The notes under the pieces are model-generated. The model had not been told where the DNA came from. It searched no databases and saw only the letters and a list, made by a program, of their open reading frames with translations. Made by a program: the position numbers and the translations under genes. Below, piece by piece: positions 1 to 58,543 of a stretch of 58,543 nt of DNA. Within the stretch, counting starts at the first letter, position 1. Each line of letters starts with the position of its first letter. The DNA lies in contig SKZO01000263.1 of the NCBI GenBank assembly GCA_007127335.1, positions 1-58,543 of the forward strand, written 5' to 3'. The stretch is from Spirochaetales bacterium. GTDB lineage: Bacteria; Spirochaetota; Spirochaetia; DSM-27196; SLST01.

Positions 1-87
1 CGCAATACACAGGGCAAGCTCGAGCTGAAGAAGTACTGCGCGCACGATCGCAAGCATACCCTGCACCGCGAGACAAAGGTCAAGTAG
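1..87 (+). CDS. rpmG: 50S ribosomal protein L33, 3' part (5' truncated by window edge)
   Basis: Frame 1 reads RNTQGKLELKKYCAHDRKHTLHRETKVK*, the typical L33 C-terminus. It sits at the usual position before tRNA-Trp and secE. Confidence 0.93.
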   Translation, partial: RNTQGKLELKKYCAHDRKHTLHRETKVK

Positions 88-94
88 TATCCTT

Positions 95-168
95 AGGCCA
101 GTAGCTCCAATTGGTAGAGCGTCGGTCTCCAAAACCGAATGTTCCAGGTTCGAATCCTGGCTGGCCTG
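95..168 (+). tRNA. tRNA-Trp (CCA)
   Basis: Acceptor stem AGGCCAG/CTGGCCT; D-loop with TTGGTAGAGC; anticodon arm TCGGT-CTCCAAA-ACCGA; T-loop GTTCGAATC. The 3' CCA is not encoded. Confidence 0.96.
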
Positions 169-196
169 CTATCCTTCGTGGTAAGAGGGGCGATGC

Positions 197-376
197 ATGA
201 AGAGAGTCATCCAGTTTTTCAAGGACAGCTACGCTGAGCTGAGAAAGGTTCAGTGGCCATCGCGCGAAGAGGTCGGCTCCAACACGAAGGTGGTGCTCGT
301 TTCCGTGTTCATCTTCGCGGCCATCTACGGAATCGTCGACTTTCTGTTGCTCCAGGGCATCGAGCTGATCTTCTGA
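197..376 (+). CDS. secE: Preprotein translocase subunit SecE (59 aa, missed by the ORF track)
   Basis: MKRVIQFFKDSYAELRKVQWPSREE... contains the ELRKVxWP motif followed by one TM helix. Lies between tRNA-Trp and nusG. Confidence 0.95.
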   Translation: MKRVIQFFKDSYAELRKVQWPSREEVGSNTKVVLVSVFIFAAIYGIVDFLLLQGIELIF

Positions 377-398
377 TCAGGTCTGGTAGAGAGACGAG

Positions 399-953
399 AT
401 GGCCAAGGGCTGGTACGTACTACACACTTATACCGGGTATGAGAACAAGATAGAGAAGACTCTCCGGATCATGATGGCCGAAGGTCAGCTCGGTGAGGTC
501 GTGAGCGACATCAAGGTGCCTGCCGAGCAGGTGGTGGAGGTCAAGGACGGCAAGAAGAAGGTCAGCAGCAAGAAGTTCCTGCCCGGCTACATTCTGCTCG
601 AAATGGATCTGCCGGACATAGGGTGGAAGACCCCCTGTTCACTGATCCGGCGCATCAACGGCGTGACCGGCTTTGTCGGTTCGAGCCCCGGTATGAAGCC
701 GCAGCCGATCAGCCAGGAGGAGGCGCGATCGATCCTGCAGAAAACCGGGGATGTCAAGGGCGACAAGACTGCGAAGCCGAAGCAGTCGTTTGCCGTGGGC
801 GAGAGCGTGCGTATCGTCGACGGCCCGTTTGACTCCTTCACCGGGCAGGTGGAGGAGGTCAACATGGAAAAAGGGAAGCTTCGGGTGATGGTCGGCATCT
901 TCGGACGCGCCACACCGGTTGAAGTCGACTTTCTCCAGGTCGAGAAGGTCTAG
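399..953 (+). CDS. nusG: Transcription termination/antitermination factor NusG
   Basis: [14 protein letters not shown]-terminus, KKFLPGYIL, and a C-terminal KOW domain (VRIVDGPF...[10 protein letters not shown]). Confidence 0.98.
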
Positions 954-958
954 CGGCA

Positions 959-995
959 TGTGGGAGTCCGGCTGATACCGGACGTCGGGACCACA
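959..995 (+). promoter_or_regulatory. Putative uL1-binding autogenous leader of rplK-rplA
   Basis: TGTGG-GAG-TCCGG-ctgata-CCGGA-cgtcggga-CCACA: two helices around an asymmetric internal loop, with the GUGGGAG...ACCAC frame of known rplK L1 sites. Directly upstream of the SD AAGGAG. Confidence 0.6.
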
Positions 996-1006
996 AAGGA
1001 GTACAT

Positions 1007-1438
1007 ATGGCCAAGAAGAAGGTGGCTGCAATCGTGAAGCTGCAGGTGCCCGCCGCCAAGGCGACGCCGGCCCCGCCGGTCGGTCCGGCCCTCGGGCCTC
1101 ATGGAGTCAGCGCGCCCCAGTTCGTGCAGCAGTTCAACGACGTGACCAAGGATATCGAGCCCGGGTTGCTCATCCCGGTCGTCATCACGGTCTATGCCGA
1201 CCGGTCGTTTTCGTTCATCACGAAGACTCCGCCGGCCGCGGTGCTGATCAAAAAGGCGATCGGCCTCGACAGGGGGTCGCCGGAGAGCAACAAGGAGAAG
1301 GTCGGCAAGATATCCCGGGACCAGATCCGCGCGATCGCGGAGCAGAAGATGCCCGATCTCAATGCCAATGACGTGGAGGCCGCAATGAAGATCGTCGCTG
1401 GCACCGCGCGCAGCATGGGTGTCGAGGTGGAGGCGTAG
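1007..1438 (+). CDS. rplK: 50S ribosomal protein L11
   Basis: [24 protein letters not shown] and GTARSMG motifs. Confidence 0.98.
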
Positions 1439-2122
1439 ATGAAACGCGGAAAGAAGTACCAGGAGGCGCTCGGGAAGGTCGATCGGCAGCGGCGATACGA
1501 TCCGCTGGAGGCGATTGGCCTGGTCAAGCAACTGTCGTTTGCGAAGTTCGACGAAACGGTCGAGCTCTCCCTGAACCTCAACCTGAAAAAGAGCGCGACC
1601 GTGCGCGACACGCTCGTGCTGCCGCACCAGTTCAGCGCCGAGAAGAAGATTCTCGTGTTCGCGAAGGGCGAGAAGGCCGACGAGGCGCGCGAGGCGGGCG
1701 CGGCCCACGTCGGTGACGACGATCTGATCGAGAAGATCCGCGGGGGATGGCTCGACTTCGACGTTGCGGTCGCGACCCCTGACATGATGAAGGACGTCGG
1801 GAGGCTTGGTCCGATCCTCGGCAGGCGGGGGCTGATGCCCAATCCAAAGACGCAGACGGTCACCTTTGACCTCTCCGCCGCGATCGCCGAGTTGAAGCAG
1901 GGGCGCGTCGAGTTCCGTTCGGACAAGACGGGCGTCGTTCATCTCGCGGTTGGTCGCGTCTCGATGGAGCCGGAGCAGATCGCCGAAAACGTCAAGGCGG
2001 TTGTCAGTGAGGTGGAGAAACGGCGTCCTGCGGACACCAAGGGTGAGTTCGTCCAGACGGTCGCGGTTTCCTCGACGATGGGTCCGGGGGTGAAGATCGC
2101 CGTCCATTCGGAACAGGGGTGA
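1439..2122 (+). CDS. rplA: 50S ribosomal protein L1
   Basis: [30 protein letters not shown]. Confidence 0.98.
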
Positions 2123-2126
2123 GAGT

Positions 2127-2663
2127 ATGATCGAACACGTAACCAAGGTACAGCAACATAAGATCGACTCGGTCGATGCGATCAAGCAGACGCTCGCTGA
2201 GAGCAAGGACTACATCTTCACGGACTACCGCGGCCTTTCGGTCTCCCAGATCACGGCGCTCCGCAGTCGGTTGCGTGAGAAGCAGGCCGACTACAAGGTT
2301 GTCAAGAACCGCTATGCGAAGCTCGCTTTCCAGCAGCTCGATATGCCCGACGTCGCCGATATGCTCGTCGGGCCCACCGCCCTGGCGCTGCTCAAGGATG
2401 ATGCGGGCTCCGTTGCCAAGATTCTGTTCGAGTATGCGAGGGACACGCCGGTCGCGGTGAAGGGGGCCATCGTGGACGGGCGCGTGTTCGATGCGTCCGA
2501 GGCGGAGGCGTTCAGCAAGCTGCCGACGCGTGACGAGCTCCTGGCGCAGCTGATGAGCACCATGAATGCGCCGTTGCAGAATCTGGTGTACGCGATGAAC
2601 GGAGTCACCCAGAAGCTCGTTCGGGTGCTTCAGGCCGTTGCGGACAAGAAGGCGGAGCAGTAG
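2127..2663 (+). CDS. rplJ: 50S ribosomal protein L10
   Basis: DYRGLSV...LR, VVKNR, KLPTRDELLAQL; position between rplA and rplL. Confidence 0.97.
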   Translation: MIEHVTKVQQHKIDSVDAIKQTLAESKDYIFTDYRGLSVSQITALRSRLREKQADYKVVKNRYAKLAFQQLDMPDVADMLVGPTALALLKDDAGSVAKILFEYARDTPVAVKGAIVDGRVFDASEAEAFSKLPTRDELLAQLMSTMNAPLQNLVYAMNGVTQKLVRVLQAVADKKAEQ

Positions 2664-2765
2664 AGCATTCTACCCCGGTCCTGGACCGGGAGAATAGAAG
2701 ACGCGGCGTTAGTCTTCGAGAGAAGTGTTGCATGCTACCGTCGCGAAACCAAGGAGGAAGATAAT

Positions 2766-3158
2766 ATGGCGACACTGGCGAAAGAGGACATTCTGGAAGC
2801 CGTTGCGAACATGAGCGTGCTGGAGGTCAGCGAGCTCGTGAAGGCGATGGAGGAGAAGTTCGGCGTGACGGCGGCGGCCCCTGTGGCGGTTGCGGCTCCC
2901 GGAGCAGGTCCGGCAGCAGGCGCAGACGCCGGAGAAGACGAGCAGACGGAGTTCAACGTGATCCTCGCGAGCTTCGACGATGGCAAGAAGATTCCCGTTA
3001 TCAAGGAAGTTCGAGCCATTACCGGGCTTGGCCTGAAGGAAGCGAAGGAACTCGTCGAAGCCGGAGGAAAGGCTGTTAAGGAAAGCGTATCCAAGGACGA
3101 GGCCAACTCGATCAAGGAGAAGCTCGAGGCGGCCGGCGCCAAGATTGAGGTCAAGTAA
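2766..3158 (+). CDS. rplL: 50S ribosomal protein L7/L12
   Basis: [11 protein letters not shown]...KFGV, Ala-rich hinge, [24 protein letters not shown]. Confidence 0.98.
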
Positions 3159-3286
3159 GCATCGATACCGAGCTTGCAACGATCATCGTACTCACCATTG
3201 GGGATGGGCGATCTGTGTCCAGCCCCAATGGTGTCTTCATCTCTACGGCGTGAGCGGATTGCGTCGTGCCGCACTGGGAGGACCAC

Positions 3287-6799
<3,513 letters not shown>

Positions 6800-6810
6800 T
6801 CGGAGGAATC

Positions 6811-9800
6811 ATGAGAGACATTCAGGACTTCGACAGTATCATGATCAAGCTGGCTTCGCCCGACCAGATCCGCGCGTGGAGCTACGGCGAGGTCAAGAAG
6901 CCTGAGACGATAAACTATCGGACGCTGCGCCCTGAGAAGGACGGGCTTTTCTGCGAGCGGATTTTCGGCACGACCAAGGAGTGGGAGTGCTACTGCGGAA
7001 AGTTCAAGAGCATTCGGTACAAGGGAGTGATCTGCGACCGGTGCGGCGTTGAGGTGACTCACTTCAAGGTGCGGCGCGAGCGGATGGGGCACATCGAGCT
7101 CGCCAGCCCCGTCTCCCATATATGGTACTATCGCTCGGTTCCCAGCCGGATGGGGCTCCTGCTCGATCTCACGATTGCGGCGCTGCGATCGATTCTCTAC
7201 TACGAGAAGTACATCGTGATCGATCAGGGAGATACCGAGCTCAAGCCGATGGAGCTTCTCACGGAAGAGGAGTTCATGGAAGCGAAGGAACGCTATGGAA
7301 TGAGCTTCTCCGCCGGCATCGGGGCAGAGGCGGTCAGGACGCTCCTTGAGAACCTCGATCTTGATGAGTTGTCCGTCGATCTTCGGCAACAGATGATCGA
7401 CAAAGGCGCAAAAGCCGACAAGCGGTTGCTCAAACGGATCGAGATCGTGGAGAATTTCCGCGATTCAGGGAATCGTCCGGAATGGATGATCGTCGACGTG
7501 ATTCCTGTGATTCCTCCGGAGCTCAGACCCATGGTCCAGCTCGACGGGGGGCGCTTCGCGACGAGCGATCTGAACGATCTGTACCGACGGGTCATCAACC
7601 GGAACAACCGCCTCAAGCGACTGATGGCGCTGAACGCTCCGGATATCATCATCCGGAACGAGAAACGGATGCTCCAGGAAGCCGTCGACGCGCTCTTCGA
7701 TAACAGCAAGAAGAAGCGTGTCGTGAAAGGAGCGAGTAATCGTCCGCTGAAGAGCCTGTCCGACATGCTGAAGGGCAAGCAGGGTCGGTTCAGGCAGAAT
7801 CTGCTCGGCAAGCGGGTGGACTACTCGGGCCGCTCGGTCATCGTGGTCGGTCCGGAGCTCAGGCTGCACCAGTGCGGGCTCCCGACCAAGATGGCGCTCG
7901 AGCTCTACAAGCCGTTCATCATGAAGAAGCTCGTCGAGAAGGACGTGGTCTACAACATCAAGAAGGCGAAGACGCTCGTCGAGCAGGAGACGCCCGAGGT
8001 ATGGGCGGTTCTCGACGAGGTCGTGCGGGAGCATCCGGTGCTTCTGAACAGGGCGCCGACGCTGCACCGACTGGGGATTCAGGCGTTTGAGCCGGTTCTC
8101 GTGGGCGGGAAAGCGATACGGCTGCACCCGCTGGTCTGCCACGCGTTCAACGCCGACTTCGACGGTGACCAGATGGCGGTGCACGTACCCCTGACGCAGG
8201 CGGCGCAGATCGAGTGCTGGACGCTCATGTTGAGCTCGCGCAATCTGCTGAATCCGGCGAACGGGTCTCCGATTGTCTTCCCGAGCCAGGACATGGTTCT
8301 CGGGATCAACTATCTCACACGGCACCGCTCCGGTGGGCGGGGTGAGGGCAAACACTTCAGCAGCCCGGACGAAGTGCTCCTGGCGCTCGATGCGCGAAGC
8401 ATTGAGTACGCGACGCTGGTGAAGGTGCCCATGGACGGGAAGGTGATCGAGACGACCGCCGGGCGGCTGATCTTCAACCTGGACATGCCGGAAGAGCTGG
8501 AGTACGTCAACGAATCCCTTGGCGACAAGGAGCTGCGGTCGCTTATCTCCCGTGCGTACGCGGAGGAGGGGCCGCACGTGACGGTGAAGATGCTCGACGC
8601 GATCAAGCGGCTCGGTTTCCGGTACGCCACGTTGTTCGGCGCGACGATTGGCATTGACGACATCAAGGTGCCCGCCAACAAGCCGAAGATGATTGAGGCC
8701 GCGAACACTGAGGTCAATGCGATTCAGAATCAGTACCTGCAGGGTCATATCACCAACGAGGAACGGTACAACCGGGTCGTTGAGGTCTGGAGCAAGACGA
8801 ATGAGGACCTCACCAACGTCATGATGAAGAATCTGCGGGAGGATAACTACGGGTTCAACCCGGTCTACATGATGGCCAACTCCGGAGCCCGTGGTAGCCG
8901 CAGCCAGATTCGTCAGCTCGCGGGGATGCGGGGTCTGATGGCGAAGCCGTCGGGCGACATCATCGAGCTGCCGATCCGGAGCAACTTCAAGGAAGGGCTC
9001 TCCGTCATCGAGTTTTTCATCTCGACGAACGGCGCTCGTAAGGGGCTCGCGGACACGGCGCTGAAGACCGCCGATGCCGGATATCTGACCAGACGACTCG
9101 TCGACATCGCGCAGGACGTCGTGATAACCGAAGACGATTGCGGCACGATCAACGGCATTGACACTGTCGCTCTGAAGGACGGAGAGGAGGTCGTTGAGTC
9201 GCTTGCCGACCGGATTTCCGGCCGGTACACGCTCGAACGTGTCAAGCATCCGATTACCGGCGAGATCATCGTCGATGTAAACGAAGAGATCTCTGACGAG
9301 AAGTCGACGGAGATCGAGCAGGCCGGTATAGAGTCGGTGCGTATCCGTACGGTTCTCACCTGCGAGGCGAGTCACGGAGTGTGCCGCCGGTGCTACGGGC
9401 GGAATCTGGCGACCAACCGACCGGTCGATATAGGTGAGGCGGTCGGGATCATCGCGGCCCAGAGTATTGGGCAGCCGGGTACGCAGCTGACGATGCGGAC
9501 CTTTCACATCGGTGGGGCCGCGACGAAAACGAGCGAGGAGAACCGCACCTACCTGCGATACCCGGTCCTGGTAAGAGATATTCAGGGTAGTCTTGTCGAG
9601 ATCTCGCCGGGGGTGAAGCTCTTCACTCGTAAGGGGTATGTGAGTGTTGCCCGCGTGCTCGATGAGGTGGTCATTGAAAAGAAGGACAGGTTGCAGGTCT
9701 CCGACGGGGACCGGGTCTCCACCGGAGATGTCGTCCTCAAGCGAGGCAAGCAGGAGATCACCGCAGATGCAAACGCCTACGCGGTTCTGCGGGAGGCCGA

Positions 9801-11043
9801 CGGGCTGCTGCTCTTCGTCGCGCAGGACCAGACGCTCGAGGTTCGCAACGGCGCCGAGGTTCTCGTCGGGGAGGGCGATCTTGTCGCTGCCGAAGAACCT
9901 ATTGCCGTATTCGACCCGTTCAGCGAGCCGATCATCTGCGAGTACAACGGGACCGTTGAGTTCAAGGACGTTGTGCAAGGGACAACGCTCAAAGAGGAGA
10001 TCAACGAAGACACCGGCAATGTAGAGAAGAAGATTACCGAGTTCACGCTCGAGAGCCTGCAGCCACGGATCGTCATCAACGACGATTCGGGCGAAGAGGT
10101 TGCCACCTACTACCTGCCCGGCTCAGCGTACCTGAACGTGGAGAACGGCGAGAAGGTGAAGGCCGGGCGTATCCTAGCGAAGCTTCTTCGGGAGAGCGTG
10201 AAGACGCGTGATATCACCGGTGGTCTGCCTCGCGTCGGTGAGCTCTTTGAGGCCCGACGTCCGAAAACCGGGTCGGTTCTCGCGCAGGTGAGTGGCACCG
10301 TCAACTTCCGCCCGATTGTGAAGGGGAAGCGCGTCATCATTGTCGAGGATGAGCACGGCAAGGAGTTCAAACACCTCGTGCCCATGGGAAAGCATCTTTT
10401 CGTGCGGCAGGGAGATGCCGTGAAGGCCGGTGAGATGCTCTGCGAGGGGACGATCGACCCTCACGATATCCTTCAGATTCTCGGCGAGAACGCGCTCCAG
10501 TCTTTCCTGGTGAACGAGGTCCAGGAAGTCTACCGGCTGCAGGGCGTCAATATCAATGACAAGCATATTGGCGTGATCATCCGTCAGATGATGCGCAAAG
10601 TCGAGATCGTAGGCGTGGGCGACACGAACTTCATCTTCGGGCAGCAGGTGGACAAGTACCGCTTCCATGAGGAGAACCGCAAGGTGATGCGGGAAGGCGG
10701 GCAGCCCGCGATCGCACGGCCGCTGCTGCTTGGCATCACGCGCGCCAGCCTGAACATCGACAGCTTCATCTCGGCCGCAAGCTTCCAGGAGACGACGCGC
10801 GTTCTCACGAACGCGGCGATCGCAGGCTCGACCGATCTGCTTCGAGGACTCAAGGAGAACGTGATCATTGGCCACCTGATTCCGGCGGGCACGGGTATAC
10901 GGGACTACCGGAACATCCGGCTCTTCGATGAGCACCGGGACGACCTCGACGCGCATATGCAGCAGATACTCGAGCAGCGAGCTCGCGAGCGGGAGCTCGA
11001 GGAACAGCAGGCCAAGGAAGAGGCGGAGATGCTCGAACAGTAG
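6811..11043 (+). CDS. rpoC: RNA polymerase beta' subunit
   Basis: Zn-binding CYCGK...CDRC, catalytic [17 protein letters not shown]. Confidence 0.99.
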
Positions 11044-11101
11044 GCCGCGGAAGACGACCGGGGAGAATGGGCCCCGGTCGTGACAATGGGCCCCGGTCGT
11101 C

Positions 11102-11130
11102 TTGACACCGCACAGGCCTGTTGGTACATT
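11102..11130 (+). promoter_or_regulatory. Sigma-70 promoter of rpsL
   Basis: TTGACA (11102-07), 17-nt spacer, TACATT (11125-30). Confidence 0.8.
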
Positions 11131-11168
11131 ACTGGCTCACGTACGAAGAAAGGGAGTGCTCAGGAAGC

Positions 11169-11543
11169 ATGCCAACCATCAATCAGCTGATCCGAAACGG
11201 GCGGAAGACCATAAAGAAAGGGACAAAGTCGCCCGCATTGCAGGCTTGCCCGCAGAAGCGAGGAGTGTGCACGCGCGTCATGACGATCACTCCCAAGAAA
11301 CCGAACTCGGCCCTTCGAAAGGTGGCGCGCGTCAGGCTCACCAACGGGATCGAGGTAACGGCGTATATACCGGGAATCGGGCACAATCTTCAGGAGCACT
11401 CCGTAGTGCTGCTTCGGGGAGGCCGAATCAAGGACCTTCCGGGTGTCCGGTACCACATCGTGCGCGGCGCGAAGGATACCCTTGGCGTTGATGACAGACG
11501 TAAGGCGCGCTCGAAGTACGGGACCAAGCGACCGAAGGCGTAG
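11169..11543 (+). CDS. rpsL: 30S ribosomal protein S12
   Basis: [25 protein letters not shown]; true start at ATG 11169. Confidence 0.99.
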
Positions 11544-11551
11544 GTGGAAAG

Positions 11552-12022
11552 ATGCCAAGACGACACATTGTACCACGAAAGCAGGCTGTTCCGGATCCTC
11601 GTTTCGGTAGCGCGGTCGTTGCGAAGTTCGTCGCCCGGATGATGCTCGACGGCAAGAAGTCTGTCGCGCAGAAGGTATTCTATGGAGCGATGGACGATAT
11701 TGACCGTAAGGGAGACGCCACGTCGCTTGACGTCTTCTTGAAGGCGATCGATAACGTCAAGCCGGCGGTCGAAGTCAAGAGCCGCAGGGTTGGTGGCTCA
11801 ACGTACCAGGTGCCCGTTGAGGTTCGTGAGAGCAGGCGCGAGGCGCTGGCGATGCGGTGGCTCATCGCGGCCGCGCGAAGTCGGAGCGGACGCAGCATGA
11901 GTCAGAAGCTCAGTGGTGAGATCATGGACGCAGCGAACCAGTCCGGGAATGCGTTCAAGAAGAAGGAAGATACCCATAGAATGGCCGATGCAAACAAGGC
12001 CTTCTCCCATTATCGCTGGTAG
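11552..12022 (+). CDS. rpsG: 30S ribosomal protein S7
   Basis: [32 protein letters not shown]. Confidence 0.99.
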
Positions 12023-12262
12023 AGCGATAATGCCGGCAGAAACCCGTGAGGGTTTCTGCACGCCGAGCCGCACATCGGTTCGGTGCTGATCTTTCACAGC
12101 TCCGCTTGAGCCTACTCAAGCAGTGCAGACCAAACCGGTCGTCTCTTTCGCAGGAGAGCTGGTTGGCAGGATTGTTCGGCACGCAGTCCTGCTGAGCGAG
12201 AGTGCCGCGAGATGGCAAGGTGGTCGCGATTCTTCGAGTACGATTGTGGTACTCGTCTCGCG
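12008..12262 (+). ncRNA. Candidate structured RNA in the rpsG-tuf spacer (family unknown)
   Basis: At least 8 consecutive stem-loops and a multibranch closure (see findings). No recognisable protein homology. Confidence 0.4.
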
Positions 12263-12264
12263 TT

Positions 12265-12294
12265 TTGCCGGTTCTGCCGGCCCCACCTTACAAT
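12265..12294 (+). promoter_or_regulatory. Putative internal sigma-70 promoter for tuf
   Basis: TTGCCG (12265-70), 18-nt spacer, TACAAT (12289-94). Confidence 0.6.
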
Positions 12295-12383
12295 ACAGTG
12301 TTCGCAATCGATCCATTCGTGGATCGCGAAATACAGCGCTAGGAACGGACCACGGGTTCGTGGCAAGACCCAAGGAGGGCGGA

Positions 12384-13577
12384 ATGGCTAAGGAGAAGTT
12401 TGCGAGGACGAAGCCCCATATCAACGTCGGCACCATAGGCCACGTCGACCATGGTAAGACGACGCTGACTGCGGCGATCACGATGATCAGCTCGGCACGG
12501 CTCGGCTCGGGCAAGATCATGAGCTACGAGGAGATCGACAACGCTCCCGAGGAGAAGGCTCGCGGCATCACGATCAACACGCGGCACGTAGAGTATGAGT
12601 CGGAGAACCGCCACTACGCGCATGTGGACTGCCCGGGGCACGCGGACTACATCAAGAACATGATCACCGGCGCCGCGCAGATGGACGGAGCCGTCCTCGT
12701 CGTTTCCGCTCCGGACTCGGTCATGCCGCAGACGCGTGAGCACATCCTCCTTGCGCGACAGGTCGGCGTTCCTGCGATCATCGTTTTCTTGAACAAGACC
12801 GACCAGGTCGACGATCCCGAGCTCATTGAGCTTGTCGAGGAAGAGGTTCGCGAGGTGCTCAATGAGTACGAGTTCCCCGGTGACGAGATTCCCATCATCA
12901 AGGGAAGCGCCTTCGACGCGATGAGCAATCCGGGCGACGAGGAGAAGATCAAGCCGATCCTCGAGCTCATGGAAGCGATGGACACGTACTTCCCGCTCCC
13001 TGAGCGTGCGGTGGATCTCGACTTCCTCATGCCGATCGAGGATATCTTCTCGATCCAGGGCCGTGGAACCGTTGTCACCGGTCGTATCGAGCGCGGCATT
13101 GTCCATGTGAATGACAAGGTCCAGATTATCGGAATCCGTGATACGAAGGAGACCGTCGTTACCGGTGTCGAGATGTTCAACAAGTTGCTCGATGAAGGGC
13201 AGGCCGGAGACAACATCGGAGCGCTGCTCCGTGGTATCGACAAGAACGATGTCGAGCGCGGACAGGTTCTTGCGAAGCCCGGCTCAATCACGCCGCATAC
13301 GAAGTTCAAGGGAACCATCTATGCCTTGAGCAAGGAAGAAGGCGGTCGCCATAGTCCGTTCTTCACCGGGTATCGTCCGCAGTTCTATTTCCGCACCACC
13401 GATATCACGGGTACTGTTGCGCTTCCCGAAGGGAAGGAGATGGTGATGCCCGGCGACAATACCGAGATTATCTGTGAGTTGATCCATCCGATCGCCATGG
13501 ACCGTGGGCTGCGGTTTGCGATCCGGGAGGGTGGCCGAACGGTTGCCTCCGGTCAGGTTATTGAGATTCTTGAGTAA
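12384..13577 (+). CDS. tuf: Elongation factor Tu
   Basis: [44 protein letters not shown] 12384 follows AAGGAGG; the upstream extension in the ORF track is spurious. Confidence 0.99.
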
Positions 13578-13627
13578 GGCGGGTGGAGCCTCACCATGCG
13601 GTGAGGCTCCTTGCGATTGGAGGCAGC

Positions 13628-13936
13628 ATGGCTAACGACAGGATTCGGGTTCGACTTCGAGGCTTTGATACTGAGCTTGTAGACCAGAGTGCGAAGTCTA
13701 TCGTGCAGACGGTCCAGAAGTCGGGCGCCAGGGTGTCCGGCCCGATTCCGTTGCCCACGCGCATCAACAAGTTCACTGTGCTGCGGTCTCCGCATGTGAA
13801 CAAGAAGGCGCGTGAGCAGTTCGAGATGCGCACGCACAAGCGGTTGATCGATATCATGGAGCCGACGCCGGCGGTCATGGATGCGCTTATGAAGCTCGAG
13901 CTGCCGGCGGGAGTCGACGTCGAGATCAAGCAATAG
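13628..13936 (+). CDS. rpsJ: 30S ribosomal protein S10
   Basis: [32 protein letters not shown]; ATG 13628 follows GGAGG. Confidence 0.99.
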
Positions 13937-13969
13937 GGCCGTTCGTGGCTCGGCGGTACAGGAAGACAA

Positions 13970-14596
13970 ATGCTTGGGTTGATTGGAAAGAAAGTAGGCA
14001 TGACGCAGATCTTCAACGACTACGGAGAGCTCATGCCGGTCACCGTGATCAGGATAGAGCCGAATCTCGTCGTTGATCGACGTACCGTCGAGCGGAACGG
14101 GTACGATGCCGTCGTGCTTGGCGCCTCTGATGCCAAGCCGTCACGTCTGACTGCCCCGGTGCTCGGCCAGTACAAGAAGAATGATCTGACGCCGAAGCGG
14201 CGCATGGTAGAGATGAGGGATTTTGATCGTGAGTGCGCGATCGGAGACACGCTCGGCGTGGAGGTCTTCGAGAATTCCGTCTTCGTCGATGTCACGGGGA
14301 CTTCGAAGGGGAAGGGCTACCAGGGCGTGATGAAGCGTCATGGTTTCGGCGGCGGACGCAAGACGCACGGCAGCAAGTTCCACCGCGCAGGCGGTTCGAC
14401 TGGTATGGCCGCCTGGCCGTCAAAGGTTCAGAAGGGCACGAAGATGGCCGGCCGCATGGGCGGGGTACAGCGGACTGCTCAGAACCTTCGGATCGTGAGT
14501 ATCGACGCGGAGCGGCAGATGTTGCTCGTGAACGGGGCTATCCCCGGGGCGCGTGACGGTTACGTGATCGTTCAGACCGCCAGGAAGAAGGGTTAG
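13970..14596 (+). CDS. rplC: 50S ribosomal protein L3
   Basis: [25 protein letters not shown]. Confidence 0.98.
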
Positions 14597-14599
14597 AAG

Positions 14600-15229
14600 A
14601 TGGACATGAAAGTCCTGTCGATAACGGGTGAGGAGCTGCGCTCGATCACGCTCGCGGACAAGGTGTTTGGGCGACCGGTTTCGGACGGCGTCATTTACCA
14701 CGCGATCCGTAACGAGCTGGCGAATGCTCGAGTCGGTACAGCAAAGACGAAGACGCGCAGCGAAGTTGCCGGAAGCCATCGCAAGCCATGGAGACAGAAA
14801 GGAACCGGACGCGCGCGTGCCGGTACATATCAGAGTCCGGTGCGTGTTGGTGGTGGTGTGGCGTTTGGACCGCAGCCGCGCGACTACTCGTACCGAATGC
14901 CGAAGAAGATGAAGCGTGCCGCGATGATGTCGCTGCTGAGTCAGAAGGTCAGTGAAGACCGGCTCGTCGTGGTCGAAGACTTCACAGTCGAGGACGGCAA
15001 GACCAGGAGGTTGGCTGAGATCATCCGTGGTCTCACGTCGCAGGAGCGAACGGTGCTCATCCTTGGCGACGACGATGCCCTGATCAAGCGGGCCGGTCGG
15101 AATATCCCCTGGCTCAGCTACCTGTCGTACAATCGATTGAGGGCTCACGATCTGTTCTATGGCCAGCGAATCGTCCTGACCGAAACCGCGGCGCAGAAGC
15201 TGAACGACTTCTACGGCAGTGAGGAGTGA
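14600..15229 (+). CDS. rplD: 50S ribosomal protein L4
   Basis: TKTRSEV, KPWRQKGTGRARAG, GGGVAFGPQPR. Confidence 0.98.
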   Translation: MDMKVLSITGEELRSITLADKVFGRPVSDGVIYHAIRNELANARVGTAKTKTRSEVAGSHRKPWRQKGTGRARAGTYQSPVRVGGGVAFGPQPRDYSYRMPKKMKRAAMMSLLSQKVSEDRLVVVEDFTVEDGKTRRLAEIIRGLTSQERTVLILGDDDALIKRAGRNIPWLSYLSYNRLRAHDLFYGQRIVLTETAAQKLNDFYGSEE

Positions 15230-15231
15230 GT

Positions 15232-15516
15232 ATGGACGCTGATCGGGTGATCATTGAGCCGCTGCTGACGGAAAAGACAAATCGGATGAGAGAGTCGCAC
15301 ACCTATGCCTTCCGCGTGGATCCGCGGGCGAACAAGCTCGAGGTGAAGAACGCTCTCGAACAGATGTTCGACGTGCATCCCCTTGCGTGCCGCATCGTCA
15401 ATGTCAAAGGGAAGCCAAAGAGAGTTCGCTATCGGAAGGGGTATACGTCGGCCTGGAAGAAAGCGATCGTGACGCTCCCGCCGGGGGAGACGATCAGCAT
15501 CTTCGAGGGAGCCTGA
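15232..15516 (+). CDS. rplW: 50S ribosomal protein L23
   Basis: [22 protein letters not shown]; ATG 15232 follows GAGGAG. Confidence 0.97.
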
Positions 15517-15517
15517 T

Positions 15518-16342
15518 ATGGGATTGAAGGAATATAACCCAAAGACGCCGGGGCTGCGCTATCGTACAACGCTGGACTTCAGCGATCTGGACAAGCAGGA
15601 CTCCCAGAAGCCGTTGACAAAGGGTTCGGGTTTTTCCGCCGGGCGGGATTCTGCCGGACGGATCAGTGTGCGGCGGAAAGGGGGTCGACACAAGCGGCTC
15701 TATCGCACGGTTGACTTCCGGCGCGACAAGATGAACGTTCCGGGCAGGATCGACTCGATTGAGTACGACCCGAACCGTAGCGCCAACATCGCGCTTGTTG
15801 TCTATGCTGACGGCGAGAAGCGGTACATACTCGCGCCGCGTGGGTTGCGTCGCGGGATGACTGTTCTCGCGGCCGACAATGCGCCGCCCACGGTCGGGAA
15901 TTCTCTACCGCTCGAAGGCGTCCCTCTGGGGACAACGGTGCACAACGTAGAGTTGCAGTTCGGGCGCGGCGGCCAGTTGGCACGTTCCGCGGGCACCGGT
16001 GCCGTCGTTGTTGCTCGCGATAAGGACTATGTGACGCTGAAACTTCCGTCGGGTGAGATGCGGATGGTGTTTCGGCGGTGTCGGGCGACGATCGGTGCCG
16101 TCGGTAACGAAGACCACATGAACGTGAGCCTTGGGAAGGCCGGCCGGGCTCGGCACCTGGGTCGTCGGCCAAAGGTCCGGGGTGTTGTCATGAACCCCGT
16201 TGACCATCCGCATGGCGGCGGCGAGGGCCGCACTTCCGGCGGTCGACATCCGGTGAGTCCCTGGGGCCAGCAGGCGAAAGGCTACAAGACGCGGAAGAAG
16301 CGGAAGAAGTCGAGCAAGTTCATCGTCAAGCGACGGAAATAG
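15518..16342 (+). CDS. rplB: 50S ribosomal protein L2
   Basis: [30 protein letters not shown]. Confidence 0.99.
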
Positions 16343-16351
16343 GAGCGCGGC

Positions 16352-16630
16352 GTGTCACGATCAGTGAAGAAAGGTCCGTTCATAGAGAAGAGTCTCTATT
16401 CGCGGGTGGTTGATATGAGCAAGAGCGGGCAGAAGAAGATGATCAAGACGTACTCGCGAACGAGCACGATCATCCCGGAGATGGTTGGACTGACCATCAG
16501 CGTGTACAACGGGAAGACATGGGTCCCGGTATATGTCACCGAGAATCTCGTCGGACATAAGCTTGGTGAGTTCGCACCGACGCGGCTGTTTCGTGGGCAT
16601 GCGGGTAGCGACCGAAAGGCGAGGAGGTAG
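16352..16630 (+). CDS. rpsS: 30S ribosomal protein S19
   Basis: [19 protein letters not shown]. Confidence 0.98.
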
Positions 16631-16632
16631 CG

Positions 16633-16995
16633 ATGGCGAGCTCGACCGGGTATCGTGCGGTTGCGCGATATCTGCTTGTTTCACCGTTCAAGGTCAGGCC
16701 TGTTGCGGACGCGGTGCGTCGACGACCCTACTCGGAAGCGGTCGCGATCCTCGATCATCTTCCTCAGAAGGGAGCCGGTTTGATCAGGAAGGTTCTGAAA
16801 TCGGCTGCAGCGAATGCGCTGGTTCAGAACAAGGAACTGGACGAGGACATGCTCTATGTGAAGGAGCTTCGGGTCGATGAGGGCCCGCGACTGAGACGGG
16901 TGTGGTTTCGGGCCCGTGGACGGGCGGATCTGCTGCACAAGCGAATGAGCCACATCACGGCGGTGGTCGACGAGATAGGGCGATCGGGGGACTAG
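16633..16995 (+). CDS. rplV: 50S ribosomal protein L22
   Basis: SPFKVR, VLKSAAANA, RARGRA...SHIT. Confidence 0.98.
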   Translation: MASSTGYRAVARYLLVSPFKVRPVADAVRRRPYSEAVAILDHLPQKGAGLIRKVLKSAAANALVQNKELDEDMLYVKELRVDEGPRLRRVWFRARGRADLLHKRMSHITAVVDEIGRSGD

Positions 16996-17709
16996 ATGGG
17001 ACAGAAGGTAAATCCGTACGGGATGCGTCTCGGCATCAACAAGGGATGGAGATCAAAGTGGTACGTGGACCCTCGGGAGTACGCGAATACATTACACGAA
17101 GATCTCAAGCTGCGACGTATCCTGGAAGAACTGCCGGAGACACGCAATGCCGAGATTGCGGAGGTCGAGATCATCCGGCACCCGCAACGGATCACGTTGA
17201 TGATTCAGACGTCGCGGCCGGGCGTTATCATAGGAACCAAGGGATCCAATATTGAGAAGATCGGTGCTGCTCTGCAGAAGGCTGCCGGAAAGAAGATCCA
17301 GATCAAGATCAAGGAGATCAAGCGACCGGAGACGAATGCACAGATCGTGGCGCTGAACGTCGCGCGGCAGCTTCGCACACGCAGCTCGTTCCGTCGGACC
17401 CTCAAAATGGCGATCAGCAGCGCGATCAAGGCCGGAGTTCCCGGCATCAAGATTCGGATAGGCGGGCGGCTCGGTGGCGCAGAGATGTCCCGGGTGGAGA
17501 CGCAGAAGTCCGGGCGGATCCCGCTACATACGTTGCGTGCGGACATCGACTACGGTTTCGCCACGGCGAACACGACCTTCGGGTCGATAGGCGTGAAGGT
17601 CTGGATATTCAACGGCGAGGTCCTCCGGAAGGATACCAAGGAAGATGCCGGTCTTCTGGTGCGCAAGGGTCGCGATACCCGTGAACGCGCCGGGGCAAGG
17701 AGCGAGTAA
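16996..17709 (+). CDS. rpsC: 30S ribosomal protein S3
   Basis: [34 protein letters not shown]. Confidence 0.99.
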
Positions 17710-18140
17710 TGCTGAGCCCGAAACGAACGAGATATCGGAAGAAGCAGAGACGGGTAAAGCGCACGATGCTCGGTGCGGCTACTCGGGGCAACGAACTGTC
17801 TTTTGGAGATCACGGGCTGGTGTCGATGGACAGCGGCTGGATAACCAATCGTCAGATCGAAGCGGCTCGTATTGCGATGACCAGGCACATGAAGCGAGGC
17901 GGCAAGGTGTGGATCCGGATCTTTCCGGACATCCCCTATACGAAGAAGCCCGCCGAAACGCGGATGGGGAAGGGGAAAGGTGCCCCTGAGCACTGGGTTG
18001 CCGCCGTGCAGCCCGGCACCGTGATGTTTGAGATCGCGGGCGTGGATTCCGGACTCGCCGACTCTGCGATGAAGCTGGCGTCCAGCAAGCTGCCCATCAA
18101 GACCAAGTTCGTGTCACGCAGGGGGCTCGTCGATGCGTAA
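17709..18140 (+). CDS. rplP: 50S ribosomal protein L16
   Basis: [26 protein letters not shown]. Confidence 0.99.
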
Positions 18141-18339
18141 TTCTTTCAAGGAACTGACGTTCGAGGAGCTCCTTCAGCGTCGCGAGGAGCTGAAGAAGCG
18201 GTATCGCGAGTTACGGTTCAACATGGTGGTCGGACATGTGGATAATCCGCTCGAGAAGCGGACGCTCCGGCGGCAGATCGCTCGTCTCAACATGCTCATT
18301 TACAACCACGCTGACGTCGCCGAGATGGCGGAGGAGTGA
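18133..18339 (+). CDS. rpmC: 50S ribosomal protein L29
   Basis: ELRFN...LRRQIARL; position between rplP and rpsQ. Confidence 0.95.
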
Positions 18340-18626
18340 TGATGGCTGATAGCGATAACACGAGCAGGGTTGCGCCCACGAAGACCAGGCTCGTCTACCA
18401 GGGGCGCGTGGTCAGCGACAAGATGGACAAGACGATCGTGGTCGAAGTCACGAACCGTACGGTCCACAGGTTGTACAAGAAGTATGTGACATTGAGCAAG
18501 CGACTGAAGGCTCACGACGAACAGAATGAAGCACACGTCGGCGACACCGTGCGGATCGTGTCGGCGCGTCCGATCAGCAAAGAGAAACGATGGCGGCTGC
18601 TCGAGATCGTCGAGCGGGCTCGCTAA
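18339..18626 (+). CDS. rpsQ: 30S ribosomal protein S17
   Basis: [27 protein letters not shown]. Start is at 18339 or 18342. Confidence 0.97.
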
Positions 18627-18638
18627 GAGGGTAGCGCA

Positions 18639-19007
18639 ATGATTCAGATGAACACGTTCTTGAACGTTGCGGACAACAGCGGTGCGAAGCGGGTCCAGTG
18701 CATCAAGGTGCTCGGAGGATCCAAGCGGAAGTACGCGGGGGTCGGTGACATTGTTGTTGTTGCTGTGAAGGACGCCCTGCCAGGCGCTCCGGTCAAGAAG
18801 GGCAATGTTGAGCGAGCGGTGATAGTGCGTACTCGTAAGGAGTACAAGCGACTTGACGGAACCTACATCCGCTTCGACGATAACGCATGCGTAATCGTGG
18901 ATGCCGCGGAGAACCCGAAGGGGAAGCGGATTTTCGGGCCGGTCGCTCGGGAGTTGCGAGACGGAGACTTCATGAAGATTGTTTCGCTCGCGCCTGAGGT
19001 ATTGTAG
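18639..19007 (+). CDS. rplN: 50S ribosomal protein L14
   Basis: MIQ...[21 protein letters not shown]. Confidence 0.99.
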
Positions 19008-19019
19008 AGGAGCTTGGTC

Positions 19020-19331
19020 ATGGCGAAGTATCGGATTAGAAAAGATGATCAGGTGAAGGTCATTGCCGGGAAGGACAAGGGAAAGGTAGGGCGCGTCCTG
19101 CGTGTAGATCGGGATGCCGGCCGAGTCCTCGTCGAGGGCGTGAACCTTGCCAGGAAGGCTATGAGGAAGAAGCGGCAGGAAGACCGGGGTGGAATCATGG
19201 ACATTGAAATGCCCATACATATCTCCAACGTCATGCTCATGACCAGGAGCGGGGAGACAACCAGACTCGGGGCCAGAATCGAAAGAGACGCAAAGACGCG
19301 CATCGCTCGGAAGAGCGGTGAGGCGGTATAG
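19020..19331 (+). CDS. rplX: 50S ribosomal protein L24
   Basis: KOW motif [23 protein letters not shown]. Confidence 0.98.
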
Positions 19332-19342
19332 GTGAAGGTCTG

Positions 19343-19900
19343 ATGGCAGATACGAAGTACGTACCGGAACTGAGGCGGATGTACCGCGACCAGGTCGCGA
19401 CGGAGCTCATGGAAGAGTTCGGGTATAAGACACCCATGCAGCTTCCAAGGCTCGAGAAGATTGTGCTGAGTATGGGTGTTGGAGAGGCGATTCAGAACAA
19501 GAAGCTTCTCGACTCCGCTGTGACGGAGCTCGGCATGATCGCGGGCCAACGAGCAGTCAAGACGAAAGCTCGGAAGTCTGTCGCGAACTTCAAGGTCCGT
19601 CAGGGAATGGAGATCGGCGCGCGTGTGACGTTACGGGGAACCAGAATGTGGGACTTCCTGTACCGGCTCGTGAATGTGGCGCTTCCGCGCGTAAAGGACT
19701 TTCGTGGGGTGAATCCCAACTCGTTCGACGGTCATGGAAACTACGCGCTGGGTGTTACGGAGCAGATCATCTTTCCTGAGATCGACTATGACAAGATCGA
19801 GCGAGTCAGCGGTCTGAACATTGCGATCTGTACGACCGCAACGACCGACCAGGAAGCGAAGCGGCTGCTCGACAAGCTCGGTATGCCGTTCAGGAAGTAG
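19343..19900 (+). CDS. rplE: 50S ribosomal protein L5
   Basis: [31 protein letters not shown]. Confidence 0.99.
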
Positions 19901-19915
19901 GAGGCGATTCAAGCG

Positions 19916-20101
19916 ATGGCCAAGAAGTCAATGATCATCAAGGCGCAGCGCCCGCCGAAGTACAGTACCCGGCTCGTTCGCCGGTGTAGAGTGTGCGGGC
20001 GACCTCGAGGATACATGCGTACGTTCCAGATGTGCCGTGTCTGCTTCAGGAAGTATGCCAGTGAGGGCATGATTCCGGGCGTGACGAAGTCGAGCTGGTA
20101 G
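19916..20101 (+). CDS. rpsN: 30S ribosomal protein S14, Zn-binding type
   Basis: 61 aa with CRVC...CRVC, ending GVTKSSW. Confidence 0.98.
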
Positions 20102-20110
20102 GAGAGGTGT

Positions 20111-20509
20111 ATGAGCGTTTCTGATCCTGTAGCCGATATGCTGACGAAGATACGGAATGCCGCTCTCGCGAAGTTCGAGAAGGTCGACATTCCCACGTCG
20201 AAGTTGAAGCTTGAGATCGTCAAGATTTTGAAGAATGAAGGGTACATCAAGAATTTCAAGAAGGTCACGGAAGGCAACCTCACCGTGATCCGTATCTTCC
20301 TGAAATACGATGATGCTGGGAGCCCGATTATCAAAGGGCTGCAGAAGGTGTCGACGCCGGGGCGCCGGGTCTACACGGGGTACAAGAAGATGCCGCGTGT
20401 CTACAGCGGCTATGGCACGCTCATCGTGTCCACCTCCGAAGGAGTGACCACGGGGCGAAAGGCGCTCGAGCGGAAGGTTGGCGGCGAGCTGATCTGCTCG
20501 GTCTGGTAG
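20111..20509 (+). CDS. rpsH: 30S ribosomal protein S8
   Basis: [30 protein letters not shown]. Confidence 0.99.
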
Positions 20510-20518
20510 GAGAGAAGT

Positions 20519-21058
20519 ATGTCACGAATAGGAGTTCTGCCGATTCCCCTGCCGAAGGGCGTGACGGTAGACGTGCAACCTGAACAGGTTGCCGTGAAGG
20601 GGCCTCGCGGGGAACTGTCACAGAAGTACTCTCGTGACGTTTCGGTTGAAGTAAACGATGACCTTGTAGTCGTCCGGAGAAAGGACGAGTCGAAGGTGTC
20701 GAAAAGCATGCACGGTCTGTACCGCAATCTGATTCGCAACATGGTGATCGGGGTGTCTGATGGATTCACGAAGACCCTTGTCATCAACGGAGTTGGATAC
20801 CGCGCCGAAGTGCAGGGCAATGCGCTGGTCCTGAATCTGGGATACTCGAATCCGATTGAGTATCCGATCCCGGAAGAGGTGTCGATCAGCTGTGATGGTC
20901 CGACGAAGATCATCGTCAGCGGAAACGACAAGCAACGGGTAGGTCAGGTTGCGGCGGAGATCCGATCGGTGCGTCCACCAGAGCCCTATAAGGGTAAGGG
21001 CGTGCGGTACGAGGATGAGTATGTGCGTCGGAAGGTCGGCAAGGCCGGCGTGAAGTAG
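20519..21058 (+). CDS. rplF: 50S ribosomal protein L6
   Basis: MSRIG, GVGYRA, RPPEPYKGKGVRY. Confidence 0.99.
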   Translation: MSRIGVLPIPLPKGVTVDVQPEQVAVKGPRGELSQKYSRDVSVEVNDDLVVVRRKDESKVSKSMHGLYRNLIRNMVIGVSDGFTKTLVINGVGYRAEVQGNALVLNLGYSNPIEYPIPEEVSISCDGPTKIIVSGNDKQRVGQVAAEIRSVRPPEPYKGKGVRYEDEYVRRKVGKAGVK

Positions 21059-21067
21059 GGTGGAGCA

Positions 21068-21427
21068 ATGAAGCGACTGACAGAGAAGCGGACGAGACGG
21101 AAACGACGCAAGATGTCTATCCGGCGGAAGATCGTCGGAACGCCGGAGCGGCCGCGGCTTACGGTGTTCAAGAGTAACCGTCATCTCTATGCGCAGGTGA
21201 TCGACGACTCCGACGGAAAGACGTTGGTCGCGGTATCGAGCATGAGCGGAGACACGAGAGGCATCAAACCGACCGTTGCCGATGGCGCGAAACTCGGTGA
21301 AGCGATCGGGACCAGGATGAAAGAGCTGAAGATCTCTGAGGTGGTGTTCGACCGTAACGGCCATCTCTATCACGGAGTCATCAAGGCCGTTGCGGATGGC
21401 GCCAGGAAAGCCGGAATCACGTTGTAG
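21068..21427 (+). CDS. rplR: 50S ribosomal protein L18
   Basis: [31 protein letters not shown]. Confidence 0.98.
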
Positions 21428-21436
21428 GAGGCGGTC

Positions 21437-21925
21437 GTGGACCAGGACAGAGAGTTTACCGAGAAGCTGATCAAGCTGAACCGCGTCGCCAAGGTCGTCA
21501 AGGGTGGGCGTCGATTCTCCTTTTCCGCTCTTATCGTCGTCGGCGACAAGAATGGCCGGGTTGGATACGGCTACGGGAAGGCCAATGACGTCGCCGAAGC
21601 GATCCGCAAAGGCGTTGAACGAGCCAAGAATCACATGGTGACGGTTCCCATGAAGCAGGCAACGATCCCCCACTGGATTCAGGGTGAGTTCAAGAGCGCG
21701 AAGGTGCTCATGAAGCCCGCGGCGCCCGGAACGGGTATCATCGCGGGAGGTCCGGTGCGCGCCGTCATGGAGGTCGCCGGGATCAACGATGTGCTGAGTA
21801 AGTCTCTTGGGAGCCAGAACGCCGTGAATATCGTCAAGGCGGTATTCGAGGGGCTCGAGGGCTTGATGGATGCGCGCACGGTAGCGCGCGGTCGCGGCAA
21901 GACGATCAAGGACATGTGGGGTTGA
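21437..21925 (+). CDS. rpsE: 30S ribosomal protein S5
   Basis: [34 protein letters not shown]. Confidence 0.99.
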
Positions 21926-21927
21926 GT

Positions 21928-22110
21928 ATGGCACGGTTGCGAATCACGCTCGTGAAGAGTCCGATCGGCAGTCTGCCCAGGCATCGGAAGACGGTACGGG
22001 CGCTTGGGCTTCGCAAGATGCACCAGACGGTCGAGAAGAACGATGGGCCGGCGATCCGAGGCATGGTACACGCAGTGAACCACATGGTGCGGCTGGAGGA
22101 GATTGACTGA
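21928..22110 (+). CDS. rpmD: 50S ribosomal protein L30
   Basis: LRITLVKSPIG...TVRALGLRK. Confidence 0.96.
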   Translation: MARLRITLVKSPIGSLPRHRKTVRALGLRKMHQTVEKNDGPAIRGMVHAVNHMVRLEEID

Positions 22111-22634
22111 TGGCACTCTTGAGGCGTCCGGATGGGGCGCGGCGACAACGGAAGAGACTCGGTCGCGGGCCAGGCAGCGGTCACGGCACTACGGCAGGAA
22201 AGGGCACCAAGGGCCAGAACTCGCGCTCCGGAGGCGGTGTGCGTCCAGGGTTCGAAGGCGGGCAGATGCCTCTGTACCGGCGTATTGCCAGGCGGGGCTT
22301 CTCCAACTATCGGTACAAGATCGAGTATACGACGGTAAGCGTCGAGACGCTTGACAGCCGGTACGATGCCGGGGCCACCGTGAGTCTGGAAACGCTTCGT
22401 GAACACCGGCTAATTGGCGGCAACGACCGGTACGTGAAGGTACTCGGGGATGGCGAGGTTTCGAAGCAGCTCGTCGTGGTGGGGCTCAAGCTCTCAGCGT
22501 CGGCTCGGCGGAAGATAGAAGCCGCCGGCGGAAGCGTTCAGGAGCGGGTTCCGGCTGCTGCCGGAGCCGGGGACGACAGCGCGGGCGGTCCCGCAACCAC
22601 GGCCGCCGCGACCGACAACGAGGATGACGAATAG
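22110..22634 (+). CDS. rplO: 50S ribosomal protein L15 with acidic C-terminal extension
   Basis: RLGRGPGSGHG, GFEGGQMPLYRR, VKVLGDG, then a tail ending DNEDDE. Confidence 0.98.
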   Translation: MALLRRPDGARRQRKRLGRGPGSGHGTTAGKGTKGQNSRSGGGVRPGFEGGQMPLYRRIARRGFSNYRYKIEYTTVSVETLDSRYDAGATVSLETLREHRLIGGNDRYVKVLGDGEVSKQLVVVGLKLSASARRKIEAAGGSVQERVPAAAGAGDDSAGGPATTAAATDNEDDE

Positions 22635-22636
22635 GT

Positions 22637-23959
22637 ATGGCGAGTAATCCGCTGGCTGACATTTTCCGCATACGGGAGTTGCGCGACCGCATACTCTTCA
22701 CTGTGGGAATTCTCCTGATACATCGACTGGGGTCTCACCTGCCGATACCGGGTATCAACGTCAATGCGCTGCAGGCCTATTTCCTGACGCAGGCCGGGCA
22801 GAACGGACTCACGATCACCGATTATCTCGACTTCTTCTCCGGCGGGGCCTTCTCGCAGTTCTCGGTCTTCATGCTCGGGATAATGCCCTACATAAGCATG
22901 ACCATCATCATGCAGCTGCTACTCCTTGTGTTTCCCAAGCTGAAGAAGATCTCGCAGGAAGAGGGAGGGCGCAAGCGGATACAGCGCTACAACCGGTACG
23001 GTACGGTGCTCATCTGCCTGGTGCAGGGTTTCGCCGTGACGGTCTATGCAGACAGCATACCCAACGCGATCACCATGTCGAGAGGACTGTACACCTTTGT
23101 CTCCCTGCTGACGGTGACTACCGGAACGGTCTTCCTGATGTGGCTCGGTGAGCAGATCAACCAACGCGGAATAGGGAATGGAATTTCGCTGATCATCTTC
23201 ACCGGAATAGTGGCTCGCATGCCACGGGCCGTGTGGAGTCTCATCCAGGCGGTACAGCGCGATGAACTCAATCCGGTCTTCGTGATCGTCGTGCTCGGGA
23301 TGTTCGTCGGGGTCGTGGCGCTCGTAATCTACGAACAGCGCGGCCAGCGCAAGATCCCCGTGCATTACGCCAAGCGGGTCGTTGGGCGGAGGATGTACGG
23401 CGCGCAGAACACGTATGTTCCGTTCAAGATCAACCCTTCCGGCGTTATCCCGGTGATCTTTGCAAGCTCGATCATGGTGTTCCCGCTGCAGATTGCTGAG
23501 AGCCTGGGCCAGAACGTTCCCTGGTTGGCCAACTTTGCACGGTGGTTGCGGCCTGGTGGCGCGCCGTACCTGATTATCTACACCTTGATGATCATATTTT
23601 TCGCGTACTTCTACACACAGGTCACCCTCAACCCGGTGGAAATATCGAAGAACATCCGGGAGAACGGGGGATCTATTCCGGGGATCCGTCCGGAGAAGAT
23701 GGAGGAGTACTTCACTCGTATCCTGAATAGGATTATCTTGCCGGGGTCACTGTTCCTGGCCTTCATTGCGGTGATACCGACGATTCTTCAACAGCTCTTC
23801 GGGTTTCCGCAGGATGTTGCATTCCTGATGGGCGGCACATCGCTGCTGATCATGGTCGGTGTCGATCTTGATCTGATGTCTCAGATCGAGGGATCGCTGA
23901 GGATGCACCATCACGAGGGTCTGACCAAGCGAGGCCGGATCCGTTCCCGCAATTTGTAG
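22637..23959 (+). CDS. secY: Preprotein translocase subunit SecY
   Basis: LGIMPYIS, WLGEQI...GIGNGISLII, SGVIPVIFA, GGTSLLIMVGV. Confidence 0.99.
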   Translation: MASNPLADIFRIRELRDRILFTVGILLIHRLGSHLPIPGINVNALQAYFLTQAGQNGLTITDYLDFFSGGAFSQFSVFMLGIMPYISMTIIMQLLLLVFPKLKKISQEEGGRKRIQRYNRYGTVLICLVQGFAVTVYADSIPNAITMSRGLYTFVSLLTVTTGTVFLMWLGEQINQRGIGNGISLIIFTGIVARMPRAVWSLIQAVQRDELNPVFVIVVLGMFVGVVALVIYEQRGQRKIPVHYAKRVVGRRMYGAQNTYVPFKINPSGVIPVIFASSIMVFPLQIAESLGQNVPWLANFARWLRPGGAPYLIIYTLMIIFFAYFYTQVTLNPVEISKNIRENGGSIPGIRPEKMEEYFTRILNRIILPGSLFLAFIAVIPTILQQLFGFPQDVAFLMGGTSLLIMVGVDLDLMSQIEGSLRMHHHEGLTKRGRIRSRNL

Positions 23960-23969
23960 GAGTTGACGT

Positions 23970-24083
23970 ATGAAAGTTCGAGTGAGCGTCAGGCCGATGT
24001 GCGACAAGTGTCAGGTTATTCGGCGGCGTGGGGTTGTCCGCATCATATGCAGCAACCCGAAGCACAAACAGCGACAGCGATAA
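23970..24083 (+). CDS. rpmJ: 50S ribosomal protein L36 (missed by the ORF track)
   Basis: [37 protein letters not shown], 37 aa, with C-C-C-H Zn ligands. Confidence 0.97.
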
Positions 24084-24098
24084 GAGAAGGAGTGCGAT

Positions 24099-24470
24099 GT
24101 GGCTCGTATAGCTGGAATTGACCTGCCGAACAAGCCGGTGGCGATTGCCTTGACGTACATCTTTGGCATTGGCCGCTCGAGCGCAGAAGCGATCTGCGAC
24201 AAGACCGGTGTGCCCAAAGGCGCACGGATGAATGAGATCAGTGCAGAAGACGTCAACAAGCTGCGCAATGTGATCGAGAACGACTACAAGGTGGAGGGGC
24301 GTCTGCGGACCGAGTCTTCGCTGAACGTAAAGCGATTGATGGACATTGGATGCTATCGTGGCCTGCGGCACCGCCGAGGGCTTCCCGTGCGTGGGCAGCG
24401 TACGAGGACGAACGCGCGTACCCGAAAGGGTCGAAAGAAGACCGTCGCCGGGAAGAAGAAGGCCGTCTAA
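24099..24470 (+). CDS. rpsM: 30S ribosomal protein S13
   Basis: [28 protein letters not shown]. Confidence 0.99.
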
Positions 24471-24480
24471 GGAGTAGGCA

Positions 24481-24864
24481 ATGGCGAAGACAACACGGAA
24501 GAAGAAGGAAAAGCGGTCAGTATTTGAGGGGAATGTCTATATCCAGGCGACCTTCAACAACACTATAGTTACGATCACCGACCTGACCGGGAACGGAATA
24601 TCGTGGGCGAGTGCCGGATCGCTCGGATTTCGCGGTGCGAAGAAGTCGACGCCATACGCTGCTCAGACGACGGCGGAGACCGCTGCCAAGAAGGCGATAG
24701 ACCTTGGGCTTCACGAAGTTCACGTGTACGTGAAAGGGCCTGGTGTGGGCCGTGAGTCGGCAATTCGAAGCTTGGGGAATCTCGGGCTCTGGGTCAAAAG
24801 TATCCGCGATGTAACACCGATTCCTCACAACGGATGCCGCCCGCGCAAGAGTCGCCGCGTCTGA
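24481..24864 (+). CDS. rpsK: 30S ribosomal protein S11
   Basis: [30 protein letters not shown]. Confidence 0.99.
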
Positions 24865-24879
24865 TCTGAAGGAGTATCT

Positions 24880-25935
24880 ATGGCACGCAAGAACCTGCTG
24901 AAGGGCTTCAAGCGCCCCAAAGGGATCACGTTTGAGCACAGCGAGGTGAATCCGTTCTACGGGAAGTTCGTGGCCTATCCGTTTGAGAGGGGCTATGGGA
25001 CGACGGTCGGGAACACACTGCGTCGCATTCTGCTTTCATCCATACAGGGGTACGCCGTCACGGCGATCAGGATCACTACCTACGATGCGGAGGGTACGGC
25101 GCACGTACTGTCAAGTGAGTATGAGTCTATCCCTTACGTGGTTGAGGATACCCCGGATATCATCAACAGGTTGAAACAGCTGCAGATCGAGCTGCCGGCG
25201 GATTCCGAGCAGAAGACCATCGTGATCGAGGTAAAGGGCAAGGGGGTCGTCACCGGCGCGGCGCTCGAAGTTGATCCAACGGTCCAGGTGAAGAACCGGG
25301 ATCTGACCATCATGACAATGATGGAAGATGCCAACGTGGAGATCGAGCTGCAGATCGACCTTGGTAGAGGGTACGTCCCCGCCGAGATGAACGAGAAATA
25401 CATCGAGGTGATCGGGACGATCGCGGTTGATGCGATCTTCTCACCGATTCGACGTGCACGTTACGAGGTTGAGAGCACGCGGGTTGGACAGCGCACCGAC
25501 TACGACAAGCTCATCCTGGAGATCTGGACCGACGGGACCGTCCGTCCCGAAGATGCCCTTGCCGAGGCGGCAAAGATTGCCAAGGACCATTTCACCATTT
25601 TCATCAACTTTGACGAGGATGATATTCTTGGCGATGAGGATGCCGACGAGGAAGAGGAGCGGATACGTCAGCTGCTCGAGACGCCAGTCGAGGAACTGGA
25701 ACTCAGTGTCCGGTCGAGTAACTGTCTGAAGAACGCCAATATCCGGTCAATCGGTGATCTTACTGCGCGTACCGAGGAAGATATTGCCAAGACGCGAAAC
25801 TTCGGCAAGAAGTCGCTTCAGGAGATCAAAGAGAAGCTGAATGAGTGGAATCTGAGTCTTGGTATGACCGACTACGGCCAATTGCGGCAAGCTGTCCGAA
25901 TGAAGAAGAAGAAGGACGAAGAGAATGAAGCATAG
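24880..25935 (+). CDS. rpoA: RNA polymerase alpha subunit
   Basis: [36 protein letters not shown]; spirochaete-type N-terminus [11 protein letters not shown]. Confidence 0.99.
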
Positions 25936-26479
25936 AGTTGGGTTCAACCGCTTAGGACGGAAGCCGGCGCACCGCAAAGCGCTGCATCGCAACATGGTGA
26001 CCTCGCTCTTCAGGCACGAGCGTATACGGACAACGAAGGCGAAGGCGCGGGAGATCCGGCGGACCGCCGAAAAAATGATAACCCGTGCAAAGGTCGATAG
26101 CGTTCACAATCGGCGGATGATCGGGCGGGATGTCAAGGATCAGGAGATCCTCGCGAAGCTGTTCGTGGAGATTGGTCCTCGATTTTCCGGTCGGCCCGGC
26201 GGCTACACGCGGATGCTGAAGATCGGTCGGCGTCGTGGCGACGCGAGCGAGATGGTGATCCTGGAGCTCGTGCGGGAAGAGGTGGCGGAGAAGAAACCGG
26301 CCAGACAGAAGAAGCGCAAGAGTGTTGTTCCCACGGCTGAGGTAAAGCCTCCGTCCGATGAAACGCCGCCCGCAGCGTCTGATTCAGCGTCGAACGATGA
26401 GGTCGGCGTTGCCGAAGAGGATGCTGCCGGTGTTGCCGATACGGACACAGCCCCGGAATCAGAAGAGCCCGAGTCGTGA
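25925..26479 (+). CDS. rplQ: 50S ribosomal protein L17 with acidic C-terminal extension
   Basis: [28 protein letters not shown], followed by a long low-complexity tail. Confidence 0.98.
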
Positions 26480-26500
26480 GTCGGTGTTCCCGTAGACATG

Positions 26501-26528
26501 AGCCTCGCCGTTTCGGCGGGGCTTTTTT
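26501..26528 (+). terminator. Rho-independent terminator ending the ribosomal superoperon
   Basis: AGCCTCGCCG-TTT-CGGCGGGGCT followed by TTTTT. Confidence 0.9.
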
Positions 26529-26559
26529 GTTCTGTGTTCGGTGTGTCGGATCAGGAGAG

Positions 26560-26588
26560 TTGTCGATTGCGCCGATACTCAATACGAT
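26560..26588 (+). promoter_or_regulatory. Putative sigma-70 promoter for the acidic-repeat protein
   Basis: TTGTCG (26560-65), 17-nt spacer, TACGAT (26583-88). Confidence 0.6.
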
Positions 26589-26606
26589 GGGCGGTAGTGG
26601 GAGGAT

Positions 26607-29600
26607 GTGTACCCGGGTATGAGTGGAGCGCAGAAGGTCTCGCTCAGTCTCCTCGTATCGGTGCTCGTGTTCAGCGTGCTCGCGGTCCTCGCGTTTGCGG
26701 ATGGGTTCCGGATACTCGAGACTCGCTTCTACATTCCTCGTGTTGAGGAGAGCGTGCGGTTGCGCGCGAGGACGACCGCCGAGCTGTATGACCGATTCCA
26801 CGCCACAAACATCGCTCGTTTTCAGGAGTTCACGATCGAGCCCGCCGTCAGGGCGGCCTTTCGCATCAACGCCTCCGCGGCCGAGATCCGGGAGCGGCGC
26901 AATCGGTTGGATCTTCTGGATCAGCAGCTCTCGTCGCTCGACCGTGTTCGCATCATCGACGTGGCTGCCACCGAGCTCCACTACAGCTCTGATCCATCTG
27001 ACTATACCGAGACAGGCGCCCAACGTGTCTATCTCCGGCCGGACCAGGTTTCCGCAGACGAGCCGATCTCCCTTGCCTCTCTTGCCTACTACGACCGGCT
27101 TCCGGAGGTAGGATCACTACCTTCCGGCGATGCTCTTCCGGAGCCCGGGGTGTTTCTCGAACCGACGCGGAACCAGTTCATCTACCGATTGCCGGCGGTA
27201 GACGGCGCCGGCGTGATGCAGGGCGTCATGCTCTTCTATGTGAACACGCTCGACCTTCGTACAGCGATACTTCGTGCGGGACTGATGGGCATAGGAGACG
27301 TCGTACGGATCGTGAACTCGGACGGTCTGATCGCGAATGCGCCCATGCGGTTTGCCGATCGGCTCGCGGACGCGGCTGCCGACGACTGGGCGGCCATCGC
27401 CCGGGTCGACGGGCGTCGAACGCTGACGGGGGCTATACCTGTTCCCGGGAATCGGGAGTCGGATGAGCCCGTCCGGGCATCATACGAAGCGTTCGGGATG
27501 CAGAGCGACCTGGGAGGGATCCTGGTATTCCTCGAGCCATCTGCATCACTGGACATGCCGGTGCTTCTCCGGTACACGCTCCTTGCCGCTGTGTTCCTGA
27601 CGACGTTCCTGATTGTCTTTCTCCTCCTCAATCTTCGGCAGGACGCGATCATCGTCATTTCAGACCGGGTGAAACGGTTTCAGATCGCTCTCCTGCGGGA
27701 GTATATGGAAAACCGTCGGGAGGTCGACTTCCGTCGGTGGAAATCCGAGCTCGAGGACAGGCGGGAGGAGGTTCAGCGGGAGATCCGTCGCGGTATAGGG
27801 CGCGTGAAGCCTGCCCAGGAAGAGGAGGTCGACCGGCTGATCAACCAGAGTTGGGATGAGATCATCGCCGTGTTGAGCAGTCGTGCCGAAGAGCGTCCCA
27901 GTGCAGCTATCGATGTCGACAGGATCGAGGAGATCGTGAAGCAGCTGACCGCTCGGTTCGCTCAGATGCAGAGCGCATCACCAGTATCGCCTGCGGCCAT
28001 CCAGGCGCAGCCGCCGAGTGCACCTCAGCCCGTGGAAGTCGAAGAGGTCGACGAGGCGAAAGAGGTCGACGAGGCGGAAGAAGTCGACGAGGTAGAAGAA
28101 GTCGACGAGGCGGAAGAAGTCGACGAGATAGAGGAGGTCGACGAGGCGGAAGAAGTCGACGAGATAGAAGAAGTCGACGAGGCGGAAGAAGTCGACGAGA
28201 TAGAAGAGGTCGACGAGATAGAAGAGATCGACGAGGCGGAAGAGATCGACGAGGCGGAGGAAGTCGACGAGATAGAAGAGGTCGACGAGGCGGAAGAAGT
28301 CGACGAGATAGAAGAAGTCGACGAGGCGGAGGAAGTCGACGAGATAGAAGAAGTCGACGAGGCGGAAGAAGTCGACGAGATAGAAGAAGTCGACGAGGCG
28401 GAAGAAGTCGACGAGATAGAAGAGGTCGACGAGGCGGAGCCCGTAGTCGGTCTTGATAGTCTCGATGAGCACGCTGAGCTCGAGTGGCTCGCACGGTCTG
28501 AGTCCGCGCAGCTGCCCGGACCACGATTCCGCAGTGCCGGCAATGGAGGCGCCGATGCTGTTGGCGATGAAGTTGCCGCGGGCGGCGAGCTCGGTGAGGA
28601 AGAGTCCCCGCAGCAGGAGCCGCGGGAAACAGCTCAGGAGAGCGACGATCGTGCGGAGTTGGTCGACCTCGAGACAGTTGGGCTCGGTGGTTCAACCGAG
28701 TACGACGAGTTGCCTGAGGAGGTCGAGGAGGTCGAGGAGGTCGAGGCCGAACTCGAGGAGCTCGAAGGAGAAGCGATCGATACGGGCGAACCACTCGAGA
28801 TGCTGGAGGCGGCCGAGGCTGAGGAACCGATAGAGGCTGAAGAGGAGGCGGTGGTAGCAGAATCGCTGTCAGCCGCAGTTGGTGCTACGACTACCTTTGG
28901 CGGGGCCCTCTTTGCCTTCGGGCGTGGGACCATGGGGTCGGCTGCGCCTCCAAGGGTCGAGACGTTGGCTGGAGATGAGCTATCGCGCGCCGAGCGTGAT
29001 TCCGAGGCAGCTGGTCGGCATGCAGAGCAGCAGGGCGAGCGATCGCGGCCGGCTGCACAGACGTCGAACGATGGTGCCGGAACCGCCGGTCTGATCCGTT
29101 TCACCTCTGCACGAGAGGGTAGTACGGCTGACTATGAGATCGCGACGATTGGAGACGTGCTGAATCGTCTTCACGTTGACAAGGGAGTCCTCCTGGAACG
29201 GGACGGAGTGGTCGAGATTGAGCGTGAGGCGTACGGGGATCGACCTCTTACCAAGGATGAAGAGCTTCGCGATCTCGTAGACTCCGTGACAAACCCGGAG
29301 ACGGATGACGTGCGGTCGGGGATTGAGCAGTTGTTCGGCGACGGGGTCGATGATCTGCTGCCTGGTGCACGAAGCATTGGCGATGCCGAGCCGCAGGAGG
29401 CACGAAGCGCCGGCGAGTCGGTCTTTCGGTTCGTGGAGCAAGGGGTAGACTACGATGCTTTCCTGAGGGGCTACCAGAGCAACGATGGCGGAGTTCTGAA
29501 GTCGCTTGTCCGGTTTACCCGTCTCTGGGGCGCCCGCGTAGGCGTCGTCTTCCTGGAAGACGAAGACGGCCTGGTTCCTTCATATCAGTTGGGGTTGCAT

Positions 29601-29894
29601 GCGAGGTGCGCAGAGGCCATGAAGATCACCCGCAGCAGCGGGCTGTACAGGAATGTCCTGGCGAAACGCTATACGCTGTTTGTTCGCAGGCCGCTGGTGA
29701 CCGTGGAGTACTTCGAAGGTCTCTGTGAACCCGAACAACTGGCAGTACTCGAGCGCTCGCTCTTCCTTCCACTGGTGTTTCGTAAGGAGCGGGCATATGT
29801 TCTGCTGGGACTTCCGCGATCCGTTGATTCGCTCGACGCCGCGTTTCGGAACGTCACCCCACACCTTGGGAGGCTGCAGAGAGTCTCGCCCTGA
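26607..29894 (+). CDS. Large membrane protein: TM, periplasmic domain, TM, coiled coil, acidic repeat region, GAF-like C-terminus
   Basis: 1095-aa ORF with two hydrophobic helices (SLLVSVLVFSVLAVLAF; TLLAAVFLTTFLIVFLLL), (EEVDE[A/I])n, and a C-terminal alpha/beta domain. Start may be ATG 26619. Confidence 0.85.
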   Translation: MYPGMSGAQKVSLSLLVSVLVFSVLAVLAFADGFRILETRFYIPRVEESVRLRARTTAELYDRFHATNIARFQEFTIEPAVRAAFRINASAAEIRERRNRLDLLDQQLSSLDRVRIIDVAATELHYSSDPSDYTETGAQRVYLRPDQVSADEPISLASLAYYDRLPEVGSLPSGDALPEPGVFLEPTRNQFIYRLPAVDGAGVMQGVMLFYVNTLDLRTAILRAGLMGIGDVVRIVNSDGLIANAPMRFADRLADAAADDWAAIARVDGRRTLTGAIPVPGNRESDEPVRASYEAFGMQSDLGGILVFLEPSASLDMPVLLRYTLLAAVFLTTFLIVFLLLNLRQDAIIVISDRVKRFQIALLREYMENRREVDFRRWKSELEDRREEVQREIRRGIGRVKPAQEEEVDRLINQSWDEIIAVLSSRAEERPSAAIDVDRIEEIVKQLTARFAQMQSASPVSPAAIQAQPPSAPQPVEVEEVDEAKEVDEAEEVDEVEEVDEAEEVDEIEEVDEAEEVDEIEEVDEAEEVDEIEEVDEIEEIDEAEEIDEAEEVDEIEEVDEAEEVDEIEEVDEAEEVDEIEEVDEAEEVDEIEEVDEAEEVDEIEEVDEAEPVVGLDSLDEHAELEWLARSESAQLPGPRFRSAGNGGADAVGDEVAAGGELGEEESPQQEPRETAQESDDRAELVDLETVGLGGSTEYDELPEEVEEVEEVEAELEELEGEAIDTGEPLEMLEAAEAEEPIEAEEEAVVAESLSAAVGATTTFGGALFAFGRGTMGSAAPPRVETLAGDELSRAERDSEAAGRHAEQQGERSRPAAQTSNDGAGTAGLIRFTSAREGSTADYEIATIGDVLNRLHVDKGVLLERDGVVEIEREAYGDRPLTKDEELRDLVDSVTNPETDDVRSGIEQLFGDGVDDLLPGARSIGDAEPQEARSAGESVFRFVEQGVDYDAFLRGYQSNDGGVLKSLVRFTRLWGARVGVVFLEDEDGLVPSYQLGLHARCAEAMKITRSSGLYRNVLAKRYTLFVRRPLVTVEYFEGLCEPEQLAVLERSLFLPLVFRKERAYVLLGLPRSVDSLDAAFRNVTPHLGRLQRVSP
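28041..28436 (+). repeat. Intragenic tandem repeat, 22 x 18 bp, encoding EEVDE(A/I)
   Basis: Unit consensus GAA GAR GTC GAC GAG (GCG/ATA), largely alternating A and I variants; units counted from the translation. Confidence 0.97.
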
Positions 29895-29903
29895 TCGTTC
29901 AGT

Positions 29904-30443
29904 TCAGTCGTGCTCTTCGTTGTCTCCGGGAACCTCCGCATCCTCGTCGATGAGCTCGCTCTCGGGTACAATGTGGGCACGCAATGCGTCGGCGAGCCCG
30001 TCGATGTCTTCGCCCGCGAGCGAGAGCAGCCTGATGCCGCTTCTCGAGGCGATCTCCTGCTCAAGGGCCTCCATACCGTTGTACTGAGGAGGAATCGTCA
30101 GAAGACGGTCGTCGGCCTCTGCGTAGACGAAGAGTTCCCGGTAGCCGTGGTCTGTGGTGTACCATCCGGCGTGGGTGAGGTCGTCCCACCCCAGGCTCGA
30201 CTCGGTACCAGTGGCGGTGGCGCAGACGAGCCCCTCGTCTGTCGTTCGGATGTGGCTCTTGAGGGTGTTGACAAAGTACTTCATGAGAAAATATGAGAAG
30301 TACCCGACGACTGCCAGAACCACTATGCCGAGCAAGACATGGTGGAAGACGATGATGGCGATCGATCCAAGCGTAAGGGCGAGTGCCAGGAGTGGGATGA
30401 GAAGGCTCTTGACGTTTCGGCGCAGCTGAAACTTGTAGACCAT
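29904..30443 (-). CDS. Hypothetical membrane protein (2 TM plus a possible PH-like soluble domain)
   Basis: Two N-terminal TM helices, then a beta-rich segment (IRTTDEGL...LGWDDL) and an acidic tail. Confidence 0.7.
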   Translation of the reverse strand: MVYKFQLRRNVKSLLIPLLALALTLGSIAIIVFHHVLLGIVVLAVVGYFSYFLMKYFVNTLKSHIRTTDEGLVCATATGTESSLGWDDLTHAGWYTTDHGYRELFVYAEADDRLLTIPPQYNGMEALEQEIASRSGIRLLSLAGEDIDGLADALRAHIVPESELIDEDAEVPGDNEEHD

Positions 30444-30500
30444 GGCGCATGCTATCCCGGGTACCGGGGTCGGTCAACCAGCGGAGGCGGCAACCGCTGC

Positions 30501-30529
30501 TTGGCCCGTCAAGGCGGAGGTGGTACGAT
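30501..30529 (+). promoter_or_regulatory. Putative promoter of rnhA
   Basis: TTGGCC, 17-nt spacer, TACGAT, with an extended -10 TG at 30521-22. Confidence 0.55.
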
Positions 30530-30534
30530 ACCAT

Positions 30535-31005
30535 GTGCAACGTGTTGATATATACACCGATGGCGGGTGCCACGGAAACCCCGGTCCAGGGGCCTGGGCC
30601 TATGTGATACGTCCCGTGGGCACCGGCAACGCCGAGCTGAGAGAGGATGCCGGTCATGATCCCGAGACAACCAACAACCGGATGGAGCTCGAAGCGGTCA
30701 TCCGAGCATTGCGGGCAGTCACCGATGACTACGGCCCGCAGGTCGACGTTACCGTTCACACCGATTCCCAGTACGTTCGGAACGGGATTACGACGTGGAT
30801 TTCGACCTGGATGAAGAATGGATGGAGGACTTCGGCTCGGAAACCGGTAAAAAACCAGGATCGGTGGGTTCGTCTGCACGAGTTGACGCTTCTCGTCAAG
30901 CCGCGCTGGGTGTGGGTCCAGGGGCACTCGGGCAATGAGCTGAACGAACGCTGCGACAGACTCGTGCAGCAGGAGATCGCCCGACTGGCCCGTCGACCGC
31001 GGTAG
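30535..31005 (+). CDS. rnhA: Ribonuclease HI
   Basis: YTDGGCHGNPGPG, TTNNRMEL, TDSQYV, VKNQD, GHSGNELNERCD. Start placed at GTG 30535. Confidence 0.97.
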   Translation: MQRVDIYTDGGCHGNPGPGAWAYVIRPVGTGNAELREDAGHDPETTNNRMELEAVIRALRAVTDDYGPQVDVTVHTDSQYVRNGITTWISTWMKNGWRTSARKPVKNQDRWVRLHELTLLVKPRWVWVQGHSGNELNERCDRLVQQEIARLARRPR

Positions 31006-31041
31006 TTTCGAAGAGCCCGGCCCTTTCAGGGGGTATACCCG

Positions 31042-32601
31042 GTGGGGGGCCTCGTGACGATCTACTCATACGCGCCAGGCGGGTACCGCGGGCACGTTGT
31101 TGCCGTGGAGGTTGATTGCCGGACGGGCATTCCGGGGATGGATATCGTCGGGCTTCCCGCGAGCGAGGTGCGTGAGGCTCGTGAGCGGGCTCGCGTCGCG
31201 ATTCGTAACAGTGGGTTCGAGTTTCCCGCGAGGCGAATACTGGTCAGCCTCTCTCCCGCCGACGTACCGAAGATCGGCAATGGGTTCGATCTCGCGATTG
31301 CCGCGGCGATACTCTATGGGTCGGGCCAGTTGTCGGGGCTTGCCAACGCGTCGATCCTGATGATCGGGGAGCTGCATCTCGACGGTGCTGTCGGACCTGT
31401 CCGAGGCACGCTCGCAGCGGTCGCAGAGGGTCGGGACGCAGGTATGCACGGCTTCGTCGTCCCATCGTCCAACCTTGCTGAAGCACGATCGGTTGAAACG
31501 CGGACGTCCGGGATAGGGCGACTGCGGGAGCTGCCCAACGCGCTCGAGATGCTCGAACACAGCGCAGATCGCCGTCCCGAGCCCGGGATCCTGCCGACGA
31601 CACCGGCCGAGCCGGCTCCCGGAACGATGCTGCGGGACTATCGTGAGCTCCGCGGGCAGAGCGATCTCAAACGTGTGCTCGAGATCGCGGCCGCAGGGGG
31701 GCACCATGCCCTAGTCGTCGGACCTCCCGGCGGCGGCAAGAGCGCCGCCATTGGCCTGTATCCGACCATTGCTTTGCCATTGTCGCGCGATGAATCGATC
31801 GAGGTGACCCGGATCCATTCACTCGCCGGCGAGACCGCCCGGCGACACGGGCTGCTCGAGCATCGTCCATTCCGTGCGCCACACCACAACGCCTCGACCG
31901 AAGGTCTGCTCGGCGGACGCATGCCCCATGTGCCGGGCGAGGTGGCACTCGCGCACCGCGGCACGCTCTTCCTCGACGAAGCGCTGGAGTTCAGGCGTCC
32001 CGTGCTGCAGGGGCTTCGTGAGCCGCTTGAGCACCACCGCGTTCGAGTCGTTCGCGCCAAGGGAAACTACTGGTTCCCTGCTGCGATCCAGCTCCTGTTG
32101 GCGACCAATCAGTGTCCGTGCGGCTTGCTCGGGCGCAGCGACAGGGAGTGTCTGTGCAGCCTTGCGGAAGTCGATCGCTACTGGAGGAGACTCGGGGGGC
32201 CTCTGCTCGATCGGATCGATCTGCGCGTGCACGTCGCGCCGTTGCCTCTTGAGGCGCTGCCCGAAACGGACTCGTCGGCAGCGATCGCATGCCGGGTGCG
32301 CAGGGCAGGTGAGTTTCGGGTTCGGGTTCGTCGGCAGGCGAAACAGAACCGGGACCTCACGGCACTAGAGGCCGGGTCCGAGCAAGCGCTCTGTGGGGCG
32401 GCACGGGAGGCCTTCGCCGTGGCATCGAGCAGGCTGTGCCTGTCCACACGCGCCTCGCTCTCGGTGTTGCGGGTCGCACGTACCGTCGCCGATCTCGACG
32501 GCGCGCTCCGGATCCGGGAGGAACACGTGCTCGAGGCCGTCTCGTACCGGCGCTATGGCGAACAGCGGCCGCTGTGGGAGCCTGAGGATGGATCTCGTTG
32601 A
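31042..32601 (+). CDS. comM: YifB/ComM family Mg-chelatase-like AAA+ ATPase
   Basis: GLPASEVREARER, Walker A GPPGGGKS, LAHRGTLFLDE, NQCPCG, GPLLDRIDL. Confidence 0.92.
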   Translation: MGGLVTIYSYAPGGYRGHVVAVEVDCRTGIPGMDIVGLPASEVREARERARVAIRNSGFEFPARRILVSLSPADVPKIGNGFDLAIAAAILYGSGQLSGLANASILMIGELHLDGAVGPVRGTLAAVAEGRDAGMHGFVVPSSNLAEARSVETRTSGIGRLRELPNALEMLEHSADRRPEPGILPTTPAEPAPGTMLRDYRELRGQSDLKRVLEIAAAGGHHALVVGPPGGGKSAAIGLYPTIALPLSRDESIEVTRIHSLAGETARRHGLLEHRPFRAPHHNASTEGLLGGRMPHVPGEVALAHRGTLFLDEALEFRRPVLQGLREPLEHHRVRVVRAKGNYWFPAAIQLLLATNQCPCGLLGRSDRECLCSLAEVDRYWRRLGGPLLDRIDLRVHVAPLPLEALPETDSSAAIACRVRRAGEFRVRVRRQAKQNRDLTALEAGSEQALCGAAREAFAVASSRLCLSTRASLSVLRVARTVADLDGALRIREEHVLEAVSYRRYGEQRPLWEPEDGSR

Positions 32602-32656
32602 TGCGGGGGCCTTGGCTTCCCGCGATGCGTGCAGATATATTGTGAGCGAGGCCCGG

Positions 32657-33880
32657 ATGAAGCTCTACAGTCGCGGACAACTCATTCTCGTCTCTGTTGC
32701 GTCCGGGTTCATCGTCCTGGTGCTTGCCGTCGGTCTCGGTCTGTCAGGCAGTTCCGACACGACGTCCCACCCTGCGTCGACCGAATGGGGTGAGCCGACG
32801 TTCCAGCTCGAACCGGGTCCCGAGCGGTCTTCCGTCGTGCCCGTGGCGCCAGGTGACGGGCTCAGCGCGGACGAGCTCGAGACGATCCGGCTGTTCGAGA
32901 AGCGTAACGATGGAGTCGTGAATATCTCGACACAGCGACTGACGCTGAACTGGTTTCTCGAGGCGGTTCCTCAGCAGGGCCAGTCCGGTTCCGGCAGCAT
33001 CATCGACCGCAGGGGCTACGTGCTGACGAACAACCATGTAGTCGATGGCGCAGCGGGAATCAACATCACGCTCGCGGATGGAACGACGCTGAACGGCGAG
33101 GTCGTCGGCACGGACCTGGAGAATGACCTCGCGGTTCTCAAGTTCGATCCACAGGGTCGTGAGCTCACGACCATCCCTCTTGGACGTTCCGAGGACCTTC
33201 GTGTCGGACAGAGAGTGATGGCGATCGGGAATCCATTCGCGATTGGACGCACGTTGACCACCGGCGTCATTTCCGGGCTCGGGCGGAGTATTCGCGGGCA
33301 TGATACCTACATCATCAATGGGCTCATACAGACCGACGCGAGCATCAACCCCGGCAACTCAGGTGGTCCACTGCTCGATTCGCGGGGAGACATGATCGGG
33401 ATCAACACGATGATCTATACACAGAGCGGCGGCTCGATCGGGATCGGGTTTGCGGTGCCGGTGGATACCGCCCGCCGGGTGGTCCCGGACCTCATTGAGT
33501 TCGGAACCGTGCGCCGGGGATGGATAGAGGTCTCACCCGTGCAGATCTTTCCCCAGCTCGTACGGTATGCACGCCTACCGGTCGACGAGGGGCTGCTGAT
33601 CTCTCAGGTGCAGCCCGGTGGCAATGCCGATGAGGCCGGCCTGCGGGGTGGCACGACCCGCCAACCGCCCATCCAGAGTCGTGGCACGACGATTTACCTC
33701 GGCGGCGACATCATCGTCGAGGTACACGGTACGCCGGTTCAGACACTTGCGCACCTGTTCGAAGCGCTCGAAGACACACGCCCGGGGCAGACGGTGGAGG
33801 TCGTCTACGTGCGGGGTTCTCGCACACGTCGAACCGAGGTCACGCTCGTCGAACGACCCGCGAGACTCCGACTCGAGTAG
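32657..33880 (+). CDS. htrA: HtrA/DegP-like S1C serine protease with one PDZ domain
   Basis: N-terminal TM; catalytic triad in LTNNHVV, ENDLAV and NPGNSGG; C-terminal PDZ. Start ATG 32657; possible promoter TTGGCT-18-TATATT at 32612-41. Confidence 0.93.
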   Translation: MKLYSRGQLILVSVASGFIVLVLAVGLGLSGSSDTTSHPASTEWGEPTFQLEPGPERSSVVPVAPGDGLSADELETIRLFEKRNDGVVNISTQRLTLNWFLEAVPQQGQSGSGSIIDRRGYVLTNNHVVDGAAGINITLADGTTLNGEVVGTDLENDLAVLKFDPQGRELTTIPLGRSEDLRVGQRVMAIGNPFAIGRTLTTGVISGLGRSIRGHDTYIINGLIQTDASINPGNSGGPLLDSRGDMIGINTMIYTQSGGSIGIGFAVPVDTARRVVPDLIEFGTVRRGWIEVSPVQIFPQLVRYARLPVDEGLLISQVQPGGNADEAGLRGGTTRQPPIQSRGTTIYLGGDIIVEVHGTPVQTLAHLFEALEDTRPGQTVEVVYVRGSRTRRTEVTLVERPARLRLE

Positions 33881-33889
33881 GCGTCGAAC

Positions 33890-35887
<1,998 letters not shown>

Positions 35888-36940
35888 TCATTGAGCGATT
35901 GCCCGAAAGAGTACGAAGTCGACCGCACCCCCGCTCACCCGGGGCAGGAACCGGGCATCCCCGGACAGGCGATGGTTGATCTCAGACGCAATGGCCGCCG
36001 CGGCGTAGGCGTACGCCTCGCTGACCGTGACGTAGCCATCGTGGTTGCGATCAGCCTTGAGCGGCGCCTGGAGGAAATAGTGGGTGAACACACCGTTCGA
36101 CAGACCGGCCCAGTCCCCTTCGTATGAGAACTCATGCGCACCCGAGGCGGATATCACCGCCGCGGCCTGTCCGGCGGCTCCAGGATCGAGCGCGCCGTGA
36201 CTCAGATAGAGCGACGCCGCGTTCACGGCGTCCGTGAGCGAGATTCCCTCACTTGAGCCGCTATACGACGACGGAACCGTATCGTACGAGCCGTCGCTGC
36301 CTATGAACCCGCCGGAGTGGCACGCATCCATGACCACGATCTTCTGGCGCGACCGAATGCCTGCGAGCAGCGAGGCGAGCTCGTCGGTTCGAATGCTCTC
36401 CCGGATCGTGAGCGGCACATCCGAGAACGGGTCGGCTTCGTGGAGAAAGAGGAAGGATACGACACCTTCCCGTCCGGCGGTTGCCCCGGTGCCTTCGAGC
36501 GAAGCGAGATAGTCCGCCCACTCCTGTGAGAACGGCGGATCGCTGTAGTACGCCTCCATTCCGGCCCCATACCCGTGACCTGCGAAGTAGAAGAAGAACG
36601 ACGATCCCGGTTCGGCCAGGGCGGCGGCGGCACTGAAGTCCGCGAGCAGATTGTCCTTCGTCGCCGCTTCGTTCAGGCGGGGGCCATCGCCGATGAGCGT
36701 ATACCCCTGGTCGACGAGGAGCGAGGCGATCGCGGTCGCGTCGTCGTCCGGCTGGCGAAGGCTGCTGATGTGAGCGTAGCGCGCCACGCCGTACACGATC
36801 GCGTAACCGGGTGCCAGTCCCGGGTCGTTTCCGCAGGCCGAAACGACGGCGAGCATGACGCCCGCGATGCCGATCACCAGAGGACGATGGATCAGGATAC
36901 CGGTACGCCGCACACGCATTGTCATTGAGTCTATGGTCAT
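35888..36940 (-). CDS. Caspase-family (peptidase C14, metacaspase-like) putative lipoprotein
   Basis: YAIVYGV, FYFAGHG (catalytic His), VMDACHSG (catalytic Cys), p10-like ISASGAHEFSYE...GVFTHY, ADRNHDGYVTVSE; lipobox-like AVVSAC. Confidence 0.88.
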   Translation of the reverse strand: MTIDSMTMRVRRTGILIHRPLVIGIAGVMLAVVSACGNDPGLAPGYAIVYGVARYAHISSLRQPDDDATAIASLLVDQGYTLIGDGPRLNEAATKDNLLADFSAAAALAEPGSSFFFYFAGHGYGAGMEAYYSDPPFSQEWADYLASLEGTGATAGREGVVSFLFLHEADPFSDVPLTIRESIRTDELASLLAGIRSRQKIVVMDACHSGGFIGSDGSYDTVPSSYSGSSEGISLTDAVNAASLYLSHGALDPGAAGQAAAVISASGAHEFSYEGDWAGLSNGVFTHYFLQAPLKADRNHDGYVTVSEAYAYAAAAIASEINHRLSGDARFLPRVSGGAVDFVLFRAIAQ

Positions 36941-37485
36941 GGGGGCGTAAATTCCAGTGCGATTGCCCCGCGCAGGCCTATTCCCATCGCACGACGGACG
37001 TCATGGCGAGACTGATAGAAGAACGGTACCGACCACTCGAGCTTCGCGTGCCGGCCGAGTCTCGAGGTGATGCAGGGGCCGAGCTCGACCTCCACGAATG
37101 AGAACAGCAGCGATGTCATTTCGTACGCAGCGAGGCTCGCACGACCTGTGGCCATGAGTCCGAGACCGTTCTCAAAGGCCCATCCGCTCGCGATCCACAG
37201 GCTTCGTGTTACGAGCCCGCGGTAGCGGTACCCGCGATGCAACCGGCTCGCACCAATGTGCCCGACACCAATGCCGGCCTCGGCGCGGAATCCGGCGACC
37301 GGATGACTCGCCGTCCGTGTGCCGATCCCGAGCTGCAGCTCGCTCAGCGGTTGAACGGCCGCGGCGAATTGGGTATGCTGCACCATCAGTGCGGCATGCC
37401 GCGTCCCGACGATGACCGAGACATCCGCAGGCAGCTCGGCGACCATGACCGCCGCGCAGACACATAGCATGGAAAGACGCTTCAC
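36937..37485 (-). CDS. Putative small outer-membrane beta-barrel protein
   Basis: Signal-peptide-like N-terminus; repeated strands with alternating hydrophobic/Gly residues; aromatic residue near the C-terminus (IALEF); ATGA overlap with the caspase gene. Confidence 0.55.
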   Translation of the reverse strand: MKRLSMLCVCAAVMVAELPADVSVIVGTRHAALMVQHTQFAAAVQPLSELQLGIGTRTASHPVAGFRAEAGIGVGHIGASRLHRGYRYRGLVTRSLWIASGWAFENGLGLMATGRASLAAYEMTSLLFSFVEVELGPCITSRLGRHAKLEWSVPFFYQSRHDVRRAMGIGLRGAIALEFTPP

Positions 37486-37489
37486 GAGA

Positions 37490-37927
37490 ATGCAGCATGC
37501 ATGGCCGATCGCGGCCGGTCAACCCCACCGAGTCGCGCTGAGTTCCGTCCGCGTAATCGTCCTTGCGCTTGTTGCCGCCCTGAGTGTCGGCGCGTGCTCC
37601 CGGGACCGATCGCCCACGTCACCGGTGCTTCCTCTGACGTCAGTCGCGGCTCTTCGGCCGACGTGGGTTGTTGTGGCCGACTCCTATCTGAGGCTGCATC
37701 GCGACCCGAGCAGCGGTGCGCAGATCGTGGGTCACCTTCGGCAGGCCCAGGTCGCCGAGATTCGTTCGATCGAAGTGGGTGGGACACGCACCGACGGAAC
37801 TACTCGTGACTGGTACCTGCTCGAGCGTGATGAGGTGGTCGGCTGGGCCCCTGCTGATCGCGTGCTGCCCTACGGATCATACGGTCGCGCACGGGATGCT
37901 GCGTTCCGGATGCAGGAGAACCGCTGA
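37490..37927 (+). CDS. Putative lipoprotein with a bacterial SH3-like domain
   Basis: Lipobox-like LSVGAC; YLRLHRDPSSGAQIVGHL...WYLLE...VGWAP resembles SH3b. Start uncertain. Confidence 0.7.
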   Translation: MQHAWPIAAGQPHRVALSSVRVIVLALVAALSVGACSRDRSPTSPVLPLTSVAALRPTWVVVADSYLRLHRDPSSGAQIVGHLRQAQVAEIRSIEVGGTRTDGTTRDWYLLERDEVVGWAPADRVLPYGSYGRARDAAFRMQENR

Positions 37928-39492
37928 TGGTTCCCGGACTGCTGACCGCACTTCCCTACGCGCTTCCTCCTCTTCTCGGGGCACTCATCGGGTACGTGAC
38001 CAACAAGATCGCGATCCGAATGCTCTTTCGTCCGTTGACCGAGAAACGCGTGCTCGGTGTGCGGATCCCGCTGACACCCGGAATCATCCCCCGGCAACGT
38101 CACGAGCTGGCGCGAAGCGTCGCTCGCATGGTGTCTACGAGGCTGATCACCGACGACGTGCTCCTTCGTCGTCTCCAGGATCCCGGGTTCGTCTCAACGC
38201 TGGAGGCGAGCGTCAGTCACTTCACCGACGAGGTGCTTGCCGGGAGCGGCGGGGGCACCGACTCGGCCGCAGCGGCGCGAAGCGGCGTGCGGGACATGGC
38301 GGCGCTGGTTCTGAGCGCCTTTCTCCGCTCCGAGCTGTTCTCCGATGTTGTGCATCGTCTCGCTGAGTCGACGGCATCCGGCGCGCTCGCGATGAAGGCC
38401 GACCAGATTCTGCCTGCGAGAGCGAAGACCGCTCTGCTCGTTCGTAGAGTCGTAGACTCGATTGCCAACGGACCGGTCGCGCCGACCGCTGAGAGGGCGA
38501 TCCAGCGGTGGATTGCCGATCATCTCGAGCGGGACACGCCGTTCGTGGATATCGTGGGCCGGGAGTCGCTTGATCGGGTCGCGGCAATCGCGCCCGGGCT
38601 CTATGACCCTTTGCTGGAAGCCCTCCTGGCGTTCCTCCGTGACCCGAAGACCAGGCACGAGCTGTCCGTTCACGGGCGGGATTTTCTCAACCGTATCCTG
38701 CGCAGGCTGAATCTGCTGCAGCGGTTTCTCGTGTCGGCCGGACAGTACGACCGCAACATCAGTGAGAACATGCCGGCCGTTGTCGACGATCTGATCCAGA
38801 GCGTGGAAGATGCCGGCAGAGGTGCCGAGAACCGGCAGCGTCTGATCGAGTCGATTCAGGCGGAGGTGTACCAGCTCGGCGATGTCGGCGTGCGCACGCT
38901 CTTCGAGCGGTTCGGTCTCCAGGCGGACCGCATGGTCATGAGGCTCTTCGTCGCGGCGGTGGATCTCCTTGGGCGGGACGAAGTGCAGGAGCGAATCAGC
39001 GATTCCGTCGTGAGGTTCCTCGAGCGACAGCGCCCGAGATCGCTCGGCGAGTTGCTCGAGTCGGTCACCGGGGTGTCTCCGCAGGACCTGACACAGCGGA
39101 TCGTCTCCGTTGTCGACGGCTGGATCGCTCGGGAGGGGAATGCCGAGCAACTGGCTGAGCGCGTCGTGGAGTTCGCGTTGCGGTACGTGGGCGCCGGTGA
39201 ACGGCGACCGCTCGGCGAGGTGTTACCGTTGAGTGCGGAACAGAAACGGCGCATCGATAGATTCCTGGCGATGAGACTCCAGAAGGCGATGGAGCGTCGG
39301 GTACCGCAGATCATCGCCTCAATGGATGTCTATACGATGGTCGTTGAGAAGATCGACGGTCTTGACGTGGAGAGTGTCGAGCAGCTGTTGCTCATGGTGA
39401 TCGCGCGGCATCTGAAGTGGATCAACCTGTTCGGTGCGCTGCTCGGGAGTCTCATTGGCGGTGTCCAGGTGCTCGTCGGCATCATGAGCTGA
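37927..39492 (+). CDS. DUF445 family membrane protein
   Basis: GALIGYVTNKIAIRMLFRP...GIIPRQRHELA at the N-terminus; HLKWINLFGALLGSLIG at the C-terminus. Confidence 0.9.
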   Translation: MVPGLLTALPYALPPLLGALIGYVTNKIAIRMLFRPLTEKRVLGVRIPLTPGIIPRQRHELARSVARMVSTRLITDDVLLRRLQDPGFVSTLEASVSHFTDEVLAGSGGGTDSAAAARSGVRDMAALVLSAFLRSELFSDVVHRLAESTASGALAMKADQILPARAKTALLVRRVVDSIANGPVAPTAERAIQRWIADHLERDTPFVDIVGRESLDRVAAIAPGLYDPLLEALLAFLRDPKTRHELSVHGRDFLNRILRRLNLLQRFLVSAGQYDRNISENMPAVVDDLIQSVEDAGRGAENRQRLIESIQAEVYQLGDVGVRTLFERFGLQADRMVMRLFVAAVDLLGRDEVQERISDSVVRFLERQRPRSLGELLESVTGVSPQDLTQRIVSVVDGWIAREGNAEQLAERVVEFALRYVGAGERRPLGEVLPLSAEQKRRIDRFLAMRLQKAMERRVPQIIASMDVYTMVVEKIDGLDVESVEQLLLMVIARHLKWINLFGALLGSLIGGVQVLVGIMS

Positions 39493-39522
39493 CCGAGCGT
39501 CGCAGCCGCCGCGGCGTCGAGG

Positions 39523-40359
39523 CTACGACACGCGGTCGAGGAACCACCGGTACAGCGCCTCCAGCCGGTTCGTGAAACTTCGTTCAACGCGATCCTCGAG
39601 TCCGAACAGCGGCGCCGCTCTCGCCGCCGCGACGCCGTAGAAGAGCACGTGCCCCTGGACCGGCACCACCACGAGGTCGATCTCGAGCGACTCGGGTCCC
39701 ACCGCGGGCAGCACCCCACGGTAGAGCATCCGGGTGAGGTTTCGCATGCGCAGGCGCACGCCCTCGACGGTGGCCACATAGGTGAGTTCGAGGACGTTGC
39801 GGCCGAAGCTCGAGTCGCGTTGGTAGGCATAGAGGGTTTCGCCGTCGGGTAGTGCCGTTGCGGTGGGATCAGGCAGCCGGGCGGGCTGCTCAGGGTCACG
39901 GATCAGATGAGACTCGTGAAAGAGCGTTCGCATTCTGCCACGACTCTCTGAGTAGTACTCGATTCCCTCCATCGTGCTGATCGACTGGAGTACCGTGACG
40001 AGCTCTACGTCGACGTGGCGCGCGAGCTCCGGGGCGGGGACGAGGAAGAGCACTTCGACGGCAAAGGTCGGGTCGAGCGAGACGATGTCCTGGCGGACCG
40101 AGTCGCGAAACAGCGGTGCGAGCCGCAGACGGGGCGGGGTGTCGGGCTCTACGAGACCGGAGCCGAGCAGCCTGCCCTCGGCAATAAGACGGTCGATCTC
40201 CACCGTCGTGGCGTGCGGAAGCCGTTCCTCAATGCAGGGACGTACGGCGGCCAGGGCGTCCGGTGGGGAGGAGGGAGTATTTGTCTGCGCGGCAATGATT
40301 TGTACACCTATCAGTGCCACGAACAGATAACAGAACGTTGCCGGTCCTCGGTGTCGCAT
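39523..40359 (-). CDS. Exported protein, DUF6675-like
   Basis: SISTMEGIEYYSESR, QRDSSFG, SFTNRLEALYRWF match my recollection of this spirochaete family. Signal-peptide-like start at ATG 40359. Confidence 0.7.
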   Translation of the reverse strand: MRHRGPATFCYLFVALIGVQIIAAQTNTPSSPPDALAAVRPCIEERLPHATTVEIDRLIAEGRLLGSGLVEPDTPPRLRLAPLFRDSVRQDIVSLDPTFAVEVLFLVPAPELARHVDVELVTVLQSISTMEGIEYYSESRGRMRTLFHESHLIRDPEQPARLPDPTATALPDGETLYAYQRDSSFGRNVLELTYVATVEGVRLRMRNLTRMLYRGVLPAVGPESLEIDLVVVPVQGHVLFYGVAAARAAPLFGLEDRVERSFTNRLEALYRWFLDRVS

Positions 40360-40367
40360 GCTATCTT
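40338..40367 (+). promoter_or_regulatory. Putative promoter of the murG operon
   Basis: TTGCCG, 18-nt spacer, TATCTT, with an extended -10 TG at 40359-60. Confidence 0.55.
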
Positions 40368-40405
40368 GAGATATCGCACAAAGACACGGAAAGCAAGGCC
40401 AAAGG

Positions 40406-41515
40406 ACGCAGCCGCTCGTTCTCTTCACCGGTGGGGGGACCGCCGGACACGTCTACCCCGGGCTTGCCGTCGCGGAAAGCCTTGCCGAACGGCTGCCCTT
40501 CGAGGCGGCATGGGTGGGCGGCACTACCGGTATGGAGAGACGAATCGTCGGCGGGCGCATACCTTACTACGGTATTCCAACGGGTAAGCTGCGCCGCTAC
40601 TTCTCGTTCGAGAACCTCCGGGATCTCTTTCGGGTCGCCGCGGGGATCGTGCGTGCGTGGGCGCTCGTTCGCGGGCTCAGACCCGACGTTCTCTTCTCCA
40701 AGGGGGGGTTCGTGAGTGTCCCGCCGGTCATCGCGGCGAAGTTGCTCGGGGTGCCCGTTGTCAGTCATGAGAGCGACGCCGACCCCGGGCTTGCGACTCG
40801 CATCAATGCCCGTTTTTCGGATCAGATGTGTGTGGCGTACGAGTCTACGAGACGGTGCTTTCACAGACGGTACCGGAACCGCGTTACGGTTACCGGGAAC
40901 CCCCTGCGGAACGAAATACTGCGGGGAAACAGAGTCGACGGGTTACGGTTTCTCGGGTTCTCGGTCACTGATCCCCGGCCGGTAGTCCTCTTTCTTGGCG
41001 GCAGTCTTGGAGCACGGCAGATTAACGAGCTCGTCGAGCAACTGCTGCCGGCGATCGGCTCTACGTGGCGGGTCGTGCACCAGACCGGCACTACCCATCG
41101 CGCCGGGATTCGTCGCGACGATCACTACGCGGCCTCATACTTCGGTCCGGAGCTACCGGATATCCTCGCGGCTGCCGATCTCGTGGTCTGCCGCGCCGGC
41201 GCTTCCACCCTTTGGGAAGTGGCCGTGCTCGGGATCCCGATGCTGCTCGTTCCCCTTGCCGGAGGGTCCCGGGGCGATCAGATCCGGAATGCCGCAGTCT
41301 TCGCCCGCGCCGGCGCGGCGGTATCCCTTCATTCGTCGGAGACACTGGCCGGCGACGCCACAGCGTGGCTGGCCCGGTACGCCTGCGATAAGGATCAGAT
41401 GCAGAGGATGGGCGAGCGCGCGCGAGCGCTTGTCCGTTCTGATGCGGCAGATCGAATTGCTGACATTATCATCGGGTGCCTTGGATCTGTACCCGCATTT
41501 TCGAGGGGGGCCTGA
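40406..41515 (+). CDS. murG: MurG glycosyltransferase (true start unresolved, no canonical start codon)
   Basis: FTGGGTAGHVYPG lies in frame upstream of the ORF-track start. Also contains PTGKLRRYFS, FSKGGFVSVP, HESD, GNPLR, GGSLGA, CRAGAST. Confidence 0.93.
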   Translation, partial: TQPLVLFTGGGTAGHVYPGLAVAESLAERLPFEAAWVGGTTGMERRIVGGRIPYYGIPTGKLRRYFSFENLRDLFRVAAGIVRAWALVRGLRPDVLFSKGGFVSVPPVIAAKLLGVPVVSHESDADPGLATRINARFSDQMCVAYESTRRCFHRRYRNRVTVTGNPLRNEILRGNRVDGLRFLGFSVTDPRPVVLFLGGSLGARQINELVEQLLPAIGSTWRVVHQTGTTHRAGIRRDDHYAASYFGPELPDILAAADLVVCRAGASTLWEVAVLGIPMLLVPLAGGSRGDQIRNAAVFARAGAAVSLHSSETLAGDATAWLARYACDKDQMQRMGERARALVRSDAADRIADIIIGCLGSVPAFSRGA

Positions 41516-42003
41516 TGCAGTTCGCCGGCATCGATATCGTGTTTGCCATAATCGTAGTGATTCTGGCTTTCAGGGCTGCGATACGCGGGTTCGTGAAGGA
41601 ACTGATGGGAACCGCAGCGCTCTTCCTCGGGATCGTCATCGCCGTCCTCTTCAGTGGTCTCGTGGCGCAGGCCATCGACGAGTTCATCGGACCGATGATC
41701 TGGAGTCAGATCATCGCGTTCCTCGGGCTCTTTCTCGTCGTGTATCTCCTCGTGAAGCTGTTTGAGGGCGGTTTGAACCGGATGATCGAACGAGTCCATG
41801 CGGACAAGCTCGACCACGCCCTGGGGTTTTTCCTGGGCATCGCCGAGGGGCTCGTCGTCGTGTTCGTGATACTCCTGCTCGTACAGATCCAACCGTTCTT
41901 CGAGCCTCAGACGCTGATCGAAGGGAGCCTCTTCGCCCGTCTCATGGCTCCATTCATGCCGTTGATCGCAGATTTCCTTGCGACGGGGCGACTGAATGTT
42001 TGA
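41515..42003 (+). CDS. cvpA: CvpA family membrane protein
   Basis: IDIV...RGFVKEL, DHALGFFLGIAEG; four TM helices. Confidence 0.9.
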   Translation: MQFAGIDIVFAIIVVILAFRAAIRGFVKELMGTAALFLGIVIAVLFSGLVAQAIDEFIGPMIWSQIIAFLGLFLVVYLLVKLFEGGLNRMIERVHADKLDHALGFFLGIAEGLVVVFVILLLVQIQPFFEPQTLIEGSLFARLMAPFMPLIADFLATGRLNV

Positions 42004-43189
42004 GAACATCATAGGGCAGGAGCCTGTCATCAGTCGATTGATGACTGAAGTGGGTGCCGGGATCCTTCCTCCGACGCTTCTGTTTCACGGTCCCGACTAC
42101 TCGGGCAAGAGCTCCACGGCGCTGGAGTTGGCACGTGTACTGACCTGTACCGGGAATGAACCATCGGTACCGTGGGGATGCAAGTGCCGAAGCTGTCTGC
42201 AGCAGCGTCACCTGTTGCACCCGGATACGCTCCTGCTCGGAGGCAGGTACTTCAGCCGGGAGATAGCCGTCGCGGTCACGGCCCTGAAACGCGACAAACG
42301 CGTGGCTCTGCGATACCTCCTCGAACGTTCGATCCGCAAACTCACGCGTCGCTTCGACCCGGTGCTCTGGGACGGCGAGGAGAGCCGCATCAAGAAGGCA
42401 GAACCGTTGATCGCGGAGCTCGAGGAGCGCCTGTATCCCTACCTTCCTGACGGTGATCTTCCGGACGACCGTCATTACGTCGGCGGTCTTGATGCAATCA
42501 CCGCGGTCTGCGACAAGTTGGCTGCAGTCCAGCCCCTCGACGCAGTTCCAGTGCACGTGGTGCGGCGTCTTTCGCACTGGTCTCACCTCGCCTCCGCCGG
42601 GCCTGCGAAGATAGCGATCATCGAGAACATCGACCGTCTGCACGAGTCTTCAAGGAACGCGCTGTTGAAAACCCTCGAGGAGCCGCCTCATGGGGTGTAC
42701 TTCGTGCTGACGACCCAACGGCGTGGTGCGGTGATGCAGACGATTCTCTCGCGTGCGAGAGCGTACGGTTTCGCGACAAGGGACGCCGGACAGAGCAGGT
42801 TGGTGATCGAGCGCATCTTTCGTGATACGGCAACGAGCAGTGCGAGTATACGGGATTACTTCATCAGCCTCGATGGGCGCGGGCTGCGCCCGCTTGCCGA
42901 GCGATTCCTCGAGAGCTGCCTTACAGGAGACGACATCGAGCTGTCGCTGCTTGATGAGATCGCCCAGACAATCGCGTCGCTCGGCGCCGGCGAAGGGTTT
43001 CGTTACTTTCTAGAGGAGTTGGGAGATCTCATGCGAGCGATGCTGCGATCGGGTGGTGCGGTTCAGCCGAGGATGCTCGAAGTCTGGCGGTCGGCGCTGA
43101 GACGCGCCGCCGTGCGGGTGGACGCGTACAATATCGCCGTTTCGCGGGCGCTCGAAGGTCTCTACTACACCATGCGGCGAACGGCCTGA
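41996..43189 (+). CDS. DNA polymerase III delta'-like (HolB/DnaX family) protein
   Basis: FENIIGQ, LLFHGPDYSGKS, CKCRSC, NALLKTLEEPP. Confidence 0.85.
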   Translation: MFENIIGQEPVISRLMTEVGAGILPPTLLFHGPDYSGKSSTALELARVLTCTGNEPSVPWGCKCRSCLQQRHLLHPDTLLLGGRYFSREIAVAVTALKRDKRVALRYLLERSIRKLTRRFDPVLWDGEESRIKKAEPLIAELEERLYPYLPDGDLPDDRHYVGGLDAITAVCDKLAAVQPLDAVPVHVVRRLSHWSHLASAGPAKIAIIENIDRLHESSRNALLKTLEEPPHGVYFVLTTQRRGAVMQTILSRARAYGFATRDAGQSRLVIERIFRDTATSSASIRDYFISLDGRGLRPLAERFLESCLTGDDIELSLLDEIAQTIASLGAGEGFRYFLEELGDLMRAMLRSGGAVQPRMLEVWRSALRRAAVRVDAYNIAVSRALEGLYYTMRRTA

Positions 43190-43195
43190 GGGAAG

Positions 43196-44371
43196 ATGAA
43201 AAAGTTCGTAGAGCGGGCGCTGAAGAAGTTTGAGAAGCTCGATACCGAACAGGTGCGGATGCTCATTCGCGATCTCGCGAACGAGCAGGGCCTTGTTGCC
43301 GCCGTCCTCGACTCGCTGAACGACGGGTTGATGGTTGCAGACAGCGAGCATCTGCTCGTGCTCTACAACAAGGCGTGCGAGCGTCTCGTTCCCATGAGTC
43401 TACGGGAGGGCACCGATCAGCCGGTCTGGCAGACGATCGCAGACGACCAGATCGCTCGTTTCATCGAGCGGACCCTCATTGGCCAGGAGTCGGTCGCGGA
43501 CCGCGAGTTCACGTTCGACCGGGGATCCAAGACACGAACCCTCGCGTTCACCGTCACTCCGCTTCTTCGCGACGGAACCATCACCGGATCCATCGTGCGC
43601 ATAGACGATGTGTCAGAAAAACGGAGTCGGGAAGCGCGGCTTCGACGAGCCGAGAGTCTCGCCAGTCTCACGACACTCGCGGCAGGCGTCGCTCACGAGA
43701 TCAAGAATCCTCTGGGATCGATCGGGATCCACATGCAGCTCATCCAGAAGACCCTGGCGGCGATCGATGACCAACGTGCCGGTACGATTCGTGAGTACGT
43801 CGACGTCGTGAACGAGGAGGTCGAGCGGTTGAACCGGATCGTCGTCGACTTCCTGTTCGCTGTACGGCCAATGGACACGACGCTTGACGATCAGGAGCTG
43901 AATCCAATCGTGAAGGAGCTGCTCGATTTCGTGCGCTTCGAGCTCGAGGAAGCCGGCATATCAATCGTTGAGGACTTCGCCGACGACCTGCCGGAGCTGC
44001 GACTCGACGAGAAATACCTCAAGCAGGCGGTGCTCAACATCGTCAAGAACGCGATCTCCGCGATGCCGGAAGGTGGCGTGTTGACCGTCACGACGCGGCA
44101 GAGCGGAGATGACGTCCTGCTTCGGATCAGCGACACCGGCGAGGGGATGAGCGAAGAGGTAATGGAGAAGATCTTCGATCCGTACTTCACGACCAGAGAC
44201 TTTGGATCTGGAATCGGACTGACTCTCGTGTACAAGATCGTCAAGGAGCATATGGGTGATATATCGGTCGTCAGTCAGGAGGGCCGGGGGAGTGCTTTCA
44301 CGATCATGCTGCCCGTTCCACAGCGTGAACAGCATCTGTTGAGCTGGCAGGGAGACGGCGATGAAGTTTAA
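43196..44371 (+). CDS. Cytoplasmic PAS-containing sensor histidine kinase (Hk2/NtrB-like)
   Basis: PAS-like LDSLNDG...YNKACERL; H-box AHEIKNPL; N-box LNIVKNA; DTGEG; FDPYF; GSGIGL. No TM segment. Confidence 0.95.
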   Translation: MKKFVERALKKFEKLDTEQVRMLIRDLANEQGLVAAVLDSLNDGLMVADSEHLLVLYNKACERLVPMSLREGTDQPVWQTIADDQIARFIERTLIGQESVADREFTFDRGSKTRTLAFTVTPLLRDGTITGSIVRIDDVSEKRSREARLRRAESLASLTTLAAGVAHEIKNPLGSIGIHMQLIQKTLAAIDDQRAGTIREYVDVVNEEVERLNRIVVDFLFAVRPMDTTLDDQELNPIVKELLDFVRFELEEAGISIVEDFADDLPELRLDEKYLKQAVLNIVKNAISAMPEGGVLTVTTRQSGDDVLLRISDTGEGMSEEVMEKIFDPYFTTRDFGSGIGLTLVYKIVKEHMGDISVVSQEGRGSAFTIMLPVPQREQHLLSWQGDGDEV

Positions 44372-45710
44372 CGTGCTGGTGGTCGACGACGAGAAGAATA
44401 TCCGTGCCGGGCTCGGGAAAGCCATCGAGCTCGACGGTCACAACGTCGTACTCGCCGAAGACGGCCGGCAGGCGCTTGATCTGCTCGAGCACGAGGAGAT
44501 CGACCTGATCATCGCAGACCTCAAGATGCCGCGTGTGTCCGGTGAGGAGTTGCTGCGTCGCGTCGTGGAGTCGTATCCCACGCTTCCGGTGATCATCCTC
44601 ACCGGACACGGGACGATCGAGACCGCAGTCCAGGCGATGCGCGACGGCGCCTACGACTTCCTCACGAAGCCCGTCAATCTCGATCGACTCAGCCTGCTCG
44701 TAAAGCGTGCGTTGTCGACTCGTGAGCTCGCCCTGCAGCATCGAGCGCTGCAGGAGGAGCTTCAGCAGAAGCGCCAGTTCGCCAGTATCATCGGCAAGAG
44801 CGCAGAGATGAAACGCATCTTCGATGTCGTACGGCAGGTTGCTCCCACGAGAGCCTCCGTCCTGATCACCGGCGAAAGCGGGGTGGGCAAGGAACTCATC
44901 GCCGACGCGGTCCACCAGATGTCGAACAGAAACGACAAGCCCTTCGTGAAGGTCCACTGCGCCGCACTGAGCGAAAGCCTACTCGAGAGTGAGTTGTTCG
45001 GGCACGAGAAGGGAGCATTCACGGGCGCCGTTGCCAGGAAGCGCGGTCGCTTCGAGCTCGCGCATCTTGGCAGTATCTTCCTCGACGAGATCGGTGAGAT
45101 AGCCCCGAGCGTCCAGATCAAGATTCTGCGCGTGCTCCAGGAGAAGACCTTCGAGCGCGTGGGGGGGGAGCAGACCCTCGAGGTGGACACGCGGATCATC
45201 TCCGCCACCAACAAGGATCTCAAACAGGAGATCGAGCGGGGCACATTCCGGGAGGATCTCTTCTATCGCCTGAACGTCGTGAACATCCACATCCCACCGC
45301 TGCGTGAACGAAAGGAGGACATTCCGATTCTCGTGTCAGCCTTCATCAAGGAGTTTGCGACCGAGAACGAGAAGCCGGTCGAAGGAATCGACGCCAAGGC
45401 GAGGGCGCTCCTGTACACGTACAGCTGGCCGGGCAACGTGCGGGAACTGCGCAACTCCATCGAGAGCGCCGTGGTCATGGCGAAAGGGCCGATCATCACC
45501 CCTGACGACCTGCCGCCCTCCGTCGCTTCGGATACCGAGAGCAACTACGTTCGGGTCCAGCTCGGGGCCACGCTCGCCGACGCGGAGAAGGAACTCATAC
45601 GGGCCAATCTGGCCGCCAACAACGGCAACAAGAGCCGCACGGCGGAGGTCCTTGGCATTGGCCGGAAGACGCTCCACCGGAAACTGGCCGAGTACGGCCT
45701 CGAGGCGTAG
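44361..45710 (+). CDS. Sigma-54-dependent response regulator (Rrp2/NtrC-like)
   Basis: Receiver VVDDE...DLKMP; Walker A GESGVGKE; GAFTGA; FLDEIGE; WPGNVRELRN; Fis-type HTH. Confidence 0.97.
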   Translation: MKFNVLVVDDEKNIRAGLGKAIELDGHNVVLAEDGRQALDLLEHEEIDLIIADLKMPRVSGEELLRRVVESYPTLPVIILTGHGTIETAVQAMRDGAYDFLTKPVNLDRLSLLVKRALSTRELALQHRALQEELQQKRQFASIIGKSAEMKRIFDVVRQVAPTRASVLITGESGVGKELIADAVHQMSNRNDKPFVKVHCAALSESLLESELFGHEKGAFTGAVARKRGRFELAHLGSIFLDEIGEIAPSVQIKILRVLQEKTFERVGGEQTLEVDTRIISATNKDLKQEIERGTFREDLFYRLNVVNIHIPPLRERKEDIPILVSAFIKEFATENEKPVEGIDAKARALLYTYSWPGNVRELRNSIESAVVMAKGPIITPDDLPPSVASDTESNYVRVQLGATLADAEKELIRANLAANNGNKSRTAEVLGIGRKTLHRKLAEYGLEA

Positions 45711-45729
45711 GGTTCCTGCCGCCGCGATG

Positions 45730-46809
45730 CTACGTGTGGCCGCGTATCCGGCTGAGAACGGTCATCAGCGCGGCGCAGACCGCCCACAGGCCAATGTTGA
45801 GGGCGGTTCCGAGGTTCGGAGGCAGGAGGTACCACGACACGGCTACGATGCCGAGGAATGCTGATGCTCCGTAGGTCAGACCGAGAATGCTCCACGTCTC
45901 GAGCCCAAGGTCCATGAGCTTGTGATGCAGGTGCTCCCGGTCGGCACTGAACGGATGCTGGCCGCGACGCAGCCGTCGGAACACCGACGTCGTCACATCG
46001 AGCAGAGGGATGCCGAGAATGGTGATGGCCGGGATCAGATTGAGAGAGCTCCCGGTCCGCTCGTTCAGCATGAGCGGAAAGATGCTCAGGACGAAACCAA
46101 GAACGTAACTGCCCGAGTCACCCATGAAGATGCGTGCCGGAGGAGCGTTGAACACCAGGAAACCGACGATGCTTCCAAGCAGACCGACGGCGAGGAGTCC
46201 CGTGACCGCTTCGCCGGCCAGGAAGGCAATCACTGCGAAGAAGATCGTCGCGATGCCGGCATTTCCGCCGGCAAGACTGTCGACTCCGTCGATGAAGTTC
46301 AGCGCGTTCGACACGGCGACGATCCACAGAATCGTGACGGGAACCGCAAAGACGCCAAGGTCAACGGTGTACCACAGAAGAGGGATCGTCAGCTGATCAA
46401 TACGCCACGGCCCGAGAGCGACGATCGTCGCGGCCGCAATCTGGATGACGAGCTTCAGGACGGCGCGCAGATCGCGGAAGTCGTCTACAAGTCCGAGCAG
46501 GTGGATGAGCGTCACACCGAGGAGGGCCGGAAGGAGGCGGAGGATCAGATCCTCCGGGCGGCTCTCCGTGATCCGCGTTACGCCGGCGAGCGAGTGGGTA
46601 CTCACCACTCCCGCAACGATTGCCGCGGCGACGAACCCCAGGAAGATGCCGATCCCACCTATGCGAGGGACGTCCTCGGTGTGGATCTTGCGGTGGTTCT
46701 TCTCATCATACCACCGGTTTCGGTGGGCTACATAGATGATAGCCGGCGTGGCAGCGAGGTTGACAATGAGACTCGTAGCGAAGGTGATCAGCAGGTGCAA
46801 TGGCGTCAT
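45730..46809 (-). CDS. WecA/TagO (MraY-family) undecaprenyl-phosphate sugar-1-phosphate transferase
   Basis: PRIGGIGIF, GLVDD, NALNFIDGVDSL, FMGDSGS, DREHLHH. Confidence 0.92.
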   Translation of the reverse strand: MTPLHLLITFATSLIVNLAATPAIIYVAHRNRWYDEKNHRKIHTEDVPRIGGIGIFLGFVAAAIVAGVVSTHSLAGVTRITESRPEDLILRLLPALLGVTLIHLLGLVDDFRDLRAVLKLVIQIAAATIVALGPWRIDQLTIPLLWYTVDLGVFAVPVTILWIVAVSNALNFIDGVDSLAGGNAGIATIFFAVIAFLAGEAVTGLLAVGLLGSIVGFLVFNAPPARIFMGDSGSYVLGFVLSIFPLMLNERTGSSLNLIPAITILGIPLLDVTTSVFRRLRRGQHPFSADREHLHHKLMDLGLETWSILGLTYGASAFLGIVAVSWYLLPPNLGTALNIGLWAVCAALMTVLSRIRGHT

Positions 46810-46835
46810 AGGGCAGCGACAGGGCTATGCAGTGC

Positions 46836-47237
46836 TCACGCTCCTCCTTCGTAGTATGCGCGAATGCGCTGGAAACTCTGGTTCAGCTTCTTCGTCACCT
46901 CCGTTGCCGTCTGAAGCCGCACCGGGTCCGACGAGTGGCGGTCGGGGTGAAACGCCGCCATCAAGCGCTTGTAGTTCCGTTGTACTTCCGGGAAAGGTGC
47001 TCCCACTCGAACCTCGAGATTGCGGAAATCCCGCCGCAGCGATGCCGGCATCTCGCTTCGCCGTCCGGTGGATGACGTCGTCGTACCCTGCTGATGCTCG
47101 CCCCGCATGTAGCTCTCGAGTTCCTCCCATGCAAGGCGTTCATCCGGATCGGCAAAGGGCGGCGACTCACGGGTGCGTGTCCCGTCATCGTCGAGAATCG
47201 TACGGATCAGGCTGTCGAAACGATCAAAGATGCCCAC
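46836..47237 (-). CDS. Small class C J-domain protein
   Basis: C-terminal J-domain with FHPDR (HPD motif). Confidence 0.85.
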   Translation of the reverse strand: MGIFDRFDSLIRTILDDDGTRTRESPPFADPDERLAWEELESYMRGEHQQGTTTSSTGRRSEMPASLRRDFRNLEVRVGAPFPEVQRNYKRLMAAFHPDRHSSDPVRLQTATEVTKKLNQSFQRIRAYYEGGA

Positions 47238-47287
47238 GGAACCTCTGGCAGCATTGTAGTCGAAGCGGATAATGATGAAAAGCTGCT

Positions 47288-48622
47288 TCAGGAGCCAAAG
47301 AAAACATTATGGAGCGATCGGAGAACCGGAACCGTATCGTTTTCCGCCACGAGGAGCGTCAGGTTGATGTCCGACGAGCCGAGTGAGATCATGCGCACCG
47401 GACTCGGACCCATCGCCGCGAAGATCCGGGCGAGGACGTCTGCTCGCCGCAAGACGTCGCGGCCGACGATACAGATGATGCTCTTCTCCCGCTCGACGCT
47501 CACCTCCCCGAGCGGCGAGAGATCCCTCACTATCGGAGACAGATCCACGTCGCGGTCGACCGTCATGGACACGGAAACCTCACTCGTCGCGACCAGATCG
47601 ACCGACACCCGGTGGGTGTCGAATACTGCGAAGAGCGCTCGCAGAAATCCGTACGCATTGAGCATCCGTGACGACTGGATCGTGATGAGTGTGACGCCCG
47701 ACTTCGACGCAATCGCGCGGACGCCGCTTGCCTCGGTCTGCGCCTGGATGCAGGTCCCCTGAGCCAGAGGCTCCGTCGTGTTCCTGACCCAGACGGGGAT
47801 CGCCCGTCGAACCGCCGGCAGTATCGTATAGGGATGGACGACGCGGGCCCCGAAGTAGGCAAGCTCGGCTGCTTCGTCGTAGGAGATTGTCGGGATCGTC
47901 CGAGCCTCGGGTATGACCCGAGGGTCGCTGGTCATGATGCCGTCGACGTCGGTCCAGATCTCGACTGCGTCGGCCTCCAGCGCGGCCCCGATGATGGTTG
48001 CCGAGTAGTCAGATCCGCCTCTTCCGAGCGTCGTCGTGACTCCGTCTTCGGTCGACCCGATGAACCCCTGTGTCACGTAGAGGTGGTCGGGTCGGGGGCG
48101 AAGTTGCTCTCTGATGTGCCGGCTCGTCCGCTGCATCTCGGGACTGGCCGCACCGAACGTAGCATCCGTCCGAATGAGCGTTCGTGCATCGACGAGCTGC
48201 GCGTCGACTCCGATCTCCCGGGCGGCCGCGGTGATGATCAGGGTGGAAAGCCGTTCTCCAAAGGACAGGATCGCATCGCTGCTTCGGGGGCTGCACTCCC
48301 GGATCAGAAAGATCCCCTGGGTGAGTCCGCGCAGCTCATCGAAGTGCCGACGCAGGGCGCGCTGGAGCCCGTCGGAACCGGGCACGAGCTCGCGAGCGGC
48401 TGTGTAGTGGGCAGCCTCGATCTTCTCGATGAGTGCGAACGCGGCGTCACGGTCTCCGCCCTGGGCGTGCGACGCGACGAGTACCAGTGTGTCCGTCGTC
48501 TTTCCCATCGCTGATGACACGAGGACCGGAGCGGCCTCGAGCCGTGTGGTTGCGATATCGATTACGCGCCGGATCATCTGCGAGTTGCGTACGCTCGACC
48601 CGCCGAACTTCATGACGATCAT
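47288..48622 (-). CDS. lysC: Aspartate kinase with two ACT domains
   Basis: VMKFGGSSV, SFGERLS, TLGRGGSDYSA, WTDVDG, EAAELAYFGA. Confidence 0.96.
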   Translation of the reverse strand: MIVMKFGGSSVRNSQMIRRVIDIATTRLEAAPVLVSSAMGKTTDTLVLVASHAQGGDRDAAFALIEKIEAAHYTAARELVPGSDGLQRALRRHFDELRGLTQGIFLIRECSPRSSDAILSFGERLSTLIITAAAREIGVDAQLVDARTLIRTDATFGAASPEMQRTSRHIREQLRPRPDHLYVTQGFIGSTEDGVTTTLGRGGSDYSATIIGAALEADAVEIWTDVDGIMTSDPRVIPEARTIPTISYDEAAELAYFGARVVHPYTILPAVRRAIPVWVRNTTEPLAQGTCIQAQTEASGVRAIASKSGVTLITIQSSRMLNAYGFLRALFAVFDTHRVSVDLVATSEVSVSMTVDRDVDLSPIVRDLSPLGEVSVEREKSIICIVGRDVLRRADVLARIFAAMGPSPVRMISLGSSDINLTLLVAENDTVPVLRSLHNVFFGS

Positions 48623-49665
48623 TGGCGTGGAAGATATCCGAGGCTCACGAACGCTTCAGCGTTCAGGATCGCAGCTCCCGCGGCTCCGCGGACCGTATTA
48701 TGCCCGAGAATGACCATCTTGTAGTCGAGCACCGGGCAGGGTCGCAACCGTCCGATGAGCGTCGCCATCCCGTTCGAACGCCAGACGTCGCGTGCCGGCT
48801 GTGGCCGATCCGGCTCGTCGACCAGGATGAGCGGGGCAGTGGGAGCAGAGGGAAGCCCTCGCTCCTGCGGCAGCCCGCGGAAGCCGGATAGCGCCTCCCG
48901 TACCTCCTCGAGGGCCGCATTCCGGGTCAGTTCCACGGAGACCGTCTCCGTATGCCCGTCGTAGACCGGTACCCGATTGCACTGTGCGCTGACCGCGAAG
49001 CTCGCAGGGAAGACACGGTCGCCGCTCAGCGTGCCGAGAATCTTGGCCACCTCTTCTTCGAGTTTCTCCTCCTCGTTGCGGATGAAGGGGATCACGTTCC
49101 CGAGTATGTCAAGGCTGGCAACGCCGGGGTATCCGGCGCCGGAGATGGCCTGCATCGTGGTAACCTGAACCTTCTCGACTCCGAATGTGCGATGGATGGG
49201 GGCGAGCGCCATAGCGAGAAACATCGACGAGCAGTTCGAGTTGGTGATGATCGCTCCCGGACTCGGCTGATGGTGCACGAGGTCGAAGTGGTCAGGGTTG
49301 ATCTCCGGTATGACCAACGGTACCTGGTCTCCCATGCGATGGTTGGACGCGTTTGATATGACCGTATGCCCGAGATCCGCGTATCGTTGCTCGGCCTCCC
49401 CGGCAACAGACGAGTCAAGGCCCGAGAAAAGGATCGAGCTCGAGAGCTCTGCGTGAAGCGGCTGCACCACGACTCCGGCGGCCTCCGCCGGGAGGGACGT
49501 TTCCTGCTTCCATGCAACAACGTCGGCATATACTCTGCCCGCGGATCTCTCGGATGCGACGAGCTCGGAGAGCCGGAACATCGGATGCCCCTCGAGCAGG
49601 CGGACGAATTTCTGCCCGACTGTGCCCGTGGCCCCGAGAACCGCGACATCGATAGGCTCTTTCAC
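48619..49665 (-). CDS. asd: Aspartate-semialdehyde dehydrogenase
   Basis: VAVLGATGTVGQ, TNSNCS, QAISGAG, CNRVPVYDGH, HNTVRGAAGAA. Confidence 0.97.
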   Translation of the reverse strand: MKEPIDVAVLGATGTVGQKFVRLLEGHPMFRLSELVASERSAGRVYADVVAWKQETSLPAEAAGVVVQPLHAELSSSILFSGLDSSVAGEAEQRYADLGHTVISNASNHRMGDQVPLVIPEINPDHFDLVHHQPSPGAIITNSNCSSMFLAMALAPIHRTFGVEKVQVTTMQAISGAGYPGVASLDILGNVIPFIRNEEEKLEEEVAKILGTLSGDRVFPASFAVSAQCNRVPVYDGHTETVSVELTRNAALEEVREALSGFRGLPQERGLPSAPTAPLILVDEPDRPQPARDVWRSNGMATLIGRLRPCPVLDYKMVILGHNTVRGAAGAAILNAEAFVSLGYLPRQ

Positions 49666-49685
49666 ATACCCTCCGAATAAGGGGT

Positions 49686-49714
49686 ACAGTACCGACAGAC
49701 CCTTCTCCAGTCAA
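49686..49714 (-). promoter_or_regulatory. Sigma-70 promoter of asd-lysC
   Basis: On the minus strand: TTGACT, 17-nt spacer, TACTGT. Confidence 0.7.
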
Positions 49715-49784
49715 TCTCCGCCCGGCTCCCCGTGGGCCTGGCCGGTGGGTGACATTCGACCGGTTTTGCGGATACTCTCGCTTC

Positions 49785-50603
49785 ATGCAAGCTGATTTCC
49801 GTGACCGTGTCGAGCAGGCCGTAGCGTCAGTCAGGCGGCGCACGCAGCGAACTCCCGGGGTCGCGATCGTGCTGGGATCCGGGCTGTCTGATGTCATTGA
49901 TGACCTGGTCCCCGGCACCGCCGATGCGACTATCGTCGGGTACGGGGAGATCGACGGGTTCAGTTCGCCTTCGGTGGCCGGTCACCGTGGCACGCTGACC
50001 GTGGCCGACGATGTCGCGGTGATGGCAGGACGTTTCCACTTCTACGAGGGGCGTCCAATGGATGATGTCGTGCTGCCCGTCGCGGTGCTCGCCTCGCTCG
50101 GGGTTCGGACGCTGATCGTCACCAACGCCGCCGGAGGGATTCGACGCGACTATCAGCCAGGCGATCTGGTGCTGATCACCGATCACATCAACCTCATGGG
50201 GACAAGCCCGCTGACAGGACCGCAGGATCCGGCGAGCAGCGTGCGATTCCCGGACATGACCGAAGCCTACGACCCGGCTCTGCGCGTGCTGGCAATGGAG
50301 CTCGACCCCGAGCTCAAGACGGGTGTGTATGCCGCGATGTCCGGCCCGGCGTACGAGACGCCGGCGGAGATCACAATGCTCGAGCGTATTGGTGCGGACC
50401 TCGTGGGCATGTCGACGGTCCCGGAGGTTCTCGTCGCCCGCAGCTATGGGGTCGGCGTGCTCGGCGTGTCCACTGTGACGAACCTCGCCGCCGGACGCGC
50501 CGGCAGGCCTCTGGACCATCGGGAGGTGGTGGAAGTCGGGGCCTCGATACGCGGTCGGATGGTCGGTCTGCTCGCCGGATTGATCGCACGTCTTGAGGCG
50601 TGA
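49785..50603 (+). CDS. punA: Purine-nucleoside phosphorylase (trimeric type)
   Basis: IVLGSGL, GRFHFYEG, TNAAGG, GPAYETPAE, VGMSTVPE, VTNLAAG. Start placed at ATG 49785. Confidence 0.95.
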   Translation: MQADFRDRVEQAVASVRRRTQRTPGVAIVLGSGLSDVIDDLVPGTADATIVGYGEIDGFSSPSVAGHRGTLTVADDVAVMAGRFHFYEGRPMDDVVLPVAVLASLGVRTLIVTNAAGGIRRDYQPGDLVLITDHINLMGTSPLTGPQDPASSVRFPDMTEAYDPALRVLAMELDPELKTGVYAAMSGPAYETPAEITMLERIGADLVGMSTVPEVLVARSYGVGVLGVSTVTNLAAGRAGRPLDHREVVEVGASIRGRMVGLLAGLIARLEA

Positions 50604-50609
50604 TTCGCG

Positions 50610-53090
50610 ATGCGGGCCGATCAGCGCATCGCGGCCGATGCGGCCGGTGCCATGCGGGAAGCCATCGCCGAGTCCGAGGGTTCGGAGGTTCTCTTCCTCT
50701 GCGAGTGTGACGAGCAGATGAACGTCACCTCCGCGCGGGCCGTCGCGCGCGGCGTGCCGGAGATGGTGGCCGCTCCCATGGATCAGCTGCATCGGGGGCA
50801 GGTCGTCATTCACAACCACCCGGGTGGGAATCTGCAGCCGAGCCGAGCTGACGTATCCGTTGCCGCCGAGCTCGCCGAATCAGGAGTCGGCTCCTTCATC
50901 GTGGACAACGAGGTCTCGGAGCTGCTTGTCGTCTGCGAGCCGAGTCGGCCGAAGCAGGTCGAACCCCTCGAGATCGAGGAGCTTGCATCCGTCGTGGACG
51001 ACGGGGGGCAGCTCTCCACGGTCTTCCACGATTTCGAGTCGCGGCAGAGCCAGGTCGACATGTTGCGCCTCGTCGCCGGCGGGTTCAACGAAGATCGTGT
51101 GGTTGCCGTGGAGGCCGGAACAGGCGTGGGCAAGAGTTTCGCCTATCTGATACCGGCGATCGCGTGGGCGGCCTCGAACGAGGAGCGGGTGGTCATCTCT
51201 ACGGCGACGATCAACCTGCAGCAACAACTCGTCGAGAAGGATATACCAACCGTCCAGCGGCTTCTCGGGCTCGATGTCCCGGTGATGCTCGTCAAGGGAC
51301 GAGGGAACTACCTCTGCCGCAAGCGGCTCGGTGAGGCAGTCGACGAAGAGTCGCTCTTTGCCGGGGAGGACGCGGCCGAAGGGGACCCGGCCGCAGGGGA
51401 GGTCGGCGGCAGCGAAGATCGTGCCGACCCCGATCTCGTTGCGATCAGGGACTGGGCGGACACATCCGCCACGGGAAGCCGCAGCGAGCTGCCGTTCATG
51501 GTCCCCGACGAGTTGTGGACTCGTGTCAACTCGGACGCCGACTCGTGTACCGAGCTGACCTGCCGGTTGCGCGAGGCGTGCTTCTTCCTGCGCGCTCGTC
51601 GTCAGGCGGCCTCTGCGAAGGTCCTTGTCGCGAATCATCATCTGCTGTTCATCGATCTCGCGCTGCGGGTGCGTGGGATCGGCTTCGAGGCTCGAGCCGT
51701 TCTGCCGCCGTTTCAGCGCCTCATCTTCGACGAGGCGCACAGCATCGAGAACAGTGCCACCAGTCTGTTCAGCGAGAGTTTCTCGCGTTTCTCCGTGAGC
51801 AAACACGCCCGGCGCCTCGTGCGAACCCGGCGTGGTCGCCGTTACGGGCTGCTTTCCGCGGTCAGCCGCCGCGGGGCCAGCCCGGATGCCGTTGCACGCT
51901 CGAGCGCGGCACTTGCTCGCGCGGAGGAGGGCGCGGATGCGCTGAACGCCGCCGTCGTCGAACGGGTTGACTATACCCTGCGGTTGACCTCGGCCCTGCC
52001 AGGGTCGGTCCTGCAGTCCATTCTCGATCCGGTGGGCGAGCTGCACATTCGGCTAGTGACACTGGCGAATGCGCTGTCCGACGTCATGGAGGAAGACGAC
52101 GGCGATGAAGGCGGGCCCTACCACGAGCTACGGATCGTGTTGCGCCGCATCGAACGTCTGGTGACGCTGTGTAACAGCTTCACCGAGTTCTCCAACCACA
52201 GCGACCGCGTCTTCTGGATAGAGGTCCGACGTGCTTCGAACGGCAGCCGTACCGCTCGGATGATATCGAGTCCACTCGATATCCGCACCGTCATGCGGGA
52301 GGCGGTATTCGACGTCTTTGACACGGTGATATTCACCTCGGCGACGTTGACGGTGGGCAGGTCATTCGACTACTGGGGAGGGCGAGTCGGCCTCTTCGAC
52401 TCGGCCCGTGAGATGGACCTGGCCGAGTTCTCCTCTCCCTTTCCCTACGCTGAGCGCGCTCTCGTTGCAGTGCCCAGCGACGCCCCGGAGCCGGCCGACG
52501 AATCGTACGGACGTTTTCTCGTCTCGTTTCTCGGCGATCTGCTCGAGGTAAGCGAGGGTCGGGCCCTCGTGCTGTTTACCTCGTACGAGATGCTGCGAGA
52601 GGCCCATGCCGCGCTCCGTGACCGACTCGCGGCCCACGGCATCGCGGCACTCCGACAGGGTGACGACGATCGGGCAAGGCTGCTCGCGCGCGTCGCTGCC
52701 GACACATCGAGTGTTCTCTTTGCGACGGAAAGTTTCTGGCAGGGCGTCGATCTTCCCGGGGAGACGCTGCAGGTCGTAGTTCTGTGCCGGTTGCCGTTTC
52801 GCGTACCAACGGACCCGATCCTCCTCGCTCGTACCGAGGCGATCGAGGCGCGGGGCGGAAATGCCTTCGCCGAGCTCTCGCTCCCGGAGGCGGTGATGAA
52901 GTTCCGGCAGGGGTTCGGCAGGTTGATGCGCCGCAATACCGACCGCGGCGTCGTTGTGGTTACCGATGTTCGTGTTCTGACGAAACGGTACGGGCCTCTC
53001 TTTCTTTCTTCCCTCCCGCCCACCCGGATGTCTCGTCGGGAGGCCGCCGGGGTCATAGAGGACGTCGAACGCTTTCTCTATCCTGCCTGA
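50610..53090 (+). CDS. dinG: DinG-family Fe-S helicase with an N-terminal JAB/RadC-like domain
   Basis: N-terminal SEVLF...HNHPGGNLQPSRAD; EAGTGVGKS; four Cys (YLC...SC...TC...AC); DEAH; FWQGVDLPG; QGFGRLMR. Confidence 0.9.
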   Translation: MRADQRIAADAAGAMREAIAESEGSEVLFLCECDEQMNVTSARAVARGVPEMVAAPMDQLHRGQVVIHNHPGGNLQPSRADVSVAAELAESGVGSFIVDNEVSELLVVCEPSRPKQVEPLEIEELASVVDDGGQLSTVFHDFESRQSQVDMLRLVAGGFNEDRVVAVEAGTGVGKSFAYLIPAIAWAASNEERVVISTATINLQQQLVEKDIPTVQRLLGLDVPVMLVKGRGNYLCRKRLGEAVDEESLFAGEDAAEGDPAAGEVGGSEDRADPDLVAIRDWADTSATGSRSELPFMVPDELWTRVNSDADSCTELTCRLREACFFLRARRQAASAKVLVANHHLLFIDLALRVRGIGFEARAVLPPFQRLIFDEAHSIENSATSLFSESFSRFSVSKHARRLVRTRRGRRYGLLSAVSRRGASPDAVARSSAALARAEEGADALNAAVVERVDYTLRLTSALPGSVLQSILDPVGELHIRLVTLANALSDVMEEDDGDEGGPYHELRIVLRRIERLVTLCNSFTEFSNHSDRVFWIEVRRASNGSRTARMISSPLDIRTVMREAVFDVFDTVIFTSATLTVGRSFDYWGGRVGLFDSAREMDLAEFSSPFPYAERALVAVPSDAPEPADESYGRFLVSFLGDLLEVSEGRALVLFTSYEMLREAHAALRDRLAAHGIAALRQGDDDRARLLARVAADTSSVLFATESFWQGVDLPGETLQVVVLCRLPFRVPTDPILLARTEAIEARGGNAFAELSLPEAVMKFRQGFGRLMRRNTDRGVVVVTDVRVLTKRYGPLFLSSLPPTRMSRREAAGVIEDVERFLYPA

Positions 53091-53114
53091 CACGAGATCA
53101 GGCAGTCAGCAGGC

Positions 53115-53144
53115 AAAAAAGAAGCGTCCCGGAGCGGGACGCTT
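53115..53144 (-). terminator. Rho-independent terminator of groES
   Basis: AAGCGTCCC-GGAGC-GGGACGCTT preceded by A6, which reads as a U-tract on the minus strand. Confidence 0.85.
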
Positions 53145-53170
53145 GCGCAGCAGTTTGAGGATCCGTCCGA

Positions 53171-53437
53171 TTACTCGATCACCGCGATGACGTCAGGCAT
53201 CTTGATGATGAGATGGTCCTTTCCGTTGAGTTCGATCGTGGTGCCGGCGTACTTGTCGTACATAACCTTGTCACCCTTCTTGACGGTGATCGCATCCTTG
53301 TCATCGCCGACTTCGACTACGACGCCGGTCTGCGTCTTTTCCTGGGCGGTCTGCGGTATGAAGAGGCCGCTCTTGGTCTTCTCTTCAACCTCTTCAATGC
53401 TCAACAGTACACGGTCCCCAATGGGCTTCACCTTCAT
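53171..53437 (-). CDS. groES: Co-chaperonin GroES (10 kDa)
   Basis: MKVKPIGDRVL, TKSGLFIP, VKKGDKVMYDKYAG; ATG 53437 follows AGGAGG. Confidence 0.98.
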   Translation of the reverse strand: MKVKPIGDRVLLSIEEVEEKTKSGLFIPQTAQEKTQTGVVVEVGDDKDAITVKKGDKVMYDKYAGTTIELNGKDHLIIKMPDVIAVIE

Positions 53438-53492
53438 CTCTTCCTCCTGGATAGGGTATCGCGATTCATGCGGTATTTGTAGATTCACCGGT

Positions 53493-53521
53493 AATATACC
53501 GGTGCGGTGGGCCGCGGTCAA
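53493..53521 (-). promoter_or_regulatory. Sigma-70 promoter of groES
   Basis: On the minus strand: TTGACC, 17-nt spacer, TATATT. Confidence 0.8.
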
Positions 53522-53620
53522 GATTTCGCCGCATTGAAGCAGTCGGTGGGCACAGTCGGTGGGCACTCAGGTGCTTTACTGTCGGCAGCCGCGGGAGTAC
53601 GTTTCGTTCCGGGGAAAACC

Positions 53621-54319
53621 GTGCAGTCATGGCTCATCGACTACCAGCGTGGGCTTCGGTGGCTCAGGCGCCATCGACCGCTCCGGGCGCTCGCCTACCT
53701 CGAACGTGCGCTACTCGCCATTCCTACGGACAGGCTTCGCTCGCCGCGCTCGAGCTCCCGGAGAGCGGACCTCGCGCGCCTGTTCTTCTACCTCGGACTC
53801 GGGTTCCGGAAGGCGGGGATGCGCAACCGGGCGATCGGGAGCTGGGTCGAGTCGGCGCGGCTCGACAAGCGCGGGAGGGTTCGACGGAAGCTCTTTCGCG
53901 TCACGAACCGGTACGGTATGGCGCGTCAGGACAGCGCCGAGATCGATGATCAGCAGGCTTTCTACGGCATACAGCTCTCCCGGTACATTCGGTCGAAACA
54001 GTCACACCGGCTCGGGACGCGGGCGGAAATCGACATGATCGCCGAGCTCATCGACGAGCACTGGGTCAGACTCCGCGAGACCGCGGATCTCCCGCGCCTG
54101 ACCTGCGGGCAGAAGCTCGAGCTCTTCCGGAGCATCGTGATCGTCTTCCCCTTTCTCACGGTCCCGCACGATCTGAAGACTGAGGATGTTGCGGTGGACT
54201 TCTCTCATGGCCGCAGGATTACCGACGGCGATCGGTGTGTCTGCGGAAGCGGACTCCCGTACCGGTTGTGTCACGGACGCACACCGGGAGCCGATGAGGC
54301 GCTGATTGGGAAATTCTGA
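53621..54319 (+). CDS. TPR-like protein with a C-terminal SEC-C zinc motif
   Basis: ALAYLERAL...FFYLGLGFRKAG...AIGSW (TPR-like) and CVCGSGLPYRLCHG (SEC-C). Start uncertain (53507-53621). Confidence 0.75.
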   Translation: MQSWLIDYQRGLRWLRRHRPLRALAYLERALLAIPTDRLRSPRSSSRRADLARLFFYLGLGFRKAGMRNRAIGSWVESARLDKRGRVRRKLFRVTNRYGMARQDSAEIDDQQAFYGIQLSRYIRSKQSHRLGTRAEIDMIAELIDEHWVRLRETADLPRLTCGQKLELFRSIVIVFPFLTVPHDLKTEDVAVDFSHGRRITDGDRCVCGSGLPYRLCHGRTPGADEALIGKF

Positions 54320-54453
54320 CACAGTTCCTCGGCTACACTGGTCAACTGGTTCAATATGACTCATCCTCTTCAGAGCGCCCGGGCAGAGCATCGTTCCGTG
54401 CTTCTAAGTCTTTCCTCTGTTTGGAAATAGCAGCTGGCGATATTGGAGTGTTT

Positions 54454-54469
54454 TGGCACGCCCCTTGCT
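54454..54469 (+). promoter_or_regulatory. Sigma-54 (-24/-12) promoter
   Basis: TGGCACGCCCCTTGCT matches TGGCACG-N4-TTGCW, with GG and GC exactly 10 nt apart. It is intergenic and ends 21 nt before the ATG. Confidence 0.85.
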
Positions 54470-54490
54470 TATTCAGAGACGGAGGAAGCA

Positions 54491-55369
54491 ATGGCAGCAG
54501 CTACACCACGGACCCACACGTACACCCGGTCGTCCGGAGATGACGAGAACGTACTCTCCATGTACCTGAAAGAGATCAACAAGATACCGCTTCTCACGCG
54601 CGAGGAAGAGAACCGGTATGCGACTCTCGCCGAACAGGGCGACGAGCTCGCAAAACACAAGCTCGTCCAGGCGAATCTGCGGTTCGTGGTAAACGTGGCG
54701 AAGAAGTACCAGAACCAGGGGCTGCCGCTCTCGGATCTCATCAGCGAGGGAAACATAGGGCTGATGAACGCGATCGAGCGGTTCGATGTCAGCAAGGGGT
54801 ATCACTTCATCTCATACGCTGTCTGGTGGATTCGCCAGGCCATCCTCAAGGCCATCTGCGAGAAGTCACGGATGATCCGGCTCCCGCTGAACCGCGCCAA
54901 TGAGCTTGTCCAGATCGAGAAGGTTCGCAAAGAGATTCAGGGTCGACATGGCGAAGAGGCTGAGATCAAGAAGATCGCCGAGACGCTCAACATGAACCAG
55001 GAGCACGTTGCGGATCTGATCAACATTTCCCGCGAGCTCATCTCACTCGAGACACCGGTCTACAACGAGAAGGACTCGAGTATCCTGGGTGATTTCGTCG
55101 AGGACGAAGGGTACCAGGCTCCGGACTCACACGTCGTGGAGAAGGCTCTCAAAGACGACATCAACTCCATACTCGCGACGCTCACCAGGAAGGAAAGTGA
55201 GATCGTCCAGTACCGATTCGGTCTCAACGGCCGCAGCCCGCTATCGCTCAAAGAGATCGGAGACCGGTACAATCTGACCAAGGAGCGAATCAGGCAGATA
55301 GAGAAGAAGGCGCTGAAGCGCCTGCAGCACCCCAGTCGGGTCGGTCGGCTCGAGGCGTACATTGCATGA
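54491..55369 (+). CDS. Alternative sigma-70-family sigma factor (group 2/RpoS-like, no region 1.1)
   Basis: Region 1.2 MYLKEINKIPLL; region 2 ANLRFVV, DLISEGNIGL, FISYAVWWIRQAI; region 4 LKEIG...KERIRQIE. ATG follows GGAGG. Confidence 0.93.
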   Translation: MAAATPRTHTYTRSSGDDENVLSMYLKEINKIPLLTREEENRYATLAEQGDELAKHKLVQANLRFVVNVAKKYQNQGLPLSDLISEGNIGLMNAIERFDVSKGYHFISYAVWWIRQAILKAICEKSRMIRLPLNRANELVQIEKVRKEIQGRHGEEAEIKKIAETLNMNQEHVADLINISRELISLETPVYNEKDSSILGDFVEDEGYQAPDSHVVEKALKDDINSILATLTRKESEIVQYRFGLNGRSPLSLKEIGDRYNLTKERIRQIEKKALKRLQHPSRVGRLEAYIA

Positions 55370-55391
55370 GTGCAGGCAGCTTGTCGTTACG

Positions 55392-55421
55392 TTGACACTG
55401 TGTGTCATTTCTCCGTAATCT
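55392..55421 (+). promoter_or_regulatory. Putative sigma-70 promoter of ppdK with an overlapping palindrome
   Basis: TTGACA, 18-nt spacer, TAATCT; TGACAC-N3-GTGTCA at 55393-55407. Confidence 0.6.
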
Positions 55422-55471
55422 AGCACTCGACGTTTTTCCTTTCACAAAAAACCATTGGGGGTTTACCAAGC

Positions 55472-58126
<2,655 letters not shown>

Positions 58127-58167
58127 CCCGACGGTTCGGATTGTCGTCCGGACCCGTCCTGCACACC

Positions 58168-58198
58168 AAGGGCTGCCCTCTCGGGGCAGCCTTTTTTT
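58168..58198 (+). terminator. Rho-independent terminator of ppdK
   Basis: GGCTGCCC-TCTCG-GGGCAGCC followed by T7. Confidence 0.9.
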
Positions 58199-58238
58199 GG
58201 TGCGCCCGGCAGGGCGCGGGCATGCGGAAGCCCGGACC

Positions 58239-58264
58239 AAAAAAAAGCCCGGGAAACCCGGGCT
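58239..58264 (-). terminator. Rho-independent terminator of tRNA-Phe
   Basis: A8-GCCCGGG-AAA-CCCGGGC(T); the U-tract is on the minus strand. Confidence 0.88.
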
Positions 58265-58265
58265 C

Positions 58266-58338
58266 TGCCGCCGAACAGAATCGAACTGTTGACACGTGGA
58301 TTTTCAGTCCACTGCTCTACCAACTGAGCTACAGCGGC
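58266..58338 (-). tRNA. tRNA-Phe (GAA)
   Basis: Reverse complement GCCGCTGTAGCTCAGTTGGTAGAGCAGTGGACTGAAAATCCACGTGTCAACAGTTCGATTCTGTTCGGCGGCA. The 3' CCA is not encoded. Confidence 0.97.
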
Positions 58339-58351
58339 GAGATGTCCGTTT

Positions 58352-58380
58352 ATACTATTGATTCGTCACGGTGACGTCAA
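58352..58380 (-). promoter_or_regulatory. Sigma-70 promoter of tRNA-Phe
   Basis: On the minus strand: TTGACG, 17-nt spacer, TAGTAT. Confidence 0.8.
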
Positions 58381-58442
58381 GGTGCACGAACTGCACGAAC
58401 TGCACTCCGAGCGATCGTACACCGGTCTCGTGCGCGGCTTTG

Positions 58443-58471
58443 TTGACCCGGTCGGCAACAGGCCCTATCAT
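58443..58471 (+). promoter_or_regulatory. Sigma-70 promoter for the last, truncated ORF
   Basis: TTGACC, 17-nt spacer, TATCAT. Confidence 0.75.
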
Positions 58472-58477
58472 CGTCGC

Positions 58478-58543
58478 ATGGACAGGCGCAAGCGGGCGAT
58501 CGACGCGTACAGACGGGTGCGGGACGGGAGCGGCGACACGGCC
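58478..58543 (+). CDS. 5' end of an unidentified CDS (truncated by window edge)
   Basis: MDRRKRAIDAYRRVRDGSGDTA is open to the edge and lies right after a strong promoter. Too short to identify. Confidence 0.5.
   Translation, partial: MDRRKRAIDAYRRVRDGSGDTA

Follow-up and report, generated by a model that had tools for sequence, protein, structure and literature searches.

The window, by which we mean the whole 58,543-nt stretch of DNA that was analysed, carries rpoC (6811-11043), rpsL (about 11170-11543), rpsG (11552-12022), tuf, rpsJ, rplC and rplD in that order, with a spacer of 361 nt between rpsG and tuf. The tuf gene begins with an ATG at 12384 and ends at 13577, and the second gene of its operon encodes S10 (NusE). 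The place usually taken by fusA is empty in the window, and three EF-G paralogues are found on other contigs of the same genome. Few bacterial proteins are as abundant as EF-Tu, and about half of the ribosomal proteins are encoded in the S10-spc cluster. How the synthesis of EF-Tu and of the S10-spc products is controlled beyond the gamma-proteobacteria and Firmicutes is largely unknown (PMC3616713).

A sequence-only reading of this DNA had described a densely folded element between rpsG and tuf, at 12008-12262, which lacked the hallmarks of known RNA classes and was possibly an undescribed cis-element or non-coding RNA. The folding data agree with this description. On the + strand, 12008-12262 folds at −121.4 kcal/mol, compared to −93.3 ± 4.4 kcal/mol for 200 dinucleotide shuffles (z = −6.4), and the corresponding scores are −4.8 for the − strand and −5.2 for the complete rpsG-tuf spacer. 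The spacer is present as one copy in its 3.86-Mb genome. A scan of the window against Rfam 15 at gathering score returned two tRNAs only, neither on the spacer element, and a scan of the region 11900-12450 at E ≤ 10 gave four chance-level matches, all far under gathering score. Seven representative leaders from other genera, scanned at E ≤ 1, showed no match on the motif described below, and no published spirochaete tuf leader was found in the literature searched. The Rfam scan that had been proposed thus matched no family, and none of the folding, homologue and covariation checks proposed with it went against the element: homologues were found, covariation is strong, and folding lies far beyond that of shuffled controls. 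In short, a class-wide structured RNA that lies outside the RNA catalogues heads the tuf-S10-spc operon.

Relatives were named by means of an S7 protein search and are Spirochaetales and Spirochaetaceae genomes, the nearest of them from soda-lake sediment. A long rpsG-tuf spacer (339-577 nt) is present in 8/8 genomes of the window's family. In these relatives different hairpins, at times duplicated, stand in for the first three (12008-12085); the counterpart of the first hairpin in genome G007, for example, is CUACAGGUGG/CCACCUGUAAUG, a tandem duplicate. Conservation within the family starts at UUCUUUUACAG (in the window GAUCUUUCACAG, 12088-12099) and is followed by two near-invariant blocks, AGACCAAACCGGUCGUCUC (12127-12145) and GAGAUGGCAAGGUGGUCGCGA (12209-12229). 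Further 3′ come several covarying hairpins, CCCACCUU (12282-12289), which is invariant, and a hairpin in front of the Shine-Dalgarno. As conservation begins at the BoxA-like block and runs to the tuf Shine-Dalgarno at 12372, the element is better delimited as roughly 12087-12383 than as 12008-12262, and both of the limits proposed earlier have to be moved. The parts of the spacer are these:

12008-12032, + strand: hairpin CAUUAUCGCU/AGCGAUAAUG across the rpsG stop codon, lineage-variable and, with the next hairpin, duplicated in some relatives.
12036-12059, + strand: hairpin GCAGAAACCC-GUGA-GGGUUUCUGC, of a GCAGAA...UUCUGC hairpin family, outside the conserved core.
12061-12085, + strand: GC-rich, G-U-containing hairpin directly 5′ of the BoxA-like sequence; all relatives compared have a hairpin here, of variable sequence.
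12088-12099, + strand: BoxA-like sequence GAUCUUUCACAG, which reads GUUCUUUUACAG in relatives and agrees with the rRNA-leader BoxA of related genomes.
12105-12120, + strand: hairpin CUUGAG-CCUA-CUCAAG, covarying among relatives.
12128-12145, + strand: 5′ strand of the core motif, made up of GACCA (P1), an AA bulge (12133-34), CC, G and GUCGUCUC (P2).
12133-12164, + strand: alternative hairpin AACCGG...CUGGUU with UCUC/GAGA inside, family-specific, 95.7% paired and invariant, a rival of P1/P2.
12166-12192, + strand: inserted arm GCAGGAUUG/CAGUCCUGC, with compensatory changes in four pairs.
12178-82 and 12202-06, + strand: potential pseudoknot, in which the arm loop GGCAC can pair with GUGCC; genome G009 has GCGUG/CACGC there.
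12209-12225, + strand: 3′ strand of the core motif, made up of GAGAUGGC (P2), AA, GG and UGGUC (P1).
12225-12262, + strand: hairpin CGCGA...UCGCG around the covarying inner stem CGAGUAC/GUACUCG (12235-12255), then UUUU.
12267-12281, + strand: hairpin GCCGG-UUCUG-CCGGC, covarying, overlapping the −35 box proposed in the sequence-only reading.
12283-12289, + strand: CCACCUU, invariant in the family, a perfect complement of AAGGUGG (12217-23) and an imperfect one of the tuf Shine-Dalgarno.
12301-12330, + strand: hairpin UUCGC...GCGAA around GAUCCA-UUCG-UGGAUC, the inner part length-variable.
12350-12363, + strand: conserved hairpin CCACG-GGUU-CGUGG, shortly before the Shine-Dalgarno.
12372-12386, + strand: AAGGAGG (12372-78), the Shine-Dalgarno of tuf, followed by its ATG start codon (12384-86).

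Most of the hairpins that had been listed from the sequence are present where they were placed (12008-12032, 12036-12059, 12061-12085, 12105-12120, 12166-12192 and 12235-12255), although the conserved unit turns out to be a bulged helix with a BoxA-like sequence and not the hairpin series. Two further pairings from that list, GCUG/CAGC near 12085-12100 and GCGAGA (12196) with UCUCGC (12256), are lost in relatives; in place of the latter, the pairing retained is UCGCGA (12224-29) with UCGCG (12258-62). The U-tract after the 12225-12262 hairpin is likewise not conserved in relatives. We also dropped a candidate arm C hairpin, UGCCG/UGGCA, which is lost in G009, where the pseudoknot GGCAC/GUGCC persists in altered form.

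The core of the leader is a small bulged helix with the consensus 5′-N-CCA-AA-CC-(variable stem-loop)-A-GG-UGG-N′-3′. Here N-CCA pairs with UGG-N′ to form P1, two A's are bulged out, and CC pairs with GG; beyond the CC:GG pairs the 3′ strand has an unpaired A and a small internal loop, often with a G·A or other mismatch, and then comes the variable helix P2. In the window this corresponds to GACCAAACC/GGUGGUC together with GUCGUCUC/GAGAUGGC, joining 12128-12145 to 12209-12225, and the pairing is already contained in the minimum free energy fold of 12008-12262. All of the rpsG-tuf spacers sampled across the order have CCAAACC, followed 15-170 nt later by AGGUGG, and the smallest versions of the core are single hairpins of 37-45 nt, such as GAGCCAAACCGCAGGCUUUUGCCUGCAGGUGGCGCC. 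A first covariance model built on the local hairpins AACCGG/CUGGUU and UCUC/GAGA matched its own family only, and it was replaced once these minimal versions in other families revealed the long-range P1/P2 pairing. The ‘long irregular stem’ that had been placed at 12130-12166 stands as one of two competing folds, but order-wide support goes to the pairing of 12128-12145 with 12209-12225.

Covariation supports the core strongly. In an alignment of short versions (n = 23), 87% of cells are paired and 40 are doubly changed; in a model-based alignment of 61 distinct sequences the values are 87.7% and 102, and in both cases 0/500 shuffles were as good. Changes on both sides are seen in 10 of the 14 pairs of the larger alignment, for which slid controls gave at most 58% paired cells. 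The pair beside CCA/UGG occurs as G-U, A-U, G-C and U-A, a compensated P1 (GCUA/UAGU) was seen once, and genome G010 has P2 altered to GUCACCCCC/GGGGGUGGC. Across seven genomes of the window's family, P1, P2, the arm at 12166-12192 and the pseudoknot at 12178-82/12202-06 are together 99.5% paired, and the pseudoknot is kept in a diverged member of the genus as GCGUG/CACGC. In this family the stem-loop seems to have expanded to a branched insert, which probably includes a pseudoknot. Overall, the core comprises 13 invariant nucleotides and two conserved bulges.

The position of the spacer in the fusA slot, together with first hairpins that are variable and in one case belong to the GCAGAA...UUCUGC family, could point to a decayed fusA remnant or to a functionless REP-like palindromic insertion. 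However, a tblastn search with the three EF-G paralogues against the 361-nt spacer gave noise (best E about 0.09), the spacer is unrepeated in the genome, and the core is conserved with covariation across the class. These observations refute such an origin for the core and leave it conceivable for the hairpins at 12008-12059 alone, and as an explanation of the element we find it scarcely credible. A repeat or mobile element was rejected on the same single-copy evidence; only the hairpin at 12036-12059 belongs to a small repeat family, of which four well-formed copies occur in the genome.

Across the order, rpsG lies directly before tuf with a spacer of 278-594 nt in every sampled family but one, in which tuf is elsewhere. 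Among named loci from Spirochaetales, Sphaerochaeta, Marispirochaeta and Alkalispirochaeta, the exact motif is seen in 45/60 and variants in five more, and named Treponema loci carry the variant CCAGACC...GGUGG. A sensitive search of the 600 nt upstream of tuf was performed for 13 genomes of the same class and 47 genomes of other spirochaete classes. The motif was found in 11/13 of the former, 157-260 nt upstream of tuf with hits at −157 to −252 and including a 1.1-Mb Treponema-like genome, and in 0/47 of the latter. A phylum-wide search with the motif model, which has low sensitivity, gave 17 matches in the same class, all 170-280 nt upstream of tuf and many with no rpsG within 1.5 kb; its 11 matches in other classes all lie inside ORFs and were discarded as false. 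In the three genomes of other classes that were inspected, fusA reaches tuf with a short spacer. Across the genomes compared, the presence of the motif correlates with loss of fusA from the slot before tuf, which upholds the placement of the element in the fusA slot by the sequence-only reading.

The motif was found before one gene only. At loci where the rpsG-tuf spacer has a length of 1-1.5 kb it still sits 164-185 nt before the tuf start, and in Treponema-like genomes it precedes tuf with no rpsG nearby, and both a TTGACA-17-TATAAA promoter and a sequence like BoxA come before it. Because it stays by tuf both at the longest spacers and where rpsG is not nearby, the motif belongs, by gene context, to tuf. 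The switch responding to S7 that had been suggested earlier is weakened by the same data, as S7 is unlikely to be the sensor of a motif that stays by tuf when rpsG lies elsewhere. A small RNA gene in its own right, or a stable RNA made by processing whose place before tuf is a coincidence, would account for the dense structure and for the promoter consensus found 5′ of the motif in 20 carriers (46-95 nt away). However, a conserved terminator after the motif is missing, distance and orientation relative to tuf are fixed class-wide, and the conserved structure of the window is unbroken up to the Shine-Dalgarno. No promoter and terminator of its own were found to bracket the structure, and we consider a separate gene highly unlikely.

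The position of the promoter relative to the motif divides the carriers. In 20/89 carriers, including Sphaerochaeta, the motif is preceded at 46-95 nt by a consensus TTGACW-17-TAnnnT promoter; in 24/89, including Alkalispirochaeta, a promoter of this type follows it at 34-146 nt. In the latter, the motif would be carried on rpsG read-through RNA and be off the promoter-proximal tuf mRNA, and with the promoter downstream in around a quarter of carriers, regulation of tuf alone is not the whole story. These predicted downstream promoters speak most strongly against the motif as a simple translational operator of tuf, and because of them a role in boundary marking or processing stays in play. The window falls into neither clear promoter group. 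The tuf promoter that had been proposed at 12265-12294 (TTGCCG-18-TACAAT, with the −35 box at 12265 and the −10 box at 12289) is kept in the nearest relative only and overlaps both a covarying hairpin and the invariant CCACCUU; lacking conservation beyond that relative, it was rejected. In the window, a search 5′ of BoxA turned up no convincing promoter, and with BoxA lying upstream, transcription would have to enter from further up.

Terminator-like signals are present on both sides of the motif. Upstream, the hairpin at 12061-12085 with CUGAUCUUUC scores as terminator-like, and the hairpin followed by UUCUUUU is seen in all family members, the U-rich tract being the BoxA sequence itself. From its sequence, the stem could be either boxB-like or that of a weak rpsG terminator, so that hairpin and tract may act as a weak terminator of rpsG or as a boxB/boxA pair. 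Downstream, no conserved intrinsic terminator was found among relatives, and what exists is sporadic, namely an extended P1 and then a U-rich tract at locus L132 and a classic terminator in genome G020.

Such signals, and the location of the motif after the end of rpsG but ahead of a strong tuf promoter in 24/89 carriers, would suit an element that marks the boundary between the str (rpsL-rpsG) and tuf-S10 units and senses nothing, for instance a stabilising hairpin or a site of RNase action. However, Treponema-like genomes have no upstream rpsG to terminate, and their motif lies within the tuf 5′ leader; the terminators 3′ of the motif are not conserved; and the 13 invariant nucleotides and two conserved bulges exceed what a stability hairpin needs. 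We therefore regard a boundary or processing element as unlikely, but as an alternative to be taken seriously. On that reading, the rpsG message would have its 3′ end, or a processed tuf message its 5′ end, marked or protected by the motif.

The BoxA-like sequence, conserved as (G)GUUCUUUUACAG, sits 30-48 nt upstream of the core motif. As the window's own genome lacks an assembled rRNA operon, as does its genus, the comparison used the rRNA leaders of relatives, in which BoxA reads AGAUCUUUUACAGG, GCUCUUUUACAUGG or GCUCUUUGACAUGG, and the tuf-leader sequence agrees with these. In the tuf leaders of Treponema-like genomes, a promoter is followed by a hairpin, then by GGUUCUUUGAGAG or GGUAUUCUUUAGAAG, and then by the motif. 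Altogether, a BoxA-like sequence is found upstream of the motif in 21/89 motif-bearing leaders, and in the window's family a BoxA alongside the motif is likely on this evidence. A further BoxA-like site, at C162:11731, is followed by an ordinary ORF and no rRNA operon, and was set aside.

We compared this arrangement with the antitermination signals of rRNA leaders (boxB-boxA-boxC; NusB/S10, NusA, NusG and SuhB) and with the BoxA found before suhB and rpsJ (Baniulyte et al. 2017, PMC5725501). In γ-proteobacteria, the BoxA upstream of rpsJ has been proposed to serve autoregulation of NusE, a Nus factor (PMC5725501). As in rRNA leaders, the spacer has a hairpin and, behind it, a BoxA of 12 nt, which differs from the rRNA-leader BoxA of related spirochaetes in only one or two positions; this BoxA heads a long, untranslated and structured leader, and gene 2 of the tuf operon encodes S10 (NusE). 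Unlike rRNA leaders, the tuf leader precedes tuf, has BoxA in some lineages only (the window's family and Treponema-like genomes) and contains a class-wide bulged helix that has no counterpart there; its Nus sites are predicted from sequence.

In the window's family, the two strands of the core have other potential partners. The 3′-strand segment AAGGUGG (12217-23) can pair with the motif 5′ strand, in P1, or perfectly with CCACCUU (12283-89), and the 5′ strand can instead form a local hairpin with CUGGUU (12159-64); partners complementary in this way sit at other positions in G009, G010 and G020. With nearest-neighbour energies, the window folds at −84.3 kcal/mol with AAGGUGG:CCACCUU and at −79.7 kcal/mol with P1/P2 enforced, so the two folds are near-isoenergetic. 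CCACCUU is present in 10/10 family members, and as the pairs of AAGGUGG:CCACCUU never vary within the family they are uninformative. The modelled accessibility of the Shine-Dalgarno, as the unpaired fraction, is 0.75 in one fold and 0.53 in the other, a small change. A switch of fold is thus plausible for this family according to the models. Outside the family we see no enrichment of AAGGUGG:CCACCUU (4/65 observed, 2.4 expected). A general switch between Shine-Dalgarno mimic, anti-Shine-Dalgarno and Shine-Dalgarno was rejected and kept as a family-level possibility only: duplexes formed by the 3′ strand of the motif and the sequence that follows have energies that overall do not beat shuffles (mean z = −0.5), and anti-AGGUGG words are not enriched outside the family. 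A leader peptide after AAGGUGG was rejected too, since no conserved start codon was seen.

Two mutually exclusive folds in the window's family, invariant core nucleotides and a position in the 5′ leader of many carriers are also what a riboswitch aptamer might show, sensing a metabolite or ion that reports translational status. However, this is disfavoured because the minimal form of 37-45 nt is a single hairpin, with neither a junction nor a pocket-forming loop, and because the stem-loop varies freely, accepting inserts of 15-170 nt. The expression platform is not conserved across lineages, the motif precedes one gene only, and no Rfam riboswitch matches. We judge a riboswitch to be very unlikely.

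The reading that we place first, and to which we give about an even chance, is that the element is an uncatalogued cis-acting leader of the tuf-S10-spc operon, in which the motif is a putative protein-binding site and BoxA provides antitermination at the level of the family. Such a leader RNA probably helps to control the amount of translation machinery, and the bulged helix, about 40 nt at its smallest, would be its ancient part. RNA polymerase would come in from 5′ of BoxA, having started at a promoter close to the end of rpsG or read through from rpsL-rpsG. NusB/S10 and other Nus factors would then load at BoxA and escort the polymerase along a leader that is long, structured and untranslated. 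The bulged helix, being invariant, would serve as the binding site of a translation-apparatus protein, for which a ribosomal protein with its gene downstream is the best candidate, and the occupancy of this site would set the output of the operon; in the window's family, binding would favour P1/P2 over the AAGGUGG:CCACCUU fold. EF-Tu, a metabolite or an RNase may be the agent acting at the motif instead.

A compact, strongly covarying motif thus marks the head of the tuf-S10-spc operon across a spirochaete class, Treponema-like genomes included, and it is missing from Rfam and from the literature searched. Its minimal form of 37-45 nt with two conserved bulges is a directly testable system, and natural comparisons are available between leaders with the promoter upstream and downstream of the motif, and between those with and without BoxA. 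If a ribosomal protein binds, this would be a new RNA-protein recognition pair; otherwise, it would be a new kind of operon boundary element.

Narrow phylogenetic range is typical of ribosomal protein leaders (PMC3616713), and the tuf motif resembles these in its range and in being a small conserved bulged helix of the kind that ribosomal proteins recognise. It differs from them in that, for a quarter of carriers, the proximal promoter comes only after the motif. The leader of the E. coli S10 operon is known for autoregulation by L4 and for NusA-dependent attenuation. In the spirochaete operon, unlike in that of E. coli, tuf comes first, and homology of sequence and structure and a conserved attenuator terminator are missing. 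For an E. coli-type S10 leader (helices HD/HE and attenuator), we found no Rfam or sequence match, and the hairpin with U-tract at 12225-12266 is not conserved. A likeness is also seen to the pairing of a T-box antiterminator with the tRNA acceptor end (UGGN with NCCA), as P1 consists of N-CCA with UGG-N′ and N and N′ covary. However, Stem I, the specifier loop and the T-box sequence are all missing from the motif, it pairs in cis, its gene class is wrong for a T-box, its minimal version is a single hairpin, and no T-box was matched in Rfam even at E ≤ 10; as far as these sequences tell, the likeness is a resemblance only.

Finally, we considered mimicry of rRNA. The universally conserved 23S segment CC-gu-AAACC-GACACA-GGU-gGgc, which we take to be helix 59a (H59a; about E. 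coli 1604-1625, holding m6A1618), shares with the leader motif AAACC ... AGGU(G)G, the CC:GG pairing and unpaired A's on the 5′ side, as judged from the Rfam LSU consensus. The tip of H59a (A1614-A1616) adjoins the uL22 hairpin and the uL23 loop (PMC6685948, PMC13186991), and both proteins are encoded downstream in the tuf operon. The leader differs from H59a in having a variable stem-loop where the 6-nt loop of the rRNA touches uL22, and its flanks pair with each other, whereas those in 23S pair with distant strands. The spirochaete's own 23S also departs from the motif, reading CGCAAACC...AGGUAGG. The probability of the H59a match by chance was roughly estimated at about 0.1, and the likeness may be accidental, since a comparable linear match exists in 16S (h40/h38). 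A motif-model search of two spirochaete rRNA operons gave no significant hairpin match, and an rRNA mimic was rejected by that route. That the bulged helix mimics the base of H59a and binds uL22, uL23 or uL4 encoded in the operon is, then, a rather improbable proposal suggested by sequence likeness. If true, it would mean that the class Spirochaetia couples EF-Tu and around 30 ribosomal protein genes to free ribosomal protein through one leader, layered in some families on control through S10/NusB and BoxA. This would be a new autoregulatory pair of ribosomal protein and RNA, and the first known to gate tuf; the cultivable Treponema and Sphaerochaeta carry the motif.

The automatic ORF list lengthened tuf by 87 codons at its 5′ end, to a GTG at 12123, in a frame that is free of stops (window 12123-13577). 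The in-frame open stretch extends over the RNA motif, the covarying bulged helix of the tuf leader, and is a high-GC artefact. The true start is the ATG at 12384, downstream of AAGGAGG. Three EF-G-like genes are found in the same genome, all distant from the str cluster, and none of the three is adjoined by rpsG or tuf.

EF-G-like genes (reverse-strand coordinates)
C354:24991-29220, two genes in tandem
C167:9165-11300, one gene

At the other end of the spacer, the final rpsG codons (..UAUCGCUGGUAG) fold back on the bases that immediately follow the stop to make a hairpin, and a GCAGAA...UUCUGC hairpin is the next element in the 3′ direction (both within window 12008-12059). This two-hairpin module is duplicated in tandem in the spacer of one related genome (G007, locus L002), and in that of another (G002, locus L004) the words of the rpsG 3′ end recur some 35 nt downstream, which together suggest a terminal module that is duplicating or mobile. 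Across the window's own genome, GCAGAA-N6-24-TTCTGC pairs occur 16 times, against about 2.6 expected. Four well-formed hairpins share the GCAGAA/UUCUGC outer stem while differing in their inner stems, three of them less than 200 nt from a contig start.

Hairpins with a GCAGAA/UUCUGC outer stem
C7:44
C7:137
C283:186
window 12036

A perfect BoxA-like word, GUUCUUUUACAC, is also seen at C162:11731 of this genome. It was rejected as an rRNA leader because it precedes, by about 75 nt, an ORF with a signal-peptide-like start (MKKGVLILTLIAVPLL), and may be a chance occurrence. All spirochaete rRNA leaders examined from related genomes (L155-L164) have in common a purine-rich AAGGGAAGGGAAGGA-like block 3′ of BoxA, a possible boxC equivalent, which is absent from the tuf leaders.

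A cobalamin riboswitch (L148:1075-1255, minus strand; 110.9 bits) lies just 5′ of the tuf promoter, in divergent orientation, in one Treponema-like genome. Sphaerochaeta-type leaders (L072, L084, L127, L128 and similar) have a second conserved domain 3′ of the RNA motif, wherein two hairpins are enclosed by pairing between GGUUCCAG and, some 70 nt further 3′, CUGGAAUCC. This domain is followed by the word UCCUC(C)UU, which in L127 and L128 is exactly complementary to the tuf Shine-Dalgarno sequence AAGGAGGA.

Follow-up and report, generated by a model that had tools for sequence, protein, structure and literature searches.

Introduction

Virulence of the Lyme disease agent depends on the RpoN-RpoS relay as its central switch, and to our knowledge Borrelia possesses a single established sigma-54 promoter. 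At enterobacterial glnAp2, an NtrC oligomer forms on dyads near -140 and -108 and reaches the sigma-54 holoenzyme by looping. The Hk2-Rrp2/RpoN/RpoS cascade of Borrelia burgdorferi has been described (PMC1976401, PMC3037356, PMC2940757); at rpoS, Rrp2 acts in an enhancer-independent manner and the upstream DNA is not bound (PMC1976401). In Treponema denticola, autophosphorylation of Hpk2 was reportedly higher under anaerobic conditions, and no target of its Rrp2 is known because this regulator "remains unstudied" (PMC12070737). An RpoN-RpoS relay outside Borrelia is not discussed in the papers that could be searched, and sigma-54 control of a sigma factor gene in Treponema or in free-living spirochaetes was not found in them; an earlier mention is possible. 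A short note on sigma-N in small genomes, published by Studholme and Buck in 2000, may mention T. pallidum.

Here, we describe a sigma factor gene and its predicted sigma-54 promoter in a 58,543-nucleotide stretch of DNA from a Spirochaetales bacterium (contig SKZO01000263.1), the whole of which is referred to as the window. The locus resembles the B. burgdorferi system in having a -24/-12 promoter directly before a short sigma-70-family gene, a sigma-on-sigma arrangement, and in carrying orthologous Hk2 and Rrp2 in the same operon. It differs in its output sigma factor, which is a different paralogue.

Results and Discussion

Promoter element upstream of the sigma factor gene

The features of the locus are listed in Table 1. 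The predicted promoter matches the -24/-12 consensus at 16 of 16 positions, with TGGCAC at 54454-54459 and TTGCT at 54465-54469. Its -24 GG (54455-54456) and -12 GC (54467-54468) are separated by 10 nt, and +1 is predicted near 54480 from these two dinucleotides. The ATG at 54491 follows 37 nt past the -24/-12 element, and the predicted leader of approximately 11 nt is unusually short. An exact match to TGGCAC-N5-TTGCW occurred once in the window, compared to 0.04 expected from 100 shuffles, and the same site was still the sole match in the window when one mismatch was permitted. Most orthologous loci have GGAGG, AGGAG, or a close variant in the same place.

Table 1. Features of the sigma factor locus and of the hk2-rrp2 operon in the window
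Feature	Position	Strand	Evidence or remarks
murG, cvpA, and holB-like gene, front of the hk2-rrp2 operon	40514..43189	+	Pfam; collinear with the Borrelia locus (L143)
Hk2 orthologue, soluble PAS-HisKA-HATPase histidine kinase	43196..44371	+	Pfam; comparison with Borrelia
Rrp2 orthologue, receiver, sigma-54 AAA+ (GAFTGA intact), and Fis-type HTH	44361..45710	+	Pfam; comparison with Borrelia
Upstream same-strand gene, 270 aa, SEC-C motif	53507..54319	+	Stop codon 54317-54319
Distal enhancer-like palindrome TGTGTCACGGACGCACA	54267..54283	+	-187 from the -24 TGG; inside the 3' end of the SEC-C-motif gene
Middle enhancer-like palindrome TGGGAAATTCTGACACA	54307..54323	+	-147; overlaps the stop codon of the SEC-C-motif gene
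Proximal enhancer-like palindrome TGGTTCAATATGACTCA	54347..54363	+	-107
Proximal element TAAGT-N15-AAATA (consensus TAAnT-N15-AnTTA)	54405..54429	+	Fixed 49-52 nt upstream of TGG
Predicted sigma-54 promoter TGGCAC-N5-TTGCT, TGGCACGCCCCTTGCT	54454..54469	+	Exact match; window-wide search; conservation in orthologues
Shine-Dalgarno GGAGG	54481..54485	+	5 nt ahead of ATG 54491-54493
292-aa sigma-70-family factor	54491..55369	+	Regions 1.2-4.2, without region 1.1

An alternative start at TTG 54443, giving a 308-aa ORF, was rejected because its reading frame crosses the promoter motif, which would then be translated, and because the orthologues start after a Shine-Dalgarno sequence. An earlier note on this DNA had placed a full -24/-12 consensus at 54454-54469, with no other full match in the window, a GGAGG at 54481-54485 before ATG 54491, and a TTG start that would run through the promoter. 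All of these positions agree with our analysis, in which the exact pattern is unique in the window and ATG 54491 is the sensible start.

No sigma-70-like promoter was found by scanning positions 54100-55600, and no plus-strand terminator-like site was found between the SEC-C-motif gene and the sigma gene, so that some read-through into the latter may occur. The rpoN gene, which lies outside the window, is present and intact on another contig (C88:19403-20743), where it scored 402 bits (cut-off 277). When strict -24/-12 matches were collected genome-wide, five of six lay a short distance before a start codon and were correctly oriented, including one at glnA (C159). The genome also contains seven genes for enhancer-binding proteins (EBPs), all of which match the AAA+ domain strongly. 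Borrelia, by comparison, has one EBP, and good sigma-54 promoters number at least five in the present genome. From the sequence, we predict that the element at 54454-54469 acts as a sigma-54 (RpoN) promoter with the start site given above.

Conservation of the promoter element

GG-N10-GC was found upstream of all 30 orthologues from the order Treponematales, spanning 11 families, and in 18 of 19 wider spirochaete loci, including those of Breznakiella, Rectinema, Sphaerochaeta, and gut Treponema. A -24/-12 element also precedes the T. pallidum-type orthologue (TGGCATGATATTTGCT), that of the T. denticola group (locus L124; TGGCATAGTTTTTGCT), and those of two further genomes, G160 and G089. Both dinucleotides and the 10-nt spacing are kept across families whose flanking sequences are otherwise unalignable. 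At homologue loci outside the spirochaetes the motif was missing in 57 of 57 cases, and none of five RpoD genes tested carried it. Because it is conserved in orthologous loci, the motif at 54454-54469 is beyond chance.

The T. pallidum orthologue is a 311-aa sigma factor (G128 locus), which we take to be TP1012/O83976 from its position and protein length. TP1012/O83976 has been detected in the T. pallidum proteome (PMC5015957). The 311-aa protein falls in the same clade as the 292-aa factor and its gene keeps the -24/-12 element, but its region 3 is strongly diverged with an insertion, and the dyads described below are not recognisable upstream of it.

Enhancer-like dyads and a proximal element

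Three 17-bp dyads, 40 bp apart, are located at -187, -147, and -107 from the -24 element, two of them in or at the 3' end of the SEC-C-motif gene. The distal palindrome matches TG[GT]GTCA-N3-TGAC[AC]CA at 11 of 14 positions and is exactly 40 bp from the next site, and a counterpart of the middle one lies between -146 and -150 at many orthologous loci. Dyad pairs spaced 38-42 bp apart were present at 24 of 30 loci of the order and 14 of 22 wider loci; none was found at the 29 loci of the other sigma family (C389-type, see below), and approximately none in shuffled sequences. Within the whole genome, phased dyads occur together with a -24/-12 element only at the sigma locus (54267-54469). The 17-bp dyad otherwise gave three weak pairs in the genome (C34, C106, and C288), none with a convincing -24/-12 partner, and each of the two Borrelia-type genomes contained one site with two mismatches, which is no better than the reversed-pattern control.

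The three-dyad array is, by its layout, a typical NtrC-type putative enhancer. As at glnAp2, helically phased dyads lie 100-190 nt upstream of a -24/-12 element, and the candidate activator has the receiver-AAA+-Fis-HTH architecture. Unlike at glnAp2, the dyad is TGTGTCA-N3-TGACACA, the target is a sigma gene rather than nitrogen assimilation, and glnA has a separate sigma-54 promoter in this genome (C159). The three-site phased putative enhancer also distinguishes the locus from Borrelia rpoS, which is reportedly enhancer-independent (PMC1976401).

Between the dyads and the promoter, the position and 15-nt spacer of the proximal element are alike in most of 30 window-type and 30 C389-type promoters. 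Its mean match was 7.7-8.0 of 10, compared to 6.1-6.7 in coding and shuffled controls. This element may be a site for a bending protein or a co-regulator.

Hk2/Rrp2 orthologues and the candidate activator

The kinase encoded in the window shares 32% identity over 382 aa with the Borrelia kinase adjoining rrp2, and the activator shares 55% identity over 450 aa with Borrelia Rrp2, whose best hit in the genome is this EBP (44361-45710). The gene order murG-cvpA-holB-like-hk2-rrp2 is identical to that of the Borrelia operon. The pair are true orthologues of Hk2 and Rrp2 (Borrelia BB0764/BB0763 type), which strengthens the earlier description of an Hk2/Rrp2-like pair about 9 kb upstream; the activator gene ends at 45710, 8.7 kb away. 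Similarity also extends to Hpk2/Rrp2 of T. denticola (TDE1970/TDE1969): the window Rrp2 shares 62% identity with that of a T. denticola-group genome (G055), and the window Hk2 is likewise a soluble PAS kinase.

The Rrp2 orthologue is probably the activator of the 54454 promoter, as suggested by reduced genomes and by gene order. In G160, a 1.5-Mb genome of 99% completeness with rpoN present, the Rrp2 orthologue is the sole EBP, and the sigma gene retains its -24/-12 promoter and a dyad pair. Another pair, its dyads 39 bp apart, lies upstream of the -24/-12 promoter of an Hsp20 gene, so that the same dyads precede both sigma-54 promoters located in this genome, and a single dyad overlaps the start of murG in the hk2-rrp2 operon. 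In both G089 and G160, no complete EBP other than the Rrp2 orthologue is present, and G089 likewise retains the dyad pair and promoter. Furthermore, rrp2 has the sigma gene downstream of it and in the same orientation in at least 23 genomes, which represent at least 10 families of the order; the gap is 4-10 kb in all of these but one (25 kb). Within a single order, such linkage could reflect ancestral gene order rather than selection.

The rrp2-sigma linkage is missing in T. pallidum, the T. denticola group, G160, and G089.

It is also conceivable that the sigma-54 promoter is real but has its activator among the six EBPs other than Rrp2. The seven strong AAA+ matches in the genome would allow this, as would the failure of purified Borrelia Rrp2 to bind DNA near rpoS (PMC1976401). 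The window's own hk2-rrp2 operon has no convincing dyad either; a weak site matching at 9 of 14 positions was found upstream of murG (40372-40388). A sigma-54 promoter, sought by analogy with G160, was missing at the genome's Hsp20 homologue. We nevertheless regard activation by another EBP as unlikely, considering that dyads and promoter are kept where Rrp2 is the sole complete EBP, that like dyads in G160 stand at the other located sigma-54 promoter and at the start of the rrp2 operon, and that rrp2 and the sigma gene are linked across the order. With Rrp2 as the probable activator, the orthologous sigma gene at L124 can be nominated, from sequence comparison, as a candidate target of T. denticola Rrp2.

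Phylogenetic position of the 292-aa sigma factor

Regions 1.2, 2, 3, and 4 were found in the 292-aa factor and region 1.1 was not, as had been claimed previously. Against the proteobacterial RpoS models TIGR02394 and NF004207, it scored 267.1 bits (cut-off 378.7) and 254.7 bits (cut-off 394), respectively; proteobacterial RpoS identity was rejected since both scores are under the curated cut-offs. Identity as the primary RpoD was also rejected, given a score of 301 bits against a cut-off of 555 for the RpoD model, the missing region 1.1, and a separately encoded 584-aa RpoD (C329), whose presence indicates that the 292-aa factor is not the housekeeping sigma.

The 292-aa factor is a member of a separate, very conserved spirochaete clade, which takes in the T. 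pallidum 311-aa sigma and the T. denticola-group orthologue. Identity within the clade is 73-97% across the order, which indicates strong constraint. The nearest relatives outside the spirochaetes are short sigma-A-like factors of Bacteroidota, Gemmatimonadota, and Calditrichota. These primary-like factors of Bacteroidota and their relatives share 45-48% identity with the 292-aa sigma, form a joint clade with it (support 100/97), lack region 1.1, and have the signatures NLRFVV, FISYAVWW, and RLPLNR in common with it; they differ in that a sigma-54 promoter precedes the gene in 0 of 57 cases.

A second sigma factor of the genome, encoded at C389:13658-14500, clusters with Borrelia RpoS in the sigma-70-family tree (support 100/97), where the RpoS clade contains 12 C389-type sequences. 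Borrelia RpoS and the C389 sigma are reciprocal best hits with 41% identity; the 292-aa sigma shares 35% identity with Borrelia RpoS and is not among its top hits. The genes flanking Borrelia rpoS (113, 303, and 338 aa) are collinear at C389:13226-16652, and none of them maps to the window. The clade of the 292-aa sigma is missing from both Borrelia-type genomes examined and is lost from Borrelia. Therefore, the Borrelia RpoS orthologue of this genome is the C389 sigma and not the 292-aa sigma.

It is accordingly very improbable that the 292-aa sigma is the Borrelia RpoS orthologue and that the same Rrp2-RpoN-RpoS cascade operates in a free-living spirochaete, as the earlier note had held. The two proteins are 35% identical, short, and without region 1.1; each gene is preceded by a -24/-12 element and, in its own genome, is no more than about 9 kb away from the hk2-rrp2 operon. 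When Borrelia RpoS was forced into the 292-aa sigma clade, the AU test gave a delta lnL of 37 and p = 0.069, with long branches involved. Since this test does not reject the topology at 0.05, the conclusion rests jointly on the tree, the reciprocal best hits, and the synteny of the three flanking genes, together with which the absence of the clade from the two Borrelia-type genomes also opposes RpoS identity. Thus, the sigma-54 promoter before a sigma-70-family gene and the Hk2/Rrp2-like pair of the earlier note stand, and the RpoS role given there to the sigma factor does not.

The C389 sigma gene has its own strict sigma-54 promoter, which is kept in 30 of 30 relatives, and C389-type promoters carry different dyads, GT[AG]TAC-N4-6-GTGCAC. 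Given two sigma genes with their own sigma-54 promoters and different dyads, sigma-54 is predicted to control two sigma genes in this genome, probably through two different activators.

Proposed mechanism

We consider it likely that the sigma-54 promoter, together with dyads bound by Rrp2, drives a sigma factor of a separate, non-RpoS clade; promoter activity, start site, EBP, and signal are predictions in this model. The promoter would tie transcription of the 292-aa sigma gene to an ATP-driven EBP. The predicted layout consists of dyads at -187, -147, and -107, the fixed element at approximately -50, the -24/-12 element, and a leader of about 11 nt with GGAGG. Phosphorylated Rrp2, the partner of the PAS kinase Hk2, would oligomerise on the dyads, and the oligomer would loop to the closed sigma-54 complex and open it. 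The newly made 292-aa sigma would then redirect core RNA polymerase to its own regulon.

We give almost no credence to an unused motif, in which case read-through or an unrecognised promoter of the sigma-70 type would supply the transcript and the conserved sequence would be a relic or serve another purpose: a terminator-like site is missing on the plus strand after the SEC-C-motif gene and Borrelia rpoS reportedly also has a longer sigma-70-dependent transcript, but GG, GC, and their 10-nt spacing are conserved where flanks cannot be aligned, and the motif co-occurs with rpoN, has phased dyads upstream, and is missing from all non-spirochaete homologues (57 loci).

Implications for spirochaete sigma-54 regulation

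The conservation of the predicted promoter at sigma genes across spirochaete loci shows, at the level of sequence, that placing a second sigma factor under sigma-54 is an old arrangement with a wide distribution in spirochaetes, as had been anticipated for the sigma-sigma relay. The like dyads at the Hsp20 gene of G160 hint that the regulon of the 292-aa sigma may be tied to a stress or redox response.

A tentative but possible account of the Borrelia system follows. The enhancer-dependent target of Rrp2 across Spirochaetia would be the 292-aa sigma clade, through TGTGTCA-N3-TGACACA, and the RpoS-type sigma would originally have been fired by another activator reading GT[AG]TAC-N4-6-GTGCAC. 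Borrelia would have lost the first sigma and the second activator, leaving Rrp2 to act from solution on the orphaned rpoS promoter. If true, this would explain why Borrelia Rrp2, despite a DNA-binding domain that seems functional, neither needs an enhancer nor binds near rpoS (PMC1976401), and it would give a concrete first target for Rrp2 of T. denticola and T. pallidum.

Taken as predicted, two distinct sigma genes are under sigma-54, each with its own putative enhancer, and the syphilis agent retains one branch and Borrelia the other. This arrangement offers testable targets for Hk2/Rrp2 of T. denticola and T. pallidum, and an evolutionary account for the enhancer-independent activation in Borrelia.

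Predicted sigma-54 promoter of the sigma gene

The sequence TGGCAC-N5-TTGCW occurs exactly once in the 58.5 kb of the window, against a chance expectation of 0.04, and this occurrence was still the sole match when one mismatch was permitted. The earlier note had read a promoter, a GGAGG and the ATG of a 292-aa ORF here and had seen no other full intergenic match in the window; all of its coordinates match the sequence, and both scans agree with it. The encoded protein contains sigma-70 regions 1.2, 2, 3 and 4 and lacks region 1.1, as had been noticed, and it scored under the cut-offs of both the NCBIfam RpoD and RpoS models. The start of a 308-aa ORF listed from TTG 54443 was rejected, since translation would run across the motif itself.

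The assembly G000 (3.86 Mb, 64% G + C, 93% completeness), of which the window is contig C303, carries an intact rpoN on contig C88 (402 bits; cut-off 277), the gene that the earlier note had proposed to look for. It also encodes seven strong enhancer-binding proteins (EBPs), one of them inside the window. The exact consensus was matched six times genome-wide, compared with about three matches predicted by our own estimate from base composition. Five of the six are correctly oriented and directly precede a start codon, namely that of glnA, a lipoprotein gene, the gene of a 338-aa protein, the window's sigma gene and a second sigma-70-family gene on contig C389.

Features of the window, candidate sigma-54 promoters of G000 and related loci in other genomes
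Feature	Position	Strand	Remark
-24 element TGGCAC	54454-59		read from sequence
-12 element TTGCT	54465-69		read from sequence
Shine-Dalgarno GGAGG	54481-85		read from sequence
Sigma ORF, 292 aa	ATG 54491 to 55369		read from sequence
Three dyads	54267-83, 54307-23, 54347-63		match to 17-bp dyad consensus
Proximal element	54405-29
Upstream 270-aa gene	53507-54319
MurG, CvpA, HolB-like protein, PAS histidine kinase, receiver-AAA+(GAFTGA)-HTH activator	40514-45710
Second sigma-70-family gene, 281 aa	C389:13621-14500 (L177)		outside window; Borrelia rpoS orthologue by position and phylogeny
Candidate before glnA	C159:2768	-	well placed
Candidate before lipoprotein gene	C178:8070	+	well placed
Candidate before 338-aa protein	C17:10743	-	well placed; first 85 residues without Pfam match
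Candidate before 216-aa membrane protein	C68:8949	+	well placed
Candidate before exported protein	C257:1171	-	well placed
Dyad pair before Hsp20 gene	G160:C6:13943-14104 (L208)
Dyad at murG start	G160:C2:50414-50430 (L207)
T. pallidum-type orthologue	G128:C1:1104663-1105529 (L144)
T. denticola-group RpoS-type gene	G055:C1:2680387-2681178 (L136)	-
Fragmentary rpoN match	G145:C1:472400-473567

Conservation of the predicted promoter

Orthologues of the window sigma were found in all 40 related genomes sampled (73–97% identity), which span 11 families of one order, judged from named relatives to be Treponematales. The relatives include Breznakiella homolactica (72% identity), Rectinema subterraneum (68%) and Treponema MAGs from termites and rumen. 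In the scan of orthologous upstream regions for GG-N10-GC that had been suggested, [T/A/C]GGCA[C/T]-N5-[T/A]TGC[A/T] was present in 30 of 30 oriented loci of the order, shortly before the Shine-Dalgarno sequence and start codon, and GG-N10-GC was kept in 18 of 19 wider spirochaete loci, one Sphaerochaeta included. The element also lies upstream of the orthologues in a T. denticola-group genome and in the reduced spirochaete genomes G160 and G089; in the T. pallidum-type genome (1,139,633 bp), TGGCATGATATTTGCT precedes a 311-aa sigma factor, which we take to be TP1012. Because spirochaete loci keep the element while it was found at none of 57 non-spirochaete homologue loci and before no RpoD gene examined, the distribution of this predicted promoter cannot be explained by chance or coding constraint. 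The sigma-54 promoter proposed for the window's sigma gene is therefore upheld as an exact match conserved across spirochaete orthologues.

Two sigma genes and the RpoS orthologue

The earlier note had regarded the window sigma as a Borrelia-type RpoS, and this identification was not sustained. In maximum-likelihood trees of 61 and then 70 sigma sequences, Borrelia RpoS grouped with the C389 sigma and its orthologues (support 100/97), not with the window sigma; the alternative topology cost 37 log-likelihood units and was not formally rejected by the AU test (p = 0.069). Reciprocal best hits pair Borrelia RpoS with the C389 protein (41% identity, versus 35% for the window sigma), and the genes flanking Borrelia rpoS (113, 303 and 338 aa) occur in the same order around the C389 gene (C389:13226-16652).

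The window sigma falls in another clade, together with orthologues from T. pallidum and the T. denticola group; neither of the two Borrelia-type genomes examined contains a member of it. The closest relatives outside this clade are short sigma-A-like factors from Bacteroidota, Gemmatimonadota and Calditrichota, with which the window sigma forms one clade (100/97). The region-2 signatures NLRFVV, FISYAVWW and RLPLNR are common to the window sigma and Bacteroidota short sigma-A (compared with the loci L074 and L096), as is a Leu in place of the T440 equivalent. Given these signatures and this clade, the promoter specificity of the window sigma may differ from that of RpoD.

A strict sigma-54 promoter, TGGCACGCGCCTTGCT, lies 37 nt ahead of the ATG of the C389 gene, and in 30 of 30 relatives TGGCA[C/T]-N5-[T/C]TGC[A/T/G] stands at a fixed 34–41 nt before the start; the gene also has dyads of its own, GT[A/G]TAC-N4-6-GTGCAC, near -108 and -143. 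Because of this conserved element and these dyads, sigma-54 would control two sigma genes in G000, and the difference between their distal sites suggests that each has its own activator. Of the two types, T. pallidum has kept only the window-type sigma and Borrelia only the RpoS type. The RpoS-type member of the T. denticola group is preceded by TAGCACGCTTTTTGCT, with AG replacing the invariant -24 GG; sigma-54 dependence may have been lost in that lineage. In the Borrelia-type genome G145, rpoN model matches were fragmentary, with in-frame stops and all under the cut-off, and rpoS is nevertheless still preceded by TGGCATGATTTTTGCA; rpoN could have decayed there, or could merely be a divergent AT-rich gene poorly handled by the search.

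Upstream dyads and the candidate activator

When the upstream sequences of the orthologues were anchored at their -24 element, 17-bp dyads, TG[G/T]GTCA-N3-TGAC[A/C]CA, became apparent at a spacing of 40 bp. A pair 38–42 bp apart was present at 24 of 30 loci of the order and 14 of 22 wider loci, at 0 of 29 promoters of the other sigma family and essentially never in shuffles; within G000, a phased dyad set and a -24/-12 element coincide only at the window's sigma locus. The 270-aa gene upstream encodes a SEC-C zinc-binding motif at its end, and its final codons, with the stop, run into the middle dyad, so that part of this dyad's conservation in close relatives may reflect coding constraint. 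A 25-bp proximal element, TAAnT-N15-AnTTA, lies at a fixed 49–52 nt before the -24 TGG and is common, at the same position, to both promoter families (window-type L014–L043 and C389-type L177–L206); it could be a site for a bending protein or a shared co-regulator. The TGGCATGGATATTGCT promoter on C68 may have a similar element upstream. Phased dyads 100–190 nt upstream, together with an intermediate element, are the textbook layout of NtrC-type enhancers. The window region has the same layout, as read from its sequence, with the dyads as putative binding sites.

In the T. pallidum-type orthologue, region 3 is strongly diverged and contains an insertion, and the amino-acid composition is unusual; its gene shows no recognisable upstream dyads, yet retains the -24/-12 element. 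Sister genomes carry a paralogue of the window sigma (61–64% identical; L162 on G009:C66, with equivalents in G001, G002 and G005–G014); this paralogue is preceded by an TGGCACGACTCTTGCA element of its own and by paired dyads at -103 and -143. The 93%-complete G000 assembly yielded no copy.

The five-gene operon of the window recurs in identical order on the G145 chromosome (917 kb), where the activator is 55% identical over its full length and the kinase 32%, and Rrp2 orthologues (55–63% identity) were found in all six comparison genomes examined. The identification of the pair as Hk2/Rrp2 is therefore correct.

The activator of the sigma promoter cannot be assigned from G000 alone, where the main alternative to Rrp2 is one of the six other EBPs. 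G160 (1.5 Mb, 99% complete) is informative: besides rpoN, it has the Rrp2 orthologue as its single EBP and, of the two sigma types, the window type alone. Upstream of that sigma gene, the -24/-12 element is retained along with two dyads spaced 40 bp apart. A second pair of TGTGTCA-type dyads, 39 bp apart, precedes an Hsp20 gene, roughly 90–145 nt upstream of a perfect -24/-12 element. In the hk2-rrp2 operon, a single dyad overlaps the start codon of murG and may serve autoregulation. As G160 has a single EBP, and a single type of dyad marks both of the sigma-54 promoters located in it, binding of these dyads by Rrp2 is the simplest interpretation. In at least 23 genomes, from at least 10 families of the order, the sigma gene follows rrp2 on the same strand, 4–10 kb downstream except in one genome (25 kb). 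We consider Rrp2 the probable activator of the window's sigma promoter in G000.

Comparison with known systems

Activation of rpoS by Rrp2 in B. burgdorferi requires no enhancer; the purified protein showed no binding to DNA in the 238 bp upstream of rpoS, and Hk2 is dispensable (PMC1976401). Unlike that Borrelia promoter, the window's promoter is equipped with enhancer-like dyads. The Hpk2 of T. denticola (TDE1970), a PAS kinase, shows higher autophosphorylation under anaerobiosis, and Rrp2 (TDE1969) 'remains unstudied' (PMC12070737); the proteome of T. pallidum includes TP1012 (PMC5015957). In a wide comparative survey of sigma-54, the only sigma factors mentioned as being under its control were Borrelia RpoS and enterobacterial sigma-32 (PMC3162934), and our literature search, outside which lay one short small-genome note of 2000, returned no report of a sigma gene preceded by a sigma-54 promoter in Treponema or free-living spirochaetes.

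The Borrelia-type Rrp2-RpoN-RpoS cascade read by the earlier note holds in its promoter, rpoN, Hk2/Rrp2 orthology and old sigma-54-to-sigma relay, but not in equating the sigma with RpoS. It is conceivable, if somewhat doubtful, that Rrp2 ancestrally acted through an enhancer on the gene of the window-type sigma and was rewired in Borrelia to an rpoS promoter that had been orphaned. The predicted sigma-54-to-sigma relay itself stands as ancient in spirochaetes.
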